Shown piece by piece: positions 1 to 64,000 of a stretch of DNA of 64,000 nucleotides. The stretch spans positions 32,001 to 96,000 of the IMG/VR virus record IMGVR_UViG_3300027987_000212; one strand, 5' to 3'. The position numbers and the translations under genes were made by a program. A model generated the notes under the pieces. The model saw only the letters and a program-made list of their open reading frames with translations, was not told where the DNA came from and ran no database searches. Numbering within the stretch: position 1 is the first letter of the stretch; the number at the start of each line of letters is the position of its first letter. Source of the stretch: a virus.

Positions 1-334
1 CCTTAGTGAGAAGTTCCGGCGCCTGAACGTCGTACCAATCGCAGCCCACGAGGAGGTTAGCCGCAGCTAGCTTCTGTACTTCGAGCGGTAGTCGGTGACC
101 TGTGCGCAAGAAGTAAGCAACGCTCAGCTTCGTCTCATCCTCCGTCGCCATTGCGAACTTCCGCATCTGCGACTTTCCGGTGTCCACCAGCGCAAACAAG
201 TCATCCGGTAAATAGCTGCGCTCCTCCGACGATAAGAGCGTTGCGTGCTTGACTAGCCCTTCCTCTGGAGTGCCCGTCAACAGCGCCCCTCCATCATCGT
301 AGTAGTCCAGAATCAATCCACTGAGCTTGTCCAT
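1..334 (-). CDS. Partial ORF (runs off left edge), probable virion/internal protein with DUF6582-like motif
   Basis: Not in ORF track. ATG at 334 with GGAGGAG SD, open to position 1: MDKLSGLILDYYDDGG...LVKHATLLSSEERSYLPDDLFALV...RKFAMATEDETKLSVAYF. Family resemblance by eye. Confidence 0.7.
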   Translation of the reverse strand, partial: MDKLSGLILDYYDDGGALLTGTPEEGLVKHATLLSSEERSYLPDDLFALVDTGKSQMRKFAMATEDETKLSVAYFLRTGHRLPLEVQKLAAANLLVGCDWYDVQAPELLTK

Positions 335-403
335 GTGGTCTCCTCCGTAAGCGTACCTCACCCGCCCCCAGACAGGAAGTGTCCGGTATTCGCAGAACAG
401 AAC

Positions 404-411
404 GGAGATAA
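404..411 (+). promoter_or_regulatory. Class A promoter-like motif GGAGATAA
   Basis: One of 10 GRGATAA copies oriented toward a nearby start codon; here 38 nt before ATG 450, with a separate SD (AGGAGG). Confidence 0.55.
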
Positions 412-449
412 GAATGTGGGTAGAAACGACTGCTAGGAGGTAGCACAGT

Positions 450-1118
450 ATGACCACACCCGAGTCCTGGTCTTGTTACGGCAAAGACTGGGATGGTTCG
501 AGCTCAGAGTGCGCGGGAGGGCTAGACCCCGTGTACAAACATCCCAATGGAACACAGCGACGTACTCGTTGTGCAGCTTTCGATAATTGCCGAGCCGCAA
601 CGGAGCGCCAGAGAGTGCAACAACCACAAGTCCGAGCCCCCTACTTTCACCAACCCACGAACGTAGTTCCTTCCACAAACCTAGTGCGGCCCCAACACTC
701 CGCCCCTCCAGTACCTCCGCCGCACCCGTTCCAACCAACGTTTACCCACTACCAAACACAATTCCAGCCTCCGCCAGTGATGCCCCCCATGATGCCCCCA
801 ACCATGATGGCCCAACCGGGCAACCATGCAACCTGGGTACCGCCCCACGTAGCGCAATTTGGCCCTACGTATGTTCCGGCACAACAGCAGCAGTTTGGTG
901 CGCAGATGCCGCACTACCTAACCGTGCCCGAACCAGTAGACGGAAGACCGTGGTATATACGACTGATTGCAGAGATAACACGTTCGATGCTCAAAGCAGC
1001 AGGCCACTCAACAGCGTCATTCTTTGACCACAATCCAATGAGGCACCATACCACTCCGCCACAGACAGCTGCGCAACAGCCCATTAGTCTGGCACAGACG
1101 GTAAACCCACAGAAGTAG
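450..1118 (+). CDS. Cys-motif N-terminal domain plus Pro/Gln-rich low-complexity protein
   Basis: AGGAGG SD; four Cys in first 50 aa (SCYG..ECAG..RCAAFDNC); P/Q/H-rich middle; helical C-terminal segment. Confidence 0.85.
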   Translation: MTTPESWSCYGKDWDGSSSECAGGLDPVYKHPNGTQRRTRCAAFDNCRAATERQRVQQPQVRAPYFHQPTNVVPSTNLVRPQHSAPPVPPPHPFQPTFTHYQTQFQPPPVMPPMMPPTMMAQPGNHATWVPPHVAQFGPTYVPAQQQQFGAQMPHYLTVPEPVDGRPWYIRLIAEITRSMLKAAGHSTASFFDHNPMRHHTTPPQTAAQQPISLAQTVNPQK

Positions 1119-1121
1119 GAA

Positions 1122-1146
1122 GGGCCCTTCGGGGCCCCCACTTTTT
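1122..1146 (+). terminator. GC hairpin with UUCG loop and short U-tract
   Basis: GGGCCC-TTCG-GGGCCC then CCACTTTTT, 6 nt before helicase ATG. Confidence 0.55.
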
Positions 1147-1152
1147 CATGCT

Positions 1153-2898
1153 ATGCGAATCGTAACCCGTAACCCACACTCCGCCTACCTCGACAACTGG
1201 CTCTGGTTACCGAAGTTCTTCGTCAATGTAGACGGTACCAAAAACGCACTGACCTTCGGATTCCCTGACGGCCGGTCAGAGAAGAAGATGCGCTTTGTTT
1301 ACCTATGGAAGGAGACACAGCACCACCTACTCGTCCCACGTCACTTCTGGGACCTAGGAAGCCTGCCCTTCCCCGTACTCGACTGCCGACCTGCGACTAC
1401 TCCTCGAGCCAACATCCGCAGCCGCATCAAGCTGGACCACCGCCCTGTAGACGTGCGCGGAGTCACGACACTGCAGCCAACTGGCAGCACCGTTCAACGT
1501 GACTCACTCGCGGCACTTGCTGCCTGCGCCAGCGGTATTCTGCAATTAGCTTGCGGCAAGGGCAAAAGTGTCGTCGCCCTAGAACGTATAGCTCAGTCTG
1601 GTGGACGTGGCTTAATCGTCGTCGACAATACCCAACTCGTCGAGCACTGGAAGCGAGAGATAGCTACCATGCTAGACGTCCCCACAGGCGTCGGAGAGCT
1701 CTACGGGGGCAAGGTCGATTGGGACAAGGACATCGTCATTGCGACGTACCAAACACTGGCTGCCTACATTCCTGAGGCCCCCGAGGAGTTTCGCCGGATG
1801 TGGGCCGTAGTGGTCTGGGACGAGGGCCACCACATTAGTGCCCCTACATTCGCACCCGGTGCCGAGTACTTCTTCTGCCAACGTATCGCACTCACCGCTA
1901 CTCCCAAGCGACAGGACGGTACTCATGTCATCTACAACATGCATATCGGCCCAGTGGTTTTCAAGGACCTGAAACAAGACCTGGTGGCCCGGGTAGCCTT
2001 CGACTGGACGGGGCTCTCCCCAGAAGAGACACGCCCCAACTGCGCAATCCGAGACAAGAGCGGAGAAATCCATCTCGGCATGCTCAGCGTGTACTTCGGC
2101 AAGTGGGTAGAGCACCTCAACCACGTACTTCGCCGAGTGTGGGAGGCGGTACAAGAAGGTCGCCGCATCCTTGTGCTGTGTGATGCAGTAGATGAAGCCG
2201 TTAACCTTTGTGCGCTGTGGAACCGCTACTCCTCCCTGTACACAGACGTACCAATCCCAACGCCCCAAGATGTCGGCGAGACCCTACAACCCATAGCCCT
2301 CGAGCCCAAGCAGCGTGAAGCACGAGAACAGGCCATACTTCATGGGCGCGCTGCCATCAGCGCAGGAAAGCTATCCAACGAACGCGCACAGCAATTAGCC
2401 CTAGAGCTATACCAGTACGAGCAAGAGCTCAAGCAATGTGACGTCCACGACAAAGTGCAGAAAGAGCTACGCCGCAGACAGCGGGAGTACTTGAAAGCCA
2501 TGCAGTCCCACGGCGGTACTGGCGGACTGATGATATACAAAGTCCCCCCTGAAAAACGCCAGAGTAACCTGGACACCAAGCAAGTTGTCTTCGCCATCAA
2601 GAAGTACGGCCGCGAAGGCTTGAACAATCGCCACCTGGATACCGTGATAACCACCATGCCCTTCTCCCAGGATGGCACGCTACAGCAGGTGCGCGGTCGA
2701 GTAGAGCGGTTTGCCTCTGGGAAGCGCGAGCCACTTCTGCTAGTCATCGAGCACAACGTCGGTCCCATCATTGGTATGTGTCAGAAGCTACGCAAGCACT
2801 TGCGCGAATGGCCAGTCGAAGAAGGCGGACCATTTACCTACGAACTCCACAATCATCCGAGGTCAGCATGCAACAAGAAGCTCTTTGGCTCATCCTAG
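1153..2898 (+). CDS. Superfamily II DNA helicase (UvsW/XPB-like)
   Basis: Motif I LACGKGKS, II DEGHH, III LTATP, VI QVRGRVER; helical insertion in domain 2. Confidence 0.9.
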   Translation: MRIVTRNPHSAYLDNWLWLPKFFVNVDGTKNALTFGFPDGRSEKKMRFVYLWKETQHHLLVPRHFWDLGSLPFPVLDCRPATTPRANIRSRIKLDHRPVDVRGVTTLQPTGSTVQRDSLAALAACASGILQLACGKGKSVVALERIAQSGGRGLIVVDNTQLVEHWKREIATMLDVPTGVGELYGGKVDWDKDIVIATYQTLAAYIPEAPEEFRRMWAVVVWDEGHHISAPTFAPGAEYFFCQRIALTATPKRQDGTHVIYNMHIGPVVFKDLKQDLVARVAFDWTGLSPEETRPNCAIRDKSGEIHLGMLSVYFGKWVEHLNHVLRRVWEAVQEGRRILVLCDAVDEAVNLCALWNRYSSLYTDVPIPTPQDVGETLQPIALEPKQREAREQAILHGRAAISAGKLSNERAQQLALELYQYEQELKQCDVHDKVQKELRRRQREYLKAMQSHGGTGGLMIYKVPPEKRQSNLDTKQVVFAIKKYGREGLNNRHLDTVITTMPFSQDGTLQQVRGRVERFASGKREPLLLVIEHNVGPIIGMCQKLRKHLREWPVEEGGPFTYELHNHPRSACNKKLFGSS

Positions 2899-3317
2899 CC
2901 ACCCCCAAAGGTAACCTCCTTGCCCAGGTAGCTTTCTTCGCCGGAGCAGACTCTGGCTACAAGGATGGGCCAGTAGCTAAGGCACAGTTGGTGGCTTACT
3001 TAGCCGAGACAATCGAGCGGCACACACCCGTGAAGTGCATGCCGTACTACATCTACATCGATGCATTGCAGCGTGTGCAGACACCAGATGGTCAGCGGGG
3101 CTACGCTCGAGAGCAAACTGTCCTGGCACCCGTACTGGAGCCAACTTGCCCGCTGTACACCACCGTGCTCGCGTTTCAGTTCGTCCAAGACCTCACCGCG
3201 GAAGAACAGCGCATCATCCGTGAAGGGATAAACCACGCAAATCAAGCAGCCCTAGAGCAGCGCTTGAGCAGCGTGGGTATCGTGACAGCTTCCCAGATTC
3301 CGCCCGGGCAGTCATGA
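2868..3317 (+). CDS. Hypothetical protein
   Basis: ATG 2868 with GAGG SD, inside track ORF 2778..3317; ATGA-coupled to the next gene. Confidence 0.7.
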   Translation: MQQEALWLILATPKGNLLAQVAFFAGADSGYKDGPVAKAQLVAYLAETIERHTPVKCMPYYIYIDALQRVQTPDGQRGYAREQTVLAPVLEPTCPLYTTVLAFQFVQDLTAEEQRIIREGINHANQAALEQRLSSVGIVTASQIPPGQS

Positions 3318-4150
3318 GAGACGCACGAAAGCCCTTACCGGTACTCTACGATGAATGGAGAGACTGTACTCGCTGCAGCCTCTCCGAACGACGAATCGAA
3401 GAGGGAGCGCCCGTGGTCTTCGGTGAAGGCGCTCCTCGAGGCATTCTCTTCGTTGGTGAAGGCCCTGGTCGAGAGGAAGAGAGAGCTGGGCGGCCCTTCG
3501 TCGGCAAGTCGGGGCACCTACTACGCGACGCGCTACGCCAGCTAGGCTTAGTCGACTTTTTCATCACCAATGCTGTTGCCTGTAGGAGCTGCGGACCTGC
3601 CTACAACGGTGAGGGGAAACTCGTACTACGCCCAGACTTCAGGACTGGCATCCCCACTCCAATCATCGTAGACAAGCCACCCACAGCCGAGCATGTCAAC
3701 GCGTGCCGACCACGGCTGCACGAGCTCATCTACCTGCTCGACCCTGTTCTCATCGTGTCCCTAGGAGCAGAGGCCACCCGGGCACTGACCAACAAGTCTG
3801 CCCCTATCACTGCCATACGCGGCGACATCATCACCATCGAAATCGAGGGGGCGTGGTCCGTCCCCCAATTCACTGAAAAAGGACGCTGGGCACGCGTAGT
3901 GCGGGGGAAGCTTACGCGCCCAACCCAGCCCAACAAAGTGCGGTACAGCCTCCTACCTGTACTGCACCCAGCTTACGTGCTTAGGTCGCTGCACGACAAA
4001 AAACAGGGTAACCCAGTACAGTTGTTTGCTCAAGACATGCAACGAGTGGCAACTCTGTACGACCGCTACATGCAGATGACTTTCAACGTATCACCAACCG
4101 AACGAGCAATGTTGTCTGACGACTTCATTCGCGAGCTAGGCGAAGAGTAA
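3314..4150 (+). CDS. udg: Uracil-DNA glycosylase, family 4 (Fe-S)
   Basis: CTRC, GEGPGREE, PFVGKSG, TNAVAC, LHPAY motifs. Confidence 0.92.
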   Translation: MRDARKPLPVLYDEWRDCTRCSLSERRIEEGAPVVFGEGAPRGILFVGEGPGREEERAGRPFVGKSGHLLRDALRQLGLVDFFITNAVACRSCGPAYNGEGKLVLRPDFRTGIPTPIIVDKPPTAEHVNACRPRLHELIYLLDPVLIVSLGAEATRALTNKSAPITAIRGDIITIEIEGAWSVPQFTEKGRWARVVRGKLTRPTQPNKVRYSLLPVLHPAYVLRSLHDKKQGNPVQLFAQDMQRVATLYDRYMQMTFNVSPTERAMLSDDFIRELGEE

Positions 4151-4169
4151 CCACAAGGAGCAGCCAAAA

Positions 4170-4595
4170 ATGGGACTGAAACGAGTACCACCAGATGACA
4201 TCCCCGAAGTCAGAGACTTCATGGAAGCAGACGAAGTCCTCCAACAATTCATGCGCAACAGACCTGAGGTGTTCGACACGATGCGCACACTGCTCGAGGA
4301 GCGCAACAGCAAGCTACAAGCTGCCGACAAGGTAATACGTGCACGTGGCGTCGTCTCGGGGCCATGGAAGGTGCACAGCACAAAAGTCGTCGTCGATGGC
4401 GCGGCCATGTTCGAAGCACTGGGAGAGGCAGGATTCCTCGCTGCAGGAGGCACCTTCACTACAGTTACGCAGTACACGGTGGACAAGGCAGCCCTGGACC
4501 TTGCCATCGCTGGCAATAAGGTCCCCGCGGAAAAAGTGGACACGTTCCGTACAGTCTCGGTCAGCGTCTCCTCCCCCAAAGAAATCAAGCTGTAG
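4170..4595 (+). CDS. Hypothetical protein
   Basis: AAGGAG SD, coiled-coil N-half, operon context. Confidence 0.8.
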   Translation: MGLKRVPPDDIPEVRDFMEADEVLQQFMRNRPEVFDTMRTLLEERNSKLQAADKVIRARGVVSGPWKVHSTKVVVDGAAMFEALGEAGFLAAGGTFTTVTQYTVDKAALDLAIAGNKVPAEKVDTFRTVSVSVSSPKEIKL

Positions 4596-4903
4596 TGCCT
4601 ACGCGCGGGACGCCAAAAGCAGATGCCCTCGCATTGGCAGAACTAAGCGCCAACTTGCTGGGCTCCACCGTAGTGCTGCATGGCAAGGCAGCTCTCGTCA
4701 ATACCAAAACCGGCGACACGCACGGATGGACTACCGGCTCCGGAAGTACGTGGTCGAAGCAAACGCTCCAGCTCCTGCTAGAGCTCTGTGAATCCATGGA
4801 ACGAGACATCGCACGGCGTGACTTCGACAGTGTAGAGGGTCCCGGTGCGGAAGCAGCCCCCGAAGGTTTGGGCGAGCACCTATCCGACGCTCGCCAAGCA
4901 TAA
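4595..4903 (+). CDS. Hypothetical protein
   Basis: TAGTG overlap with upstream stop; acidic C-terminus. Confidence 0.75.
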   Translation: MPTRGTPKADALALAELSANLLGSTVVLHGKAALVNTKTGDTHGWTTGSGSTWSKQTLQLLLELCESMERDIARRDFDSVEGPGAEAAPEGLGEHLSDARQA

Positions 4904-4916
4904 CCACAAGCAGTTG

Positions 4917-4961
4917 GGCCCAGGTATCTCCCTTCCTACGAGGGATTGTGGTACCTGGGCC
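4917..4961 (+). other. Long imperfect stem-loop upstream of DnaB-like gene
   Basis: GGCCCAGGTA/TACCTGGGCC 10-bp outer stem plus TCCCT/AGGGA inner stem; no U-tract. Confidence 0.7.
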
Positions 4962-4965
4962 ACGC

Positions 4966-4993
4966 TTGACTCCGTCGGTATGTGGCGGACAAT
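4966..4993 (+). promoter_or_regulatory. Possible sigma70-like promoter
   Basis: TTGACT-16 nt-GACAAT, 25 nt before ATG 5019. Confidence 0.35.
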
Positions 4994-5018
4994 CACCAGC
5001 TCGCCCTGAAAGACGATA

Positions 5019-6518
5019 ATGGCATCACGTGAGGCACAGCTACTTTCTCGAATCATACGCACCGGCGACATCTACGGTGCCCTCGAATGGGGTATATCCT
5101 CGGCGGACTTCACCGCCGCAGAGAACCGAGCTATCTTCGAACATCTGGTAGCCTATCACCAGCAATACAAGGGGTCCGTAGTTGGTCCGGAAGCAGCCAA
5201 GAACATCTACCCATCCTTCCAGCTATGCGACGACCCCAGCATGGCTACTGCCGCGCTCTGTAGGGAGACCCGCAACCACCGGCTAGCCATCGAAGGCCAA
5301 ACACGCCTCAAAGACGTACAAGCCCTATTCGCCGCCGACCCGCTACGCGCAGTAGAGCTCCTGGGCACATTGTCGACAGACCTTTCGGCCTTAGCGGGCA
5401 GCAACAACACCGACATTCGAGCAGGCGACGCCTTCACCCAGATATGGAACAAGTACCAGCTGAAGAAGCAAGGGGTCAGCTTCTCCGTGTGCCCCTGGCC
5501 ATGGTTTCCGATAGAGCTTGAGACGAGCGGCATTCAGCCGCGAGACTACATCGTGTTCTACGGTAGACCCAAGAGCAAGAAGTCTTGGGTACTAGCGTAT
5601 CTCATTGCGTGGTGCTACAACAAGCGACGCCGGGCAGTCATCTACACCAAGGAGATGGGTGCAGACGACATCTTCTCGCGAATCCTTGCTTGCTTAGCAC
5701 AAGTTGACGCCCGCGGGCTGCGGCTAGGCCACCTAGAGCCGTACGCAGAATGGTCAGTGTCCACCGCGATACGCATGATGCAGGCTGCCCATGAAGACGG
5801 CTACCTCATCTGCCTATCTGGTCAGGACTGCCGCGACGGGGAAGACACCGTGCCTTGGCTTGCCTCAAAGCTCGAGAAGTACAAACCTGACCTATGCTTC
5901 ATCGATGGCATGTACTTGATGAGTGACGTGCGCCGCGCAAAGAAGGACCACGAGAAGGTCCAAAACATCTCCCGGATGTTACGGCAGGTAACCCTCAACA
6001 CGAACATCCCAATCATCGCCACAGTACAAGCAAACCGCAAAGCTGCTGGGCACCAAGAAGCCAACCTCGACGAACTAGCCTTCTCCGACTCCATTGGCCA
6101 GGATGCCACGCACATCTTTCGTGTCATCAACGAGAAGAACACACCCACCATTGCCCTACTTACAGCAGGTGGTCGCGAGTTCAACCTGAGTGGCTGGCGC
6201 ATCTACGGCATTCCCGCTACCAACTTCGGGGTCTACGGGGATGGAACCATCACCGCCAAAGAGGCCGAGAAAGCGAAGGAGAACGACGTTGGAGATGGAG
6301 ACGACCCTGCCCACACTCAGCAGGTTCAAACTCAACACAGCCAGGCACGGCGAATGCAGCCGCAACCAGCGCCGCCCGCCCAGTTACCTCCCGGCGCAGC
6401 TGAGCAAATGGTCTCTCCAGCCTCCAGCAGCCAAATGCCTCCGCCACCAGAACCAAGGTACAACCCAACCAACTACGACATAAGCCGAGTCCTCCGGGGC
6501 TGGATGAATCCTCCGTGA
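5019..6518 (+). CDS. dnaB: DnaB-like (SF4) replicative helicase with Pro/Gln-rich C-terminal tail
   Basis: Walker A variant YGRPKSKKS, Walker B FIDGMYLM, TVQANR, FSDSIGQDA. Confidence 0.88.
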   Translation: MASREAQLLSRIIRTGDIYGALEWGISSADFTAAENRAIFEHLVAYHQQYKGSVVGPEAAKNIYPSFQLCDDPSMATAALCRETRNHRLAIEGQTRLKDVQALFAADPLRAVELLGTLSTDLSALAGSNNTDIRAGDAFTQIWNKYQLKKQGVSFSVCPWPWFPIELETSGIQPRDYIVFYGRPKSKKSWVLAYLIAWCYNKRRRAVIYTKEMGADDIFSRILACLAQVDARGLRLGHLEPYAEWSVSTAIRMMQAAHEDGYLICLSGQDCRDGEDTVPWLASKLEKYKPDLCFIDGMYLMSDVRRAKKDHEKVQNISRMLRQVTLNTNIPIIATVQANRKAAGHQEANLDELAFSDSIGQDATHIFRVINEKNTPTIALLTAGGREFNLSGWRIYGIPATNFGVYGDGTITAKEAEKAKENDVGDGDDPAHTQQVQTQHSQARRMQPQPAPPAQLPPGAAEQMVSPASSSQMPPPPEPRYNPTNYDISRVLRGWMNPP

Positions 6519-7498
6519 GCAACGAGATATTCGCGATTGCCCAACAGTACCTACAGAAGGTATCGACAGCAGGGGCGCACAACCTCAAAGCCATCTGCCC
6601 GTTCCACGTGAACGCGAGAGGCACCGTTGAGCGCAACCCCTCCTTCTACATGTCTACGGACACGGGGTTGTTCTTCTGCCATTCGTGCGGCACCAAAGGC
6701 AACCTACGCTCCTTCTTGAGCATGATGGGAGTAAGTCCCGTCCTGCTCGACTCGATGTACAAAGGTGCTCTCGAGTCCGTAGCGCGCAACGTAGCACCCC
6801 CACCGGACCCTCTTCGCCCAAAGGTCTTCTCGGCCTTCCCCATCGAAGAGAAGCTGCTCGGCTTGTTTCAGTACGCGCCAACCGACTTACTGCGTGCAGG
6901 ATTCGCAGAACAGACCCTGCAACACTTTGAGGTAGGCTTCGACGTCTCGCACAATCGCATCACCTTTCCGATACGCGACCTGATGGGGCAGCTCGTAGCC
7001 ATCAGCGGTCGAGCAGTCCTCAGCTACCAAGAACCTCGCTACAAAATCTACGATAAGGAGTACGAGACCTGGCAGCTACCCATACGTGATAGCTGGGAAA
7101 AGAGCACCGTCCTGTACAACGCCAACCGGGTATACCCGGAAGTCTACTTCAACGTCAGCCCCCCTCCCGTGGTAGTAGTTGAAGGATTCAAGGCCTGTAT
7201 GTGGGTCTGGCAAGCTGGTTTCCGGAACGTAGTCGCCACACTAGGCACATACCTGTCCTGGGAACAGAAATGGATACTTGAACGTCTCGGCGCGCCCGTG
7301 TACTTGTTCTTGGACAACAACCGAGCTGGACGGAGAGGAGCGTACACAGCAGGCAACCAACTGTGCAAGAGCCTTCACACAAGCTTAGTCCGCTACCCAG
7401 AGCGACTTCGTGATGACGACGGAGCACAACCAGATTCCTGCACTATCGAAGAGGTCCAAGAGCAGCTCGCCAACCCGCTGCCATGGTACTTAGTCTAG
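6515..7498 (+). CDS. dnaG: DnaG-like primase (CHC2 zinc finger plus Toprim), acidic motifs degenerate
   Basis: CPFH...NPSF...FFCHSC; RITFPI; VVVEGF; LFLDNNRAG. Confidence 0.88.
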   Translation: MSNEIFAIAQQYLQKVSTAGAHNLKAICPFHVNARGTVERNPSFYMSTDTGLFFCHSCGTKGNLRSFLSMMGVSPVLLDSMYKGALESVARNVAPPPDPLRPKVFSAFPIEEKLLGLFQYAPTDLLRAGFAEQTLQHFEVGFDVSHNRITFPIRDLMGQLVAISGRAVLSYQEPRYKIYDKEYETWQLPIRDSWEKSTVLYNANRVYPEVYFNVSPPPVVVVEGFKACMWVWQAGFRNVVATLGTYLSWEQKWILERLGAPVYLFLDNNRAGRRGAYTAGNQLCKSLHTSLVRYPERLRDDDGAQPDSCTIEEVQEQLANPLPWYLV

Positions 7499-7510
7499 AG
7501 ACGGTTGGCA

Positions 7511-7571
7511 GGCCTCGTTGCCAAGAGAGACCCCGGCCATTGTTGCCAAGAGAGACCGGCCCTTGTTGCCA
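7511..7571 (+). repeat. Intergenic tandem repeat, about 2.5 units of 23-25 bp
   Basis: GTTGCCAAGAGAGACC at 7517 and 7542, GTTGCCA at 7565, each preceded by GGCC; also TTGGCA(7505)...TGCCAA(7519) dyad. Confidence 0.85.
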
Positions 7572-7585
7572 GAAAGTGAACGGAC

Positions 7586-8992
7586 ATGAGTTTCGGTAAA
7601 GACCCTAATCAGCTAGCCACTATTGGCGGTTACGGCGCCAGCATGACCCAACAGATGGGAAATGCCACCCGCAAGCAGCCATCCAGCAGGAACGGCGCCC
7701 CCTTCTGGGCGAACACGTTCAAGCCAAGTACCGGCACGCCCGACGAGATTCGGGTAATCCCCGGTAGTTATACCATCCAGCGTGTCAACGAGGGGGTGGT
7801 CTACGAAGAGCAACTACCTTGGTTCGAGTGCACCGAACACTACCACGGCGGACTGAGCCGCAGTGTCCTTTGTAGTGCCGGCGTACATCGTATGGACCGC
7901 AACAAACGCGAACCCTGTTGCGGATGTGAGATGTACTGGGAAGACTACATGATTCGAAAGGAGCGAGAGAAGGAGACAGGCAACAAGGTAACCAAGCCAA
8001 ATCGCGTATCGATGCGTAGCCTCTACGTGTTCAACGTCCTTGACTTGGGCTACTTCTTCAAAGCACCCCAGCGCGACGAGAACGGCCACCTCAAGCTGAA
8101 CCCGCAAGACGGCAAACCCTACATGGTCTGGACCAAGTATGTAGGGCAGCATCAAGCAGCCGAAGCTAATGCGCAAGGTGCTGAGGGCCACTGGGGTCAC
8201 GTCATGAGTTGGCCACTGGGGCGCGACCACTTCAACATGCTGAGCAGCTACAGCGACCTCATCAGCAAGAACTGCCTATCCTGCGGCGGACACTCCACCA
8301 TCGTCACGCGCCACTGGTCATGCAACAACTGCCACGCGGTGCTGCTGGACCCTTGGACGGCCAACATGCCTCCAGAGAAGGTTCAAGAGTTCACTCAACA
8401 GCCGGTAAGGTGCGGCACCTGCGGTACTACGGCTTACCCGCACGAAGAGCATCATTGCTCGAATTGCCAGTACCCGCGACCCGCCACCATCTTCGACGTG
8501 AACCTGCACGTGAAAAGGCAGAAGGACCCGTCCACCCAACGTGTGCAGCTCATCATCCCCCAGTTCTCCAACCCACAGGGGCTCCCACCTCACTTCGCCG
8601 ATGCCCTGCAGAAGTTACCAGACCTCGCAAAGCGTTACGCCCCCACACCCTACAACGAGCAGCTCACCCTGTTCCAGCAAGCCTCAGCGCATGACCAAGC
8701 ACAGGCAGGGCAGACTCCCACGCACCAAGCATACGGAGCAGGGATGGCCCCTCCAGGTGGCTATGGCGCCCCTCCACCGGCGCAGGGAAGCCCTGGGGAA
8801 GCTCCAAGCTACCAGCAACCTGGTCCGTTCACGCCGCCAGGGCAATTCGCCGCTCCGGGGCAGTACCAAGCCCCCGCGCAACAACCGTACCAGAACTACG
8901 GACAGCCGACAGCGGCACAACCAGTAGCCACCGGGCACCAGGCAACGGTGGGTACGCCACAAGGTTGGGGAAACGGTAACTACGGGCAGTGA
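7586..8992 (+). CDS. Probable T4 gp32-like ssDNA-binding protein with Zn-ribbon insertion and Q/P/G/Y tail
   Basis: Lies between primase and PolA; TFKP...EIRVIPG and YVFNVLDL resemble gp32-type OB folds; several CxxC pairs; low-complexity tail. Confidence 0.6.
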   Translation: MSFGKDPNQLATIGGYGASMTQQMGNATRKQPSSRNGAPFWANTFKPSTGTPDEIRVIPGSYTIQRVNEGVVYEEQLPWFECTEHYHGGLSRSVLCSAGVHRMDRNKREPCCGCEMYWEDYMIRKEREKETGNKVTKPNRVSMRSLYVFNVLDLGYFFKAPQRDENGHLKLNPQDGKPYMVWTKYVGQHQAAEANAQGAEGHWGHVMSWPLGRDHFNMLSSYSDLISKNCLSCGGHSTIVTRHWSCNNCHAVLLDPWTANMPPEKVQEFTQQPVRCGTCGTTAYPHEEHHCSNCQYPRPATIFDVNLHVKRQKDPSTQRVQLIIPQFSNPQGLPPHFADALQKLPDLAKRYAPTPYNEQLTLFQQASAHDQAQAGQTPTHQAYGAGMAPPGGYGAPPPAQGSPGEAPSYQQPGPFTPPGQFAAPGQYQAPAQQPYQNYGQPTAAQPVATGHQATVGTPQGWGNGNYGQ

Positions 8993-8998
8993 AAGGAT

Positions 8999-9026
8999 GA
9001 ACGGGCCTGCGGAAGCGGGCCCGTTC
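8999..9026 (+). other. 12-bp stem-loop with GGAA tetraloop immediately before polA
   Basis: GAACGGGCCTGC-GGAA-GCGGGCCCGTTC (one G-U); ends 10 nt before ATG 9037; no U-tract. Confidence 0.75.
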
Positions 9027-9036
9027 TGCGTCTACT

Positions 9037-11043
9037 ATGGCTTCTGCTGGTTGGAACATAGATGTACCTGTTGCGGAGTACTACGGACCCGTACCAGATG
9101 CGTGGTCTACTCGAGTGCGCTCTCGAGACCTTCAGCCGTTAATGAACGAGCTGTACGATACCCCCGAGGTAGCAATTGACACAGAGACTACCGGATTGGT
9201 GGTGTGGCGAGACCTACCTCTGTACTTCTCTTTGGCGTGGCAAAATCGTCGAGCAACCCTGCACAGGTCATTGCTCCCGTACTTCAAACCCATGTTCGAC
9301 CACCCAGAGCGCCGCTGGGTTCTCGCGAACGCCAAGTACGACAACCACATCCTGGCGAACGAAGGCTACCCCCTCGAGGGATTACTAGTCGACACGCAGG
9401 TTGCACACGCGCTGCTCTACGAGGAGCAGCCACATGGCCTCAAGGAGATGGCAGGGTCTTTACTTGGTTGGAAGTGGTTGGACTTCCAAGACACCTTCGG
9501 ACGCATCAACAAGATGCAGTCCCCCGCACAGCTCATTGCGCGCGCAGAGTACGAGAACTTCCCCCTGCTCATCGAGTACGCAGCTAACGACGCATGGGGT
9601 ACCAAAAACGTCCACAACGTTCTGCAGAAGCAGCTGTTGGAGGCACGGACACACAGCCTCTTCAACAACATGCCGCCGTACATCAACACGCTGCATGACC
9701 TCTTCTGGAAAGTCGAAGTACCGTACACGAAGGTGCTGTGGAAGAACGAGCGCAACGGCATACTCATCGACCTACCGTTGTTGGAGCAGGCCAAGCCGGT
9801 CGCCGAAGCGGAAATCAAACAACACGAAAAGAACCTCGCCCAACTAGCAGGTACCCCGCACTTCAACCCCAACAGTACCCCCCAGTTGAAGGCATTCTTC
9901 TTCGATGTCTGCCAAGTAAAGCCGACTAAGATGACCAAGGGTGGCAAGAGTGGCAAGGTCAGCCCCTCTGTCGACGCCTCATTCTTGGAGCACTACGCGG
10001 AGCTGAACCTCACCGGCGCCGAGCCGAACTTTCAAGGAGAGTCTCGAGCTAAAGCCATGGCACAAGCTTTGGTGAAGTACCGAGACGTCAGTAAACTGTA
10101 CGGTACGTACATCGTAGGACTGAGCTCCAAGGTCGACCCTACGGGGAGGATACACACTCGGTTCAACCAAGACGTTGCGCGAACCGGTCGTCTCTCCTCA
10201 GCAGACCCAAACCTCCAGAACATCCCCAACCCAGAGAACGACAGCTGGAAGATTCGACGCGCATTCATTGCCCCGCCTGGCTACAAGCTAATCGTTGCTG
10301 ACTATCGGCAACTAGAGATGCGCTTGTTGGCTTGCGCCGCGATGGAGAAAGACATGGTCGACATCTTCCTTCGTGGTTGGGACATCCACATGGGCAACGC
10401 CTCGCTCATGTACGGCATCCCGTACGAGGAAATCTACGCAGCTAAGAAGAAGTCCGGTGACCTCTTCGCGAAGATGCTCCCCGCACGCATTGCCCAATGC
10501 GTTCAAGTGCGTAGTGACGCCAAAGCAATTGGCTTCGGTCTGAACTACGGTATGCGCGAGGCGAAGCTGGCAGCAACACTCGGCTGTACCGTAGAAGAAG
10601 CCATCAAGAAAATTGAGCAGTACAAGGCCACCTACCCTGCCGTCACCCACTTCTACGAAGAGGCCATCCGCGAAACAGAACTGACAGGCTATGCGTTCAC
10701 CATCCTAGGACGCCGCCGCAACGTTCCTGAGATTCGCTCCCCTCGTCGCATGGAGCGAATGAAGGCTGAGCGCATCTCCGTCAACACGCAGATTCAAGGC
10801 TCAGCAGCCGACGTCGTGAAGATGGCGCAAATCGTCTTGGACAAACTGGGAATGGACCGTCGATTCGACTGCCGTAGTAACCTGCAAGTACATGATGAAC
10901 TCGTACACACCTGCCCAGAGTTGTACGTACCTGAGTGCAAGTCGCTCATCATCGAGTTCATGGAGCACCCATTCCACATAGACCTAGCAGTTCCCTTGGA
11001 GGTAGACTGCGGCGTTCACCAAACATGGTTTGACGCCAAGTAA
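9037..11043 (+). CDS. polA: Family A DNA polymerase (3'-5' exonuclease plus polymerase, no 5'-3' exonuclease)
   Basis: Exo I IDTETTG, Exo II NAKYD, Exo III YAAND; TGRLSSADPNLQNIP; motif A ADYRQLEMR; motif B KAIGFGLNYG (Phe at the E. coli 762 position); motif C QVHDEL. Confidence 0.97.
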   Translation: MASAGWNIDVPVAEYYGPVPDAWSTRVRSRDLQPLMNELYDTPEVAIDTETTGLVVWRDLPLYFSLAWQNRRATLHRSLLPYFKPMFDHPERRWVLANAKYDNHILANEGYPLEGLLVDTQVAHALLYEEQPHGLKEMAGSLLGWKWLDFQDTFGRINKMQSPAQLIARAEYENFPLLIEYAANDAWGTKNVHNVLQKQLLEARTHSLFNNMPPYINTLHDLFWKVEVPYTKVLWKNERNGILIDLPLLEQAKPVAEAEIKQHEKNLAQLAGTPHFNPNSTPQLKAFFFDVCQVKPTKMTKGGKSGKVSPSVDASFLEHYAELNLTGAEPNFQGESRAKAMAQALVKYRDVSKLYGTYIVGLSSKVDPTGRIHTRFNQDVARTGRLSSADPNLQNIPNPENDSWKIRRAFIAPPGYKLIVADYRQLEMRLLACAAMEKDMVDIFLRGWDIHMGNASLMYGIPYEEIYAAKKKSGDLFAKMLPARIAQCVQVRSDAKAIGFGLNYGMREAKLAATLGCTVEEAIKKIEQYKATYPAVTHFYEEAIRETELTGYAFTILGRRRNVPEIRSPRRMERMKAERISVNTQIQGSAADVVKMAQIVLDKLGMDRRFDCRSNLQVHDELVHTCPELYVPECKSLIIEFMEHPFHIDLAVPLEVDCGVHQTWFDAK

Positions 11044-11052
11044 GGAGGAAGC

Positions 11053-11241
11053 ATGGACAAGCCAGACGAAGAAGGTATGTCGAAGTTCGGGGTAGACGAG
11101 ACTCTTCCCGAGGAGAAGCTCGCATTCATGCAGTACGATGAGCAGGGTAACGCTACCTGCCCACTCTGCAAACAAAAAGCAGAACGGCATGGTAGCGTGT
11201 TCATCTGTCCCACACATGGTACGGAGCCATTCGAAAAGTGA
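11053..11241 (+). CDS. Small Zn-finger protein
   Basis: AGGAGG SD; CPLC...CPTH. Confidence 0.75.
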   Translation: MDKPDEEGMSKFGVDETLPEEKLAFMQYDEQGNATCPLCKQKAERHGSVFICPTHGTEPFEK

Positions 11242-12596
11242 CCAAGAAAGCCGCCAAGAAAAAGAAGGCGGGCAAGGCAAGTAAAACCAACGCGGCGGCG
11301 GGTACCCCCGTCGCCGTTGCGGCACCTGCGTTACCGTCTATGCCCGCCCCCGCCCAACGAGGAGGTGTCGTCACTCGCGAAGAAGTCACCTCCACAAGTC
11401 GACTCCCCGCCAAGCGCAGAGCCATCAGTGAGTGGATGGGGCAGTTCAACACAGCCGAGAGTACTGTGGCAGCCTTCGCTGACCAGGTACAAAACATCAC
11501 CGAACTCAGACGTCCGAGCGGCATCATCTCACTGGACATCGATTGTGGTGGCGGGCTCCCGGCAAACCGCATGTCCATCATCTCTGGGCCAGACAACGCC
11601 GGCAAGTCGTTCCTACTCGCAAAGTACATGGCGATGCACCAACGGCTGTACGGGCCCAACAGTTCCCTCGCCATCTTGAATGTAGAACCATTCAACTACA
11701 AGCGTGCGCTACGCGTAGGTATGGTCATCGCCATACCCGACAACGTCATCGCTCAGTGGAACCAAGAACGCGCTCAGATTGGTCTCCCTGCCTACAACGC
11801 TGACGAGGTCGCCTACTTCAAACGTCAGATTGGTGAAGTAGTGATGCTACGCGGGGACACCGGGGAAGAGGCAATGAACATCGCACTCCAAGCCGTCAAG
11901 TCACGCCACTTCGGCATCGTCGCTATCGACAGCCTCAGCGCCATGCTGCCCGAGAAGAACATGGAGAAAGATGTCGGCGAAACGCCGGCAATGGCCGCAC
12001 AAGCGTTACTTCTGACGGACTTCGCGCAGAAGTACATGCCCACTATGAACATACTCAACGAGCGTGCCAACGAAACAACACTCATCGGCATCGCACAAGT
12101 CCGGTCGAACAAGGACAAAGCTACCGCAGGGCCAGCCGCCAAGTACATGAAGGACTGGGCAGCGACCGGCGCTTGGGCCACAAAACACCTGAAGAGCATC
12201 GACATCCAAATCTGGGACGCTGCCAAGATACGTAAAACGATTGGCGGCGTGCAGCATACCGTAGGCAAGGAGCTCAAGTGGGCCATCGAAAAGGGCAAAG
12301 ACGGTACGCACGATGGACGCACTGGCTCTACCGAGTTCTACTACGAGGGCTACTTACCCGCTGGCACGGATGACTTGGGCGGGCTCTACGTCGAAGGCTT
12401 CCGCCAAAGAGTGTTCGTGCCAACCGGGAAAGGCACCTCCTTCGACATCATACATCCAGTGACCCGCGTGAAGCAGGAGACCATCCAGAACCCCACCCAG
12501 TTCCAGAAGATGATGGCGGCGGACTTCGCCTACGAACTTCGCATGCGCTACTACATCCTTCGCGCTGCAGGAATCGAATGTCTGTATCAACCCTAA
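11238..12596 (+). CDS. recA: RecA/UvsX-like recombinase with Lys/Ala-rich N-terminal extension
   Basis: SLDIDCGGGLP, Walker A GPDNAGKS, VAIDSLSA, IAQVR. Confidence 0.92.
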   Translation: MTKKAAKKKKAGKASKTNAAAGTPVAVAAPALPSMPAPAQRGGVVTREEVTSTSRLPAKRRAISEWMGQFNTAESTVAAFADQVQNITELRRPSGIISLDIDCGGGLPANRMSIISGPDNAGKSFLLAKYMAMHQRLYGPNSSLAILNVEPFNYKRALRVGMVIAIPDNVIAQWNQERAQIGLPAYNADEVAYFKRQIGEVVMLRGDTGEEAMNIALQAVKSRHFGIVAIDSLSAMLPEKNMEKDVGETPAMAAQALLLTDFAQKYMPTMNILNERANETTLIGIAQVRSNKDKATAGPAAKYMKDWAATGAWATKHLKSIDIQIWDAAKIRKTIGGVQHTVGKELKWAIEKGKDGTHDGRTGSTEFYYEGYLPAGTDDLGGLYVEGFRQRVFVPTGKGTSFDIIHPVTRVKQETIQNPTQFQKMMAADFAYELRMRYYILRAAGIECLYQP

Positions 12597-13105
12597 ACGT
12601 TGACTACGAATACCGCCAAGAGGGCTCGTACATCACCGTGCACACTCCGGAGGGGCCCGTCACTGTCGGCCCCTTCAATCCCTTCCAAGACCATTGCCTG
12701 CATGGTGTAAAGCCGGCTGCAATGAAGAGCATGCCCCCTATCACGTCGAAGTCAGCCAAGACACAGCGACGCCGCGCTATGCGGCAAGAAGACGAGATTG
12801 CCTCACGCTACGAGGGAGGTCGTCGTGTACGTGGGTCTGGCTCAGTCAAGGGAAACAAGGGTGACGTTCGCGTCCACGGCCTCTTCCGCATCGAAGCCAA
12901 GTACACCCAACACGACTCCTACCGAATCACACTCGAACTACTGCGCAAGCTACGAGGGGAGGCTGCCGGCTTAGAACTACCCATGTTCGAGATTCACTTT
13001 CTAGACGAGTGCCGCCAAGCACGCGAACGCTGGGTGCTGTTCGATGCCCGTTACCTGCACTTCATGAAGTACGAGCCACCCTATGCAACTACTGTCCATA
13101 GCTGA
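12578..13105 (+). CDS. PD-(D/E)XK nuclease, Hjc-like Holliday junction resolvase
   Basis: QEDEIA...GSG...KGDV...FRIEAK. Confidence 0.75.
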   Translation: MSVSTLNVDYEYRQEGSYITVHTPEGPVTVGPFNPFQDHCLHGVKPAAMKSMPPITSKSAKTQRRRAMRQEDEIASRYEGGRRVRGSGSVKGNKGDVRVHGLFRIEAKYTQHDSYRITLELLRKLRGEAAGLELPMFEIHFLDECRQARERWVLFDARYLHFMKYEPPYATTVHS

Positions 13106-14006
13106 CCTAGCACGCCCACCCGACCAACTAGCTCCCATCATCCAGCAAGTAGGGCAACTGGGTAACCTGTACAAGCGCTTCATCGAAGAAGACGACGAGA
13201 CGTACAGCTACACCGTGACAGACTACTCCGAGAAGTCGCGCAAGCCAGGGTTTCATGCCTCGGAACTATCTGGGTGCTTTCGGCGGCTGGTTTACAGTAG
13301 GTGGAATACAGAGAAGAGGCCCAACCACAAGTTGGACGTCAACATGAAGATGCGCTTCCGTATCGGCACGGCAACGCATGGGATGGTGCAGGCTGACTTC
13401 CACCGCATGGTTGCGAAGCTTGGTACCACAACGTACCACGGAGTACCCATCTCCATCACGTTCCAAGACGAGGTAATCGTCAGTACGGAGAACTCCGCTA
13501 CCGCTGCTCGGTGGGACATCAGCTCGAGCTGTGACGGGCTGTTCACCTACTGGTACTGGGCTGGCGCCCAGTGGTTGCCCTACATCCGTGTTGGTTTGGA
13601 AATCAAAACGCAGTCTGACGCAGACTTCGGTAAGACTACCGAACCCAAATCAGACCACCGTGACCAGATAGCCACCTACATGCAATGCCTGGACATCCCG
13701 CTCTTCTGGACCTTCTACTACAACAAAAGCAACAGCAACTTCACCCAGCCCGAAGCCCCCTGGCTCATGCAGTTCGATGCGCCTCGCTGGGCTAAGCTGG
13801 AGAACCGCATGGTCTCCGCAGTAGAGCACGTGCAGCACGCTACCTTACCCGCACGTGAGGAGGGCAAGCCCTGCGGTTGGTGCCCCTACGCGTGGCACTG
13901 CCAACCCAACATCCTCAAACGTAAGTCGTACAACAACCAACCAAACGTATCACCAACCATGCTCAATAGGAGGAATCGCCATGAGTGGGCTAGAGCTTCC
14001 GCATAG
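13083..14006 (+). CDS. Cas4/RecB-like PD-(D/E)XK exonuclease
   Basis: HASELSGC.R, G...H, CDG, LEIKT, QIATYM, CGWCPYAWHC (Fe-S Cys pattern). Confidence 0.85.
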   Translation: MQLLSIADLARPPDQLAPIIQQVGQLGNLYKRFIEEDDETYSYTVTDYSEKSRKPGFHASELSGCFRRLVYSRWNTEKRPNHKLDVNMKMRFRIGTATHGMVQADFHRMVAKLGTTTYHGVPISITFQDEVIVSTENSATAARWDISSSCDGLFTYWYWAGAQWLPYIRVGLEIKTQSDADFGKTTEPKSDHRDQIATYMQCLDIPLFWTFYYNKSNSNFTQPEAPWLMQFDAPRWAKLENRMVSAVEHVQHATLPAREEGKPCGWCPYAWHCQPNILKRKSYNNQPNVSPTMLNRRNRHEWARASA

Positions 14007-14589
14007 CATGGGTGTTGAAACCCTCACTTGGGGAGCGCAGCAACACCATGCTCTCTACACGCAAATGAACACCGCGGCGGCAATCGAGCAGGAGCTCACC
14101 TCCTGGGGGTTCGAAGCCACCCCACGGCCAGTTCAAACCTACCCCAGCATCACTACGGAGGGGCTCACCAGCAGCAACACCGACCTCATCATCGAGCTCT
14201 TGGCTAGGGTCACCGCCTGGCACAACTACTCGGAGAACACCGCAACGCGGGTCAAGATAGTACTTGCCCAGCTCAAGCGGATACAGGCCAACGTAGAACG
14301 CGAGATACGAGCAGCGGCCGTTGCCGCTGCCAAACGAGACAAGCAGAAGAAGCCATCTGAGGCTACCCTCAAGGTACTGCCAGAGACCAACCCTCACTGG
14401 CAGCAACTCGACTTGGAGATACTGCAGTACGAACAACGCAAAGCACTGCTAGACTCCGCCGTCAATCGAGCCACCCGCGACTACACCATGGTCTCCCGCT
14501 CGGTAGAGCTACGCAAAATCGATATCGAAGCAGGGCGCAGAACTGGTAACGCCCCGTACGCCGGTGCAGGGATGCGGCCCCACCAATGA
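13981..14589 (+). CDS. Coiled-coil protein, possibly UvsY-like recombination mediator
   Basis: ATG 13981 with AGGAGG SD; helical; UvsY suggestion is from context only. Confidence 0.7.
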   Translation: MSGLELPHSMGVETLTWGAQQHHALYTQMNTAAAIEQELTSWGFEATPRPVQTYPSITTEGLTSSNTDLIIELLARVTAWHNYSENTATRVKIVLAQLKRIQANVEREIRAAAVAAAKRDKQKKPSEATLKVLPETNPHWQQLDLEILQYEQRKALLDSAVNRATRDYTMVSRSVELRKIDIEAGRRTGNAPYAGAGMRPHQ

Positions 14590-15044
14590 GCCAGTTACAC
14601 ATGGTCTTCGAGGGCGTGCCCCCTACCACCAACCACGCCTATATCGATAAAGTAGTCCCCGCAGCAAACCAGCCAAAGGGTGGGAAGGGGAAAGGCGGCG
14701 GCAAGCGCTGGGTAGTCAAGCGAATACTAAGTCCTGAGGGGGAGGCGTACAAGCTCGGCATCTCGACGCAAGTAGCTCAGCGCTACGGAGCCCAGACAAC
14801 CTGGGTACGGAAGGATGTTCCTTACGGGCTACTCATTCAGGTCGAAATGGTCATCGAAAATTCAGGGTGGCCAAAAGATGCCGAAAGCCGGTATAAGAAG
14901 CTCGACGCCAGCAACCGCTGCAAACTGCTGGAGGATGCCCTAGCGCCGAGTTTGGGTATCGACGACAGGCAGTTCCTCACCGTGACCGTACACAAGGTGC
15001 ACTCGCTCGTAGAACGCACCCAAGTCTGGATTTGGACCCTCTAG
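14586..15044 (+). CDS. rusA: RusA-like Holliday junction resolvase
   Basis: PPTTN; KLDASNRCKLLEDAL...IDDRQF. Confidence 0.85.
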   Translation: MSQLHMVFEGVPPTTNHAYIDKVVPAANQPKGGKGKGGGKRWVVKRILSPEGEAYKLGISTQVAQRYGAQTTWVRKDVPYGLLIQVEMVIENSGWPKDAESRYKKLDASNRCKLLEDALAPSLGIDDRQFLTVTVHKVHSLVERTQVWIWTL

Positions 15045-15056
15045 TCTGGAGCTAGC

Positions 15057-15407
15057 GTGACCTTCGACGAAGCCACTCGGCTAAACCACACAGAAGCCTA
15101 CCAACTCTGCCGACACGCTGGTATCCCGTGTCTCCCCAGCGAGCCGAAGGAAGCACTCATCGAGTACCTACTAGGTTTGCGCCAACCTCTTGCTGTAACG
15201 GAGAGCAATCACCCATTCGACACCTGGCGGCACGGCCTCGCTGGCTTCGTACTGGACCACTGGGAAGTGGTTCAGGCGCAACTTCGTTGTCCTCTGCGCA
15301 GCAAAGACCCGCGTTCGTGCTTCGGTTGCCTCGACACGCGCGTAGTCGAATGCCTAGTCAAGAACCCCCGCAATGAGCACCTCATTCAACTACACAGGAA
15401 GACATGA
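15057..15407 (+). CDS. Hypothetical; HeH/Rho-N-like N-terminus and C-terminal Cys cluster
   Basis: LNHTEAYQLCRHAGI...KEALIEYL; CP..CFGC..C. Confidence 0.75.
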   Translation: MTFDEATRLNHTEAYQLCRHAGIPCLPSEPKEALIEYLLGLRQPLAVTESNHPFDTWRHGLAGFVLDHWEVVQAQLRCPLRSKDPRSCFGCLDTRVVECLVKNPRNEHLIQLHRKT

Positions 15408-16387
15408 CGGACTACATCACAATCGACAACGCACCGCGCAGTAGCGAAGAGCTATTCAAGTTAGGCCGGTCTGCACGCTACCGACTAGCCTGCGCCATCC
15501 CTGGGTTCATCATCGATACCGCGGGGCAAGTCATCGCGTCGGCAGACGCCGCATACTTGCAGGCCACCGAAGAGCAGCAAACTCAAATGCTGCTCGAGGC
15601 CTTCCAAACCTACGACACTCAGCAAGGACACACGCCCGCAGGGCATCAGCAGCAAGGACACCCATCAATGAGCAACCCCCAGCAACCAGGCAACCCCCCT
15701 CCCGGCTACGGAGCTCCGCCCCCCGGCTACGCGCCTCAGCCAGGATACGGTGCTCCGCCACCTGGCTACGGCGCCCCACCCCCCGGATACGTTGCACCAC
15801 CCCCCGGGGCGCCACAACCCGGGTACGCTGCTCCACCTCCCGGCGCCCCACCAACGGCACCGCCACAGCCCGGCTACGGAGCTCCCCCTCCAGGCTACGG
15901 AGCTCCCCCTCCCGGTGCACCTCAACCAGGATACGGGGCCCCGCCGCCAAACGCCCCGCCTCCCGGGTATGCACCCCAGCCCGGATACGGCGCGCCGCCC
16001 GGCGCACCTCCCGGACCGCCCACAGCTGCCCCAGGCGCGCCCCCACCCCATGGTGCCCCGCCTCCCGGCGGCTTCGCTCCTCCGCCCCCCGGGGCCCCGC
16101 CTCCGGGAGCCCCGCCGCCTCCCATGGCTCCACCAGGACCCCCGCAGAATCACCTACCCCCTGCGCCCCCGCCACCTCCAAATGCCGGGGCCCCGATGGT
16201 TGACTTCGGCGTCTACGCGGCAGGGTCGATGAGCCTGCTCAACACCATTGGGCTGCTCGTCCTCTACGTCGCCGAACGCGTGTTGCAAACGCCCAAAGAA
16301 CAGCTCATTCCCGCCATCGAGAATGACCTGAAGAACGGGGCTCTGCAGCAACTCCTCGCGAAGAGCGCTCCGCCGGGAAACGGGTAA
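15404..16387 (+). CDS. Pro/Gly/Tyr repeat protein flanked by small folded domains
   Basis: AGGA SD; 11 PGY motifs in PGYGAPPP/APQPGY units; hydrophobic C-terminal helix. Confidence 0.88.
   Translation: MTDYITIDNAPRSSEELFKLGRSARYRLACAIPGFIIDTAGQVIASADAAYLQATEEQQTQMLLEAFQTYDTQQGHTPAGHQQQGHPSMSNPQQPGNPPPGYGAPPPGYAPQPGYGAPPPGYGAPPPGYVAPPPGAPQPGYAAPPPGAPPTAPPQPGYGAPPPGYGAPPPGAPQPGYGAPPPNAPPPGYAPQPGYGAPPGAPPGPPTAAPGAPPPHGAPPPGGFAPPPPGAPPPGAPPPPMAPPGPPQNHLPPAPPPPPNAGAPMVDFGVYAAGSMSLLNTIGLLVLYVAERVLQTPKEQLIPAIENDLKNGALQQLLAKSAPPGNG
15685..16195 (+). repeat. Coding degenerate repeats (PGYGAPPP)
   Basis: Repeated ggctacggagctccccct-like units. Confidence 0.9.
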
Positions 16388-16572
16388 GCGCACTCTGGCC
16401 AGGGTGCAGATTCCCTCACCCCCACGAGTACGTGGAACTGGACAACCGAGCCCTGGAGGCGATGACGCCTCTGGGGCTTTGGCAACTGGCCGAACAACTA
16501 GGCATCGGACATCCCTCCGATACCAGCACTAGTGGACTGCTACGGCACATCAGAAGCTTCTCTGTCGACTGA
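16381..16572 (+). CDS. -1 frame extension (63 codons) reachable by frameshift at G GGA AAC, or a small standalone HeH/Rho-N-like ORF
   Basis: RVSALWPGCRFPHPHEYVELDNRALEAMTPLGLWQLAEQLGIGHPSDTSTSGLLRHIRSFSVD*; fills a 202-nt gap in a tightly packed operon; not in ORF track. Confidence 0.6.
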   Translation, partial: RVSALWPGCRFPHPHEYVELDNRALEAMTPLGLWQLAEQLGIGHPSDTSTSGLLRHIRSFSVD

Positions 16573-16589
16573 AGAGCGTCGGAGACAAG

Positions 16590-16991
16590 ATGCGTGCACA
16601 CGAGTTAGCTCAGCTCGAGCCCTGGCGACAAAACCTGGGGCAGTCCGAAAGCATCCTAGCTCCTGCGTGGCGCCCCGAAGTACGGGAGCTATGTATGGGC
16701 GAAGTCACTTACGAGATGTCAGAGGGGGCAAGTACTGGGTGGTGGTGTTGCAGGGTCTGCGGGTTCTGCAGCAACGCAACAACACACAGCCACCACAAGG
16801 TACAGCACCCAGAGAACTACTACCACGACAGCTACGACGCGTTCTTCGAACACCGACGACAGCAAGGCGTGGATGAGGACACTGCCAAGCGTCAGGCGCT
16901 GTTCCTCATTGGGGTAGCTCTTCGGGCAGCAACAGCAACCCCACCGAACAAACTCACCGAGTTCGTCAACCGACTCTTGTCGATGACGTGA
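16590..16991 (+). CDS. Hypothetical protein with CxxC and His cluster
   Basis: GGAG SD; WCCRVCGFC...HSHH. Confidence 0.75.
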   Translation: MRAHELAQLEPWRQNLGQSESILAPAWRPEVRELCMGEVTYEMSEGASTGWWCCRVCGFCSNATTHSHHKVQHPENYYHDSYDAFFEHRRQQGVDEDTAKRQALFLIGVALRAATATPPNKLTEFVNRLLSMT

Positions 16992-16996
16992 TGCGG

Positions 16997-17026
16997 GGCA
17001 GGGGCTGACTACCAGTCCCTGCCTTT
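16997..17026. terminator. Hairpin terminator between convergent operons
   Basis: GGCAGGGGCTG-ACTAC-CAGTCCCTGCC-TTT. Confidence 0.7.
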
Positions 17027-17028
17027 AG

Positions 17029-17562
17029 CTACCTGTTTACCGCCCAGACTCCCACCCCTACCAGAGCCCCCGCAGTAACCACACCCAGCCCATAGTAAAA
17101 CGCCGGTGAGTCGAAGAAGCCCGGTTCGCGCTCACGCTCTTCTGCGGCTAAACGTGCTTGCTCCGCACGAAGCAACCGCTGGTTAAGGTCACTCTCTACT
17201 TGTGCTGCACGGTAGCGCTCCGCGTTCAACACACGTAGCTGATAGTGCTGCTGTACTGCGCAAAGGTTACGCTCTCGAGCCAAGTCTGCTTGGTACCGGT
17301 AGCGCCATTGCTGCAACCAGAACCCCCAACGGATGGCAGTGTCCACGTCGAACAGGTGCCCCTCGAATGGGGCAACCGCCCCTTTCGTCAACTCGACGAT
17401 GTTGTCCTCGCCGTCGGGCAAGGTCTGCAGCGGGGGGTCGAGAACAATACTCTCGGGGGCTACCAGCTTCAACTCAGGCACCTTTTCCAACGTCGGCACC
17501 ACGGATTGAGCCAGTACCTGCGCAGGCATCAGCACGCACGCAGCGAACACCTGGTACTTCAT
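17029..17562 (-). CDS. Exported coiled-coil protein with C-terminal TM helix, spanin-like lysis candidate
   Basis: Signal peptide (VLA-Q), LTKGAVAPFEG motif, C-terminal YYGLGVVTAGALVGVGVW. Confidence 0.7.
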   Translation of the reverse strand: MKYQVFAACVLMPAQVLAQSVVPTLEKVPELKLVAPESIVLDPPLQTLPDGEDNIVELTKGAVAPFEGHLFDVDTAIRWGFWLQQWRYRYQADLARERNLCAVQQHYQLRVLNAERYRAAQVESDLNQRLLRAEQARLAAEEREREPGFFDSPAFYYGLGVVTAGALVGVGVWAVNR

Positions 17563-18179
17563 CCAAACAGCTCCTCACGCAGGCGGTCCCTGATGTGCTC
17601 AGCAGCTGCACGAGGCGTCACACCAACAGCCGCCTGAGTAACTCGCTGCACAGCCTTGTGCGCATCTTGAAAACGCCGCCGGGCGTCCTCCTCCCCAAGC
17701 TTGTCCAAGTGAGTGAGGCAGCTGACGAGTACCATTGCCGTCTTCACCCTCCCCGTCGGTTCGATGCGCAGCATGGACTTCATCATGTCGAGGCTGAGTG
17801 TGGCCATACCGTCCAGCAGCTTTCGCGGGATGTGCTCTACGTACGCTGCAGTCGCCTCCTCACGGGAGTTGAAGCCGAGGAAGACCTTGTACTCGTCAAA
17901 AGTCCCATCATCCTTCTTCTGCGTCACCCAATACGCTTGCCCAGCCTTCGCATTGGGCCCAAGGAAGACGTCCAAGCCATCACCATCTCCGCCAAGTGTC
18001 TTTGGAATGAAGCCGTAGTCGTACTTGTAGACCCGCTTCCAGGGAGTACCAGACGCATCGGTACCCTCCATCACAAACCCCTTGGGGCGGTCCACACAGA
18101 TGGGGATGCCTTGGAACTCGAGGCGCTTCTTGACGGTATCTGCCGAACAAGCCTTGCCCTGGTACGTACCGGTTGCCAC
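17559..18179 (-). CDS. Stand-alone inorganic pyrophosphatase-like domain (InPase of polyvalent proteins)
   Basis: GIPI...GTD.SG..W...YDYGFI..T.GGDGDGLDVFLG...Q...G.FDEYKVFLGF. Confidence 0.85.
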   Translation of the reverse strand: MATGTYQGKACSADTVKKRLEFQGIPICVDRPKGFVMEGTDASGTPWKRVYKYDYGFIPKTLGGDGDGLDVFLGPNAKAGQAYWVTQKKDDGTFDEYKVFLGFNSREEATAAYVEHIPRKLLDGMATLSLDMMKSMLRIEPTGRVKTAMVLVSCLTHLDKLGEEDARRRFQDAHKAVQRVTQAAVGVTPRAAAEHIRDRLREELFG

Positions 18180-18182
18180 AGC

Positions 18183-18755
18183 TCAGTCTACCAAAAGAGT
18201 GAGACGCCCGTCACGCAGCTCTTCACGCAACTGCTGCACTACACCAGCGTACCACCGCAGCAGCGACTTCCGGAAAGGCCACATCCAGAAGTACTCAGCT
18301 GAAGTGAAGTGGTGCAAGACGTAGTCTCGATATTCATCGTTGTCCAACACACGTACCCCGTACACTTGCACTAGCCCGCGCAACGACTCTGTATACGCTT
18401 CCTTCTCGAACTTGGCTCGGTAGAAGGCAAGCCCGCCTGGAAGTACGAAAAGGTAGAGCAGCCGAAACAGCAGCGACCCGTAGCGCCGCTCCTGTTCCAT
18501 GTGCACCATCTCGTGCCGAAGAGTCACTGCCCGCAACTTGCTGTCGCGCTTGTCCCACCCATCAGGTACGTACACAGTTGCGCCGATAGTTGTGACGAAC
18601 GAGGTCATGAACGACCGCATCAAACCGAATGTGATGATACGTAGTACGACATCGATGGTCTTCATGAGCCTGCTGGACCGCTTGGGCTTGACGCTCCCAC
18701 CATAGTGCTTCGCCATGTAGCCGAGCACATCACCATACTTCGTACTGAGTATCAT
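18183..18755 (-). CDS. Zincin-like metallopeptidase (HExxH; DUF4157-like)
   Basis: LRHEMVHMEQ followed by FEKEAY; hydrophobic segments. Confidence 0.7.
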   Translation of the reverse strand: MILSTKYGDVLGYMAKHYGGSVKPKRSSRLMKTIDVVLRIITFGLMRSFMTSFVTTIGATVYVPDGWDKRDSKLRAVTLRHEMVHMEQERRYGSLLFRLLYLFVLPGGLAFYRAKFEKEAYTESLRGLVQVYGVRVLDNDEYRDYVLHHFTSAEYFWMWPFRKSLLRWYAGVVQQLREELRDGRLTLLVD

Positions 18756-19132
18756 CGCTTGCTCCTACCGCGCATGTCGTCCCCCACCCCCTTCAAGAAC
18801 CGATTACGCACACTGGGGTCCTTCCGCAGCTGCTCGAGCTGAGCCCTCTGACCTTCCTCGTACTCGCGCACACGCTGGCTGTGCGCCCCGATTACCTGGT
18901 CATGCGCCTGGTCGCGGTCTGCCGCAGCTGCGGCTACCTCCTTGTCCCTCTCCTCTGCAGCCTCTCTCTGCACTTCTGCCGCACCCACTACCTCGGGGGC
19001 AACAACTGCAGGCGGTTGCCGGCGAAGGCGCAGGAAGAGCACCACCAGCCCCACAGGAAAGAGCACCACCAGGTACCAGTGCTTCTTCAGCCAAGGCTTG
19101 GCGAGCAAGCGCCACCATACCGCGAAGGGCAC
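18752..19132 (-). CDS. N-terminal TM plus coiled coil, i-spanin (Rz)-like candidate
   Basis: WYLVVLFPVGLVVLFL then charged helical periplasmic region; adjacent to holin-like gene. Confidence 0.6.
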   Translation of the reverse strand: MPFAVWWRLLAKPWLKKHWYLVVLFPVGLVVLFLRLRRQPPAVVAPEVVGAAEVQREAAEERDKEVAAAAADRDQAHDQVIGAHSQRVREYEEGQRAQLEQLRKDPSVRNRFLKGVGDDMRGRSKR

Positions 19133-19133
19133 C

Positions 19134-19535
19134 TCAAGCCTCCGGAGGGAGAATGGAGTCGCTCAAGCCCAGGCGCTTCACAGCAGCCTTGCGCACAAGC
19201 TTGTAGAGGAAGCTCGAGAACCACCCTACGCCACCCCCGAACATCACACAGACGACACCTGCCTCGTGCATGGGGCCAAATAGGTACTCATTGTGCGACA
19301 GCCCCGCCAGCATCCCGTACGCCACCGGAACAGCGTAAAGGACCACACCATTCCACCAACGAGACCACGTTGTCGCGTACATCGGTGCCGCCTCCAAGTC
19401 CGTCGCAGCCTGCCTGGACGATGGCACCAAGAGCTCGACTACCCTCCGGGTAAAGAACGTCGCAATGAAAACAGCAATCCCCAGTACGAACGTACCCGTA
19501 CGGAGTAGTACTTCCAGAATACCCAAGGCTTCCAT
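19134..19535 (-). CDS. Three-TM membrane protein, holin candidate
   Basis: ATG 19535 with AAGGAG SD; three hydrophobic helices; basic C-terminal tail. Confidence 0.6.
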   Translation of the reverse strand: MEALGILEVLLRTGTFVLGIAVFIATFFTRRVVELLVPSSRQAATDLEAAPMYATTWSRWWNGVVLYAVPVAYGMLAGLSHNEYLFGPMHEAGVVCVMFGGGVGWFSSFLYKLVRKAAVKRLGLSDSILPPEA

Positions 19536-19568
19536 GTGAACTCCTTCTAGTACCACTCTACCACGGCA

Positions 19569-22500
19569 TCAGGGGTAGGTCTTCCTCTGCGCAAACCAAC
19601 GTGGGGCTCCGATGGCGGTATCCTTCACCAATCTGAAAGAGAAGAAGTAGTACAAAGAACTGCCCGTGGCGTTACTGGTGGGTATGGTACTGTCCCCAGT
19701 TGCAAAGAAGAACGTATTTGACTCAAAGGCCACAGTGCAGTTAGACGCGCCGTTCTCCAACTCGATGAGCACGAGGAACTCATCACCAGCAACCGCCTCC
19801 GAGTCAAACCCTGCTGCCGTCTCAATAGTGATGGTACGCACTGTCGCACCAGCCCCTGTGCGAACGAGTTTGAACGGCTCCGTTCTCGGGTCTATCGACA
19901 CGGTGACCGTTGCTGCGACACTCTGAGTAGTCTGCGGGCGGTTCACTACACGTAGCGCTTGGCGACCGCCCAAGCAACGAATCCCACCGTCACCTTCTAG
20001 GTACCCGTTAACTGCATACTGCAGCAATCCGCCCGCATCTACCGCGGTACCGAACCCTCCCCACGCAAACGCAGCCCTACCTTGCTGCACCGTCAACGTG
20101 CTGCTCGAGGAAGAGTCAACCCGCGAGGACAGGAAGAGGGGCGGGTAACGCGGTACCTCCGAGTTTGGCACAGCCGTCAAGTACCCCTCATTCAACACCG
20201 TGAAGAAGTGCGGATGCTGCATAGGCGGGGTATCGCCGTGAAAGAACTGCGCACCATTCCTAACTACACCGCCAAGCCACATTGTCGGCTGCAGCCAGCG
20301 ATACGTCACAAACTGAATACTGGTGCCGAAGTCAGCATAGGTGGCAACATCAACGGGGGTCAGGTACGCACGCCTAGGCTGGCCGGGTACCAACGCGGCT
20401 ACCCTGAAGGTCCCCAAAAAGGTCCCCACAGTGTTCCACACTTCCAGTAAGTCGCACGTGCGGAAGCGAGTAGACCCTCCAGATTGGAAGTAGTCGTTGA
20501 CCCCCACCTCTATCGTAGCCTTGTCTGTGGCAGAGCTACCACTATCTGGGTTCAGCGACCCCTGGCTGTTCGTGGATAACCTAGTCCAGACCGCGCCCCC
20601 ATTTAAGGTAGATGCACGAATATCCCTTTTCGTAGCCTCAGCTACGAGAGGCCCAGTAGTAAACTCGAGAGCAGCCTCGTTGCTGTCGCCAACTGACAGC
20701 TGCTCCACCGTTTGGAAAAGCCCAGCCACTCCACCATAGCGACTGTTGGGCCAACCGGTACCGCTGCCGGTCTCATCCTGCTGCACGTGTATAGCGTAAG
20801 GACGCTTGAAGATATTGGGTGTTGAGCTGTTAATCCGCGGATACTTGAAGACACCGTGCCTGCCAAAGAAATTGGCGCCCTCGATGCTACCATCATCGAA
20901 CAACCTGCCTACGATATCCATCGCGCCACTGGAGGTCCAACCACCCCAACCAAAGGCACGCGTGTACGAGTCCAGCGTACTTCCGAGTGTTGGGGGCCCC
21001 GCATCAGTAGAGGTTGCGCCGAAGTTGCCCCCAGCCAGAAACACCGCTGTATCTCCCCGACGTTCGGCCCCGTCCCCAGTAAGCGGGCTAGGCGTAGTGA
21101 CCAGGAATGGGTGCATGCCGTAGGCTGTCTGCCCACCCCCGTTACCACCAAGTGCCACGGTCACTTGATGCCAATACACATAAACTGCCGTGGTTACCCC
21201 GGAGGGGAACACAGCGGTACTACTGGTCCCGCTAATCTCTAGTCGGACGACCCTAACCCGTGTGTTAGTGGGCCGTGTAGCAGCATCCACAGGTACGCGG
21301 AACATGCCGTAAGAGTCACCCGTAGCGACATTCACTACTTCAAGCAAGTCCATGTCACGCAAAGCGGACTTACCGCTCGCAGTGTGGAAGTCCCCGGCAG
21401 CCAATTCTATGGTGGCGCGCGCGTTATTTGACGTACCTGCGTCAGGATTGGCAGTCGCTGCCGCCGTAGGTGTAATGCGCGTGAACGTAGCATTACCCGC
21501 TAACGTTGACGCGCGCACATCTCGAGCAATAGCCTCCAGCACAAGCGGCCCCATATGGTGGCGCCCTTGCATCTTCTCATTCGTATCCCCGGTATTCGTG
21601 TGGTTTCGGTTGCGGTACAAACCAACTGATGGGTGCAGTGAAGCAGTAAGGCTACTAAACACTGCAGGCGGGTCACTCACTCGAAGCGCTGCAAACATGC
21701 CGTCCGGGGCAGTACTTCCGTAAGACACATCCTGCTGCTGCAACTCCACAGCCCGGCCATCTCGAATGATGAGTGAACCGCCGCCAGCAACGTTGAAGTC
21801 AGCTGTGGTAAAGCCAGCAGGTTGCGTAGTTGAACGTCGATAGCGCTCGTTGAGCCCAGAAGAAGCCAACGACCGAATAGTGGAATCGAAGGCGTCGTTC
21901 CACAATTGTCCTACGGAAGTCTCTGCGTGGAGTAACCGTAGAAGCTTACGTACCTCGTAGTTCACTTGATGCCCGTACAACAGGGGCGCCTCAAACAACG
22001 CCCCCAAGTACGTAGAAGACATCTCCTTGTAGTTCGTGCGAGTACCGTACACGATAGTGTACGTACCAGCAGGGATACTGGGGGAGAAGTCGAACGTCGG
22101 GCTATCGTAGAAGCCCTCCGCGGCCGTACCAACTACGTTCACTGAGGTGCCATCATGCAGCAGAGAACAGCGCACCTTGGAACCGCTGACCTCCAACTCA
22201 TTGCCCGCACTGTCCAGTACACGAATCAGTCTATCGCGGTTGTCTGCGGTATTCGCGGTACCGAACACACCAACATAGACCCAACCCGCAGCTGCATAAC
22301 TACTGACTGGCGCACCGCTAGTGGCGGTCACCTCCACCCTCTTCGGGATAGAGCGCATCACGACGTTATCTAGCTCATCGGTATTCTCTGCGAGAGCGTA
22401 CATCCCGCGGTTAACGGCACCACTTCGCCCCTTCTCCGAAAAAGCTACGAAGTACGTACCGTCATTCACCCCACCTGCCTTGATGGGGTCTACGACGGCA

Positions 22501-22619
22501 GGAACCCCCGCCCCGCCCACGGTGGCATCCGAGGGGGTGTTGAGTCGGTCGTACCCAGAAGATGGTACGGTGCCACCACCGGTAAAAAAGTACGGAGCAC
22601 TAGTTAACCTATGAAACAT
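19569..22619 (-). CDS. Tail fibre/structural protein (1016 aa) with internal tandem duplication
   Basis: G/T/S/A-rich; two copies of RD.RASTL...NPD.G...ATIE...DLLEV.N about 300 aa apart. Confidence 0.8.
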   Translation of the reverse strand: MFHRLTSAPYFFTGGGTVPSSGYDRLNTPSDATVGGAGVPAVVDPIKAGGVNDGTYFVAFSEKGRSGAVNRGMYALAENTDELDNVVMRSIPKRVEVTATSGAPVSSYAAAGWVYVGVFGTANTADNRDRLIRVLDSAGNELEVSGSKVRCSLLHDGTSVNVVGTAAEGFYDSPTFDFSPSIPAGTYTIVYGTRTNYKEMSSTYLGALFEAPLLYGHQVNYEVRKLLRLLHAETSVGQLWNDAFDSTIRSLASSGLNERYRRSTTQPAGFTTADFNVAGGGSLIIRDGRAVELQQQDVSYGSTAPDGMFAALRVSDPPAVFSSLTASLHPSVGLYRNRNHTNTGDTNEKMQGRHHMGPLVLEAIARDVRASTLAGNATFTRITPTAAATANPDAGTSNNARATIELAAGDFHTASGKSALRDMDLLEVVNVATGDSYGMFRVPVDAATRPTNTRVRVVRLEISGTSSTAVFPSGVTTAVYVYWHQVTVALGGNGGGQTAYGMHPFLVTTPSPLTGDGAERRGDTAVFLAGGNFGATSTDAGPPTLGSTLDSYTRAFGWGGWTSSGAMDIVGRLFDDGSIEGANFFGRHGVFKYPRINSSTPNIFKRPYAIHVQQDETGSGTGWPNSRYGGVAGLFQTVEQLSVGDSNEAALEFTTGPLVAEATKRDIRASTLNGGAVWTRLSTNSQGSLNPDSGSSATDKATIEVGVNDYFQSGGSTRFRTCDLLEVWNTVGTFLGTFRVAALVPGQPRRAYLTPVDVATYADFGTSIQFVTYRWLQPTMWLGGVVRNGAQFFHGDTPPMQHPHFFTVLNEGYLTAVPNSEVPRYPPLFLSSRVDSSSSSTLTVQQGRAAFAWGGFGTAVDAGGLLQYAVNGYLEGDGGIRCLGGRQALRVVNRPQTTQSVAATVTVSIDPRTEPFKLVRTGAGATVRTITIETAAGFDSEAVAGDEFLVLIELENGASNCTVAFESNTFFFATGDSTIPTSNATGSSLYYFFSFRLVKDTAIGAPRWFAQRKTYP

Positions 22620-22631
22620 TGTCGTGACCTT

Positions 22632-23252
22632 TCAGAACTGCAGCGTCCAGACAATCTCTACTGCGATAACCGGCGTCTTCGACAATGTATCGAAAGTCTC
22701 ATACGCAATGAGGGTGTTCTGGTAGTTGGCTATATCCGCATTGCTCGTTAGTAGCCCTACTTCTGACAACGGCACGCTGCTGTAGGTGTTGTAGCTTACC
22801 TCATCCTCGCTGAACACGCGTGTGTAGGTCACCTGACGGTCAACAGAGAAGTCTGGCGGAGCCTGAACCTGCCCCACCCAAACATCCCCAGCAAGTCCCG
22901 GATAGTTGGACTGCGACCCAGAGATGCGAACAGGGCGCTCGAGTGTGGTAACCAGCGGGTCGTCGTCTGTCTGGGTGTTGGTACCACTGTACGAAGGCAC
23001 CATGGGGGCAGCATTAGCGATGCCCAACGACGTCTGCGCAGTGCTACCTATGCCCACCCCCATGTACTTGATGCGCGCATTCTCTGAGGGGGTATCCGGA
23101 GAAAAGCTGCTGTACGAGAGTACCCGCGCTAGGTACGTCCGGCCTAGATTCAGCCAGATGTTGTGCCCTTCTCTCCGAGCAACAATCTTCCCACGCTCAC
23201 GCGCAGTGATGCGCACGTTCTGTTTGACTTCGATGTAATCTTGAAACATCAC
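22632..23252 (-). CDS. Baseplate/tail protein, paralog of next gene
   Basis: Shares EGHN.W...GR.YL, LERPVRISG and VPLSE.GL with 23260..23901. Confidence 0.75.
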   Translation of the reverse strand: MMFQDYIEVKQNVRITARERGKIVARREGHNIWLNLGRTYLARVLSYSSFSPDTPSENARIKYMGVGIGSTAQTSLGIANAAPMVPSYSGTNTQTDDDPLVTTLERPVRISGSQSNYPGLAGDVWVGQVQAPPDFSVDRQVTYTRVFSEDEVSYNTYSSVPLSEVGLLTSNADIANYQNTLIAYETFDTLSKTPVIAVEIVWTLQF

Positions 23253-23259
23253 ACACCTA

Positions 23260-23901
23260 CTAGAAGTTCACGGTCCACCCAATGGTGAGCTCGGAGGAAG
23301 AGTCGAATTGTATAGGCGTAAAGTTAACGTACGCCACAATGGCGTTGTAGGCTTCATGCACGTCTGCAGTACCCCCTACAACCAAACCAGCTTCACTCAA
23401 CGGCACGACACCGAAGGGAGCATACGCAACATCCCCTGCTCCGCCGGCAAGGACATGCCACACAGTGAAAGAACTAGTGGAAGGGTACGTAAAGAACGTC
23501 TTCGGGGGTAAGTGGTCCGTCAGCCACACGTCCGAAGCCGCCGCAGAGGCATACGGATTGGACCCACCACTTATGCGTACGGGACGCTCGAGCGTCCCAA
23601 TGGGGGGAGATACCGCAAGCTCGTGGTTGTACTCCTTACCACTAGTAGCGTTGGGGTCGAACCCCGCTGGGTAGGAGGTGTCTACCTGCGCGGGTACCGT
23701 GCCTTGCAGCACTCCGCCGACACCAAACTGCACATGCTTGAGGTGCGACCCGTACAACGTTGGCGTGTCCGGCTCTATCGTGTTCAGGGAACAGACACGG
23801 CGAAGGTAATCTCTACCAACATCTGTCCACGTATTGTGCCCTTCCCAACGGTAGGCTAGTTTGCCTTGCTGGCGAACTGTGATGAAGACGTTCGGTTTCA
23901 T
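23260..23901 (-). CDS. Baseplate/tail protein, paralog of previous gene
   Basis: Same shared motifs. Confidence 0.75.
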   Translation of the reverse strand: MKPNVFITVRQQGKLAYRWEGHNTWTDVGRDYLRRVCSLNTIEPDTPTLYGSHLKHVQFGVGGVLQGTVPAQVDTSYPAGFDPNATSGKEYNHELAVSPPIGTLERPVRISGGSNPYASAAASDVWLTDHLPPKTFFTYPSTSSFTVWHVLAGGAGDVAYAPFGVVPLSEAGLVVGGTADVHEAYNAIVAYVNFTPIQFDSSSELTIGWTVNF

Positions 23902-26900
23902 GGAGTGAACTCCACCACTGTCTTGCCGCAGATGACCCCTGCTGGCAACGGGTCATCGAAGGTAAGCCCAGTCAGTGTGACCTCCACCCACGCACGCACG
24001 TACGTCCAATCGGGACTGCGTGCACTGCCTCCGCCATGCCTTATCCGAACTGACAACACATCGGTGGCCACTACGGCCGTAGCTGGCGCCCACTGCACTT
24101 CTGCGTAGTCTGCCGTTGCAGTGAAGGCTTGCGTCGCTTGCACTGTCCCATTCACCGCTAAGGCCACCTCATAGTCGTCTGGGTCAGCTCCGGGCCCCCC
24201 GGCAATCAACACCAATACGCGCGCCACCGTGCCAACCGCGACGACCGTACCAGAATCAGTGATGGTCAGGACCAGGCCAGTAGAGCCCGCCACCACTGAA
24301 AGCGGCCCAGCATCCAAAGTACTAACTCGCTGGTACACGGTAGCGCCAACCCGAAAGCTAGCATCGGAAGGAGGGACCCCGCCCGCAAAGTTCTCGCAGA
24401 CAGCCACCTCAGCAGAGTCGAGGGGGCACAGCTGCTCTTGGTCGAAGGCCCACTCAATCGTACTGTCGGACGTCGGGAAGGTGGGTAGGGCCCCTCCCTG
24501 AGCAGTATCGAAGTAGTTCCAGTAGTCCCCGCCAGTGGCCTTCGCATCATCGAAGATGGCTGCACTGAAGGGTTGGCAAGGACTATCCACCAGTCGGAGG
24601 CTTGCCCTAACGTGCACAGTGTCCGCAACATCGACTTCAGTGACCTGCACTTGCTTAGACACCACGAAGAGCGGGTACGTGTACCGTGGCTTCAGCTGCA
24701 ATACGAAGTTGCGCGCAACTACAAGAGCCGCTACATCGAACGCGTTCGCATCGATGCGCACCAAGAATCGATGGAACTTCTCTACCTCTACGAGCAGCCC
24801 TTGGTTCAACAAGCCCTCGAACCACTTAGGCTCAGATACCCAGTCTTCAACTTCTACGCCTTGGATGAGCGGAGAAAACTGCGTAACGGTATCTCCTACC
24901 GCGTAGGGGACGCCCGTCGCTGGGTTAACCTCTACACTCAACGTTGTGGGGAACGTATACGAACGTACTATCTCCGCACGAGCAGTATCGCGAATCAGTA
25001 TCCGCCCATTCGTCGGCGAGAAGTCAGTACGAATCTCCTCGATGATACCCTCCTCCTCTGCGAAGGGCAGTCCCAGAAGAATCTGACTACCCACGCGCAG
25101 GTTGCGCAAAGAGGGCCCATTCGCATAGGCATACCAAAGTCCGCGTACTGCCGACAGGTAGTCGACATTCCCGGGCAGCTCCGACACCTGGTCCAAGGTG
25201 AGCCCCGCAGGAATGCCAAAGTACTCCTCGATGAGAGGGTTGTTGTTCAGGTAGGTGTACTCTGCCCACAACCGCAGCGGAGGGTCATCGGCATCCACCC
25301 AGACACTAGCACCGCCGTTCACTCCAGAGACAAAACGAATGCAAGGCGTACCACGGTACACCTCGATGAAGTAGTCTAGGTTGTTACGTAGCGTCGTAGC
25401 GTCGTCAGAGAGCTGGATGTCCTTCACCAACGTCGGGACATCGATGACTAGCTCATCTATCGGCACATAGGTGCGTCGCACCACCTTAGCTAGTCGAACT
25501 GCCCGGTCAGACCTATAGAACGCATCGCCAAGCGGTACTGGGTCAAACGGCACGGCGCCCGGTGCGCCTGCACAAGCACCCAACACCGTTGTGGCTACCA
25601 ACTCGCTAAACACCTGCGTCTGCGCAGCAGTACTGACTGTGTCAACAACCTCAAAGTACACGTCGTCACCGAACGACACCAGGCCAGCATAGAAGTCCAG
25701 CAGCTCTGATGTTGCGTACCCAGAAATCATCCAATCGCTGGATGTACTCAACGGAACATCCGCTTTCACCGTCACGCGCTGCTGAGGAATGGTATCCGTA
25801 GCATCGTCTACGACGGCAGCGATTCGATAAGCCACGCCGTCTACTACCAACAAGTCGTCTTCTTTAATACCTCTCCCTAGAAGACTGGTAGTAATGCGGT
25901 AGCTACGGGAGGTGAGTCGAGTACCTCCCGTACCCATCAAAATCTCACTAGTGCTGTCAGCTACGAACGCGGCACAAGTGCTACTAACTACGGAGAAGGG
26001 GAAAGGAGCATCGATACGCACCAGTTCAGTACTGTCACGTAGCGTTACTACCTGCACAGTGAACGCCGTACTCACTTCTGCAAGTCTATTACGCAGCTCA
26101 GCAGCAAACGTCGCTGCCGTGTACGGGTCAGTCCCCACGAAGTTGACGGTAGCCGTACTTAGTAGAGCCGTGCTCGACAACACAAAGCCCGTGCCCGCGA
26201 CACCAGCCAAACCAGCCAAAGGAAAACTAGTAGACTCCACACCACTGTAGATAATGCGTGTCTTAGTCAGTTCTGGTAATGGCTCGCCCAGCACCAAGTC
26301 GTAGTGCAGCCACCGTCGGATGAAGAAACGCTGCACATCCCGCAAGCTCTTCGAGAACTCGAGTTGCCACAGCGTAAACAACTCTGTCGCAGCAACCTGC
26401 GCGAGCGAACTCCAGAACACACTGAGTCGGTCCCGGTCTTCAACCATGTTCCAGAAATCTGACAGGTACGAGAAGATAAACGTGAGGTCCGGTGTGATGC
26501 CACGAGGCAGCGGTGACTCGACTACGTTCAGTACTGCGATGGACTCGGCGCTGTCTATCTGCCCATCATTGACGATTAACCCGAAGCGGTAGAAGCCCAG
26601 CACATCGGGCAGAAAGGTGCAACGCACCATATCTGCCGCATTCAACCCGTACTGGCGTAGAAGTTTGAAGGACTGCCCAGTGTAGTCATCTGGAATGGAC
26701 TCTGTAGCTATCAAAGCGTAGAAGCCGTTCCCATCCACACCAGTGGACACAACCTCGTAGGCAAGCCCTCCTATTGCCAGAACATCGCCAGCCTGAATAG
26801 CTTGTACTGCGTGGGCATTTCCTAGTTCGACGGAGTGCCACTTGTCTGTAAAGCCTGTGGGCACCGCTAATGGGTAGCTGTTGCCGTCATCCAACGCCTC

Positions 26901-27836
26901 GACAAACTCACTAGTACTTGGGCCATCCAACAGGCGCCAAGCGTACACAAGCGGCGCCCCTTCCGGGTCGAAGCTAGCACTGCCATCCAGACGCACAATG
27001 GAGCAAGCACGTACGGCTTGGTCGATACCAGCGTTTGCAACAGGCGGTAGATTTGGTACAACTGCCGCAGATGCCAGGCACCATTGGTCTACAGCAACAC
27101 GCGACGGTCGTGCCGTAGTACCCTTCACGCTCATCAGCGCCTGGTCGATTGGTGGGTACGTAGCGCTACTCGCGTCGATACTCGGTAAGACTGCCACGAG
27201 GGTCTGACCCACTGCACCTATATCCGCCGTCGGTGTGACGAACAGGAAGGCCGCACCAGTGTCCCCGTCTACGGCCAACCGGAACGTAGTGTACTGCCCG
27301 GTGACGATGAGGCTAGCGCTGTCCGGCAGCACCTGCACCGGCGTGTCTAGAATGAGCGTCCCGGTGTCATAGTGGACTGAACCGGTGTAGGCGATACCGG
27401 CCTGCGAGATGAACACACCAGCTACCGGCCCCAACGCGTCACTCGCACCAAAGAACACGTGGTTGTTAACTAGGTCAGTAAAGTCAGCTGGCAGTCGCTC
27501 AAACCGAACAGTCCACTCCATCGTCCACTTGTTGGGAATATCGGAGAAGGGTACTGCCGAGATACTCGCGACATCCGTTAGAAACCCGCTGTCCGAGAGG
27601 TCACCACTGAGTAAGCCCAGGTCACACGACCCAGAGCTTGTCGGGTACTCAAGAGGAAGTTGTTCTGCGGCACCTGTTGGCGTCGTGATTGGCGACTCCA
27701 ACACATACAACATACTGGCACAATGGGTGAAACAAAAGAGGTCGAACGGGCTTGGCTCAATCGACGTGACAAAACCTGTGTCGCTGCCACCCCATGGAGC
27801 GCCTCCATACGCACCAGCGCCGATACCACCAGGCAT
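23898..27836 (-). CDS. Large baseplate wedge-like protein with PKD/Ig domains (1312 aa)
   Basis: PPVANAGIDQ...RLDGSASFDPEGAPLVYAW PKD signature; structural operon context. Confidence 0.8.
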   Translation of the reverse strand: MPGGIGAGAYGGAPWGGSDTGFVTSIEPSPFDLFCFTHCASMLYVLESPITTPTGAAEQLPLEYPTSSGSCDLGLLSGDLSDSGFLTDVASISAVPFSDIPNKWTMEWTVRFERLPADFTDLVNNHVFFGASDALGPVAGVFISQAGIAYTGSVHYDTGTLILDTPVQVLPDSASLIVTGQYTTFRLAVDGDTGAAFLFVTPTADIGAVGQTLVAVLPSIDASSATYPPIDQALMSVKGTTARPSRVAVDQWCLASAAVVPNLPPVANAGIDQAVRACSIVRLDGSASFDPEGAPLVYAWRLLDGPSTSEFVEALDDGNSYPLAVPTGFTDKWHSVELGNAHAVQAIQAGDVLAIGGLAYEVVSTGVDGNGFYALIATESIPDDYTGQSFKLLRQYGLNAADMVRCTFLPDVLGFYRFGLIVNDGQIDSAESIAVLNVVESPLPRGITPDLTFIFSYLSDFWNMVEDRDRLSVFWSSLAQVAATELFTLWQLEFSKSLRDVQRFFIRRWLHYDLVLGEPLPELTKTRIIYSGVESTSFPLAGLAGVAGTGFVLSSTALLSTATVNFVGTDPYTAATFAAELRNRLAEVSTAFTVQVVTLRDSTELVRIDAPFPFSVVSSTCAAFVADSTSEILMGTGGTRLTSRSYRITTSLLGRGIKEDDLLVVDGVAYRIAAVVDDATDTIPQQRVTVKADVPLSTSSDWMISGYATSELLDFYAGLVSFGDDVYFEVVDTVSTAAQTQVFSELVATTVLGACAGAPGAVPFDPVPLGDAFYRSDRAVRLAKVVRRTYVPIDELVIDVPTLVKDIQLSDDATTLRNNLDYFIEVYRGTPCIRFVSGVNGGASVWVDADDPPLRLWAEYTYLNNNPLIEEYFGIPAGLTLDQVSELPGNVDYLSAVRGLWYAYANGPSLRNLRVGSQILLGLPFAEEEGIIEEIRTDFSPTNGRILIRDTARAEIVRSYTFPTTLSVEVNPATGVPYAVGDTVTQFSPLIQGVEVEDWVSEPKWFEGLLNQGLLVEVEKFHRFLVRIDANAFDVAALVVARNFVLQLKPRYTYPLFVVSKQVQVTEVDVADTVHVRASLRLVDSPCQPFSAAIFDDAKATGGDYWNYFDTAQGGALPTFPTSDSTIEWAFDQEQLCPLDSAEVAVCENFAGGVPPSDASFRVGATVYQRVSTLDAGPLSVVAGSTGLVLTITDSGTVVAVGTVARVLVLIAGGPGADPDDYEVALAVNGTVQATQAFTATADYAEVQWAPATAVVATDVLSVRIRHGGGSARSPDWTYVRAWVEVTLTGLTFDDPLPAGVICGKTVVEFTP

Positions 27837-30037
27837 TACCCGTAGACCTCTACAGTTACCCCATGCCAGTACACTGGGTTAACCGAAGTATCGGTTCCGT
27901 CTGCCGCTGCACGTCCAATATGTATCTCGCACAGTTGCCCCGCACTCAGCCCAAATACGGTTACTGTCGTAGCGAACACCAAACGAGTAGACACTGAACC
28001 CGCGAAGAACCCATCGTTAGGTATCAGTACCTGTTGCAGCGTACCGTAACTTGTCTCCGCGGGGCGCCCAACTGCTTCCCATAGCACGTTACCCCCCGAA
28101 CCAACTCGACTAGCATGAATGAACACATTCACAAACTTAGCCCCCGTAGGGACAAGGAGCATAAACACACCAGCATTCGCCGTGGCGGGGTCCAACTCCC
28201 ATCGCTGCATCCTCGTATCATCTGCAACACCAAACGCAGGTACCGTAGTAGCAGCTACCGGACTAGCAGCATTAGGTGCATTTAAGGCAGTGACTGGCCA
28301 GTACACCTGCCTCTCCAGCAACTTGTACACACCCACACTACGCTTTGCAGAATCGTATATTGCAGAGTCAGTCTTGGTCACATCATAGATGCGGACAGAA
28401 TGAATATAGCCCGTAAAGGGTAAGTCAATGCCAGCCCTACGACCAACACATAGGGGAGACGTCGTACCACCTGTAGGAACGGTAGAAGTACCCTGATGTA
28501 CGCAAATACCATTGACGAAGAATCGAATATCAGTACCAGACCTAGTGACCGCTATGTGCTGCCAAACACCTGTAGTAATCACCCCCGCAGCCGTCGAAAT
28601 CAGAGCGTCTACGCCAGCACCTGACTCACTGACAAAGGTTAACCCTAGTGTAGTCAGAACTCTAAGCTCGTACAAGCAATTGTCTGCTTCTAGCTCACTG
28701 GCACCACTGCAAGAAAGCACGGCGGCTGTCGACCCAGGCGCACTCGGCAAGTAGACAACAGCTTCAATAGTCAGCTGCCCAGTTATCTGCAGGTCTACTG
28801 AAGTTACCAGCCCATAGTTCGTCCCAGCCTGGGTGGTGAACGCACTACTTCCTGGTATAGGCCCTGGAACGTACTGTGCGGTTGTGTTGAACGTCAAGTT
28901 GGGTCCTGGCGCCCCTAACCCATCACTAAAGAACCACTGGGCCACAGGGGTCGTCCCGCTGTCCCCCCGCGCATTCAACTGACGCGCCGTTCCAGCCCGA
29001 CCTAAGTTGTTGACTACCGCACTGCCCGACCAGTTAGTAAACGCAACCCCAGAAATCTCCGTAGGGCCATAGTAGTACAGGTGCATCTCTCCACCCGACC
29101 CTGTGGCAAAGTTCACCCCTACCTCAGCTAGGTCACCTGTAACGAGTACTTCCAGGGTAGTTCCTGCGGCATGGTACAACAACCTACTATCCCCAACACC
29201 CTCCGTAGAACTGAGCGTAGTGACGTTGTGAAATACTACAGCACTAGGTCCGTTAATACGCGTTAAGAAGTTGCCACCAGCGCGTCTGAACTGCACATCC
29301 TCTATACGTGCGACTAACTCTGAGTCAGTGAGGTCGAATACCCAGTCGTTGGTACTCGTAGTGACCACAGGTCTACGACCATCCAGTGACCTAGTGCGCA
29401 GAGGGTTAGTTACTGCCACGCTACCTGAAGTAGCCAAGGCGCTGAGCTCGGAAAACGCCAACGAAATACGGCTCTGCAAGTCTACATTGACTGTAATGGT
29501 GGCTGTACCCCCATTCTGACTCCCATCTATCACTAGCTCCGGGCATCCCGGTACTAACTGGACTGCAGCCACTGCCTCGCTCAACGATGTGTACACGTCC
29601 TTAGTAGCAGTTCCGCCAGGCTGCCACACCACCACTCTCTCGACACGACGGGGGTCCCCCGTAGTTGTCCACGTACCGCTGCCTCCGGAGGAAACACGGT
29701 GAACTGTCGTGGCGTCTCTTCCAGCTCGGAGCCGCTGAGATGCCTTGTTGTCAATTAGTCCAGCCCCACTTGCTGCCGTTAGTACTAGTACATTTGCCGC
29801 ATCCACTGATGCGCTGTCGATAACAGTTACGGCGTAGTACCCGTTGTCTCCTGGGTTGGGTAAGTCTACCGTACGTACGCCGGTACCGCTCACGATGATG
29901 AAGTCAGATACCTGGTCCCAGGTACCACTGCCAGCGAGAGTCTGAACCTTAGTACCCGGCACACTACGGAGACCCCAGCGAGTACCGTTCCAGTACTCTT
30001 GGTCGTGTATGCTTACGCCTTTGCCTTTGTACGTCAC
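27836..30037 (-). CDS. Tail fibre/receptor-binding protein with LamG (concanavalin-like) domain
   Basis: LTIEAVV, WQHIAVTRSGTDIRFFVNG, GYIHSVRIYD. Confidence 0.8.
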   Translation of the reverse strand: MTYKGKGVSIHDQEYWNGTRWGLRSVPGTKVQTLAGSGTWDQVSDFIIVSGTGVRTVDLPNPGDNGYYAVTVIDSASVDAANVLVLTAASGAGLIDNKASQRLRAGRDATTVHRVSSGGSGTWTTTGDPRRVERVVVWQPGGTATKDVYTSLSEAVAAVQLVPGCPELVIDGSQNGGTATITVNVDLQSRISLAFSELSALATSGSVAVTNPLRTRSLDGRRPVVTTSTNDWVFDLTDSELVARIEDVQFRRAGGNFLTRINGPSAVVFHNVTTLSSTEGVGDSRLLYHAAGTTLEVLVTGDLAEVGVNFATGSGGEMHLYYYGPTEISGVAFTNWSGSAVVNNLGRAGTARQLNARGDSGTTPVAQWFFSDGLGAPGPNLTFNTTAQYVPGPIPGSSAFTTQAGTNYGLVTSVDLQITGQLTIEAVVYLPSAPGSTAAVLSCSGASELEADNCLYELRVLTTLGLTFVSESGAGVDALISTAAGVITTGVWQHIAVTRSGTDIRFFVNGICVHQGTSTVPTGGTTSPLCVGRRAGIDLPFTGYIHSVRIYDVTKTDSAIYDSAKRSVGVYKLLERQVYWPVTALNAPNAASPVAATTVPAFGVADDTRMQRWELDPATANAGVFMLLVPTGAKFVNVFIHASRVGSGGNVLWEAVGRPAETSYGTLQQVLIPNDGFFAGSVSTRLVFATTVTVFGLSAGQLCEIHIGRAAADGTDTSVNPVYWHGVTVEVYG

Positions 30038-30038
30038 G

Positions 30039-30515
30039 TTAGGTTACCTTCCACTCAGTGCCGTTGTAGATTACCGACACAGCCGCGTAGGGCAGGTTCA
30101 CCGGATGTGTTGCAGACCCATCAACCGTGTTCCCGTTCCCATTGACCGTTATCGACTTGACGTTTGCATTCCCCGCGGAGTCTTTCACCGTGACTCTGCA
30201 CCCAACTTGAGGGCTAGCCGGTAGGGCGATTGCATCAGCGTCATTCCAGCTAGCGTGTGCGGTATTCACGAATACCGTGTTGTGCCCAATGCCTGGGTCG
30301 TCGGATGTCACTGCCACATTTGTGCTTTGAAGGTAGGGCACCTCATCCAGCCTTTCTTGAATCACCTGGTCCACGTCCCAAGGCGGCAGCGCTACTGCAG
30401 AGCCTCCGAGAATAGCCTCGGGGGCATCCACACCCGTGAAGTCATCTGTAGCACTAGTCCAGCTCACGTAAGCGCTGTTCGCTGCGTTGCGCGCCCGCAT
30501 TGCGTAAGTAGCCAC
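30039..30515 (-). CDS. Tail-fibre-associated protein
   Basis: LPASP..G..VTVKD...NA....ITV..NG..VDG...Y.G.EW motif typical of fibre modules. Confidence 0.75.
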   Translation of the reverse strand: MATYAMRARNAANSAYVSWTSATDDFTGVDAPEAILGGSAVALPPWDVDQVIQERLDEVPYLQSTNVAVTSDDPGIGHNTVFVNTAHASWNDADAIALPASPQVGCRVTVKDSAGNANVKSITVNGNGNTVDGSATHPVNLPYAAVSVIYNGTEWKVT

Positions 30516-30517
30516 CG

Positions 30518-31720
30518 TTACACCTGAAACCAGTCGATGATGAACTGCGCCTGCGAGCAGAATGCCCGGTTAGGGCTACCCGTAGTCTGTAGCCGAAGCT
30601 GCGCCTCGTACATATTAGCCCCCGCCGGCAGAGTCAGGTTGGCACTCTTCTGCGTAGGAATGGTCTCCGTGAACACCAGGTTGGAGCCAACCACCGCAGA
30701 TGCGGTAGTGATGTTGAACAACCGTATCTCCGCTGCGTCGGCCGCATCAGTCGTGTGGCAAATGGCTAAAAAGGGGACCAACCCGCCACTGTAGTTGAGT
30801 AGGTCGGAAGGGTTGAATGTAGCAGCACCAATTGCCGTCCACCCGGTGAGGTCCGTGTTCTGTACACCACCCACGATAGTACGCTCGTAGATGTTGTACT
30901 TGCCGCCTATGACCGACCATACATTGCTGCCACGATGCACGAGGTCCACGCTGCCGCCACCCAGCATCTTCAACGTGGACAAGGTATTGATGCTACCTCC
31001 CACGCCCGGCACAATGGTGAGAACTTGCGTATTGTCTTTCGGACCTAGCGCGCTCACTCGTTGCGTGTACCCAGCTGGAGGAGCCGTCGGCAAAGTCAAC
31101 TGCGCTACGCCAGCAATAGTAGGTAGGTCGACTATAGCGTGGGGCTTGGAAGTGACCGTCAGCGTGATGGGGGTAGTCGCGAATACCTGAAAGATGGAGT
31201 AGTCGTACTGACGGAAGAACTGCTCGAGCTGCCCCGAGACCCCATCACCGGCCCACCCACGTGGGTTGACCCCATAGTTCTGCTCGTCTGGTTTGTACGG
31301 CCGAGGGTCCTCTGTGATGATTCCTGGCAATGCCACCGGCAGTGGGTCTGGGTTCTTCTGGTAAGGCGGACGCACGAACCCGTGACGGTCGGGAATACCG
31401 AACACCCTAATGTCCCTATCCAACGTGCCGCCGGCATCACGTACTTCCAGCATGCACCGATAACTGCCGGCCACGTCGACAGCCATACTGTGCGTCGGGG
31501 AGTTGTCGGATGCTTCTGCAAGTACCTGTGGCTGTGCCCCGAGTGCGTACAACGCGCTATCTGGAGGGGCGTCCAGCAGGTAAATTTTCCAAGATGCGAC
31601 ATCAGTGTTGTTGCCGTTGGTGATGGTGACGCTACCATCCGTCAGGGTACCCAGTACGGCTATGCCTGCCGCGGCGGTATTCGGCCCCTGCGTGAACTTG
31701 ATGAGTGCGGTTGCTGCCAT
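30518..31720 (-). CDS. Tail-associated structural protein (400 aa)
   Basis: PKD-like N-terminus (WKIYLLDAPPDS...DVAGSY); fibre-like module. Confidence 0.75.
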   Translation of the reverse strand: MAATALIKFTQGPNTAAAGIAVLGTLTDGSVTITNGNNTDVASWKIYLLDAPPDSALYALGAQPQVLAEASDNSPTHSMAVDVAGSYRCMLEVRDAGGTLDRDIRVFGIPDRHGFVRPPYQKNPDPLPVALPGIITEDPRPYKPDEQNYGVNPRGWAGDGVSGQLEQFFRQYDYSIFQVFATTPITLTVTSKPHAIVDLPTIAGVAQLTLPTAPPAGYTQRVSALGPKDNTQVLTIVPGVGGSINTLSTLKMLGGGSVDLVHRGSNVWSVIGGKYNIYERTIVGGVQNTDLTGWTAIGAATFNPSDLLNYSGGLVPFLAICHTTDAADAAEIRLFNITTASAVVGSNLVFTETIPTQKSANLTLPAGANMYEAQLRLQTTGSPNRAFCSQAQFIIDWFQV

Positions 31721-31748
31721 TGACTACCTGCCTGCTGTCTCGTAAGGT
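31720..31748 (+). promoter_or_regulatory. sigma70-like promoter giving a leaderless mRNA
   Basis: TTGACT(31720)-17 nt-TAAGGT(31743), 6 nt before ATG 31755; no SD. Confidence 0.6.
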
Positions 31749-31754
31749 CTGACG

Positions 31755-32048
31755 ATGCCTGTGTTCAAAGAGATGGACCCGGAAGTACTACGTCGACTAG
31801 TCGAAGGGTACGAAGACGTCCTGACTGGGGAAGCAGCAGGTAACGATGCCTTCTACAGAACGTTCCGCTGCCCCCGTGGGTGCGGGCCACTTCAGAAAGA
31901 GTTCGATACCCGGCACACATTCAGCGACCCCGATACGCTCACGCCACGAGCACTGCTCCGCTGCGGGCAATGCGGCTATCTCGTCGAACCACACACCAAC
32001 GCCGTCCTGGAGAGCGGCAACATCAGTAAGGCCATACCAGACCGTTGA
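31755..32048 (+). CDS. Small Zn-ribbon protein on the opposite strand inside the tail operon
   Basis: CPRGCG...RCGQCG. Confidence 0.8.
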   Translation: MPVFKEMDPEVLRRLVEGYEDVLTGEAAGNDAFYRTFRCPRGCGPLQKEFDTRHTFSDPDTLTPRALLRCGQCGYLVEPHTNAVLESGNISKAIPDR

Positions 32049-32095
32049 AGGTGGCGAGATAGTCCACGTACCGGCCCCACCCTGACACTTCGCAG

Positions 32096-35000
32096 TCATG
32101 CGATTCTCCGTATCACGTTGAGGACATCCGGCAAGAACGCCGCGAGCCTACCAGTTGTAAGTCGGTTCTGAGACCTGTGCGCCAGAATACTTCGGTCCAC
32201 TCCGTGTACGATGGCGATGAGGTCCAGGGGATTCTCGATACTAGTTGCCCCGGCATTAGTCAGGATACTTTGGATGTTGCTGCTCTCCAAGGCCTCTACC
32301 GGAGACAACCCAACGATGTGGTTCTCCAACGCGGGCACGGTAATTTCCTCGCTGGAACCACCGATATACGTGACGTCGAAGCGCACAAAGTGGGGCAGCA
32401 AGAACCGCACCAATGGACTACTACACACAGTCCTCTCCGTCTCTGCTGTGACGTAGTCGTTGACATTCGAGACCAGACTAGACCGCTCGTAGGTGACCTG
32501 AATATTCTGCCCCACCAGCTGGGTCGCATTGGTGGGGTCATCATCAACACCTGCCTCGAGAATGGACCGCGATAGCACTAAGCGCGGCCGCTCGACGGTA
32601 GAGAACGTCAAGTTCTCGTCTTCCGTAGTCAGGTAGTACCCCTCTGCCCTGTACCCTTCTGCGGTCAACTGCTGGTCAGCATCGATGTTGTACGCATCCC
32701 CCGTACCTTCACTGACCAGCTCCACGTCGAAGTAGTACAAGGAGGCCTCCGCCTCGTTGTCCACCATCGTACCTGTGCTGATGCGCTGAACACCGTTGCG
32801 CAGAACTCGGTACTGCTGCCGTACTAACGTAGACGCATACGGAGAGAACGCAGACGCAGCAAAGGCTGCCACGAGAGTGACTTGCGTCGCCGAATCTACT
32901 GACGCTATCTCGTACTCCCCCGCGACTGGGGACTGGTTTGACTGCTGTGAGGTGAACGACGCTGTGGGAGAAGTTCCCTGCACATCCCCCAGAATGAGCG
33001 GGTTAGCCGTACCAGTTCCACGAATGACGACAGATACGTCTGCCTCGAATTCCAACGTGTTTGCATTGGTTAACCTGGCTATGACGATACCGGCGGCAGC
33101 GTTGATTTGGTCAACAACTCCATCACGTGTAACCTCAGTCGCACCAATACTACCGTCATCCCGAATGAAGATGAGCTCATGGTCTGGCCCTCCGTCTACC
33201 GAGAAGACTAGAGTCTTGTTTACCAGGTTGGGGACAGGGTCCGCCAAGGCAATAGTACCCCCCAACGGTATGTAGTCCAGAACCAAGGTATCCCCAGGCA
33301 AAATGCCCGCGCGCACAAAGTCTTGGTTCAACGAAGCGAACACGGCAGACGATTCCATCGCAGACCCATCCATAGGCTTCACGTCGGAGGGCAGCGGAGG
33401 TATCTGCTGGTGCGATAGTGTCGGGTCCGGTGTGAACCGAACTAGACCATCCTCTGTGACTAGCGAGAAGTACGTCTCGTTGGTTCGCGCCTCGAACGTC
33501 GTGGGCTCCAAGAAGAACAGACGCACAGACCCAATAGAACGGGAACCTACTTGAGCGCGCACGGCTATCTCTGGATTGAGCGGCCTGTTCAACTCAACAG
33601 GGAGCAATGCTGTAGAGGGCAAACTACCGCTGAATATGTAGCCCACCTGGTAGGGTCCGGGAACTACGCCCACCTGGTTACCGTCAATGAACTGAATGAC
33701 ATCTAGGCCCGTAGCTAGGTCCAGCAGCGGGTTCAAGTTACCCCACCCCGTAAGCTCGGCAGTGGATGACCGAATGTCATTCGTCGTGTACACCTGAGTA
33801 TTGCCGAACAACGCGGGCATAGCACTGCTAGGGATAGTCGCTACATACCCAGTAATGCCGAACGGCCTAAACCCGACCCTATCGCCATCAGGGTCTGAAA
33901 TCACCACAGCGGCTGATGGCTCGGATACCTGAGCCAAGGTGGCTGCGTTGATTTCGGCAGCTACCTCTGTCGCCGTTTTGTTGCCAGCAGTGAACGTGAT
34001 GGACACAGCAGAGATGCCGAACTCGGCTGTGCCCACACTCAGGTCTAGGGTAAGCCCTCCGACGACGAATCCCCCACCAGGCTCATTTCCTGTAAGCAAC
34101 CCCAAGCGTGTATCCACGAACGTGTGCTTGATGCCTCGTGCAGGGTTCTGGAATGCTCGCGACTGGATGTCCACCGGCTTCGCGTAGGGAATCGTAGTGC
34201 CCAATGGCTGATTAGACGTATCCAACAACTCAATGGAACGCACACGAACAAGCGGAGGCAGGAGGTTGCCCGCAGCATTCGCACGGAACACCGTGTACTG
34301 CACGCCCGACTGCGTCAGTGTCAACGTCCTATCCAGCCGCAGGCTAGTAAAGCCAGGTGTCAGGGGGTCTTCTACGACTTGGTAGTCGCCTGCATCCGCA
34401 CCATCCAGGATACGTAGCGTGTCGCCCTGAGAAACCCCCAATGCGTCGAAGTCCGTACCGGCACCAGTGGTGACATCAGTACTTCCTTGGGTAGTTACTA
34501 AGTCACCAGCGGCTATCCTAGTCTCCTTGATGTCGGTCAACGCGATGTTTACGTCATCGAACACGCGCCACTGCGCGATAGGCGCCACTCCTGACGTAAA
34601 CGCGGGGGTAACCGTCAGCACTGGTGATTGTGTGAGCGCCTGTACTACAGACAAGATACGGTACACTCCCGCGTTCACCCCGTCCACAATCTGGATAGAC
34701 AATGAATCTCGCGCAGCTCGCTTCAGCAACGCGTAAGTGCTATCACCCACCAAGTAGGTGCCCTCCAATACCTCGTCAGCTAGCGTACATTGCGTAGTAT
34801 TGCCGGAGTTGAATGTAGCTGACGAACCAGAAAGTTCTGGCTCATCATCTGCCACCGCATCGATGATTAACGTCGCTTCATCTGAGGATACACCACGTAC
34901 GTGTATATCTACGGCACCCCCGATATGCACCTCGTTGTCGTTAATGGTGACTTCGCCCGTCGCTGCACTAGGAAACAAGATGCCACCAGGTATGCCGCTC

Positions 35001-36166
35001 AGCGTGAGTTGCTTCCTACGCAACGTCCAAGCCAGGCCGGTACGGCCAATCACCATAGTGGCTGTCGCCACCTCAAGAATGTCCGTGGACACGACGCGGG
35101 TAACCAGCAAGTCATCCACCACGGTACTGCCCGCAAACGCGCCAATGGGAGACAGGACCATTGACGTCGTAACGGGGCCCACCGGGCCAATGAGTTGGGT
35201 GAAGTCTATGCCCGCGTCCAGTACACGAAAACGTGCCGTACGCCCGCCGGCAGCGCTGTCCGTTAGCGTTTGTCCCAAGGTACCCGCAGCAACAGCTGCG
35301 CCTAGCCCACCTCCGCGTAGCACATCTCGACCCATCTCTGGGTCGTTGAACCCAACAGTGTTGAGTCGGGTCACCTCAGGAAAGCTGTTTGTGAGCTTGG
35401 CCGCGATACCACGAAGCGTGACTAGAGAACGTTCCGTGAGTTGCTGCTGAACGGAGTCTACAAACTCAGCAGCGGTAGCTGCGTCCAACCCACCACGAAA
35501 CCTGCGCTGATTGGTAACTCGCACAGCTGCTTCCAGGTTCGCTACGGAAGACAGCTCATCCGGGCCGATATCGTACTTACTTCCCGGCTCCGCCGCGATG
35601 AGATTTACGTCGAAGTAGAACAGTCCAAGAGCATTGTCGTAGTTCAACAACATCTCTTCGACTCGAATACTCTGTGACTCTGTAGGCGGGTACTTGTACC
35701 CACTCTTAGACGTGAAGAAATTGACAGGGGTCAAGCTTACCTGTTGAGCTTGCGCAAAGTAGATGCGCCCCACACCCTTCGAGTATTCACCCTTGGGACG
35801 TTCCGCGAAAAGGTTAGCACCTAGTGCATCTGCTTCTTCCTCCGTGAGTACGTCACGGTCGCGGAAACTTTGCCCCTGCCGCACACGTACGACCTCACGT
35901 ACTACGGGGTCCCACAAGAGCTGCGCAGGCTTCACCAGCAAGTCCGTGAGAGCGTCACCGTCATCGACGGCCATGTCTGGATAAGCTTGCTGGAGCCGTG
36001 TGGTGACGAACGTCTCGAGGTCTACAGTAAAGGGGTCCGTCCCCAGTCGCCGCTTCAAGGGTTGAATGACCTGCTTATCGAAGGGTGCCCCCGGGCTCAG
36101 GTCCAGCGTAGAGTCGAACTGAGCAGCTCGCTCTCGAATGAACGCTTCAAGGTCTCGTATGGCCAT
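32096..36166 (-). CDS. Baseplate J-like wedge protein with long insertions (1356 aa)
   Basis: N-terminal D.LVKP...L..EEADALGANLF.ER..G...G..RIYF; AAEPGSKY; GGLD. Confidence 0.8.
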   Translation of the reverse strand: MAIRDLEAFIRERAAQFDSTLDLSPGAPFDKQVIQPLKRRLGTDPFTVDLETFVTTRLQQAYPDMAVDDGDALTDLLVKPAQLLWDPVVREVVRVRQGQSFRDRDVLTEEEADALGANLFAERPKGEYSKGVGRIYFAQAQQVSLTPVNFFTSKSGYKYPPTESQSIRVEEMLLNYDNALGLFYFDVNLIAAEPGSKYDIGPDELSSVANLEAAVRVTNQRRFRGGLDAATAAEFVDSVQQQLTERSLVTLRGIAAKLTNSFPEVTRLNTVGFNDPEMGRDVLRGGGLGAAVAAGTLGQTLTDSAAGGRTARFRVLDAGIDFTQLIGPVGPVTTSMVLSPIGAFAGSTVVDDLLVTRVVSTDILEVATATMVIGRTGLAWTLRRKQLTLSGIPGGILFPSAATGEVTINDNEVHIGGAVDIHVRGVSSDEATLIIDAVADDEPELSGSSATFNSGNTTQCTLADEVLEGTYLVGDSTYALLKRAARDSLSIQIVDGVNAGVYRILSVVQALTQSPVLTVTPAFTSGVAPIAQWRVFDDVNIALTDIKETRIAAGDLVTTQGSTDVTTGAGTDFDALGVSQGDTLRILDGADAGDYQVVEDPLTPGFTSLRLDRTLTLTQSGVQYTVFRANAAGNLLPPLVRVRSIELLDTSNQPLGTTIPYAKPVDIQSRAFQNPARGIKHTFVDTRLGLLTGNEPGGGFVVGGLTLDLSVGTAEFGISAVSITFTAGNKTATEVAAEINAATLAQVSEPSAAVVISDPDGDRVGFRPFGITGYVATIPSSAMPALFGNTQVYTTNDIRSSTAELTGWGNLNPLLDLATGLDVIQFIDGNQVGVVPGPYQVGYIFSGSLPSTALLPVELNRPLNPEIAVRAQVGSRSIGSVRLFFLEPTTFEARTNETYFSLVTEDGLVRFTPDPTLSHQQIPPLPSDVKPMDGSAMESSAVFASLNQDFVRAGILPGDTLVLDYIPLGGTIALADPVPNLVNKTLVFSVDGGPDHELIFIRDDGSIGATEVTRDGVVDQINAAAGIVIARLTNANTLEFEADVSVVIRGTGTANPLILGDVQGTSPTASFTSQQSNQSPVAGEYEIASVDSATQVTLVAAFAASAFSPYASTLVRQQYRVLRNGVQRISTGTMVDNEAEASLYYFDVELVSEGTGDAYNIDADQQLTAEGYRAEGYYLTTEDENLTFSTVERPRLVLSRSILEAGVDDDPTNATQLVGQNIQVTYERSSLVSNVNDYVTAETERTVCSSPLVRFLLPHFVRFDVTYIGGSSEEITVPALENHIVGLSPVEALESSNIQSILTNAGATSIENPLDLIAIVHGVDRSILAHRSQNRLTTGRLAAFLPDVLNVIRRIA

Positions 36167-36819
36167 CAGATACCTATGTTGGTCAGAGCGGTGCGCCCAC
36201 CCTGGGAAGTAATCTCTACCGATACATCCAACCCACTTGCTTCTGGGTTGAAGCTCGAACTCAGCACCTTGGCAGACAGCAGTCGCTCATCCCTCGGAAG
36301 TCGAGGATTGCGGCTCTGACTTGCGACAAGCTGCCGTGCAGTTTGGTCTACCGCAATGACGAAGTCTTGTACTAGGTCTGCCCCCTCATCTACCCCATAC
36401 GTATGCCCGATGCCGCGCAACGCCCCGCCACCAAGATTCGGAGAGAAGATGTCCGTGCCCGGGGTAGTGAACAACACTTTGACAAACACCTGCACAAGAC
36501 GCGTGATACCGCTTACCCGCCCTGGTGTCCGCCCCACTCGAGTACGCAGCAAGCTACGCGAGGTGACTACCAGCCGCTTGGACAGCACAGACACCGAGGT
36601 AATGCGGTCGCTGCCTAGTGTGTCGGGTAGCTGCGCAAGTAGCCTAGTTTGACCCAGTACTACGACATCGGGAGATACCTGACCGTTGATGAGCACCTCG
36701 TCGACAGACCGGAAGTCATCCCCTAAGACGTCCAACGCGCGTGGGGGCCCAGGGACCAGCCGCACCTTGTTCAACAGCACCACCTCTTGGGGCACCACCA
36801 CTTGGAAGTCTACAGCCAC
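36166..36819 (-). CDS. Baseplate gp25-like protein with IPT-like N-terminus
   Basis: GDDFRSVDEVLING; LVQVFVKVLFTTPGTD.F..N.GGG; DERL. Confidence 0.7.
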   Translation of the reverse strand: MAVDFQVVVPQEVVLLNKVRLVPGPPRALDVLGDDFRSVDEVLINGQVSPDVVVLGQTRLLAQLPDTLGSDRITSVSVLSKRLVVTSRSLLRTRVGRTPGRVSGITRLVQVFVKVLFTTPGTDIFSPNLGGGALRGIGHTYGVDEGADLVQDFVIAVDQTARQLVASQSRNPRLPRDERLLSAKVLSSSFNPEASGLDVSVEITSQGGRTALTNIGI

Positions 36820-36825
36820 ACAGGG

Positions 36826-36834
36826 ATTCTACCA
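36826..36834 (-). promoter_or_regulatory. Class B extended -10 (TGG TAGAAT), leaderless
   Basis: Hexamer ends 6 nt before GTG 36819. Confidence 0.6.
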
Positions 36835-36859
36835 CTACCCCCGCCCCAGACTCCTAGCT

Positions 36860-36893
36860 AAAAAGAAAGGCCCGGGGAATACACCTCGGGCCT
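36860..36893 (-). terminator. Rho-independent terminator after endolysin
   Basis: 10-bp stem AGGCCCGGGG/CCTCGGGCCT followed on - strand by TTCTTTTT. Confidence 0.8.
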
Positions 36894-36944
36894 CTCGATT
36901 GCTGAAGAGCGTCGAGCTGACACTGCCCCAACGTGACGACCAAG

Positions 36945-38060
36945 TCAAGTATGGTTCGTCATGTACGCTGGCCCTAACCGAGCCGCCAGCGCACCCGCAG
37001 TTCGTCGGTCCATCTTGCCGTCTACTTCTGCACGTGGAATGGTCTTCTCCGTCTCCTCAAAGGAGCGTAGTGCTTCTGTAGTCTTAGCCCCCCACCGGCC
37101 ATCTGCACCCGCGGGGCCCAAGTCATACCCCAGGTACAGTAGGGCCTTCTGTACCTCCAACGTATCCCACAACTTGGTGGGCAGCGCGCCTGCCCGCTGT
37201 TTGAACTTCAGCTCCTCCGCAAAGTCTGGCAGCTCAACACCGTACAGCTGCTCCACTACTGGACGAATCTTGTTGTACCGATGTGGGTAGATGGTGATGC
37301 CCTTGTGGAAGGTGAGATACCGCAGAATGGTAGTGACACCCTCCGCCGACTCCGGTGATGCCCCTGTCTCTGCCCTCGCTACTTGCAATGACTGTGAAGC
37401 CCAGGTCGGGTTGTTGGCAGCAAAGCTGATGTAGGCAGCATGGGCAGCACGCGCCCAAGCATTCCCCTCGAGTAGCTCTGGAGGGAAGACGCTCTTAGCG
37501 AAGGGTGTGCGGAATCCCAACACACGCTGAGCCGTATACTGAAGCTGCACCTCCGCGGCCGCAGGACTTTCCCACACCGTAGAGACCGCTGCAGCAAATC
37601 TTCGGGCGTGCTCCCTCGATGCGGTATCCCACGTACCCTTCTTACCGTTGGAGCGCAGGAAGAGCAAACGGTTCTGCTCGTCATCCGTGTCGACGATGTC
37701 CGACCCTAGCCGAAACCGCCAGCGTCCACGCAAGTCCTGCTGGAAGTCTGCACGGAATGTACCCAAGAAGTCGAGTAGAGGGCTCAAAGCACTCCTACCC
37801 AACTTCTCGACTACCGCCCCCAACATACCACTCACGCCGAACATGCGTGCCTCACACCACTGAATCAACCCAGAACTGCACTTGCAGCGGTCGTACCCAT
37901 TGTAGGCATCAAACGCCCCACCCTCCGTCGCGGTGATGACGGCAACCAGCTTGTGGTCCTCCGAGGGGTTTGGGGGCAGCGTAAACCTGTGCCTACCCAG
38001 GTAGTACGGGCCCTCATACTCCTTGTACGAACCCCAACCAATCTCACCAACAGCAACCAT
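36945..38060 (-). CDS. Endolysin: lysozyme-like catalytic domain plus C-terminal peptidoglycan-binding domain
   Basis: ATG 38060 with GGAGG; TEGG.FDAYNGYD...SSGLIQW; VQKALLYLGYDLGPAGADGRWGAKTTEALRSFE. Confidence 0.85.
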   Translation of the reverse strand: MVAVGEIGWGSYKEYEGPYYLGRHRFTLPPNPSEDHKLVAVITATEGGAFDAYNGYDRCKCSSGLIQWCEARMFGVSGMLGAVVEKLGRSALSPLLDFLGTFRADFQQDLRGRWRFRLGSDIVDTDDEQNRLLFLRSNGKKGTWDTASREHARRFAAAVSTVWESPAAAEVQLQYTAQRVLGFRTPFAKSVFPPELLEGNAWARAAHAAYISFAANNPTWASQSLQVARAETGASPESAEGVTTILRYLTFHKGITIYPHRYNKIRPVVEQLYGVELPDFAEELKFKQRAGALPTKLWDTLEVQKALLYLGYDLGPAGADGRWGAKTTEALRSFEETEKTIPRAEVDGKMDRRTAGALAARLGPAYMTNHT

Positions 38061-38061
38061 G

Positions 38062-38460
38062 TTAACCTCCTGTACTATATGCTTGTACCCAGCCAAGGAA
38101 CTGCAACTGAATGTCATGCATCATGACATCAGCGAAGTAAGTCAGTGGATACTGGTCCTCGTTGAGTGGGTAACCGTACGTCCCGCAGAATTGCAGTACG
38201 CACTGGTCGAGGTACTTCAGTACCTCTGCTGGTATCAGCCCCCACTCATTGCAACAACGAGCCAGCGCACCATCCAACGACCACCGACGTGCGTGGGGGC
38301 TTACAGGCTTCACCTGCACGAAGTCCTCCGTACACGCAGGCATGTCCTGTACCCACCGACTATCGTCACCCAGAAGCAGCTGAACATCCAGCAGTACTTC
38401 GTGCAAGCTCCTGCCCGCTAGCAGTAACCCGCCATCACGGTAGTACGGGTCAAAGTTCAC
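38062..38460 (-). CDS. Hypothetical protein (DUF6197-like)
   Basis: W.Q...WSLDGAL...N motif; TAGTG coupling. Confidence 0.65.
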   Translation of the reverse strand: MNFDPYYRDGGLLLAGRSLHEVLLDVQLLLGDDSRWVQDMPACTEDFVQVKPVSPHARRWSLDGALARCCNEWGLIPAEVLKYLDQCVLQFCGTYGYPLNEDQYPLTYFADVMMHDIQLQFLGWVQAYSTGG

Positions 38461-38780
38461 TAGCCCTCCTCAGTATTGACGTCTTGGTCCGCGTCAGCTT
38501 CCAAGAACTGCTCGGGAGGCGTCTCCTTGAGGACAGCTACCGCACGCTGAACACCCTGTTCAATCTGGGTAACCCGGTCCAGTTCATTGGGCCTGCGGGC
38601 AGTACCAACATCCTCTATTCGATGCAGCTGCGCTTCCACCGCTTCCTCGAATGTGTACGCCCCAAAACTCTGTGTTGTCTGCTGTCCGAGAAGCGCAGCG
38701 TACCCGTCGTCTAGCGCCGCCCGCTCAGTAAGCATACGTTGCTGGGCCGCTCGGTCTTCATTGTCTGTTTTGTTGGACAT
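38460..38780 (-). CDS. Hypothetical protein
   Basis: TGATG coupling at 38780; acidic helical. Confidence 0.65.
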   Translation of the reverse strand: MSNKTDNEDRAAQQRMLTERAALDDGYAALLGQQTTQSFGAYTFEEAVEAQLHRIEDVGTARRPNELDRVTQIEQGVQRAVAVLKETPPEQFLEADADQDVNTEEG

Positions 38781-39001
38781 CACTCCCACCCACGGTCGAT
38801 AGCAAACCACTCGTACACGACCAGGTTACCCTCCCCACCTGCCTGGTACACCTCACTGTCCTCGTGGATGACGCTCTTGGGCACCCAAAAGACTGCGCCA
38901 CCTGCTTTCGGCTCTAGCTTGAGGGCCTCCCCACTGTCGAAGACACAACGCACCTCCTCGTGGTACTCGCAAGGGTCCATTCTAGACATGGTCTGGTGCA
39001 T
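38780..39001 (-). CDS. Small beta-rich hypothetical protein
   Basis: FWVPKSVI...EWFA motif common in small phage proteins. Confidence 0.7.
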   Translation of the reverse strand: MHQTMSRMDPCEYHEEVRCVFDSGEALKLEPKAGGAVFWVPKSVIHEDSEVYQAGGEGNLVVYEWFAIDRGWE

Positions 39002-39581
39002 CCTTTGGGTGATTCACCCAGTCACGCTGAGAGACCTTCGCCCACGTAGCTTCCACCGCCACCCTGTAGGGCCGGTACGGTGCGCACTCTCGTCCACAGA
39101 TATAAAGTACGACCCACACTAGCGTGCGTAAGCGCAACTCGTGCTCCTCACGCGACCGACGAATACCCTGCTCTGCCTTCAGGTGGTGATGGGAAAAACA
39201 CTCTATGATGCCAAGGATTGCATCCTTGAAGTACTCGCCCTTCATAAAGGCGAACCGCGTAAGCTCTACTGGTTTCCCCTCCATTACCCAGATGTCGGCA
39301 ATACGCCAACCCATGCCACTGCAGTAGTCCGCTGCGTAGATGGTGGTATCCCCAACTGCGTCTAGGATAGCATCAACATCCCCGGCATCCCGTTCCCGGA
39401 CCAACTCACCTAGCTCTTCAAAGATGCCCAGTAACGGTTGGTGAGGGACTACCGGACCGAAATTGCGGGTACGCCACGCACTTTGCTCATCCTGAAGTTT
39501 GTTCCAGAAAGCGTCGTCAGGTATGTAGTCCCCAGCTACTAAGCTCTCTGAGTTAACGGGGGTGACCATGGTTTTCATCAT
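38982..39581 (-). CDS. MazG-like NTP pyrophosphohydrolase, internally duplicated
   Basis: W..RNFG...LLGIFEELGEL...DAVGD..IY, then HLKAEQGIR...W.KV..RDW. Confidence 0.8.
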   Translation of the reverse strand: MMKTMVTPVNSESLVAGDYIPDDAFWNKLQDEQSAWRTRNFGPVVPHQPLLGIFEELGELVRERDAGDVDAILDAVGDTTIYAADYCSGMGWRIADIWVMEGKPVELTRFAFMKGEYFKDAILGIIECFSHHHLKAEQGIRRSREEHELRLRTLVWVVLYICGRECAPYRPYRVAVEATWAKVSQRDWVNHPKDAPDHV

Positions 39582-40192
39582 CTACTCCTTCTACGTTCTT
39601 TGTCCAGCCGTAGCCGGTAGTTCATCACACGGGCAGTTACGGCCCTACGAGGCACGTCACGCCAACGACCTTTGACTTTGCGCATCCCACAAGTGACACC
39701 CCTGTCTCGCGCGTACGCCCCCTGGTAACCGGCGAGCCAACGAGCAAACAGCGCAGGTTGTCCCGTCACCCGCCGACAGTACGAACGCCACTGCGTAATA
39801 TCTGCACCCAGTTGAGCTAACGACCCACGCCAGTTCAACAACGTCCTACGCTTACGCTGACACTCTGCGGAGGTCACGTCCTCTCGACAAGCCGGCAAGT
39901 TCGACAAGCAGTACTGCGCAAAGCCTATACAGTCCCCTGATGGGTCTACTGCCTCCGGGTTGAACCGACTCTCGTTATTGATGATGGCAACTAGCGTGAA
40001 CGGGTCCACCTCATGCTGGGTAGCCTCCTCAATGATGGCGGTAGCCCACATCTTCTTGGTCTCCGTAGGTACACGTCGGCTAAGCCCAATCGCCCAAACA
40101 ACGTCATCTATCGTACGAGGGACAGACATCGCCGCCACGGCCTCACCAGAAAGCGCAAGCACAAGTACGACCCACAAAGTCCTCACCAACAT
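39578..40192 (-). CDS. Secreted lytic transglycosylase (SLT domain)
   Basis: Signal peptide; VDPFTLVAIINNESRFNPEAV...GFAQ. Confidence 0.85.
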   Translation of the reverse strand: MLVRTLWVVLVLALSGEAVAAMSVPRTIDDVVWAIGLSRRVPTETKKMWATAIIEEATQHEVDPFTLVAIINNESRFNPEAVDPSGDCIGFAQYCLSNLPACREDVTSAECQRKRRTLLNWRGSLAQLGADITQWRSYCRRVTGQPALFARWLAGYQGAYARDRGVTCGMRKVKGRWRDVPRRAVTARVMNYRLRLDKERRRSR

Positions 40193-40193
40193 A

Positions 40194-40343
40194 CTAATCC
40201 TCTCCGCAGCCAGTAGTTCGCCAGCACTTCAACCAACCACGCATCTGCTTCGACTGGTTGGGTGGAGGGGCGGTAACTGCCGCTAGTACTACCGCAAGCA
40301 GTAGGTACAACACCAACCCAACCAGTGCCCTTCTAGGTTTCAT
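40194..40343 (-). CDS. Small membrane peptide
   Basis: MKPRRALVGLVLYLLLAVVLAA; ATGA coupling. Confidence 0.5.
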   Translation of the reverse strand: MKPRRALVGLVLYLLLAVVLAAVTAPPPNQSKQMRGWLKCWRTTGCGED

Positions 40344-40900
40344 CCACTGACTCGAGTAAACAGTAAGTCGAACGTACCGATACGCGCGCGCAGCACACTC
40401 TGGTCCAGGCCATTGTACAAGAAGGTTATCCTGGCGGCAGTCAACGAAGACCCAAATGCACCACCCTTGCAAAAGCCAGTACGCCATGAACTAATCGCTA
40501 CACCGTCGGGCGATGCCGTAGTGCTGTCTTGAAACCCGCACGATATCTCTGCCGCATCTCCCGGAGGCTGCAAAATCAACTGCCAAGGGTGGCGAGATAC
40601 TGCTCCCGCCCCACGCTCGCGGATAGTCAACGAGGCCCCGCAGAGCTCGTTCAACGAAGTATCCGCCCCGCACTCATCCGCCCACACACCAAGCACTGAC
40701 TCGAGCTCCTTCGCAGTAACCCAGACCTTCCTGGGTACCCTCGTGGGCGCCGCCACCGTAGGGGCGGGTAGCTCCGGGCCAATGAACACCTCACCCGCTG
40801 TAGGTCTTACCGACCCTACGGGGTGGTAGTAGGCCAGCATAAGGCCAAACAGGCCGCAGACAATGCAGAGACCCACGTAGAAAAGCACACGCTTGACCAT
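40340..40900 (-). CDS. N-terminally anchored membrane protein
   Basis: GGAGG SD; TM helix at residues 5-24. Confidence 0.75.
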   Translation of the reverse strand: MVKRVLFYVGLCIVCGLFGLMLAYYHPVGSVRPTAGEVFIGPELPAPTVAAPTRVPRKVWVTAKELESVLGVWADECGADTSLNELCGASLTIRERGAGAVSRHPWQLILQPPGDAAEISCGFQDSTTASPDGVAISSWRTGFCKGGAFGSSLTAARITFLYNGLDQSVLRARIGTFDLLFTRVSG

Positions 40901-40913
40901 ACAACCTCCGTAG

Positions 40914-41372
40914 CTACAGCTTGCTCTTCAACCAGTCTAGAACCGCGACCGCTTCCGGTGAGCGCAGTCCTACGGCTTCTGCCCGTATCAGCGCCATCTC
41001 TACGTCTTCCACCCCTTTGGCGAACTTCTTCTTGCTCGGCTTCTTCGCCGCGCGCGGCACATCCAAAGGCTCTACTCGCGCAGTAACTGCCCAAGAGCGC
41101 TTATCGGGTTGTTGCTCCACCAACCCTTTCTTGCGCAAAGAGCTGAGCGCGCGGTTCACCTTCGGCCGCAGGTTACCCCAATGCACCAAGTTACCAGTGA
41201 TGCTCTTCACATCGGCCGGGCCGTAGTGCCACAACGCTTGGTAGCTCTGCCACTCATCGTTGGTCAACCTGCCTGCCTCATGTAGTCGCTCCAAAGCGTA
41301 GTAAGCTTCAGTGCTCTTGCCAAACTGAGCAGATGGTTGCGGGCTACTTAGTCCTAGGGACATTTGCGTCAT
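40914..41372 (-). CDS. Winged-HTH DNA-binding protein (TrmB-like)
   Basis: YQALWHYGPAD...VNRALSSLRKKGLVE...W. Confidence 0.65.
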   Translation of the reverse strand: MTQMSLGLSSPQPSAQFGKSTEAYYALERLHEAGRLTNDEWQSYQALWHYGPADVKSITGNLVHWGNLRPKVNRALSSLRKKGLVEQQPDKRSWAVTARVEPLDVPRAAKKPSKKKFAKGVEDVEMALIRAEAVGLRSPEAVAVLDWLKSKL

Positions 41373-41577
41373 GTACGTTTCCTTCCTGAGTACGGGCTAC
41401 CCCGGCATCAATACACCGTTGGGCGGCTTCTAGCAGCCGAACTTCGACGACGTTTTCACTCTGCCTTTGCTCGGCACCAGTCACCTCTACTACCTGAATA
41501 CTGGCTTCCAACAAAGCCATTACTGCTTCTGCTTCCTTGGCCGACAACAAAGCGCGGCCGTCAGTCATCCAAATCAT
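41344..41577 (-). CDS. Hypothetical protein
   Basis: AGGAG SD; helical. Confidence 0.6.
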   Translation of the reverse strand: MIWMTDGRALLSAKEAEAVMALLEASIQVVEVTGAEQRQSENVVEVRLLEAAQRCIDAGVARTQEGNVHDANVPRTK

Positions 41578-41639
41578 TGGTACTCCTGAGGGTAATAACT
41601 ACTAAGCCAAGGAACGGACTACCGCACTACTTGGCCCAG

Positions 41640-41666
41640 AAACAACTACAGGGGCACAAGCCCCTG
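41640..41666 (-). terminator. Possible terminator
   Basis: CAGGGGC-ACAA-GCCCCTG 7-bp stem; weak U-tract on - strand. Confidence 0.45.
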
Positions 41667-41700
41667 CAGAAAATCGTAGATGGCGCCGCGGCGCCTGGCC

Positions 41701-42177
41701 TCACCCGGAGGCTACTGCGCGCAGGGCGCTCGTCGGGTACCCCGACATGCAAATCATGCCCAGAGCAGCAGCCTCCAGCCGAAGAGACTCTGGGATATCC
41801 ATATGCTCCGGAAGGAACACATCCCACAAAGCGTAGGACCAACCCAAGGCAATCAGCCGTAGCGCGTTCAGCGGCCCACCGACATACTGCCCGAGACTGA
41901 GGTACGACGGCCCCTCTCGTAAGAGCATCTGGCAGGGCAGTTGCGTCAACTCGTCGAGCAGCGCATACCGTTTGATGCTGGGGTCGTCGCATACGCCCAC
42001 GGTGATGATTCCAAAGTTCAATCGAGCTGAGCCTAGTTGCGCCCGTGGGAAGAGCTCTACGTCTGGCGGCATGTCAGGTGTCCCCAGCACCGCCGGTAGG
42101 TACCGGGATGTCGCAACTCCGTTGTGTACTAGGAAGGTGGCTTTGTGTAGTGTACTGATGAGTGAGTTCTGGTACAT
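41701..42177 (-). CDS. Hypothetical protein
   Basis: GAGG SD; 158 aa with protein-like composition. Confidence 0.65.
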   Translation of the reverse strand: MYQNSLISTLHKATFLVHNGVATSRYLPAVLGTPDMPPDVELFPRAQLGSARLNFGIITVGVCDDPSIKRYALLDELTQLPCQMLLREGPSYLSLGQYVGGPLNALRLIALGWSYALWDVFLPEHMDIPESLRLEAAALGMICMSGYPTSALRAVASG

Positions 42178-42382
42178 GCTGGCCTCGCGTTGGACTAGCG
42201 ATACACCCTACTACCAAGGAACTTGTCCCCGAATGGCGAAGTAATTCGCATGTCGAGTAGTCGGCGTCGCACAGGACAACCACTTTACCCCAGCGCCACC
42301 CAAGACGGCAAAGGGCACACACGTCCAGTGTTCCGACCAGACGAATGGTCATGACGATACACGGCAACATGTGGTCAACGCA

Positions 42383-42739
42383 TTACTGCAATTTCTCGTG
42401 GATACGCGCCAATGCTCCGCGAAGCACCTCTCGCACGTGATTCCACTCCCCGCTGAGCTGCATCTCTACCACCAGCACCGACTGCTGTGCCAAATCGTCG
42501 CGCGCTTGAAGTAGCTGCTCCACCACCTCCTTCAAGTCCAACTCACCCACCAGATGCCGCTGCCACAAAGCCGCCACCCAAGCAGGGTAGTAGTACGCGG
42601 CATCGTTGTCTTGTTCGAAAGGCAGGTGCAGCCCTACTCGTACATCATCCGGCAACAGCATCTGCAGGTAACCTCTGCGAAGCAGCGGAGCAATACGTGT
42701 CCCGTGCAGTTGCTTTCGCCTCAGATACGTCGGTATCAC
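42383..42739 (-). CDS. Hypothetical protein
   Basis: GGAG SD before GTG. Confidence 0.65.
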   Translation of the reverse strand: MIPTYLRRKQLHGTRIAPLLRRGYLQMLLPDDVRVGLHLPFEQDNDAAYYYPAWVAALWQRHLVGELDLKEVVEQLLQARDDLAQQSVLVVEMQLSGEWNHVREVLRGALARIHEKLQ

Positions 42740-42761
42740 GCCCTACTCCGAGATAACAATC

Positions 42762-43037
42762 ATGATGGTACTAGCAAACAGGCCAAACCCAATCCTACTG
42801 GCACTAAGCGATGCGGGCAAGTGTCTTGCTGGTGTATCGACTCTTGCACCGCGTACGCAAGCACTGATGGCAGTCACAGCTTCCTGTAGCAAGCACCGAA
42901 CCAGTACTGCAGACAAGAAAGCTGCCCTGGACTTCGTGCAGGGGGCGGCTGAGCAAGACTCCGCAGAAGAGTACCTAACTGAAGCACTAGAGGCAGCCTG
43001 TGCGTTAATCCTCGGCGCGCGCAAAAACCCGGGATAA
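42762..43037 (+). CDS. Small helical hypothetical protein
   Basis: Preceded by class A motif CGAGATAA (42749). Confidence 0.6.
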   Translation: MMVLANRPNPILLALSDAGKCLAGVSTLAPRTQALMAVTASCSKHRTSTADKKAALDFVQGAAEQDSAEEYLTEALEAACALILGARKNPG

Positions 43038-43095
43038 CCTGGGATAACAACTATGAAGGGAATGATACCCTCATACGTATTAGGAGCAACCAACC

Positions 43096-43314
43096 ATGGA
43101 AATCGAAACCAGCGCCCCCTCACGTTTCAACCGAGTTCTCACCCATCCCGCCACCATCGAAGTTGTACGCTTCACCGCCTACATCGTCGGAGGCAGCATT
43201 GTCCGGTGGGGCTACGGCAAAGCACTCACCGCCTACAAGCAACGGCATCAGTCGCCGGCAGTCGCCCCCTCCGCCCGTAAGGGGGAAAGCTCCTCCGACC
43301 AAGTCGTCGCTTGA
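43096..43314 (+). CDS. Small single-TM protein
   Basis: AGGAG SD; FTAYIVGGSIVRWGY helix. Confidence 0.65.
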   Translation: MEIETSAPSRFNRVLTHPATIEVVRFTAYIVGGSIVRWGYGKALTAYKQRHQSPAVAPSARKGESSSDQVVA

Positions 43315-43336
43315 GCCGCCGCTTGTAGGCACCCTT

Positions 43337-43367
43337 GAAACAGTCGCGCTTGCGCGACTGTTTCTTT
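43337..43367 (+). terminator. Perfect 13-bp inverted repeat with T-rich tail
   Basis: GAAACAGTCGCGC-TT-GCGCGACTGTTTC-TTT. Confidence 0.7.
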
Positions 43368-43487
43368 AGCCCCAAGTAGCTAGAAACTACCAAGAAAATA
43401 CAGGGCTCCGCGCAAGTAGTAGGGAGAACCCTTTACTTCTACTCGCGCAGCAGTAAACTACTCGCATCTTTGCCCCAGGAGGCCGCA

Positions 43488-43733
43488 ATGTTCGACCCCA
43501 CCCAACTCACCAACCTCAGCGCGGAACAGCGGCTCATCGCTCAGCGGCTATTGCGTCCGCCCACGGCTGACATCGTTGACGGGGACTTCGGGAACGAAGA
43601 CCTCGTTGCCTTCTTGCGTCGGCTGAACGACTTCCAGCCTCAAGGCACCATCTCCGCCCACCGCCTCGCACAGGCCGGCATCCTATCCACGGCCTCCGGC
43701 CCGCCCGGTACGCGTCTGCGCGCCGCAAGCTAA
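43488..43733 (+). CDS. Hypothetical protein
   Basis: AGGAGG SD; upstream TTTACT-16-TAAACT sigma70-like promoter (43432-43459). Confidence 0.7.
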   Translation: MFDPTQLTNLSAEQRLIAQRLLRPPTADIVDGDFGNEDLVAFLRRLNDFQPQGTISAHRLAQAGILSTASGPPGTRLRAAS

Positions 43734-44101
43734 GGCGCAGTCTTCCTCACCAACCCTACTTCCCCCTCTTCCGACGTCTGTTTCAACGCGTGCAGCGTTG
43801 TCCGGTGGAGGGGGAGCTTCAACGCTCCACGAATCTCGTTCAGCGACTCGAGGACCGTGTTGAAGCCGCCACCCACGGCCTCCTCTAGCGCCTGCACACG
43901 AGTCGACACTGCCCTACTCGTGCTCGCCGCGTCGGCGCTCAACTCGACAGCGGTGAAAATCCGGTCTGAAATAATCACCAGCATACGTACCTGGGGGTCT
44001 GGATGGTGCTTCAGGAGCTCGGTAAGTACACGGGCCTGTTCGGCCACGTCGTCTTCCATCTCTGGTGGGGGCGGGGGCTGCGTGGTGCGCTCATCTGACA
44101 T
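43730..44101 (-). CDS. Hypothetical coiled-coil protein
   Basis: AGG-TATACT 9 nt upstream; helical. Confidence 0.7.
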   Translation of the reverse strand: MSDERTTQPPPPPEMEDDVAEQARVLTELLKHHPDPQVRMLVIISDRIFTAVELSADAASTSRAVSTRVQALEEAVGGGFNTVLESLNEIRGALKLPLHRTTLHALKQTSEEGEVGLVRKTAP

Positions 44102-44170
44102 GGCCTGACCAGTATACCTGCCCCGGCAGTCAATCTGAAGATGCTCCTACGTCCCCGTTACGGTATCCCG

Positions 44171-44614
44171 TCACTCTTCCTTAAGCGCCGCCTCCGCTGA
44201 AGCAGAATTTTCACCCAATAGTTCAGCAACTAGCACCTGGGCGAGGTCTGGCCGCGCATCGAATACCGGACCAAAGATGCACCGCAGTTTCTGCGCAAGG
44301 TACCGAACATCGTGCTCCTCCAGCACGTCCTTCATGCCGGCGTTGTCGTTGTGCTCATTCCACGAGCGAAAGTCTAGCCCCTTCTTTGCCGCCCGTGAGC
44401 AGAGCTCGACGTACTTACCGAGCAGCCCATTGAACTCCAAGAACGCGTGGCAATTGGAGCCCACCTCAGCACGGAAGAATCTCCAGTAGGTTTCCTCCGC
44501 AAGTCGATGCATGACTGTGAGTAGCCCTTCGAGCTCTACATCTACTGGGTCTTCGTCCGTAGAACGCATGGGCGCACAGCACGGTACTTCTTCTGGTAGT
44601 TTCATGTTCGCCAT
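44171..44614 (-). CDS. Hypothetical protein
   Basis: 147 aa; class A motif 8 nt before ATG. Confidence 0.75.
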   Translation of the reverse strand: MANMKLPEEVPCCAPMRSTDEDPVDVELEGLLTVMHRLAEETYWRFFRAEVGSNCHAFLEFNGLLGKYVELCSRAAKKGLDFRSWNEHNDNAGMKDVLEEHDVRYLAQKLRCIFGPVFDARPDLAQVLVAELLGENSASAEAALKEE

Positions 44615-44622
44615 CGAAGCAG

Positions 44623-44645
44623 TTATCCCGCAAGACTGGGGATAA
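44623..44645. promoter_or_regulatory. Dyad of two class A motifs (divergent promoter pair)
   Basis: TTATCCC-GCAAGACTG-GGGATAA between divergent genes. Confidence 0.6.
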
Positions 44646-44661
44646 TACTGATGGAAACAAC

Positions 44662-45117
44662 ATGAGCATAAGAATCAGCAACACACCTGGGCTCAACCCG
44701 AGCGTAGGGCTATGCTACCTCTGCCAGGAACCAAAAGAGGTGGTGCTGTTTGGGCAACTAACAAGTACCGCCGTTCGGCACTTTGAAGAATCCGGTATAC
44801 CAATTGTAGACGGCGAAGCCCCACACAAAGCCACCTATGACAAAGAACCTTGCAGTAAGTGCCGTGAACTCATGGAACAAGGCATCATACTCATCAGCGT
44901 GCGTGACGAAGAACCCTCCGATAACCCCTACCGCACAGGCGGCTGGGTGGTAGTACGGGAGGAAGCGCTGCGTCGCGTACTCCACGATACCCCCGATACC
45001 GCGGCCATACTGAGTGCGCGCGTTGCGTTTCTACCAGACCCAGTTTGGGAGGCACTCGGGCTACCCAGAGGAACCAATGAGACCACTACTGCTAACACTC
45101 CTCCTACTGACGGATGA
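44662..45117 (+). CDS. Hypothetical protein with two CxxC pairs
   Basis: CYLC...CSKC. Confidence 0.8.
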   Translation: MSIRISNTPGLNPSVGLCYLCQEPKEVVLFGQLTSTAVRHFEESGIPIVDGEAPHKATYDKEPCSKCRELMEQGIILISVRDEEPSDNPYRTGGWVVVREEALRRVLHDTPDTAAILSARVAFLPDPVWEALGLPRGTNETTTANTPPTDG

Positions 45118-45247
45118 CCGCTGTCGTACCGAACAGTTTCGCTGTGAGCAGCGCTGCACTGTTCAACACGACATAGGCAGCTTAGGCCACCTACGGTGCA
45201 ACGATGACTGCAGAGACGAGTACCTTTTCTGTCGAAAAGCTCCTTGA
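45077..45247 (+). CDS. Small secreted Cys-stapled peptide (56 aa)
   Basis: AGAGGA SD; MRPLLLTLLLLT leader; C-x6-C-x3-C-x13-C-x3-C-x6-C; overlaps both neighbours by about 40 nt. Confidence 0.55.
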   Translation: MRPLLLTLLLLTDDRCRTEQFRCEQRCTVQHDIGSLGHLRCNDDCRDEYLFCRKAP

Positions 45248-45530
45248 CGTACACTGGGATGAACGGGCACGTAGAGTCCAAGTAGACATCCACGGAGCTC
45301 GATTCAACCCGCAAGGGGACGCCGTAACCTTCACTGGGTTACTCCTAGCCACTCTAGAAAATGCCTTCCAGAGGCTACGAGACCGACAAACAGCAAGCAG
45401 TGCTGTCCTGCACGTAAAGCTCATCTTAGACGCACGCTTTCGGCTCCTTCTCCGTAGAGGCTATGTGTGGCAGGACAAAGATGACGGTTTCTGGCGTTGC
45501 CCACAGCCACAGGAGTCCCCCGATGTTTGA
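45204..45530 (+). CDS. Hypothetical protein
   Basis: 108 aa, operon context. Confidence 0.6.
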   Translation: MTAETSTFSVEKLLDVHWDERARRVQVDIHGARFNPQGDAVTFTGLLLATLENAFQRLRDRQTASSAVLHVKLILDARFRLLLRRGYVWQDKDDGFWRCPQPQESPDV

Positions 45531-45957
45531 ATCACCACTACGTCCTGGTAGCGAATGCTGGGTAGCCCAACGTTTCCACTTTGGTGACTTCCAGCACGGA
45601 TTCTCCCTCGTACTCTGGCACACCGGCCTCTACGACACTCGCGGCGGCGAACGCCTTGGCTACCGTCTTCGTTGCGTCCGAGCACGTACTGGCTACACGC
45701 ACAAGACACCTCCGGTGTTCCGTGGTGGCGACACCCTATTCCTCGAGGAGAACTTCACCTGCAGCCCGCTACACAACGGAGACCACCCAAACACGCTGGC
45801 GGCACTACTCGACTTCCTCTCTCGCCGTCCAAACGATTCAGAAGCATACGTCTTTGAGAGCTACACCGACCAGCAATTGCGCTTCGCAGAGCTTTATGGG
45901 GAGCAGCTCAGCTGTGAGGCGTACCTACTACGAGTAACCGATGACCCAGACAACTAG
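45523..45957 (+). CDS. Hypothetical protein
   Basis: ATG 45523 with AGGAG SD. Confidence 0.7.
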   Translation: MFESPLRPGSECWVAQRFHFGDFQHGFSLVLWHTGLYDTRGGERLGYRLRCVRARTGYTHKTPPVFRGGDTLFLEENFTCSPLHNGDHPNTLAALLDFLSRRPNDSEAYVFESYTDQQLRFAELYGEQLSCEAYLLRVTDDPDN

Positions 45958-46147
45958 CTCAGCCATCGCTACGTTTCACCTTGAACAACGTGTTCGTGTA
46001 CTGCCTTCAGGGTTACGCGGACGCGTATACCGTACTGACCACGGTACAATTGTCCGCATCGCCAAGACAAGCCAGAAAATCTGCGTCCGCCTTGACGCTA
46101 CTGGTCGCGTACACATGTTCAAGCCGGAAGACCTCCTGCCTTTCTAG
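45941..46147 (+). CDS. Small SH3/KOW-like protein
   Basis: QRVRV..SGLRGRV...VRLDATG....FKPEDL. Confidence 0.65.
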   Translation: MTQTTSSAIATFHLEQRVRVLPSGLRGRVYRTDHGTIVRIAKTSQKICVRLDATGRVHMFKPEDLLPF

Positions 46148-49100
46148 TAACTACTGCCGCTGCCCGGGTCAGTGTACTGACCCGGGATGCTCACATCGGC
46201 CAGGTCTTCCGCTTCGGAGTAGTTGAAGTCAGCATCGGGCTCCTCGTAGGAAGCAATCAGTACTGATTGCTGTGCAGCCTCTTGTCTGTCCGTACGTCGT
46301 ACGGGTAGGTCACTGCGCTGCACATCACGGATGGCCTGCAGTGCCGCACCCAGGTAGCTAGACTCTTGGGGGGCCATGCCAAAAAAGTCCTGGAAGCGCC
46401 CCTCAAGTAATACCGCGGTAGCCTTGTCCGCGCCCTTCTGGCGAAAGGCAGCCAGCAATGTATCTACCTGCGGTACCGCCGCAGCGACATACCCAGCAAG
46501 GATACTTTCCAGGCTATCCTCCGGGTCTATGCTGACTGCCTCCGCTCCCACGATGGTGAGTACCCCCGCCAGGTTCAGTAATTGCGCCCGTACTGCGCTC
46601 ACATCAGCCGCCGTAGGGTTGGTGTTTGCTAGCAGAGGGTTCAGCAATCTCGAGAGCTCTCGGAAGAACGCCGGAGCATTCTGGGGCAATGCCAACCATT
46701 CGGTCAAGCGAGTGGCAAACTGGGCGTAGTTGTCCTGTTGTGTCTTTCGTATACGTACGAACGGCACCGACTCCGCTCCAAACAACAGTGACCCCTGCTC
46801 CACAGAGATAGCAGGGGTTACTTCTATGAGTAGCTGGCTTAACTCTAGCCCCACAACTGCATGCGTACTAGTTGGTGAGGCATAGGTGGTGCTGTGCACC
46901 TCAACGATATCACCCACCTCCAAGCCCTTGGGTGCAGAAGGCAGCTGCAAGTATGGGGTAGAGCCGAATACCGCAGGCGCAGGTGACGGAAACAGGATGG
47001 ATGACGCGCCCCCAACAACAAGCTCCAGTCCGGTATCTACGTCAGTACTAGTAGAGTAGAAGTCCACCCGAAACGAGCCAAGCGTCAAGTCAAAGAACGC
47101 AGGTAGGCCACCTAACGTTTGGTACACAACCAGCGGGCGGTCTACGGTAACTAGGAGAGGGTCTGTGTTAGCTGCAGTAGCAGCGTAGTCCCCCTGATTA
47201 ACACTCCCCTCAAGCACGCGCAGCGTGTCATCCCGCACAACTGCCAGAGCAGGGCCTACCTCTACCGTGGAGTCCGTACTGAGTGTAACCCCCACCGAGA
47301 AAGTAGCGACAAACGTGCCATCCCCTACGTTAGTCACCGTTCCGACCAACCCTATATCCGAGTAAGTAGCCGCTGTCCGCAGCACCACTTTGTCTCCTAC
47401 GACCACCTCGCTCAACGCACCATTGATTGTGCTCAGCAAAGTGAACACTGCAGACGTACCAGCGGTATAGCTAGCGCGACCGTACCATGTATGGAAGCCA
47501 ATCTGCAGCGGGTTTGTCGGCTCGCTACGCCCGCGCACTGTACTAGAGGGCACGAACACCGCAAGGGCCGACAAACGTGCTACACCAGCCACTTGTGCGC
47601 CAAAGTCCGTGTTCACTCCAGCAGCCACCTCAGCTGCCGTTGTTCTTCGGCAACGTACTTCTTGTAGCGGCGAAAAACCGAGTGCGTAGTACGCAGGGTC
47701 CGTTGTCTCTGGTAGACTTAGCTTACGACTCACCGCCAAACTAGTGGCTTCGTTCCCGTCACTGATGCGTATGCGCACATACCTACTAGCCGCACCCACC
47801 TCAACATTGATGTTAACCTCATCTGTCGGTGCAGGGCCAGCCAACTGGCTACAAGACAATGTCGTAGCGCTGACAGTCACTACAGCATAGACCGCCCCGT
47901 CATTGACGCTGCTGCCATCATTCACGACTACCTTGTTTCCTACCTGGACACCCAAGGCAGTCCAATCCTGCCCAGCAAGGGGAAACACGAAGTCCATGTC
48001 ATTCGCAGACCCTGTAGCGTCCAAGTCTACCAACCCAAAGAACTTCGTAGGATTGAAGTACGGCTCAGCTACTACAGGTTGTGTAGTAATGGCTGCGTTA
48101 ATCTGCGTAACGATACTTTCCACAGACACACCACTTGCCTGCGTCAGCAACAAGTCGATGTCCGAATACCCCTCTACAGAGATGACCAAGTGGTCGTTCC
48201 GGACAGCGCCTACGGGAGGTGGGTTGCTCGGACCCCAGATATCGTATGGCTCAACCCAAGTACCCTCCAACGCAGCAACATAGGACGCACGAAGGGACAA
48301 CGTTACAGCGGTACCCCCATCAACAGTAAAGCTGAGGGCAGTGTCGCCAGGTACCAGTACGTATGGGCCTAACGTTTGGCTCGGCAGTACAGCCGCGGTA
48401 GCGGGATGCGCACCATCTGCATAGACGGACCCCGTGCCGCTCAGCGGCACAAATGTCGTAACCTCTGGAGAAGCGCCGAAACCTTCGACGGTTGCGCGCC
48501 CCGCAAGTACGTCCAACGTGACCTCTCGAAGGATGCCAGGGCGCATAGCAGGCGTCAGTGCTTCGAGTTCCTCCACTCGAGTCTGCAGCACCTCACGCGC
48601 CTTGGTGATGACTGCGGCCGCTAGTAGTTGGCCTAAGTTCAGCGAAGTGTAGTCGGCAATGGCAACTGCAAGTAGTTCTGCCCGCCGTACCACCTCAGCA
48701 TGCTGTTCGGTTACAGAGCGCAGCAGCGTGGGTATCGCCGCACGCGCCTCCTGAGGGGTCTGCACGATGTTTTGACCAACCCGGATGCTTGACCCAACCT
48801 GGGACAAGTACCGGGTCACGTTCACGTCGTATCGTTTGAATGCGGGCACCTCACCCAACGCAGTGAACCCCGAAGTACGGGCAGCCGCCGCCGTCTCTAG
48901 CGCCCCTAGAGCTACCCGCGCATTGACCAAGGAAGTTAGGCTGTCTAGCGGGGCGACCCGCCTCGACGTAGACACCGCCGCATCGACTAACTCATCGACT
49001 AGGGTACTCAGTGCGGTCAACTCTTCGCTCAAGCGTCGCGTAGCTAAAAGAACGACGTAGTAGGGGGCAGCCGGCGTCAGTAGAAAGACACCAGCTGCCG

Positions 49101-49230
49101 CATCCTGCAGGTCGTTGAACGTAGTACCTGTTTCTCGATTACCCAGAACTCCGTACGGTTTCCGGATAGCATCCCGAACCAGCTTAGTAACCGCCGCTTC
49201 AATCTCGTCGCTTGTGTAGTTCTTAGCCAC
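46144..49230 (-). CDS. Large tail/baseplate-type structural protein (1028 aa)
   Basis: Shares FTVDGG...INAA module with baseplate proteins; own TGG-TAGAGT promoter 6 nt before GTG. Confidence 0.75.
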   Translation of the reverse strand: MAKNYTSDEIEAAVTKLVRDAIRKPYGVLGNRETGTTFNDLQDAAAGVFLLTPAAPYYVVLLATRRLSEELTALSTLVDELVDAAVSTSRRVAPLDSLTSLVNARVALGALETAAAARTSGFTALGEVPAFKRYDVNVTRYLSQVGSSIRVGQNIVQTPQEARAAIPTLLRSVTEQHAEVVRRAELLAVAIADYTSLNLGQLLAAAVITKAREVLQTRVEELEALTPAMRPGILREVTLDVLAGRATVEGFGASPEVTTFVPLSGTGSVYADGAHPATAAVLPSQTLGPYVLVPGDTALSFTVDGGTAVTLSLRASYVAALEGTWVEPYDIWGPSNPPPVGAVRNDHLVISVEGYSDIDLLLTQASGVSVESIVTQINAAITTQPVVAEPYFNPTKFFGLVDLDATGSANDMDFVFPLAGQDWTALGVQVGNKVVVNDGSSVNDGAVYAVVTVSATTLSCSQLAGPAPTDEVNINVEVGAASRYVRIRISDGNEATSLAVSRKLSLPETTDPAYYALGFSPLQEVRCRRTTAAEVAAGVNTDFGAQVAGVARLSALAVFVPSSTVRGRSEPTNPLQIGFHTWYGRASYTAGTSAVFTLLSTINGALSEVVVGDKVVLRTAATYSDIGLVGTVTNVGDGTFVATFSVGVTLSTDSTVEVGPALAVVRDDTLRVLEGSVNQGDYAATAANTDPLLVTVDRPLVVYQTLGGLPAFFDLTLGSFRVDFYSTSTDVDTGLELVVGGASSILFPSPAPAVFGSTPYLQLPSAPKGLEVGDIVEVHSTTYASPTSTHAVVGLELSQLLIEVTPAISVEQGSLLFGAESVPFVRIRKTQQDNYAQFATRLTEWLALPQNAPAFFRELSRLLNPLLANTNPTAADVSAVRAQLLNLAGVLTIVGAEAVSIDPEDSLESILAGYVAAAVPQVDTLLAAFRQKGADKATAVLLEGRFQDFFGMAPQESSYLGAALQAIRDVQRSDLPVRRTDRQEAAQQSVLIASYEEPDADFNYSEAEDLADVSIPGQYTDPGSGSSY

Positions 49231-49236
49231 AAGGCC

Positions 49237-49245
49237 ACTCTACCA
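49237..49245 (-). promoter_or_regulatory. Class B extended -10 (TGG TAGAGT), leaderless
   Basis: 6 nt before GTG 49230; identical CGTGGTAGAGTG also at 19554-19565. Confidence 0.6.
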
Positions 49246-49249
49246 CGAG

Positions 49250-50401
49250 TCACCTATCACTGGGATGGCGAATCTCGAGCCCAACTGGGTAGTGCGGGAC
49301 ACCATCATTGGTCCAGTCAAAGAACTTCACCTTCAGCCACTTACCTACTGAGTTGGGGGCCGCCGCCAAGAGTGCTGCCCGTTCGGCGTCCGTACCCTTC
49401 GGGGCGCACCAGAACTCTGCCCCAGCCTCTGTACGGCACTTGAAGAGGGGCACGTTCTCGAACTTTCCCTTACCCACATCGTGCCCGACAATCAAGAACT
49501 CGGCATCCTGCCAGTGCTTCATCTTCAACAAGCAGTCACTTCGATACCCAAACCGGTAGGGGTCCTTATCGTAGCGGATGATTGCTCCCTCAAAACCAAG
49601 AGAGACAAAGTGCGCGTGCGCCGCACGCGCTGCCGCCTCGTCTTGGATTGACACCTCTTCCACTTGGCGTACCGATACCATGTGGCGAATGTTCTGCGCG
49701 AAGAAGTTGTGGCGATGTGCTCTACGCTCTGTCCAAAGCATGTCGTGCGGCCTACCTAGCTCAGCATGAGTGGCAGCATCGTACACGTTGTAGGTTAGCA
49801 TCAGCGAGTCCTCCTGCGGACGCCTCACATAGGAATTCAGCACCTGAAGACTGACCCCGTGAATGTACAGTTCCCCATCGAGCATGAGGTTATCCGGAAG
49901 TACCCTCTCCAGCTCCTCCATCACGTGCTGCACAACGTAGGGGTCTCCGCCACGCGACTGCAGAAATACCCGACCCTCCTTACGGTATGCGAGACAGCGC
50001 AACCCGTCCAGCTTCGGCTGAGCATGAGCTGGGTAGCGAACCTTGTGCCCATGGTCGTCGAAACTCTTCGCCAGCATAGGCTTCAAGTTCAACGTAGTGA
50101 GCACCTTACTTCGCTCTGGGGAGTACTTCTTCTTCACCTGTTTCTTCCACAGGGCGATGGCTTCCAGCCGCGCCTGCTCGACTACCGTCGTCTCGTTGCT
50201 CCTACCTATGTTCTTCGCCTTCACCGCAAACCGAGACGACTGCATCGCCCCGTCCTCTTGTCCCCACGATACGCACACGTAACTGGCTGCCGCTTCATTC
50301 GTCACCCAGCAAATCCACACGTTGACTGCCCCCGTAGCTGTCTTGGAGTACAGCGTAGGTAAGCAACCCAATCCATCCCATGTATCCACATCTTGCATCA
50401 C
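49250..50401 (-). CDS. lig: ATP-dependent DNA ligase with WGR-like N-terminal domain
   Basis: AQPKLDGLRC (KxDG), LDGELY, FEGAIIR, LLKMK, OB-fold tail. Confidence 0.93.
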   Translation of the reverse strand: MMQDVDTWDGLGCLPTLYSKTATGAVNVWICWVTNEAAASYVCVSWGQEDGAMQSSRFAVKAKNIGRSNETTVVEQARLEAIALWKKQVKKKYSPERSKVLTTLNLKPMLAKSFDDHGHKVRYPAHAQPKLDGLRCLAYRKEGRVFLQSRGGDPYVVQHVMEELERVLPDNLMLDGELYIHGVSLQVLNSYVRRPQEDSLMLTYNVYDAATHAELGRPHDMLWTERRAHRHNFFAQNIRHMVSVRQVEEVSIQDEAAARAAHAHFVSLGFEGAIIRYDKDPYRFGYRSDCLLKMKHWQDAEFLIVGHDVGKGKFENVPLFKCRTEAGAEFWCAPKGTDAERAALLAAAPNSVGKWLKVKFFDWTNDGVPHYPVGLEIRHPSDR

Positions 50402-50814
50402 TTCACCTCGAATAGCTCACTCTTGGCAGTCCCAAGACGTATGGCCACCAACGCCTGCTCGAGGGTCATACCACCGTCCATGAACACAACTACGGCACTA
50501 CGTATAGCCAACTGAAAGCCTGCAAGCAACACCCCTAAGTCAAGCTCTTGACCATGTCGGTCAAACTGCTGCACCGCTGTATCCAACAGCGTTGAGGCTA
50601 GGCTAGCCACCAACTTATCCGTAACTTCTTGCTGGCTCAGTCTAGCTCGTTCAGCCCGTTGTCGAGCTCTGTCTGCCAAGTTTACTACGGCACCATCGTC
50701 TCCATGTGACACGATTGAAACCTCGACTGAAGGGGGTAAACACCTCGAGCACGGCAGCTTCGCACAGCGCTTCCTGGCGAACACTCCGGTCCTCACTACA
50801 CAATGCCGCTTCAA
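50398..50814 (-). CDS. Hypothetical protein (true start probably near GTG 50712)
   Basis: C-terminal 105 aa are helical and protein-like; GTGA coupling to ligase. Confidence 0.55.
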   Translation of the reverse strand: MKRHCVVRTGVFARKRCAKLPCSRCLPPSVEVSIVSHGDDGAVVNLADRARQRAERARLSQQEVTDKLVASLASTLLDTAVQQFDRHGQELDLGVLLAGFQLAIRSAVVVFMDGGMTLEQALVAIRLGTAKSELFEVK

Positions 50815-50875
50815 ACCAACTGCACCAACTAGTGTGCGCGTACCGATGGAGTCGCAACGTAACGCGGGCTAGCAT
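50651..50875 (-). CDS. Possible small hypothetical protein
   Basis: Starts at end of nucleotidase gene; overlaps previous ORF. Confidence 0.35.
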   Translation of the reverse strand: MLARVTLRLHRYAHTSWCSWFEAALCSEDRSVRQEALCEAAVLEVFTPFSRGFNRVTWRRWCRSKLGRQSSTTG

Positions 50876-51438
50876 ACACGCTTGACCTGCTCAATGACCT
50901 CCTCCCACGAGGCGACTTGTTGTCCGGGGTACCCCTCTTGATTGTAGCTAGTACTCCAACACAGCGGCAAGTTGGGTACTCCCCACATGTTCATCTGATA
51001 GGACCACTGGACGAGGTGCTCCACCTTGTCGTCAACAAGCACACGCCCGCACACTGCTTTCTTGTTGTGGGTAAACACCGTCCTTTCGGCTACCGTCCTT
51101 CCAAAGAGCTTACGTAGCCAACATGTCCTGTCGAACACCCACGTCGGTGACTCATCAAATGGCGCGGTGACGAAGACCACCTCAGCCAAGGCTTCTAGCT
51201 TCGGCACCGCTTCCAGAGCACCTGGTAAAGGCTCCAAGCATTGGGCCATCCCGGGCATGCCGAGCACTTCCCACAGTTCTGCGGTTTCCTCCTTGGTTAG
51301 GGCCATAGAGGCAGCTACATCCCAAACTCCATGCTCGCTCGGCTCCGGAAGGTCACGACTGAACAACTCCTTAGCCACGCTCCACGCACGTCCACGAAAA
51401 TCACACACTACATCATCGACATCCAGCAATACACGCAT
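50869..51438 (-). CDS. HAD-family 5'(3')-deoxyribonucleotidase (NT5C-like)
   Basis: LLDVDDVVCDF, FVTAP, LVDDK; GGAGG SD before ATG 51438. Confidence 0.9.
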   Translation of the reverse strand: MRVLLDVDDVVCDFRGRAWSVAKELFSRDLPEPSEHGVWDVAASMALTKEETAELWEVLGMPGMAQCLEPLPGALEAVPKLEALAEVVFVTAPFDESPTWVFDRTCWLRKLFGRTVAERTVFTHNKKAVCGRVLVDDKVEHLVQWSYQMNMWGVPNLPLCWSTSYNQEGYPGQQVASWEEVIEQVKRVC

Positions 51439-51464
51439 AGGCACCTCCAAGTTGCTCAAGGTTC

Positions 51465-51626
51465 TTATCTCCCACCACCGCGCGGACTACCAAGGCCCTT
51501 AACGGTCACCGCTAGTGATGCAGCCGCCAGTAGCACAAATGCCCCAAATACTTTGTGCGGGTACGTTACGGCAGCCAGCCCAACCCACAGTAAGATACCC
51601 AAACCTTCACCTACGTAACGCAGCAT
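51465..51626 (-). CDS. Small two-TM membrane protein
   Basis: GAGG SD before ATG 51626; two hydrophobic helices. Confidence 0.55.
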   Translation of the reverse strand: MLRYVGEGLGILLWVGLAAVTYPHKVFGAFVLLAAASLAVTVKGLGSPRGGGR

Positions 51627-51671
51627 ATTTGCCTCAAAATCGGAGATAACAGTACTGAGGAGAAACCAACA

Positions 51672-52592
51672 ATGAAGACCAAATACTACAGTCAAGCAGC
51701 TCTAGTCATCATTCTTATCGCCTGCGGCGGAGCTAAAGTAGAGTGGGCACCAGACGCAGCTGCGCAAAACGAGCCAGACATGGAACAACCGGAAGGCGCA
51801 ACCACCTCTACGGAGGCCTGCATGTGTGAGCAAGGCCCGCAAGGTGAACGAGGCCCTCAAGGTGCCCTCGGCCCTACTGGCCCACGAGGCCCTCGGGGCT
51901 CAGTTGGAGCCCCTGGAAGTGCCGGCCCTACTGGCCCACGAGGCCCCCAGGGGGTCCAAGGCCCCGTCGGTGAGCGGGGCGAGAAGGGCGATGTAGGCGC
52001 CAGAGGTGAGCAGGGCATACGAGGCGCAACTGGCCCCATTGGCCCTGCTGGTACGTCTGCGGTATGCTCCCCCAACACGGACGAATGCCCCCCGGGTGTC
52101 CCAGGAGCTAACGGGGTGGATGGTGTCGACGGTGTGGATGGTGTCGACGGGTCCAGCTGCTCTGTCACCGGAGGGGGCACCAGCGCAACCGTAACTTGTA
52201 CGGACGGTACTACGGCAACCCTGACTGCCCCTCAAGGAGCTCAGGGCGTCGAAGGCCCTGCTGGTCCTGCCGGGGTGGTTGGTCCTACCGGGTCGACTGG
52301 CCCCAAGGGCGACAAAGGTGACCCGGGCGCCGACGCCACCTTCAACCCTAGTAGCATCTACGAAGTGTTTGTCGATGGCACTGCCGGACGCGCAGCAAGC
52401 AGCGTCTACGCTTCATGCGACCCCGGCGACATGGTACTCACTGGACGGTGCAAGAGCTTCGGCCTTGCCCTTCGAGAAACCGGGGCCGGGATGGACACCG
52501 ACGGCACCGGAGTCTGGAACTGCGACAACGGGGACAAGAACACTCGACTCACTGTGTTCGCCTATTGCATTGACACCAACGGAGACCACTGA
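51672..52592 (+). CDS. Collagen-like lipoprotein with Cys-rich C-terminal domain
   Basis: Lipobox ILIAC-GG; three Gly-X-Y blocks; ASCDPGDMVLTGRC. Confidence 0.88.
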   Translation: MKTKYYSQAALVIILIACGGAKVEWAPDAAAQNEPDMEQPEGATTSTEACMCEQGPQGERGPQGALGPTGPRGPRGSVGAPGSAGPTGPRGPQGVQGPVGERGEKGDVGARGEQGIRGATGPIGPAGTSAVCSPNTDECPPGVPGANGVDGVDGVDGVDGSSCSVTGGGTSATVTCTDGTTATLTAPQGAQGVEGPAGPAGVVGPTGSTGPKGDKGDPGADATFNPSSIYEVFVDGTAGRAASSVYASCDPGDMVLTGRCKSFGLALRETGAGMDTDGTGVWNCDNGDKNTRLTVFAYCIDTNGDH

Positions 52593-52849
52593 TGACCAAG
52601 CTACTAATACTCTGCAGCCTACTCGCCAGCGCATGCACAGTGAACATTTATGAGCGCAAGACGAGCTACCCTGATTCCACGCAGTACGAGAAGGAAGAGT
52701 CACCACGGTACTACCGTACTGTGTACATGCCTCAACCCGTGTATACGCCACAAGTCGTCGTAGTGCAGCAAAGAACATGGCACCGTAAAGTAGGACCGGT
52801 TCGACTACGTGCTCAAACCACCGTAGTTCAAACTCGAGATTGCCTGTAA
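52592..52849 (+). CDS. Small lipoprotein
   Basis: MTKLLILCSLLASAC lipobox; TGATG coupling. Confidence 0.75.
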   Translation: MTKLLILCSLLASACTVNIYERKTSYPDSTQYEKEESPRYYRTVYMPQPVYTPQVVVVQQRTWHRKVGPVRLRAQTTVVQTRDCL

Positions 52850-52854
52850 GCGGG

Positions 52855-52882
52855 AGGGGAACAGGGTAACCTGTTTCTCTTT
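52855..52882. terminator. Hairpin terminator between convergent genes
   Basis: AGGGGAACAGG-GTAA-CCTGTTTCTCT-TT. Confidence 0.65.
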
Positions 52883-52884
52883 AG

Positions 52885-53694
52885 CTACGCCATGTACTCT
52901 GGGATGTACGAGGTATACCCAGCGTACACTCGTGCATCGTCACTCGTAGCCTCATCTAGAGTATTGAGGTCAATGTCCACCATGACCCCATGCTCCTCGA
53001 TGCTTACCCCCTCGTCGCGCGTGCGCCGTCTTCGTCGTTCCGCAGGACGACCAGCAAACATGATGGACTGCACCGTCATCTGACGTGCACGCTCCCGCAC
53101 AACGTCTGGGTCCAGCCCCACGACATCGCAGATTGACAAGAACGAGGTCAAAGAGCGCCCACCCCGCACGAGGTACTCTTCTCCTTCGATGAGAAACAGC
53201 GCGCGGTGCCGCTCTTCCCAGTCCGGATGCCCAGGACACTCCTCGAACAGCCACACGTAAGCATTGTGCGCCAGTACCTTCAGCGCTGGCTTCTCGTGTT
53301 GTCGGTACAGTACCCAGTCATGTACTGCACGACGTACAACTTCCAAGAGCAACGCGCGGCAGTTACCCGCTTCTACCAAAGGGTCATCCGCCAAGAGCTC
53401 CAGGGACTCGTCTGCGACCTTTAGCGGTTCTGGTATCTTCAAGCGTGTCTCAGAGGTCGCACCCTTTTTTCTGCTCTTGTTGGGAGTGCGTGGTTTACGT
53501 GGGCGTCTCTCAGGTAGGTACTCGACAGGTAACGCGGGCATTGGTGTGCCCATTACTGCGTAAGCAGCACGCAACGTTGCTACCCCCTGCTTCAGAGCTC
53601 GAGAGCACTTCACCAAGTGTTTGAACTGCGCCAAAGTATCGAGCGCAGCACGCGTTGTGTCCACCACAGCGAGTGCTACCTCCACGCGGCTCAT
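52885..53694 (-). CDS. Hypothetical phage protein, possible transcription regulator
   Basis: LLEVVRRAVHDW...AYVWLF...SFLSICDVVGLDPDVVR motif seen in phage proteins. Confidence 0.7.
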   Translation of the reverse strand: MSRVEVALAVVDTTRAALDTLAQFKHLVKCSRALKQGVATLRAAYAVMGTPMPALPVEYLPERRPRKPRTPNKSRKKGATSETRLKIPEPLKVADESLELLADDPLVEAGNCRALLLEVVRRAVHDWVLYRQHEKPALKVLAHNAYVWLFEECPGHPDWEERHRALFLIEGEEYLVRGGRSLTSFLSICDVVGLDPDVVRERARQMTVQSIMFAGRPAERRRRRTRDEGVSIEEHGVMVDIDLNTLDEATSDDARVYAGYTSYIPEYMA

Positions 53695-54575
53695 GCAACC
53701 ACCAGCGCAAACGTGGGCAAACCGGGCTCAGGTATACGAATGATAGTGGTATCCTTGCGCGTAGCCACCAAGTACGTACTACCTGCTACAAGACCAGAGA
53801 TAGTAAGCTGCTCCGCCCCAATAGCTACTGAGGCAATACTCGTATCGGCAACCGTCCAGTTGACGTCGTCACTTGCGGTACCCATCAAGGGTACTCCCGA
53901 AGAAGCCAGAACGGTGGGCGTCACTACCAGCTGCCCCCCGACCGGCACACTGAGTGGGGCGCCAACGTCCAACTGTACGTCGCTCACCACAGGAAACAGC
54001 AAGTCCGGCAAGTTCGCACTGGCTAGGTCTGGAACACGGACGCAACGCGTAGGCGTGGCCTCCATCGATTCAACATTCGCGTTGTAGATGCCTCCACGAA
54101 TCAGGTCGAGTTCCACCCACCCGTTCTCATCCGTGCGCACACGAATACCGCCAGAGACTACGCCAGCCCCCTCTAAGAGAATGGGGTCGAACTCCGCAGA
54201 GAAGCTGAGGTCCAGGTACTTCTTCGGGCCGCCGTTCAACTCGCGGAAGTACCCCGAGCAGCGGCATAGCCGCGCGTCAGTTGCCGCAGGCTGCCCCATT
54301 ACCTCGCCCACAAAGTCAAACGTATATGGCGGAGAGTTGAGTGCCTGTGCTGCAATCGTCATCAACTGCGGCTGCACGAACCGCGTGCCGAATCGGTAGA
54401 ACCGTACCGTGAATGACCCGACAGGCAACAACAGCGCAGCACGCCCCGTTGTGTCCGTGGTACCCTCTGTGTACTGCACCGTACCTGCGGCGTCGTAAAC
54501 ACGAACTAGGACCCCGCTCAATGGGAGGTCCAGCGGGTTTGAGCGCACGTAAACGTCGACTGCCTCCCAGGCCAT
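53691..54575 (-). CDS. Structural protein with transthyretin/Cna-B-like and Ig (Big_2) domains
   Basis: PLSGVLVRVYD...GTTDTTGRA; VNWTVADTSIASV. Confidence 0.75.
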   Translation of the reverse strand: MAWEAVDVYVRSNPLDLPLSGVLVRVYDAAGTVQYTEGTTDTTGRAALLLPVGSFTVRFYRFGTRFVQPQLMTIAAQALNSPPYTFDFVGEVMGQPAATDARLCRCSGYFRELNGGPKKYLDLSFSAEFDPILLEGAGVVSGGIRVRTDENGWVELDLIRGGIYNANVESMEATPTRCVRVPDLASANLPDLLFPVVSDVQLDVGAPLSVPVGGQLVVTPTVLASSGVPLMGTASDDVNWTVADTSIASVAIGAEQLTISGLVAGSTYLVATRKDTTIIRIPEPGLPTFALVVA

Positions 54576-54631
54576 GCTGCCAGAAGGGTGCTAGAACCAG
54601 CGCCCGTTGTCTAGCTCATTGTGGGCGTGCA

Positions 54632-55666
54632 TCAGAGGCTACGGCGTTCTGCCACCACCAAGTCTGGCACCACCGCTTTGAACACGTCAGGTGTAGTACC
54701 TTGCGCGGCACTCAGAATATCGAAGCTCGTCACAGCCGCATCCGTCGGCGTGGTGAACTCCCGGTACAGCGCAGTGCCCGGTATGGAAAGAGAAAAACGC
54801 TGCCCACGCAGAAGGGTGAACGTGGCGAGGCCCGCCGCATCGGTAGCTCGAACGACGGCACCGCCGGAGACCGCGTAGCCATCGACCACCACGCCCGTGA
54901 ACGCCGCATGCACCTGCACCTTTCGTCCCACAACGGGTCGACCCTCCGGGGTCACCAGGCGCACTGTTCCATACACCAAGTTCTCCGCCGCGACGGCCGA
55001 AGCCTGGCTGCCGGGAACCACGGCGGAGTAGCCGCTGTAGAGCCCGCTGGCTGCGTTGAGGAAGCGTGTCCTGTAGAAGTAGCCCAGCGACCCGCGCGGG
55101 TCGCGAAACACATACACGCCCTGTCCTGGAACCAGTTGCGGGCGTGCCTCCTCCCCGTAGTCCCGACTATTCGGCGCCTGAACGGGTAGCGCAAGGACTG
55201 GGGCCGCGTCGCCGCCAAGCACCTCGAGCGACGCGGCCAACCCGACGGCCGATGTCTCTACGACAAAAAGGCCTGCGGCGTCCACGTACGCAAGAATCTT
55301 GCCCAATCCCTGCGCCGTCACCTGCGCCGCCGCCTCCGCAAACGTCAGGGGGTCTGCACCAGTGAACGTGACCGTCAGCTCGTCCGTCCCCACAGCAAAC
55401 TCCAGGCTCTTACTCGAAAGGGCTGCGCTAGCCCCCGTGACCGGCGCACTCGGTTGGTCACCTCCGTACTTGGGTAGCCTCGCAGGGCGCGCGGTAACCG
55501 CGGTAAGTTCTTCGTAAGGACCCACCGCTTCGAGCTCAGCTCGAAACACCTGCAAGCGGTCGTACTTGCCTGCCCACTCTTGGTCATCCACCAGGATTTG
55601 CAGAGAGAGGTCTCGTTCATCTGAAACGTCGGGGGCTTCCTGCGTAGAAACTAGGATGGTAGTCAC
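54632..55666 (-). CDS. Probable structural protein
   Basis: Beta-rich; shares LEFAVG...TFAEAAAQV module; AGG-TAGAAT 6 nt before GTG. Confidence 0.75.
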   Translation of the reverse strand: MTTILVSTQEAPDVSDERDLSLQILVDDQEWAGKYDRLQVFRAELEAVGPYEELTAVTARPARLPKYGGDQPSAPVTGASAALSSKSLEFAVGTDELTVTFTGADPLTFAEAAAQVTAQGLGKILAYVDAAGLFVVETSAVGLAASLEVLGGDAAPVLALPVQAPNSRDYGEEARPQLVPGQGVYVFRDPRGSLGYFYRTRFLNAASGLYSGYSAVVPGSQASAVAAENLVYGTVRLVTPEGRPVVGRKVQVHAAFTGVVVDGYAVSGGAVVRATDAAGLATFTLLRGQRFSLSIPGTALYREFTTPTDAAVTSFDILSAAQGTTPDVFKAVVPDLVVAERRSL

Positions 55667-55692
55667 CCACCCATTCTACCTCGTTCGTGGCG

Positions 55693-56067
55693 TCAGCCAG
55701 TAGCCGCTGGCGAAGTTGCCGTAGCTATTGGCAAGATGACGCCATCCTCTTCGCGCACCTGCTCCTTGGTGAAGTCGATACCATATCGAGCCGCCAAGTC
55801 ATCACGCAATGCAAGTAACTCCTTTGTAGCTGCCTGCACCGCACCTTCTTGCTCTTGTACCTGCTGCAGCAGCTCCTGCACCCTATGTTGCGCTGCTTGC
55901 AGCTCCAACAATTTATTGATGTGCTTGTAGTGCGCGTTCATCACGCGCAGTAAGTCCACTTCAGAAATTCTTCGTGGAGTAGAGGCTATGGGTACCGCGT
56001 CGGCATGCGCTGCCTCGTAAGACGGCTCTACGGGCCCCACCTCAAGTGCATCGGTTGAAGACATCAT
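55693..56067 (-). CDS. Coiled-coil hypothetical protein
   Basis: Q/L/E heptads; ATGA coupling. Confidence 0.7.
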   Translation of the reverse strand: MMSSTDALEVGPVEPSYEAAHADAVPIASTPRRISEVDLLRVMNAHYKHINKLLELQAAQHRVQELLQQVQEQEGAVQAATKELLALRDDLAARYGIDFTKEQVREEDGVILPIATATSPAATG

Positions 56068-56282
56068 TCACCTACCAAAAATTCGTTAATCTTGTCCACT
56101 GTCAGCGCCGAAGCCGACTCCACGGATTCCTGCGCCAATCTTTCTGACCCAGTGCGCCCACGCAGGAGCCTTCTACCAAAGGCTACCTGAGTATTCAACG
56201 CCTTACGCCTAGCTGTGGCCCAATCCCCCACTGCTTGGGCCAACGCATCTAGCCGAGCGTCACGTGCTTCTTTCGAGGCCAT
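56064..56282 (-). CDS. Small helical hypothetical protein
   Basis: TACACT 6 nt before ATG; GTGACA 16 nt further upstream. Confidence 0.7.
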   Translation of the reverse strand: MASKEARDARLDALAQAVGDWATARRKALNTQVAFGRRLLRGRTGSERLAQESVESASALTVDKINEFLVGE

Positions 56283-56312
56283 CGCCTAAGTGTACGCGTA
56301 CTCGAGGAGCTG

Positions 56313-56927
56313 TCACCGACTTTGCAGAAACTTCTGCACTTTCTTGTAGCTACGCCGATGCTCCGGACACTGTCCGTACTGCTTCATTGCCGCCTTGTGC
56401 TCCTTGGTCACGTACCCCTTGTGCTGGTCAAACCCATACTGAGGGTACGTCCTCGCCAGCTGTATCATGACGCGGTCTCTCCGCACTTTCGCTAGAACGC
56501 TGGCAGCACTCACAGCCGGTACCAGCGCATCTGCGTCAGTCTGAAATGTGCACTCACGAAAGAGATGCTCCCATCCGGGCGGAGGCAGCCCGTCGATTAC
56601 TACTTGTGTGCCCGGTACCGCGGCTAAACCAAGCTGCTTGACCGCGAACATCAGCTCGTACAGTGCTCGGTGTAACCCTAGCTCATCTACCTCTTCCGCC
56701 GTCTTCTGCGCTGTCACGAGGTACACCGCTGCGGGGCCTATGAATTCTGCGAGTACGTCTTGTCGCTTTTGGTGAGCCTTTGTCTTCTTCGTATCGTGGT
56801 AGCTCTTCGAGTCTTTCACCTTCTCATGGGACCAGCCTGCAGGCATGACCGCTCCCCCGACGACGAGGGGCCCGGCACATGCGCCGAACCCAACCTCGTC
56901 GATACCCATTACAAAAGAAGCCATCAC
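56313..56927 (-). CDS. rnhB: Ribonuclease HII
   Basis: GIDEVGFGACAGPLVV, KDSK, ADALVPAVSAASVLAKV.RD, YGFDQHKGY. Confidence 0.95.
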   Translation of the reverse strand: MMASFVMGIDEVGFGACAGPLVVGGAVMPAGWSHEKVKDSKSYHDTKKTKAHQKRQDVLAEFIGPAAVYLVTAQKTAEEVDELGLHRALYELMFAVKQLGLAAVPGTQVVIDGLPPPGWEHLFRECTFQTDADALVPAVSAASVLAKVRRDRVMIQLARTYPQYGFDQHKGYVTKEHKAAMKQYGQCPEHRRSYKKVQKFLQSR

Positions 56928-57607
56928 GGTGATGCCTGAGTAGCCACAGTCTCAGGTGTTGGCACACTCCTACGGGTGAATGTACTTTGAATGACCTCTG
57001 CACCCTCTGCCGTCGTAAGCAACACTTGGGCAGAAGTAGCGCTTGGCGCCATCCTGACTTGCAGCACCAAGTCTCTCTGCACCAACATCTGCTTGCTGTC
57101 CACGTCGTCTGCTGGGTGGTGGCGACAAAAAGCTGTTCCGGTGGCGTAAAAATCGCAGCCACCTACCCGTACACCGTCGCCCGTCTTCACACGAAACTTC
57201 AAGTCGTACGGCGCCGGTGCCTTACCAGTACGACTCGTCCCAGATTCCTCTGCGAACAGCACAAATTCGGGTCCCCACTTAGTAGCCTCGCCTACCCACT
57301 CCGTACCGATGAAAGGTCCCCAGTCGTTTGCACAGGTAAATCCTGCACAAACCGACAGAGGAGGAGGAGGAGGAGGAGGGGGAGCTGCAGTCGTCGCTGC
57401 AGCCACCGGGGCAGCAACTACTGGGTAGATTTCCGTAGCTTCTACGGAAGCTTCTGTGAGTACCGCTCCCGTAGCATCCGCGGCCACGTTCGATACCGTG
57501 CTGCGTACTGCGGGTGGTTGGGCCAGTAAGTACCCTACAAGTAGCGCAGCCAAGACTGCAGCTGCCCATGCACCGTGCGTCAATCGTTGTTCTTTGGTCA
57601 TGTTCAC
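56924..57607 (-). CDS. Membrane-anchored protein with poly-Pro linker and Cys-containing domain
   Basis: N-terminal TM; APPPPPPPP. Confidence 0.75.
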   Translation of the reverse strand: MNMTKEQRLTHGAWAAAVLAALLVGYLLAQPPAVRSTVSNVAADATGAVLTEASVEATEIYPVVAAPVAAATTAAPPPPPPPPLSVCAGFTCANDWGPFIGTEWVGEATKWGPEFVLFAEESGTSRTGKAPAPYDLKFRVKTGDGVRVGGCDFYATGTAFCRHHPADDVDSKQMLVQRDLVLQVRMAPSATSAQVLLTTAEGAEVIQSTFTRRSVPTPETVATQASP

Positions 57608-57612
57608 CTCCG

Positions 57613-58425
57613 TTAAGCTGCAGCCTGCCCCGCTATGAATAATTCATGTGTACGGGGGAATCGATGTTGAATGATGGTACTGACAGCATTGGCGTACTGC
57701 CGAATCTCCCACTGTGCATTGGGCGCCATGCGTAGCGTAAGGAAGTGCAGCCAGTTGCGAAGATTCGCAGAAGCGCGCATGCGCGAGTAGCGCCCAACCG
57801 TTAGAGCGAGCCTAGCCAACTCCTTAGGCACCCCAAGAGCCAGCCCACGTTGGTACAGCTGCTCCCCTTGCTGGTAATACGTGCTCAACTCGTCGAGCCA
57901 CCGCAAGGCGTCGTCCAAAGGCAACGTCTGACCAGGTCCGAGAAGATTCTGAGCCTGCTTGTTGGTACCCGCATTGAGCATCAGCCGGTCGACAGTTGGC
58001 AGGTAGTTCTCGTTCGGGAGTGGGACGTACCTAGCACTCATCTCGTTGTACGACTGAGTCCGATGTCTGTGCCACTCCCGAAATACCATGATGGGGGCAC
58101 TCACCTCGATTACCAGCCCGGCCATCTCGAAGGGGGTAGAGTGCCGATTGTCGTAGAGGTACTTGAGGAGTCGCTCGTCTCCCGGCTTGTCTGCGTCATG
58201 CTGACAAGCGCGTTGTTCTGATGTCGGGTAGTTCGCGGGGTCGAACCCCCCAGCTTCCCTCTCCACCATGCGCAAGCTGCACTTCGAGCAAGAGGGACCC
58301 CAACCAAGAAAGCCCTTGTTGGTACTCATTCGGGCAGCTTCGATGATGCGCTCATCGGAGCCCCAAGACTCGACAAACTGCAGGTACCCGTGGTCTAGCA
58401 GCTCAATTTTAGCTGGCTTCAACAT
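57613..58425 (-). CDS. thyX: FAD-dependent thymidylate synthase
   Basis: HSTPFE, REWHRHRT.SYNEMSARY, NLRNWLHFLTLR...AQWEIR. Confidence 0.96.
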   Translation of the reverse strand: MLKPAKIELLDHGYLQFVESWGSDERIIEAARMSTNKGFLGWGPSCSKCSLRMVEREAGGFDPANYPTSEQRACQHDADKPGDERLLKYLYDNRHSTPFEMAGLVIEVSAPIMVFREWHRHRTQSYNEMSARYVPLPNENYLPTVDRLMLNAGTNKQAQNLLGPGQTLPLDDALRWLDELSTYYQQGEQLYQRGLALGVPKELARLALTVGRYSRMRASANLRNWLHFLTLRMAPNAQWEIRQYANAVSTIIQHRFPRTHELFIAGQAAA

Positions 58426-58435
58426 ACTACCTCCT

Positions 58436-59620
58436 TCACTGCGCCTTCTTAGGCTTCTTCTTCCCTGGAGTCAACAAGTCACCCGCCAAGGTCTGAATCT
58501 CCTTCTTGCGGTCTTGTTCTGGTACTAGCTCCGCCACCTTACCCAGCGCATTGGCTGCCCACCAAGCAGTTGCGGTGGCCCCGCGCTTGTCGTCTTGAAT
58601 CACTGGTGGTAGGTCGATGATGTCGCTCTCGCCGTCCAGCATGGTACGCATCAGCTCTACCTCTTTTTTGGTAAGCGTCTGCAGTAGCCGCTTGGAGAGT
58701 AAGTGCCACGGTAGCTCCAACTCGACTGCTGCCTGGATGCTAGCAATGAGTGAGGCAATGACCTGCGGTGACGCAGCTGCGCGAACCGCGTCGCATACAG
58801 CAGACTGGTATGCAGCTAACTCCTTGTCGTACGTTTCTTCGCTGAGCTCGAGGTCCGACTCCTCAATGAGTGCCCCCAAGTGCACTTGCGCCAAGGTGTC
58901 CTCAAGAATGCCAACGGTGTTCGACCCGATACGCATGAAGATGTTGGACACACGCTGCTTACCTGCCCCGAAGTCACTATTTGCATACGCGACCCCAAAG
59001 GCTACGAACTCCCCATCAACTGGCTCGAACACGTAAGGCAGCATGCACTTGACTACCGTCATCACATCGCTGACGCCAGTCTCGATAATCTGCATGCCGC
59101 ACTCCGTACTTGTCTCCAGGAACGGTCGGAGAAGATTGGCCACACTCAACTTTCTGTTGAACGTACGCGAAAGAAAGCCGCGTAGCTCTCCATACACCGT
59201 ACGGTGGAGCATCTTCGCCTTGTTTCGCTTGCGGTCTAAGTACGTACCGCGATGCAACAGCTCATTGAAGTTGTACGCAACTAAGTCATGCCTCCAACGC
59301 TCCTCAGTCGCTACCTGCTTAGTCACGAACGGCATAGGCAACCCTATCACTGCTGCTATCTGACGAAGCGCATGCGGGTGCACCCCAGTTACTGGGAGCG
59401 CTCCACCCGCATACTCCACCTTCAGTCGAGCGTAGTTCTTCCCCTCTACTACGATTATTGTCATAGCATCGGGAGCTACCAACCTATCTACGATGGGCGT
59501 ACTCAGCACCCGTTCGACTACTAGACGCTTTGCCTCCTCCGTAGCGCTCAAGCGCGTTTGGAGCATTGTAGCGTACTGCCTACTAGCCTTGGAACTCGTC
59601 GTTAACTCGTCGTACATCAT
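58436..59620 (-). CDS. DUF932-like protein
   Basis: HALRQIA, LRGFLS..F, GVAYANSDFGAG; GGAG SD before ATG 59620. Confidence 0.75.
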   Translation of the reverse strand: MMYDELTTSSKASRQYATMLQTRLSATEEAKRLVVERVLSTPIVDRLVAPDAMTIIVVEGKNYARLKVEYAGGALPVTGVHPHALRQIAAVIGLPMPFVTKQVATEERWRHDLVAYNFNELLHRGTYLDRKRNKAKMLHRTVYGELRGFLSRTFNRKLSVANLLRPFLETSTECGMQIIETGVSDVMTVVKCMLPYVFEPVDGEFVAFGVAYANSDFGAGKQRVSNIFMRIGSNTVGILEDTLAQVHLGALIEESDLELSEETYDKELAAYQSAVCDAVRAAASPQVIASLIASIQAAVELELPWHLLSKRLLQTLTKKEVELMRTMLDGESDIIDLPPVIQDDKRGATATAWWAANALGKVAELVPEQDRKKEIQTLAGDLLTPGKKKPKKAQ

Positions 59621-59628
59621 GCTTCTCC

Positions 59629-59661
59629 AAAAAAGAACGGCCCGCCTTGTGAGCGGGCCGT
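59629..59661 (-). terminator. Rho-independent terminator after sigma gene
   Basis: ACGGCCCGC/GCGGGCCGT 9-bp stem followed on - strand by TCTTTTTT. Confidence 0.85.
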
Positions 59662-59693
59662 CCAACACCTGAGTACCGACGCCGAGTCTACAC

Positions 59694-60476
59694 TCAGATG
59701 TACCTTTTGTACTTGGCTTCTACACGCTTCTTCAGTCGAGAAACCTGGGAAGGGGACTTCCCCATACGTCGCGCAATCTCGCCTGTGGAGGAAACCACGG
59801 GCTTACCGTTACGTCCGAACATGTAGTCAAACACAGTTCGTTCGTCATCACTGTTCAATTCTGCAGGCAGCAGCGCCACTGTCTCCGCGTGCCGCACACT
59901 CTGCAGCGCAGTAGGGTCAGACTCGAAAGCAGAGGACAGTACGTCTGCTCGCTGCAATCCTTGGACTTCTTGAATGAGCTTGGGCGGCTTACCCAAGTGT
60001 GCTCCCAACTCTGCATGGGTCGGCTCACGACCAAACTGCTGCCGGAGCGTATCTGCCGCAACGTTAATCTGCCCGATTAAGTCCGACTTCCCCTCTGGGA
60101 TGTAGGCCATGTTTTGGTAACGCTTATTGGTTCGCGTCGCCCTGTTGATGTGGGTATTTACCCAAGTACGTAGCGTCGCCGGTTTGCCCCCGGGAGCTAC
60201 GTACGACGGGTCAAATCGCTGGAAAGCCTCGATAGCGTTAGACATCATGTTACCGCGCAGCGCTGCCTCTGACACGTTGGGCGCCTTTAGTCGCCCGATA
60301 GTTTTGTTGAAGTCCGAGTCGAACCGGCCCAACAATGCTCCCAGGTTCTGCTTAGACGGGTCCGCTTTCCACTCCTGCCACGCAGTAAAGTCCTGCCTAT
60401 TGCGCTCTGCCGCAGTCTTCTCCGTCTCGTCTAAGTAATCTTGTAGAGGGTCGTGATTGGTAGTCTCGTTGCTCAT
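59694..60476 (-). CDS. Phage RNA polymerase sigma-70 family factor (FliA/SigF type, regions 2-3-4)
   Basis: AIEAFQRFDP...TWV...I (region 2), LRQQFGREPTHAELGAHLG (region 3), DERTVFDYMFG...EIARRMGKSPSQVSRL (region 4 HTH). Confidence 0.88.
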   Translation of the reverse strand: MSNETTNHDPLQDYLDETEKTAAERNRQDFTAWQEWKADPSKQNLGALLGRFDSDFNKTIGRLKAPNVSEAALRGNMMSNAIEAFQRFDPSYVAPGGKPATLRTWVNTHINRATRTNKRYQNMAYIPEGKSDLIGQINVAADTLRQQFGREPTHAELGAHLGKPPKLIQEVQGLQRADVLSSAFESDPTALQSVRHAETVALLPAELNSDDERTVFDYMFGRNGKPVVSSTGEIARRMGKSPSQVSRLKKRVEAKYKRYI

Positions 60477-60497
60477 CGCTTCGTACCTCCAAGGGAC

Positions 60498-60505
60498 TTA
60501 TCCCC
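60498..60505 (-). promoter_or_regulatory. Class A motif GGGGATAA upstream of sigma gene
   Basis: 21 nt before ATG 60476; separate GGAGG SD. Confidence 0.55.
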
Positions 60506-60519
60506 GACTAGAGGCAAGA

Positions 60520-60903
60520 CTACTCACGACCCAGCAGTTCACGCACTCGCGTTTGTAGGGTTGGAACCTGGGCAACCTTGGTTGCCCCCGTTAGGTGCAC
60601 AGAGTGCGCCGAGAAGTCTCCGGAGGCAACATGGTCGAATGCTTCCCGCATGAGCGCGTTATCCGCCGCATCAGTTTTGCCGATGTTGGGGAACGCATCC
60701 TCTAGCAATTTTCTGCGCCCATCCTCCACTGCACTGCGCACAGCGTCACCAGACAACCCGACGTCGTCGGCTGAAGTCATGTCACGGACAGGCGCCTCAT
60801 CCTGCCGTAGCGTGTTCACTCCAGCAATACTGGCGTCCTCGTTGGTCTCTACTACGTCAGCACTCTTCAACAACTCATACAGGGCGTCTTCTGCATTTGC
60901 CAT
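60520..60903 (-). CDS. Hypothetical, probable virion protein
   Basis: TGC-TATGCT 6 nt before ATG 60903; K-x-A motifs (LKSA, TKVA). Confidence 0.75.
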   Translation of the reverse strand: MANAEDALYELLKSADVVETNEDASIAGVNTLRQDEAPVRDMTSADDVGLSGDAVRSAVEDGRRKLLEDAFPNIGKTDAADNALMREAFDHVASGDFSAHSVHLTGATKVAQVPTLQTRVRELLGRE

Positions 60904-60919
60904 GCCAGAAGCATAGCAC

Positions 60920-61522
60920 CTAGACCCACCAATCTGGAATGGCACGCGGTTCTTCCCAGCGAGCCTCCCGTACTTCTGCCAAGTAGTACGAGCGAAATGC
61001 CTGCACAGCGTCACTAGCCCGGTACTGCACGGGTAGCGTTCCCTGGCACAACTCCGCGGTGTCGCAGATGAGAGACGTACCGAACGGCTGTGGGTCGTGC
61101 CTAGGAACGTACCCTGAGTGCCCGGCCCGCACGATGGCATCGCCAGCCGGATGGGGCGTCTTGGCGTACGCGAGGTGCTCTACGCCCAACATCCTACCGA
61201 ACTGCACCAACCATGCCCAAGTAGTGGCTGACTGCAGCCCCCACAACACCCAAGGATGCTGCTCCGAGACTAGGGTACACGTCGAAGGTAGCCAGCTTTG
61301 GTTGTGCGGTAAACCCCCAGTTACCCGCGCCACAGTACGCCGTGGTTTGCGAGACCAGCCACCCAAGGCGTTTTCCATATTCGAGACTAGCGTTCTTTGC
61401 CGTATAGATAGCTCAATCCTGCAGACCACTGAAGCAGTCTCGAGTAGCACTGGCTCCAAGTGCTGGTCACAAAGCATTGTAGCAGCCACAACCGCATTGG
61501 AGTGCAATGCGTAGATACTCAC
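60920..61522 (-). CDS. Pyrimidine-dimer DNA glycosylase (DenV/Pyr_excise-like) family, divergent
   Basis: MSIYAL...CDQH...LLET, QHPW..W, DAVQAFRSYY...W....IPDWW. Confidence 0.7.
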   Translation of the reverse strand: MSIYALHSNAVVAATMLCDQHLEPVLLETASVVCRIELSIRQRTLVSNMENALGGWSRKPRRTVARVTGGLPHNQSWLPSTCTLVSEQHPWVLWGLQSATTWAWLVQFGRMLGVEHLAYAKTPHPAGDAIVRAGHSGYVPRHDPQPFGTSLICDTAELCQGTLPVQYRASDAVQAFRSYYLAEVREARWEEPRAIPDWWV

Positions 61523-61899
61523 GGGTTACGCCCTGTTGCGTACTGGTACCACTGCAAAGCAGACTGCTCTGCAGCCATGAGGCGTGCGTGCAGATTCCGT
61601 ATTTCCTCTTGATGGCGCACGGTTAACTCTACCGTAGTTTGCGTGTGCTGCTGCGCTTGTACTTCCAGTTGACTTCGTAGCTCACCGACCTGCGCCTCCG
61701 TCATGCGCAGAGCTTCCTGCAGCAATCCCGGTCCTGTGTACATAACGTGTCCAGAGGAAAACCTGGTAACAACTGCCCGCCACGCTTCTTTCGAGGGGAC
61801 GGACGCACGAAGAGTCAGAGTCCCACCCGGGTTGCCATTTGTCTCGTAGTATTGTGCATTGGTTAGGTAGAAACGCACCTGCTCGCTTACGTCGTCCAT
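61519..61899 (-). CDS. Coiled-coil hypothetical protein
   Basis: 126 aa; operon coupling. Confidence 0.7.
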   Translation of the reverse strand: MDDVSEQVRFYLTNAQYYETNGNPGGTLTLRASVPSKEAWRAVVTRFSSGHVMYTGPGLLQEALRMTEAQVGELRSQLEVQAQQHTQTTVELTVRHQEEIRNLHARLMAAEQSALQWYQYATGRNP

Positions 61900-62543
61900 G
61901 GCACCAACGGAGCTCCTTCCGTAATCGTCCCTAGTACTCGTCCTACGTTTACTTGCTGAGACACGTGCACCCCCAATAACTGCATCGCATTCTGAGCATC
62001 CACACCCACAACTCCCAGACTCATAGCGCCATTCGGCTCAACCAAGTTGGCCCTAATTGCTGACGCAATGTTAACGAGGTAATCTACGGCCTGCCCCACA
62101 AGTACCAGGTTAGGCCCACCTGCTGCCAACTTCTTGTGCACAACAGTTTTGCCGTCCACCAATACAATGCCCCCCAATCTAGCTTCTAGCGCATCCACAT
62201 CAAAGTATTGGCGTTGCCTTCGCATGACGTCCAGTACACGCGTCAGGCCGGTGTAGCTCCGCTCCGGTACCCCCTGCTGCAAACTGAGGAGTGGCTCCCA
62301 ATTGTACTCCGAGAAGCGCGCACTGGCCGCCCACAACGCAGCTAAGGTTACCTCGAGTAGGTAGAAAGAGCGCAGCAGTTGCACGCTGTGACTTCTTCCC
62401 AACACACCCACCGTAGCCAGCATACTGTTGAGTGCGTCCAGTTCCGGCTCGTACAGTTGCGCCGACGGACCCTCTCGTACGGCATCCCTCAGCTTGTGAA
62501 GGAAGCGCCACGTCACTGGGCAACGAAGTTCGGTATCAGCCAT
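61887..62543 (-). CDS. Hypothetical protein
   Basis: 218 aa; class A motif 62554-62561 upstream. Confidence 0.7.
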   Translation of the reverse strand: MADTELRCPVTWRFLHKLRDAVREGPSAQLYEPELDALNSMLATVGVLGRSHSVQLLRSFYLLEVTLAALWAASARFSEYNWEPLLSLQQGVPERSYTGLTRVLDVMRRQRQYFDVDALEARLGGIVLVDGKTVVHKKLAAGGPNLVLVGQAVDYLVNIASAIRANLVEPNGAMSLGVVGVDAQNAMQLLGVHVSQQVNVGRVLGTITEGAPLVPWTT

Positions 62544-62585
62544 AGCAGGAGGCTTATCTCCTACTACAGCTGAATTTCAAAGAGG

Positions 62586-64000
62586 CTACATCCTCGTGGA
62601 CGTAGCGGGCGTCTTCGTTGCTCCCGGTAGCGGTTTGCCGAATCCCACAGGCTTGGCAATCTGCGCAATGGACGGCCCTGGCGGCGGGCCCATCTTCAAC
62701 GTACCAACTGACTTGGCTTTGGAGAGCTGGCTTGCTGGCGAGAAGAGGCCGGCCTTCTTCTGCTTCTCGCTGGGAGGGCCCGCAGTCTTGAGCGGCGGTG
62801 CAGTAAATGGCGGCAGACTGCTGTGGTACTTCATGCTGGGAGGGTTCATGTCTCCGGAGAACTCTGACCGCGTGAAGCCCTCCTTCACCTTGGGTTGGGT
62901 TTCGCGCTGCTTGTCTCGTGCAACTCTACGTAGGGTGCCCGCACCCAGCGCTACTCCCCCAAGCATAGCCGCGCGTGCAGCGTACGAACCTAGTCCAGCC
63001 CCCATCGCGCGTCTAGCAGCTTTGAGCTCAGCTGGGCCTGCGCTAAGTCCTCGCAACGTCTTCAACCCAGTGTGTGAGGCACCCACTTCCGGTGCAAGTA
63101 ACGCCGCAGTACCAGCTGCCCCCAACCCCGCGCCGGCCAGTTGCGCTCTACGGTCGTCAGAACCAAGCAAGTAACCAGCTGTACCCGCTGCCCCAATCGA
63201 CGGTACCAGTGCTCGCGACAGCACATTTGCCGGCGTACTCTGTAGCAGCCTACCAACACGAGTCTTGTCTATAGCAGCATGTCCTAGTTCATGCGCCAAG
63301 GTAGCTGGAGAAGCCTTACCTACCACCGCTTTCGGACCGCCGGTACGCGTGTAGTAACCTCCTGCACCCAAGCTTCGGTCTAACTCTACTGGAACGGCAG
63401 CGCGGTCTACGAGTCTTCCAAACAAAGACTTTGTACCAGGCAGGGCACCCTCGTGTCGTACTGCACTCTCGAGTGCATCGTTAGCAGCATCAACACCCAT
63501 GTTGCCGCCTAGTACCAGACCGGCCGCGGCCAACTGCTTACCTCGGTGCGGCTCATTCGAACGCGTAGCATTAGCCAACTTCATCTCCGCTACCACCTGA
63601 CGTACTGCTGCAACTTTTGCCTGTAGCGGCTTCAACCCTTTGTCTGCGTTGAACGCCCCAACTCCCATCGTCTTCTTCAGACGCTGCACGGGGGTCTTGA
63701 ACCCTTGAGGCGTAAACCCCGACTGCGCACGCCAAGCATTGGGGTCAAACCAGCCCGCTGACTTCTCAAATCTCGAAGGCACCGCCTGCGAAGTCACCTT
63801 GAAGACGCGACAAGCGCCATCACCATCCCAGCTGCCGAGGTGTACCTTCTTGCCGCCGGGCGGGTCATCCTCGATAATCCCAAAGCTGTGCCCAACGTCA
63901 CCCACCTCACTGATTCGTGCTAAGAGCTTCTCTATAGCCTCCGCACCATCAGGGCTCGCCTCTATGGTTACGATAACGCGCGCCTGCGCAGCAAGCTTCT
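62586..64000 (-). CDS. Partial modular protein (starts beyond right edge) with HExxH motif and K-x-A linkers; probable virion cargo
   Basis: Frame of track ORF 62586..63905 stays open to 64000 (KLAAQARVIVTIEASPDGAEAIEKLLARISEV...); TLAHELGH; Gly/Ala-rich helices. Confidence 0.8.
   Translation of the reverse strand, partial: KLAAQARVIVTIEASPDGAEAIEKLLARISEVGDVGHSFGIIEDDPPGGKKVHLGSWDGDGACRVFKVTSQAVPSRFEKSAGWFDPNAWRAQSGFTPQGFKTPVQRLKKTMGVGAFNADKGLKPLQAKVAAVRQVVAEMKLANATRSNEPHRGKQLAAAGLVLGGNMGVDAANDALESAVRHEGALPGTKSLFGRLVDRAAVPVELDRSLGAGGYYTRTGGPKAVVGKASPATLAHELGHAAIDKTRVGRLLQSTPANVLSRALVPSIGAAGTAGYLLGSDDRRAQLAGAGLGAAGTAALLAPEVGASHTGLKTLRGLSAGPAELKAARRAMGAGLGSYAARAAMLGGVALGAGTLRRVARDKQRETQPKVKEGFTRSEFSGDMNPPSMKYHSSLPPFTAPPLKTAGPPSEKQKKAGLFSPASQLSKAKSVGTLKMGPPPGPSIAQIAKPVGFGKPLPGATKTPATSTRM

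Follow-up and report, generated by a model that had tools for sequence, protein, structure and literature searches.

Introduction

Among tailed phages, the best-known conserved programmed frameshifts are those of tail-chaperone genes and of some capsid genes. The lambda G/GT type of frameshift, which operates in tail assembly chaperones, was described by Xu, Hendrix and Duda (2004, as cited in PMC3483164) and is also treated in PMC5009743. A GGGAAAC sequence beside a stop codon is the predicted frameshift site in the tail chaperone of phage KL1 (PMC3483164), and haloarchaeal viruses also use G_GGA_AAC (PMC5009743).

Here we analysed a 64,000-nucleotide stretch of viral DNA (positions 32,001 to 96,000 of the IMG/VR record IMGVR_UViG_3300027987_000212), referred to below as the window. 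Comparison with related loci makes it very probable that a gene on the + strand of the window, at positions 15404-16387, is decoded in two ways through a programmed -1 ribosomal frameshift, which would give rise to a 327-aa and a 389-aa form of its product.

Results

The 327-aa ORF, whose product ends in PPGNG, terminates in the sequence CCG GGA AAC GGG TAA. The heptamer G_GGA_AAC lies at 16375-16381 in the X_XXY_YYZ register, with one sense codon between it and the TAA stop at 16385-16387; both the coordinates and the register given in the original prediction were verified. Between a TGA at 16324 and the TGA at 16570-16572 the -1 frame contains no stop, its open part starting at 16327. Past the heptamer it comprises 63 codons, from CGG at 16381 to GAC at 16569, so that with the stop the extension occupies 16381-16572 and the computed trans-frame product is 389 aa long. 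The -1 ORF ends 17 nt before the ATG of the next gene at 16590 and thereby fills a 202-nt gap, again as originally described. Its first ATG, GTG or TTG codons are GTG 16432 and ATG 16462. The codons for W-P-G-C (16396-16407), the best-conserved part of the -1 product, are 5′ of any such in-frame codon, and a helix-extended-helix part resembling HeH, SAP and Rho-N motifs is predicted at 16444-16554.

The gene follows RecA-like, PD-(D/E)XK and RusA genes and is located at the end of a + strand early operon. Its upstream syntenic neighbour (15057-15407, + strand) encodes a Cys-rich protein of 116 aa with FDTWR..GLAGF and CFGCLD motifs, which we used to find relatives, and its downstream syntenic neighbour (16590-16991, + strand), the last gene of the operon, encodes a Cys/His-rich protein of 133 aa with a WWC..CG motif. 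These replication/recombination surroundings, together with the absence of any match to a tail-assembly-chaperone (TAC) family, agree with the earlier assignment of the gene to a location outside a tail-chaperone locus.

Heptamers of this kind are not rare in the window. We counted 43 in-register XXXYYYZ heptamers in ~19,500 codons (66 genes), three of them GGGAAAC, and at ~9% of such sites the -1 frame was open for at least 63 codons. Because in-register heptamers and long open -1 frames occur by chance, the single-genome pattern, taken alone, is only suggestive. The codon-usage log-likelihood was +14.7 for each end of the 327-aa gene, and across the gap the -1 frame scored best of the six frames (+0.36, with the others between -8.7 and -23). 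The 18 codons from the heptamer to GTG 16432 scored -3.2, which is not coding-like, although this is a very short stretch and its WPGC part is conserved.

Several searches for relatives returned nothing: blastn against GenBank phages identified no close relative, tblastn with the 116-aa neighbour against phages gave no match, scans of IMG/VR with the single 327-aa, 133-aa, RecA-like and InPase proteins yielded no close relatives, and word-index protein searches were likewise without result for the extension and for the N-terminal part of the 327-aa protein. Relatives came to light only through an exhaustive HMMER search and alignment-based pattern scans. The HMMER search with the -1 product recovered a true homologue, P0003 (52% identity, E = 3e-4); the other two of its three matches, P0001 (a TPR-repeat protein) and P0002 (a translated repeat), were judged spurious. 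The contig encoding P0003 (L001) is syntenic with the window, carrying RusA, 141-aa, 272-aa, 65-aa and 132-aa genes, and its upstream gene ends in GAG GGA AAA GGG TGA, with the heptamer at the equivalent place. Further loci were recruited by pattern scans that included the neighbour-gene alignments A1 and A4. The final set consisted of 20 distinct syntenic loci, the window included, the 19 others coming from one Logan contig, IMG/VR and metagenome contigs; they form ~16 clusters or lineages at 60% identity and are not fully independent. The carriers are distantly related uncultured phages that belong to a clade of 100-200 kb phages, and a scan of genome contigs revealed no prophage carriers.

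Homologues of the 0-frame protein were present at all 20 loci and ranged from 182 to 369 aa. The protein consists of a conserved N-terminal region (xAPR..L..L.R..LA), a low-complexity linker rich in P, G, Y, A and Q, and a C-terminal helical region. The PGY repeats that led to its original description as prion-like are present in the window, but they are a lineage-specific version of a linker that in the relatives is P/Q/A-rich and variable in length, and we do not regard this character as a feature of the family. A hydrophobic stretch at the C-terminus of the 327-aa protein was considered as a membrane helix and dismissed, as the homologues show an amphipathic L.LL.LAEQ.LG helix there.

All 20 loci contained an in-register heptamer near the end of the 0-frame ORF, G_GGA_AA[AC] in 18 of them, A_AAA_AAA in L014 and G_GGG_GGA, a poor slip site, in L028. 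The distance from the heptamer to the 0-frame stop was 0-5 codons throughout and 0-1 codons in 15 loci. A -1-frame stop directly adjoins the heptamer in L001, so that 10 nt are available for the shift. Information content was ~1.7 bits per position within the heptamer but 0-0.8 bits on either side of it. In the rest of these ORFs, GGA accounts for 20% of Gly codons, AAA for 19% of Lys codons and G for 35% of third positions, whereas at the slip site GGA was used in 18 of 18 cases, AAA in all cases with Lys, and G at the X position in 18 of 18. Only six other canonical in-register heptamers were found in the 6,123 codons of these ORFs, none of them near a stop. By these sequence measures, conservation of the slip site exceeds the demands of the encoded residues. 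In addition, the extension was in the -1 frame, contiguous with the heptamer and open from it, in every locus. Retention of the heptamer and the -1 ORF in related phages had been named beforehand as a check, and it was borne out in the 20 loci; these comparative data lift the pattern above chance. The Z position was A or C, never G or T. In E. coli, heptamers ending in AAA or AAC are much less shift-prone than those ending in AAG (PMC5009743), which weighs against slippage and supports a caution in the original prediction about AAC-ending heptamers in bacteria.

The -1 products of the different loci shared 23-45% identity and differed by in-frame indels only (alignment A5, 20 sequences). They follow a common pattern, GK..WPGC..VEV.. 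and then a helix-extended-helix, and the extension is 49-78 aa long, with the exception of L032, where it is 25 aa and is without the helix-extended-helix part. An AF2 model of the window's extension built with alignment A5 had a pLDDT of 89.1 (91-96 in the helix-extended-helix part) and predicted helices at residues 32-42 and 52-60 and a short helix at residues 24-29. We take the -1 product to be a real protein because it is conserved across loci, is modelled with confidence and shows the best codon usage of six frames.

The original prediction likened the extension to HeH and Rho-N folds. The top Foldseek matches were Rho N-terminal, SAP and MANF/CDNF C-terminal domains, all with E > 1, and Rho-N and SAP structures superposed on the model with an rmsd of 1.8-1.9 Å over ~40 residues, likewise at E above 1. 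Pfam Rho_N matched the window's extension below the family threshold (E = 0.19; 12.2 bits compared with a cutoff of 24.9), and the best Pfam scores among the 20 members were E = 0.014 for Rho_N and 0.047 for HeH. Atlas feature matches to Rho_N clusters (0.82-0.84) were counted as a lead only. A PDB profile search with the extension gave nothing relevant, and neither the extension nor the 0-frame protein matched a Pfam or PHROG family above threshold. Thus the weak Pfam scores and the top Foldseek matches agree with one another but no score is significant, and the likeness to HeH and Rho-N is consistent with the data at a level below significance. The extension probably binds DNA.

A candidate stimulatory stem-loop, GCACUCU-GGCC-AGGGUGC, is located at 16390-16407, where the -1 frame reads A-L-W-P-G-C. 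It has 7 bp including one G-U pair, a GGCC loop, an 8-nt spacer and a predicted energy of -9.6 kcal/mol. The hairpin exists as originally described but is unremarkable by itself (z = -1.0 to -1.4; 16-34 of 200 shuffled sequences folded equally well), and its sequence is not conserved. The distance from the heptamer to TGG-CC varied from 11 to 44 nt without fixed spacing, and this hairpin was rejected as a conserved element; no single downstream structure conserved across the loci was found. When structures with a spacer of 4-10 nt were considered, 16 of the 20 loci, which are not fully independent, fell in the best quartile of random anchors, compared with 5 expected. L001, for example, has a stem of 14+6 bp at +8. 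The 106-nt stretch 16375-16480, which contains a very stable hairpin at 16448-16479, had a z of -4.25. On the upstream side, a GAAGAG lies 9 nt 5′ of the window's heptamer, as had been noted, but it is weak as an SD-like element and is not conserved across the loci; the upstream 24 nt carried 0.0-0.8 bits, which does not amount to a dnaX-type SD-like stimulator.

The extension could instead be a separate small gene with its own initiation, at GTG 16432, at ATG 16462 or by coupled re-initiation, the heptamer being kept as an SD-like GAGGG/GGGA element or for its G-K residues. A start codon overlaps the 0-frame stop in three loci (GTG in L001, ATG in L015 and L025), an arrangement typical of coupling, and the extension may be translated by coupled initiation in these three; L001 is in fact publicly annotated with a 65-aa ORF. 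In most loci, however, it is GTA, CTA, ATA or CTG that overlaps the stop. Consistent with the earlier remark that the -1 frame has no convincing start of its own, 15 of the 20 loci, the window among them, lack any ATG, GTG or TTG in the interval from the nearest upstream stop of the -1 frame to WPGC, and in L023 none occurs anywhere in the segment covered, whose 3′ limit is ~90 nt beyond the 0-frame stop. The codon score is positive only from ~16432 on, but the first downstream starts of the different loci are at non-homologous positions within the folded domain. Both GTG 16432 and ATG 16462 were discarded as conserved starts on these grounds; the former, given in the original prediction as an example of a separate start that would speak against it, is a non-conserved codon inside the conserved domain. 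A GGAGG precedes ATG 16462, and clear SD sequences are absent from many genes of this phage, but this GGAGG is just 2 nt from the ATG, and a 14-bp hairpin sequesters the two. Separate initiation would also leave unexplained the rare GGA and AAA codons, the G at the X position and the -1 frame in all 20 loci. We therefore consider a separate gene improbable.

Transcriptional slippage, in which the G3A3-4 run would gain or lose a base during RNA synthesis and the ribosome would not slip, appears slightly less probable still. The site is indeed a G-run followed by an A-run, and the A7 of L014 and the G6 of L028 are nearer to known slippage-prone runs. Known transcriptional slippage sites, however, need homopolymer runs of ~7-9 or more, and 18 of the 20 sites have only G3 plus A3-4. 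Moreover, the conserved feature is the register-specific X_XXY_YYZ including its Z position, which is a ribosomal and not a transcriptional signature. Finally, the 202-nt gap could be non-coding, serving as a regulatory or structured RNA, with the open -1 frame and the heptamer arising by chance. In-register heptamers and -1 frames open for at least 60 codons are common enough in a genome of 57% G+C, the very stable hairpin described above lies within the gap, and Pfam and PHROG matches are absent. Against this stand a protein conserved in 20 loci with in-frame indels only, a model pLDDT of 89, the best codon score of six frames and the conserved heptamer, and by these sequence and model data a non-coding gap is effectively refuted. 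Programmed ribosomal frameshifting is the reading that we pursue below.

Discussion

Our comparison established a conserved recoding signal and a conserved -1 ORF without a start codon of its own, from which we infer that ribosomes slip at this site. The majority of ribosomes would stop at TAA 16385 and release the 327-aa protein. Some would slip 1 nt back on G_GGA_AAC, with the P-site tRNA pairing anew with GGG and the A-site tRNA with AAA, and would then read 63 codons in the -1 frame to produce the 389-aa protein. The slip is probably helped by the 0-frame stop one codon on and by the stem-loop 8 nt past the heptamer. The ~63 added amino acids would form a small folded domain, with the WPGC-x-LP..D-VEV segment packed against a helix-extended-helix of the HeH, SAP or Rho-N type.

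The 0-frame protein looks HeH-like at its N-terminus as well. The long form may therefore be bivalent, carrying one nucleic-acid-binding motif on either side of a long disordered linker, and the short form, which would have only one of the two, monovalent. Frameshifting would then set the monovalent-to-bivalent ratio of a protein of the replication/recombination module, comparable to the G/GT or tau/gamma ratios. A more speculative and rather doubtful extension of this idea is a two-isoform scaffold, whose bivalent form would serve to bridge or tether DNA and to organise replication or recombination foci in this clade of large uncultured phages. If true, the scaffold would represent a new family of architectural proteins, controlled by recoding and without a Pfam or PHROG match. 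The two isoforms in any case suggest a testable hypothesis of DNA tethering by HeH motifs.

The locus would provide a new context for programmed frameshifting, namely a gene of the early replication/recombination module, from an uncharacterised protein family, with a well-supported and deeply conserved shift. Gene callers overlook the extension or put in its place a short ORF that is truncated or spurious, as exemplified by the 65-aa GTG gene of L001 and the 202-nt "gap" of the window, and recognition of the signal would correct annotation throughout this clade of uncultured phages of 100-200 kb. The G_GGA_AAA and G_GGA_AAC sites, never AAG, with their variable spacers, nearby stops and variable stem-loops, may also serve as a natural series for slip-site preference in non-enterobacterial hosts.

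Among known domains, HeH, SAP and Rho_N (PF12949, PF02037 and PF07498) share with the extension the two-helix pattern L..L..LA..LG[ILV] ... L.R.I and the modelled helix-extended-helix. The extension differs from them in its additional conserved N-terminal WPGC-LP-D-VEV segment, which has no counterpart in those families, and its scores are not significant (Pfam E = 0.014 or weaker; Foldseek E above 1).

Among known recoding systems, the T7/T3 gene 10A/10B capsid frameshift is similar in that ribosomes infrequently enter the -1 frame a few codons ahead of the stop and the protein thereby gains a short C-terminal extension. Gene 10 is, however, a structural gene, its slip sequence is different, and no domain is recognised in the extension. 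The original prediction compared the geometry with that of both lambda G/GT and dnaX, but a dnaX-type upstream SD is not conserved. Like tau/gamma production from bacterial dnaX, recoding here concerns a replication-associated gene, would create isoforms that differ by C-terminal domains and has a 3′ stem-loop as a candidate stimulator. The sequences are unrelated, however, and the E. coli shift truncates the product (gamma), whereas the shift proposed here extends it; dnaX uses A_AAA_AAG and an upstream SD, whereas Z is never G and the SD-like element is unconserved in our loci. Unlike lambda G/GT, the present gene is in a non-tail locus, with RusA before it, the 133-aa Cys-rich gene after it and no tape measure, and synteny is the same in L001; its protein of 182-369 aa has a disordered linker and no TAC family match, and the extension is a predicted HeH-like domain of 49-78 aa (25 aa in L032). 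Nevertheless, as in lambda, slippage by -1 at G_GGA_AAN at the extreme end of a phage ORF would give a minor, C-terminally extended product that contains the whole short product, and the arrangement is conserved by position rather than by the surrounding gene sequence.

A probable slip site at the end of the 327-aa gene

The ORF at 15404-16387 (327 aa) ends CCG GGA AAC GGG TAA; therefore, G_GGA_AAC (16375-16381) is an in-register X_XXY_YYZ heptamer, and a single sense codon separates it from the 0-frame stop. Reading in the -1 frame meets no stop from 16327 until TGA 16570-72; the first canonical starts in this frame are GTG 16432 and ATG 16462, and its end lies 17 nt before ATG 16590. The ORF end, the heptamer register and the span of the -1 frame all matched the original prediction exactly when re-checked. 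With a codon-usage model trained on the window's own genes, the -1 frame scored best of six across the gap (+0.36 vs -8.7 to -23 in the other frames). The window (66 genes) contains 43 in-register XXXYYYZ heptamers, three of them GGGAAAC, and the -1 frame is open for at least 63 codons at ~9% of these sites. Judged within the window alone, the heptamer with its open -1 frame is only suggestive.

Two other canonical heptamers are in register near a stop. In a 199-aa gene (38982-39581, - strand), C_CCA_AAG precedes the stop by 7 codons and has a 29-codon -1 frame; in a 468-aa gene (7586-8992, + strand), G_GGA_AAC precedes it by 6 codons, and the -1 frame stops after one codon.

Conservation of the heptamer in related loci

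Searches for close relatives gave no matches, and no prophage was found among genome contigs. An exhaustive HMMER search with the 64-aa -1 product against 1.84 billion representatives returned three matches, of which one, P0003 (65 aa, 52% identity across query residues 6-51, E 3e-4), was real; a TPR-repeat protein and a translated repeat were rejected as spurious. The contig of P0003 (locus L001) is syntenic with the window, carrying RusA, 141-aa, 272-aa, 65-aa and 132-aa genes followed by convergent genes, with identities of 49% for the 116-aa upstream neighbour, 33% for the 327-aa protein and 48% for the -1 product. Its upstream gene ends GAG GGA AAA GGG TGA, with the heptamer in the same position as in the window, and the -1 frame reads K-R-V-K-L-W-P-G-C (K-R-V-S-A-L-W-P-G-C in the window). 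The GTG called as the downstream gene's own start in L001 arises from GGG-TGA; with TAA as its stop, the window reads GTA at this point. Further IMG/VR and metagenome loci were retrieved via alignments of the conserved 116-aa neighbour, and the comparison covered 20 distinct loci, whose -1 products fall into 16 clusters at 60% identity.

The arrangement was alike in all 20 loci. Each has an in-register heptamer that precedes the 0-frame stop by 0-5 codons (0-1 codons in 15), and in each the downstream ORF lies in the -1 frame and is open from the heptamer. The heptamer is G_GGA_AAA or G_GGA_AAC in 18 loci, A_AAA_AAA in L014 and G_GGG_GGA in L028. Information content reached ~1.7 bits at heptamer positions 1-6 vs 0.0-0.8 in the flanks (24 nt on the upstream side, 18 nt on the downstream side). 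GGA, AAA and the X-position G are fixed at the slip site, where neither G nor T occurs at Z; in the rest of these ORFs GGA accounts for 20% of Gly codons, AAA for 19% of Lys codons and third-position G for 35%. Other canonical in-register heptamers numbered only six in a total of 6,123 codons, none of them near a stop.

The WPGC motif (16396-16407 in the window) is the most conserved segment of the -1 product, and in 15 of the 20 loci no ATG, GTG or TTG occurs between it and the last upstream -1-frame stop. A start overlaps the 0-frame stop in three loci (L001, L015 and L025), and in two the sole start is a GTG 126-192 nt upstream, within the upstream gene. In L001 a -1-frame stop abuts the heptamer, so that the shift must fall within 10 nt there. 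GTG 16432 was rejected as a conserved start; it encodes the Val of a conserved VEV/VEL segment and is not conserved as a start. The original prediction held that homologues without the heptamer, or with the extension under its own start, would count against it; the 20 loci did not show this pattern.

From these sequence patterns, canonical -1 programmed ribosomal frameshifting (PRF) is very probably the mechanism. Ribosomes would slip at the heptamer to yield 327-aa and 389-aa products. The shift would probably be promoted by the closeness of the stop and by a stem-loop downstream. In the long form, a disordered linker may end in an additional nucleic-acid-binding motif, and recoding would fix the ratio between the two forms. 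Separate initiation or coupled re-initiation of the downstream ORF is improbable, leaving the start-less WPGC segment, the fixed -1 frame and the slip-site codon bias all unexplained. Slightly less probable again is transcriptional slippage, which the G3A3-4 runs make unlikely and which predicts no register- or Z-specific conservation. That the gap is non-coding and the pattern due to chance is effectively ruled out by the conservation and the fold of the -1 product.

In the relative L032 (3860-3934), 5 codons separate the heptamer from the stop and the -1 frame yields only 25 aa, with a WPGA segment present and the helix-extended-helix absent; this variant may be decaying or minimal. In the relative L021 (2947-4032) a 116-aa-like sequence and the frameshift gene apparently form one 361-codon open frame ending in SSGKG-stop with GGGAAAA, and the -1 product has no WPGC motif. 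This locus represents a fusion or else a divergent variant.

Features of the two protein segments

The alignment of the 20 -1 products (A5) shows G-K, a variable basic stretch of 2-13 residues and [LVT]-W-P-G-C-x-L-P-x3-D-[VL]-[VI]-E-[VL]; L..LA..LG[LIV] and L.R.[IL] follow. AlphaFold2 pLDDT rose from 75.6 with the single sequence to 89.1 with A5, with blocks at 89-96 from residue 11 onward and helices at 24-29, 32-42 and 52-60. The best PDB matches in Foldseek were the Rho N-terminal domain (rmsd 1.8-1.9 Å over ~40 residues), SAP domains and the SAP-like C-terminal domains of MANF/CDNF, all at E > 1, as expected for ~40 residues. Against Pfam Rho_N the window's copy scored E 0.19 and the best member 0.014, Pfam HeH scored E 0.047, and an Atlas feature search placed Rho_N clusters at 0.82-0.84, a lead only. 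The predicted HeH/Rho-N likeness, with which the top Foldseek matches agree at weak scores, is thus a plausible reading that falls short of proof.

At its N-terminus the 0-frame protein family has the pattern xAPRD..L..L.R..L..LA..LG[LI], HeH/SAP-like by eye (15404-15620; homologues e.g. L026:3360-3570), and proteins with SAP or Rho_N are weak structural neighbours of the L026 homologue's Atlas model (TM 0.2-0.3 over residues 1-70). The 0-frame ORFs are 182-369 aa long, and their linkers vary greatly in length. The PGY-repeat region (15671-16159), described originally as prion-like, is not a family feature, the linkers of relatives being P/Q/A-rich. Codon-usage scoring was uninformative over this region, where an antisense frame scored higher purely from composition.

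RNA structure around the heptamer

The predicted hairpin is present at 16390-16407 (-9.6 kcal/mol, 8-nt spacer) and is unremarkable by itself (z -1.0 to -1.4). Relatives share the heptamer and the -1 ORF, and no single downstream structure conserved across loci was found; the heptamer-to-TGG distance is 11-44 nt. Stable structures starting 4-10 nt past the heptamer fell in the best quartile of same-locus random anchors in 16 of 20 loci (median percentile 0.125); these loci are non-independent, and self-complementarity is built into TGG-CCN-GG codons. At +8, L001 carries a 14+6 bp stem (z -4.6). Enrichment without a conserved structure would fit a putative, freely evolving stem-loop stimulator. 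The weak SD-like element proposed upstream has no counterpart conserved across loci.

A very stable 14-bp hairpin also lies within the -1 ORF (16448-16479, +), with ATG 16462 in its AUGA loop and GGAGG (16455-59) in its 5′ arm; three G-U pairs make it specific to + strand RNA. For the surrounding 106-nt region the folding energy is -51.3 kcal/mol (z -4.25; 0/200 shuffles as stable), and the hairpin's position is not conserved in relatives. It might act in mRNA stability or processing, or might occlude an internal start.

Genomic context and comparison with known systems

In the window (part of a virus record, G+C ~57%), the frameshift gene is one of the last in a + strand operon with genes for a RecA-like protein, a PD-(D/E)XK nuclease and RusA, and is not in a tail-chaperone locus, as originally stated. 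Directly 5′ is a 116-aa Cys-rich protein (15057-15407; FDTWR..GLAGF...CP...DP..CFGCLD..V..C) and directly 3′ a 133-aa Cys/His-rich protein (16590-16991; EPWR...WWC..CG...H..H), beyond which lie convergent - strand genes, including InPase. No Pfam or PHROGs match was found for the 116-aa, 327-aa or 133-aa protein or the extension. Both Cys-rich proteins flank the frameshift gene in every locus with readable flanks; the 116-aa neighbour, having been the search query, is present at every locus, and the 133-aa neighbour was found in 5 of the first 10 loci and the window. The frameshift protein may have these two as zinc-binding partners.

As predicted, the signal resembles that of lambda G/GT, with a heptamer next to a stop. 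In phage KL1, a GGGAAAC adjoining a stop is the predicted signal of the chaperone pair (PMC3483164), and haloarchaeal virus g-t genes use G_GGA_AAC and A_AAA_AAC (PMC5009743). By both position and sequence family, the frameshift gene falls outside the tail-chaperone families. The logic is also similar to that of dnaX tau/gamma (PMC5009743), a system named in the original prediction. The dnaX-type upstream SD has no equivalent at this site. The most shift-prone heptamers in E. coli end in AAG (PMC5009743). AAG-ending heptamers are wholly absent among the 20 loci, which suggests a host with different Lys decoding. Signals of this kind are already known; new here is a conserved, probable case of PRF in a gene family that is itself new, and its genomic setting is unusual.
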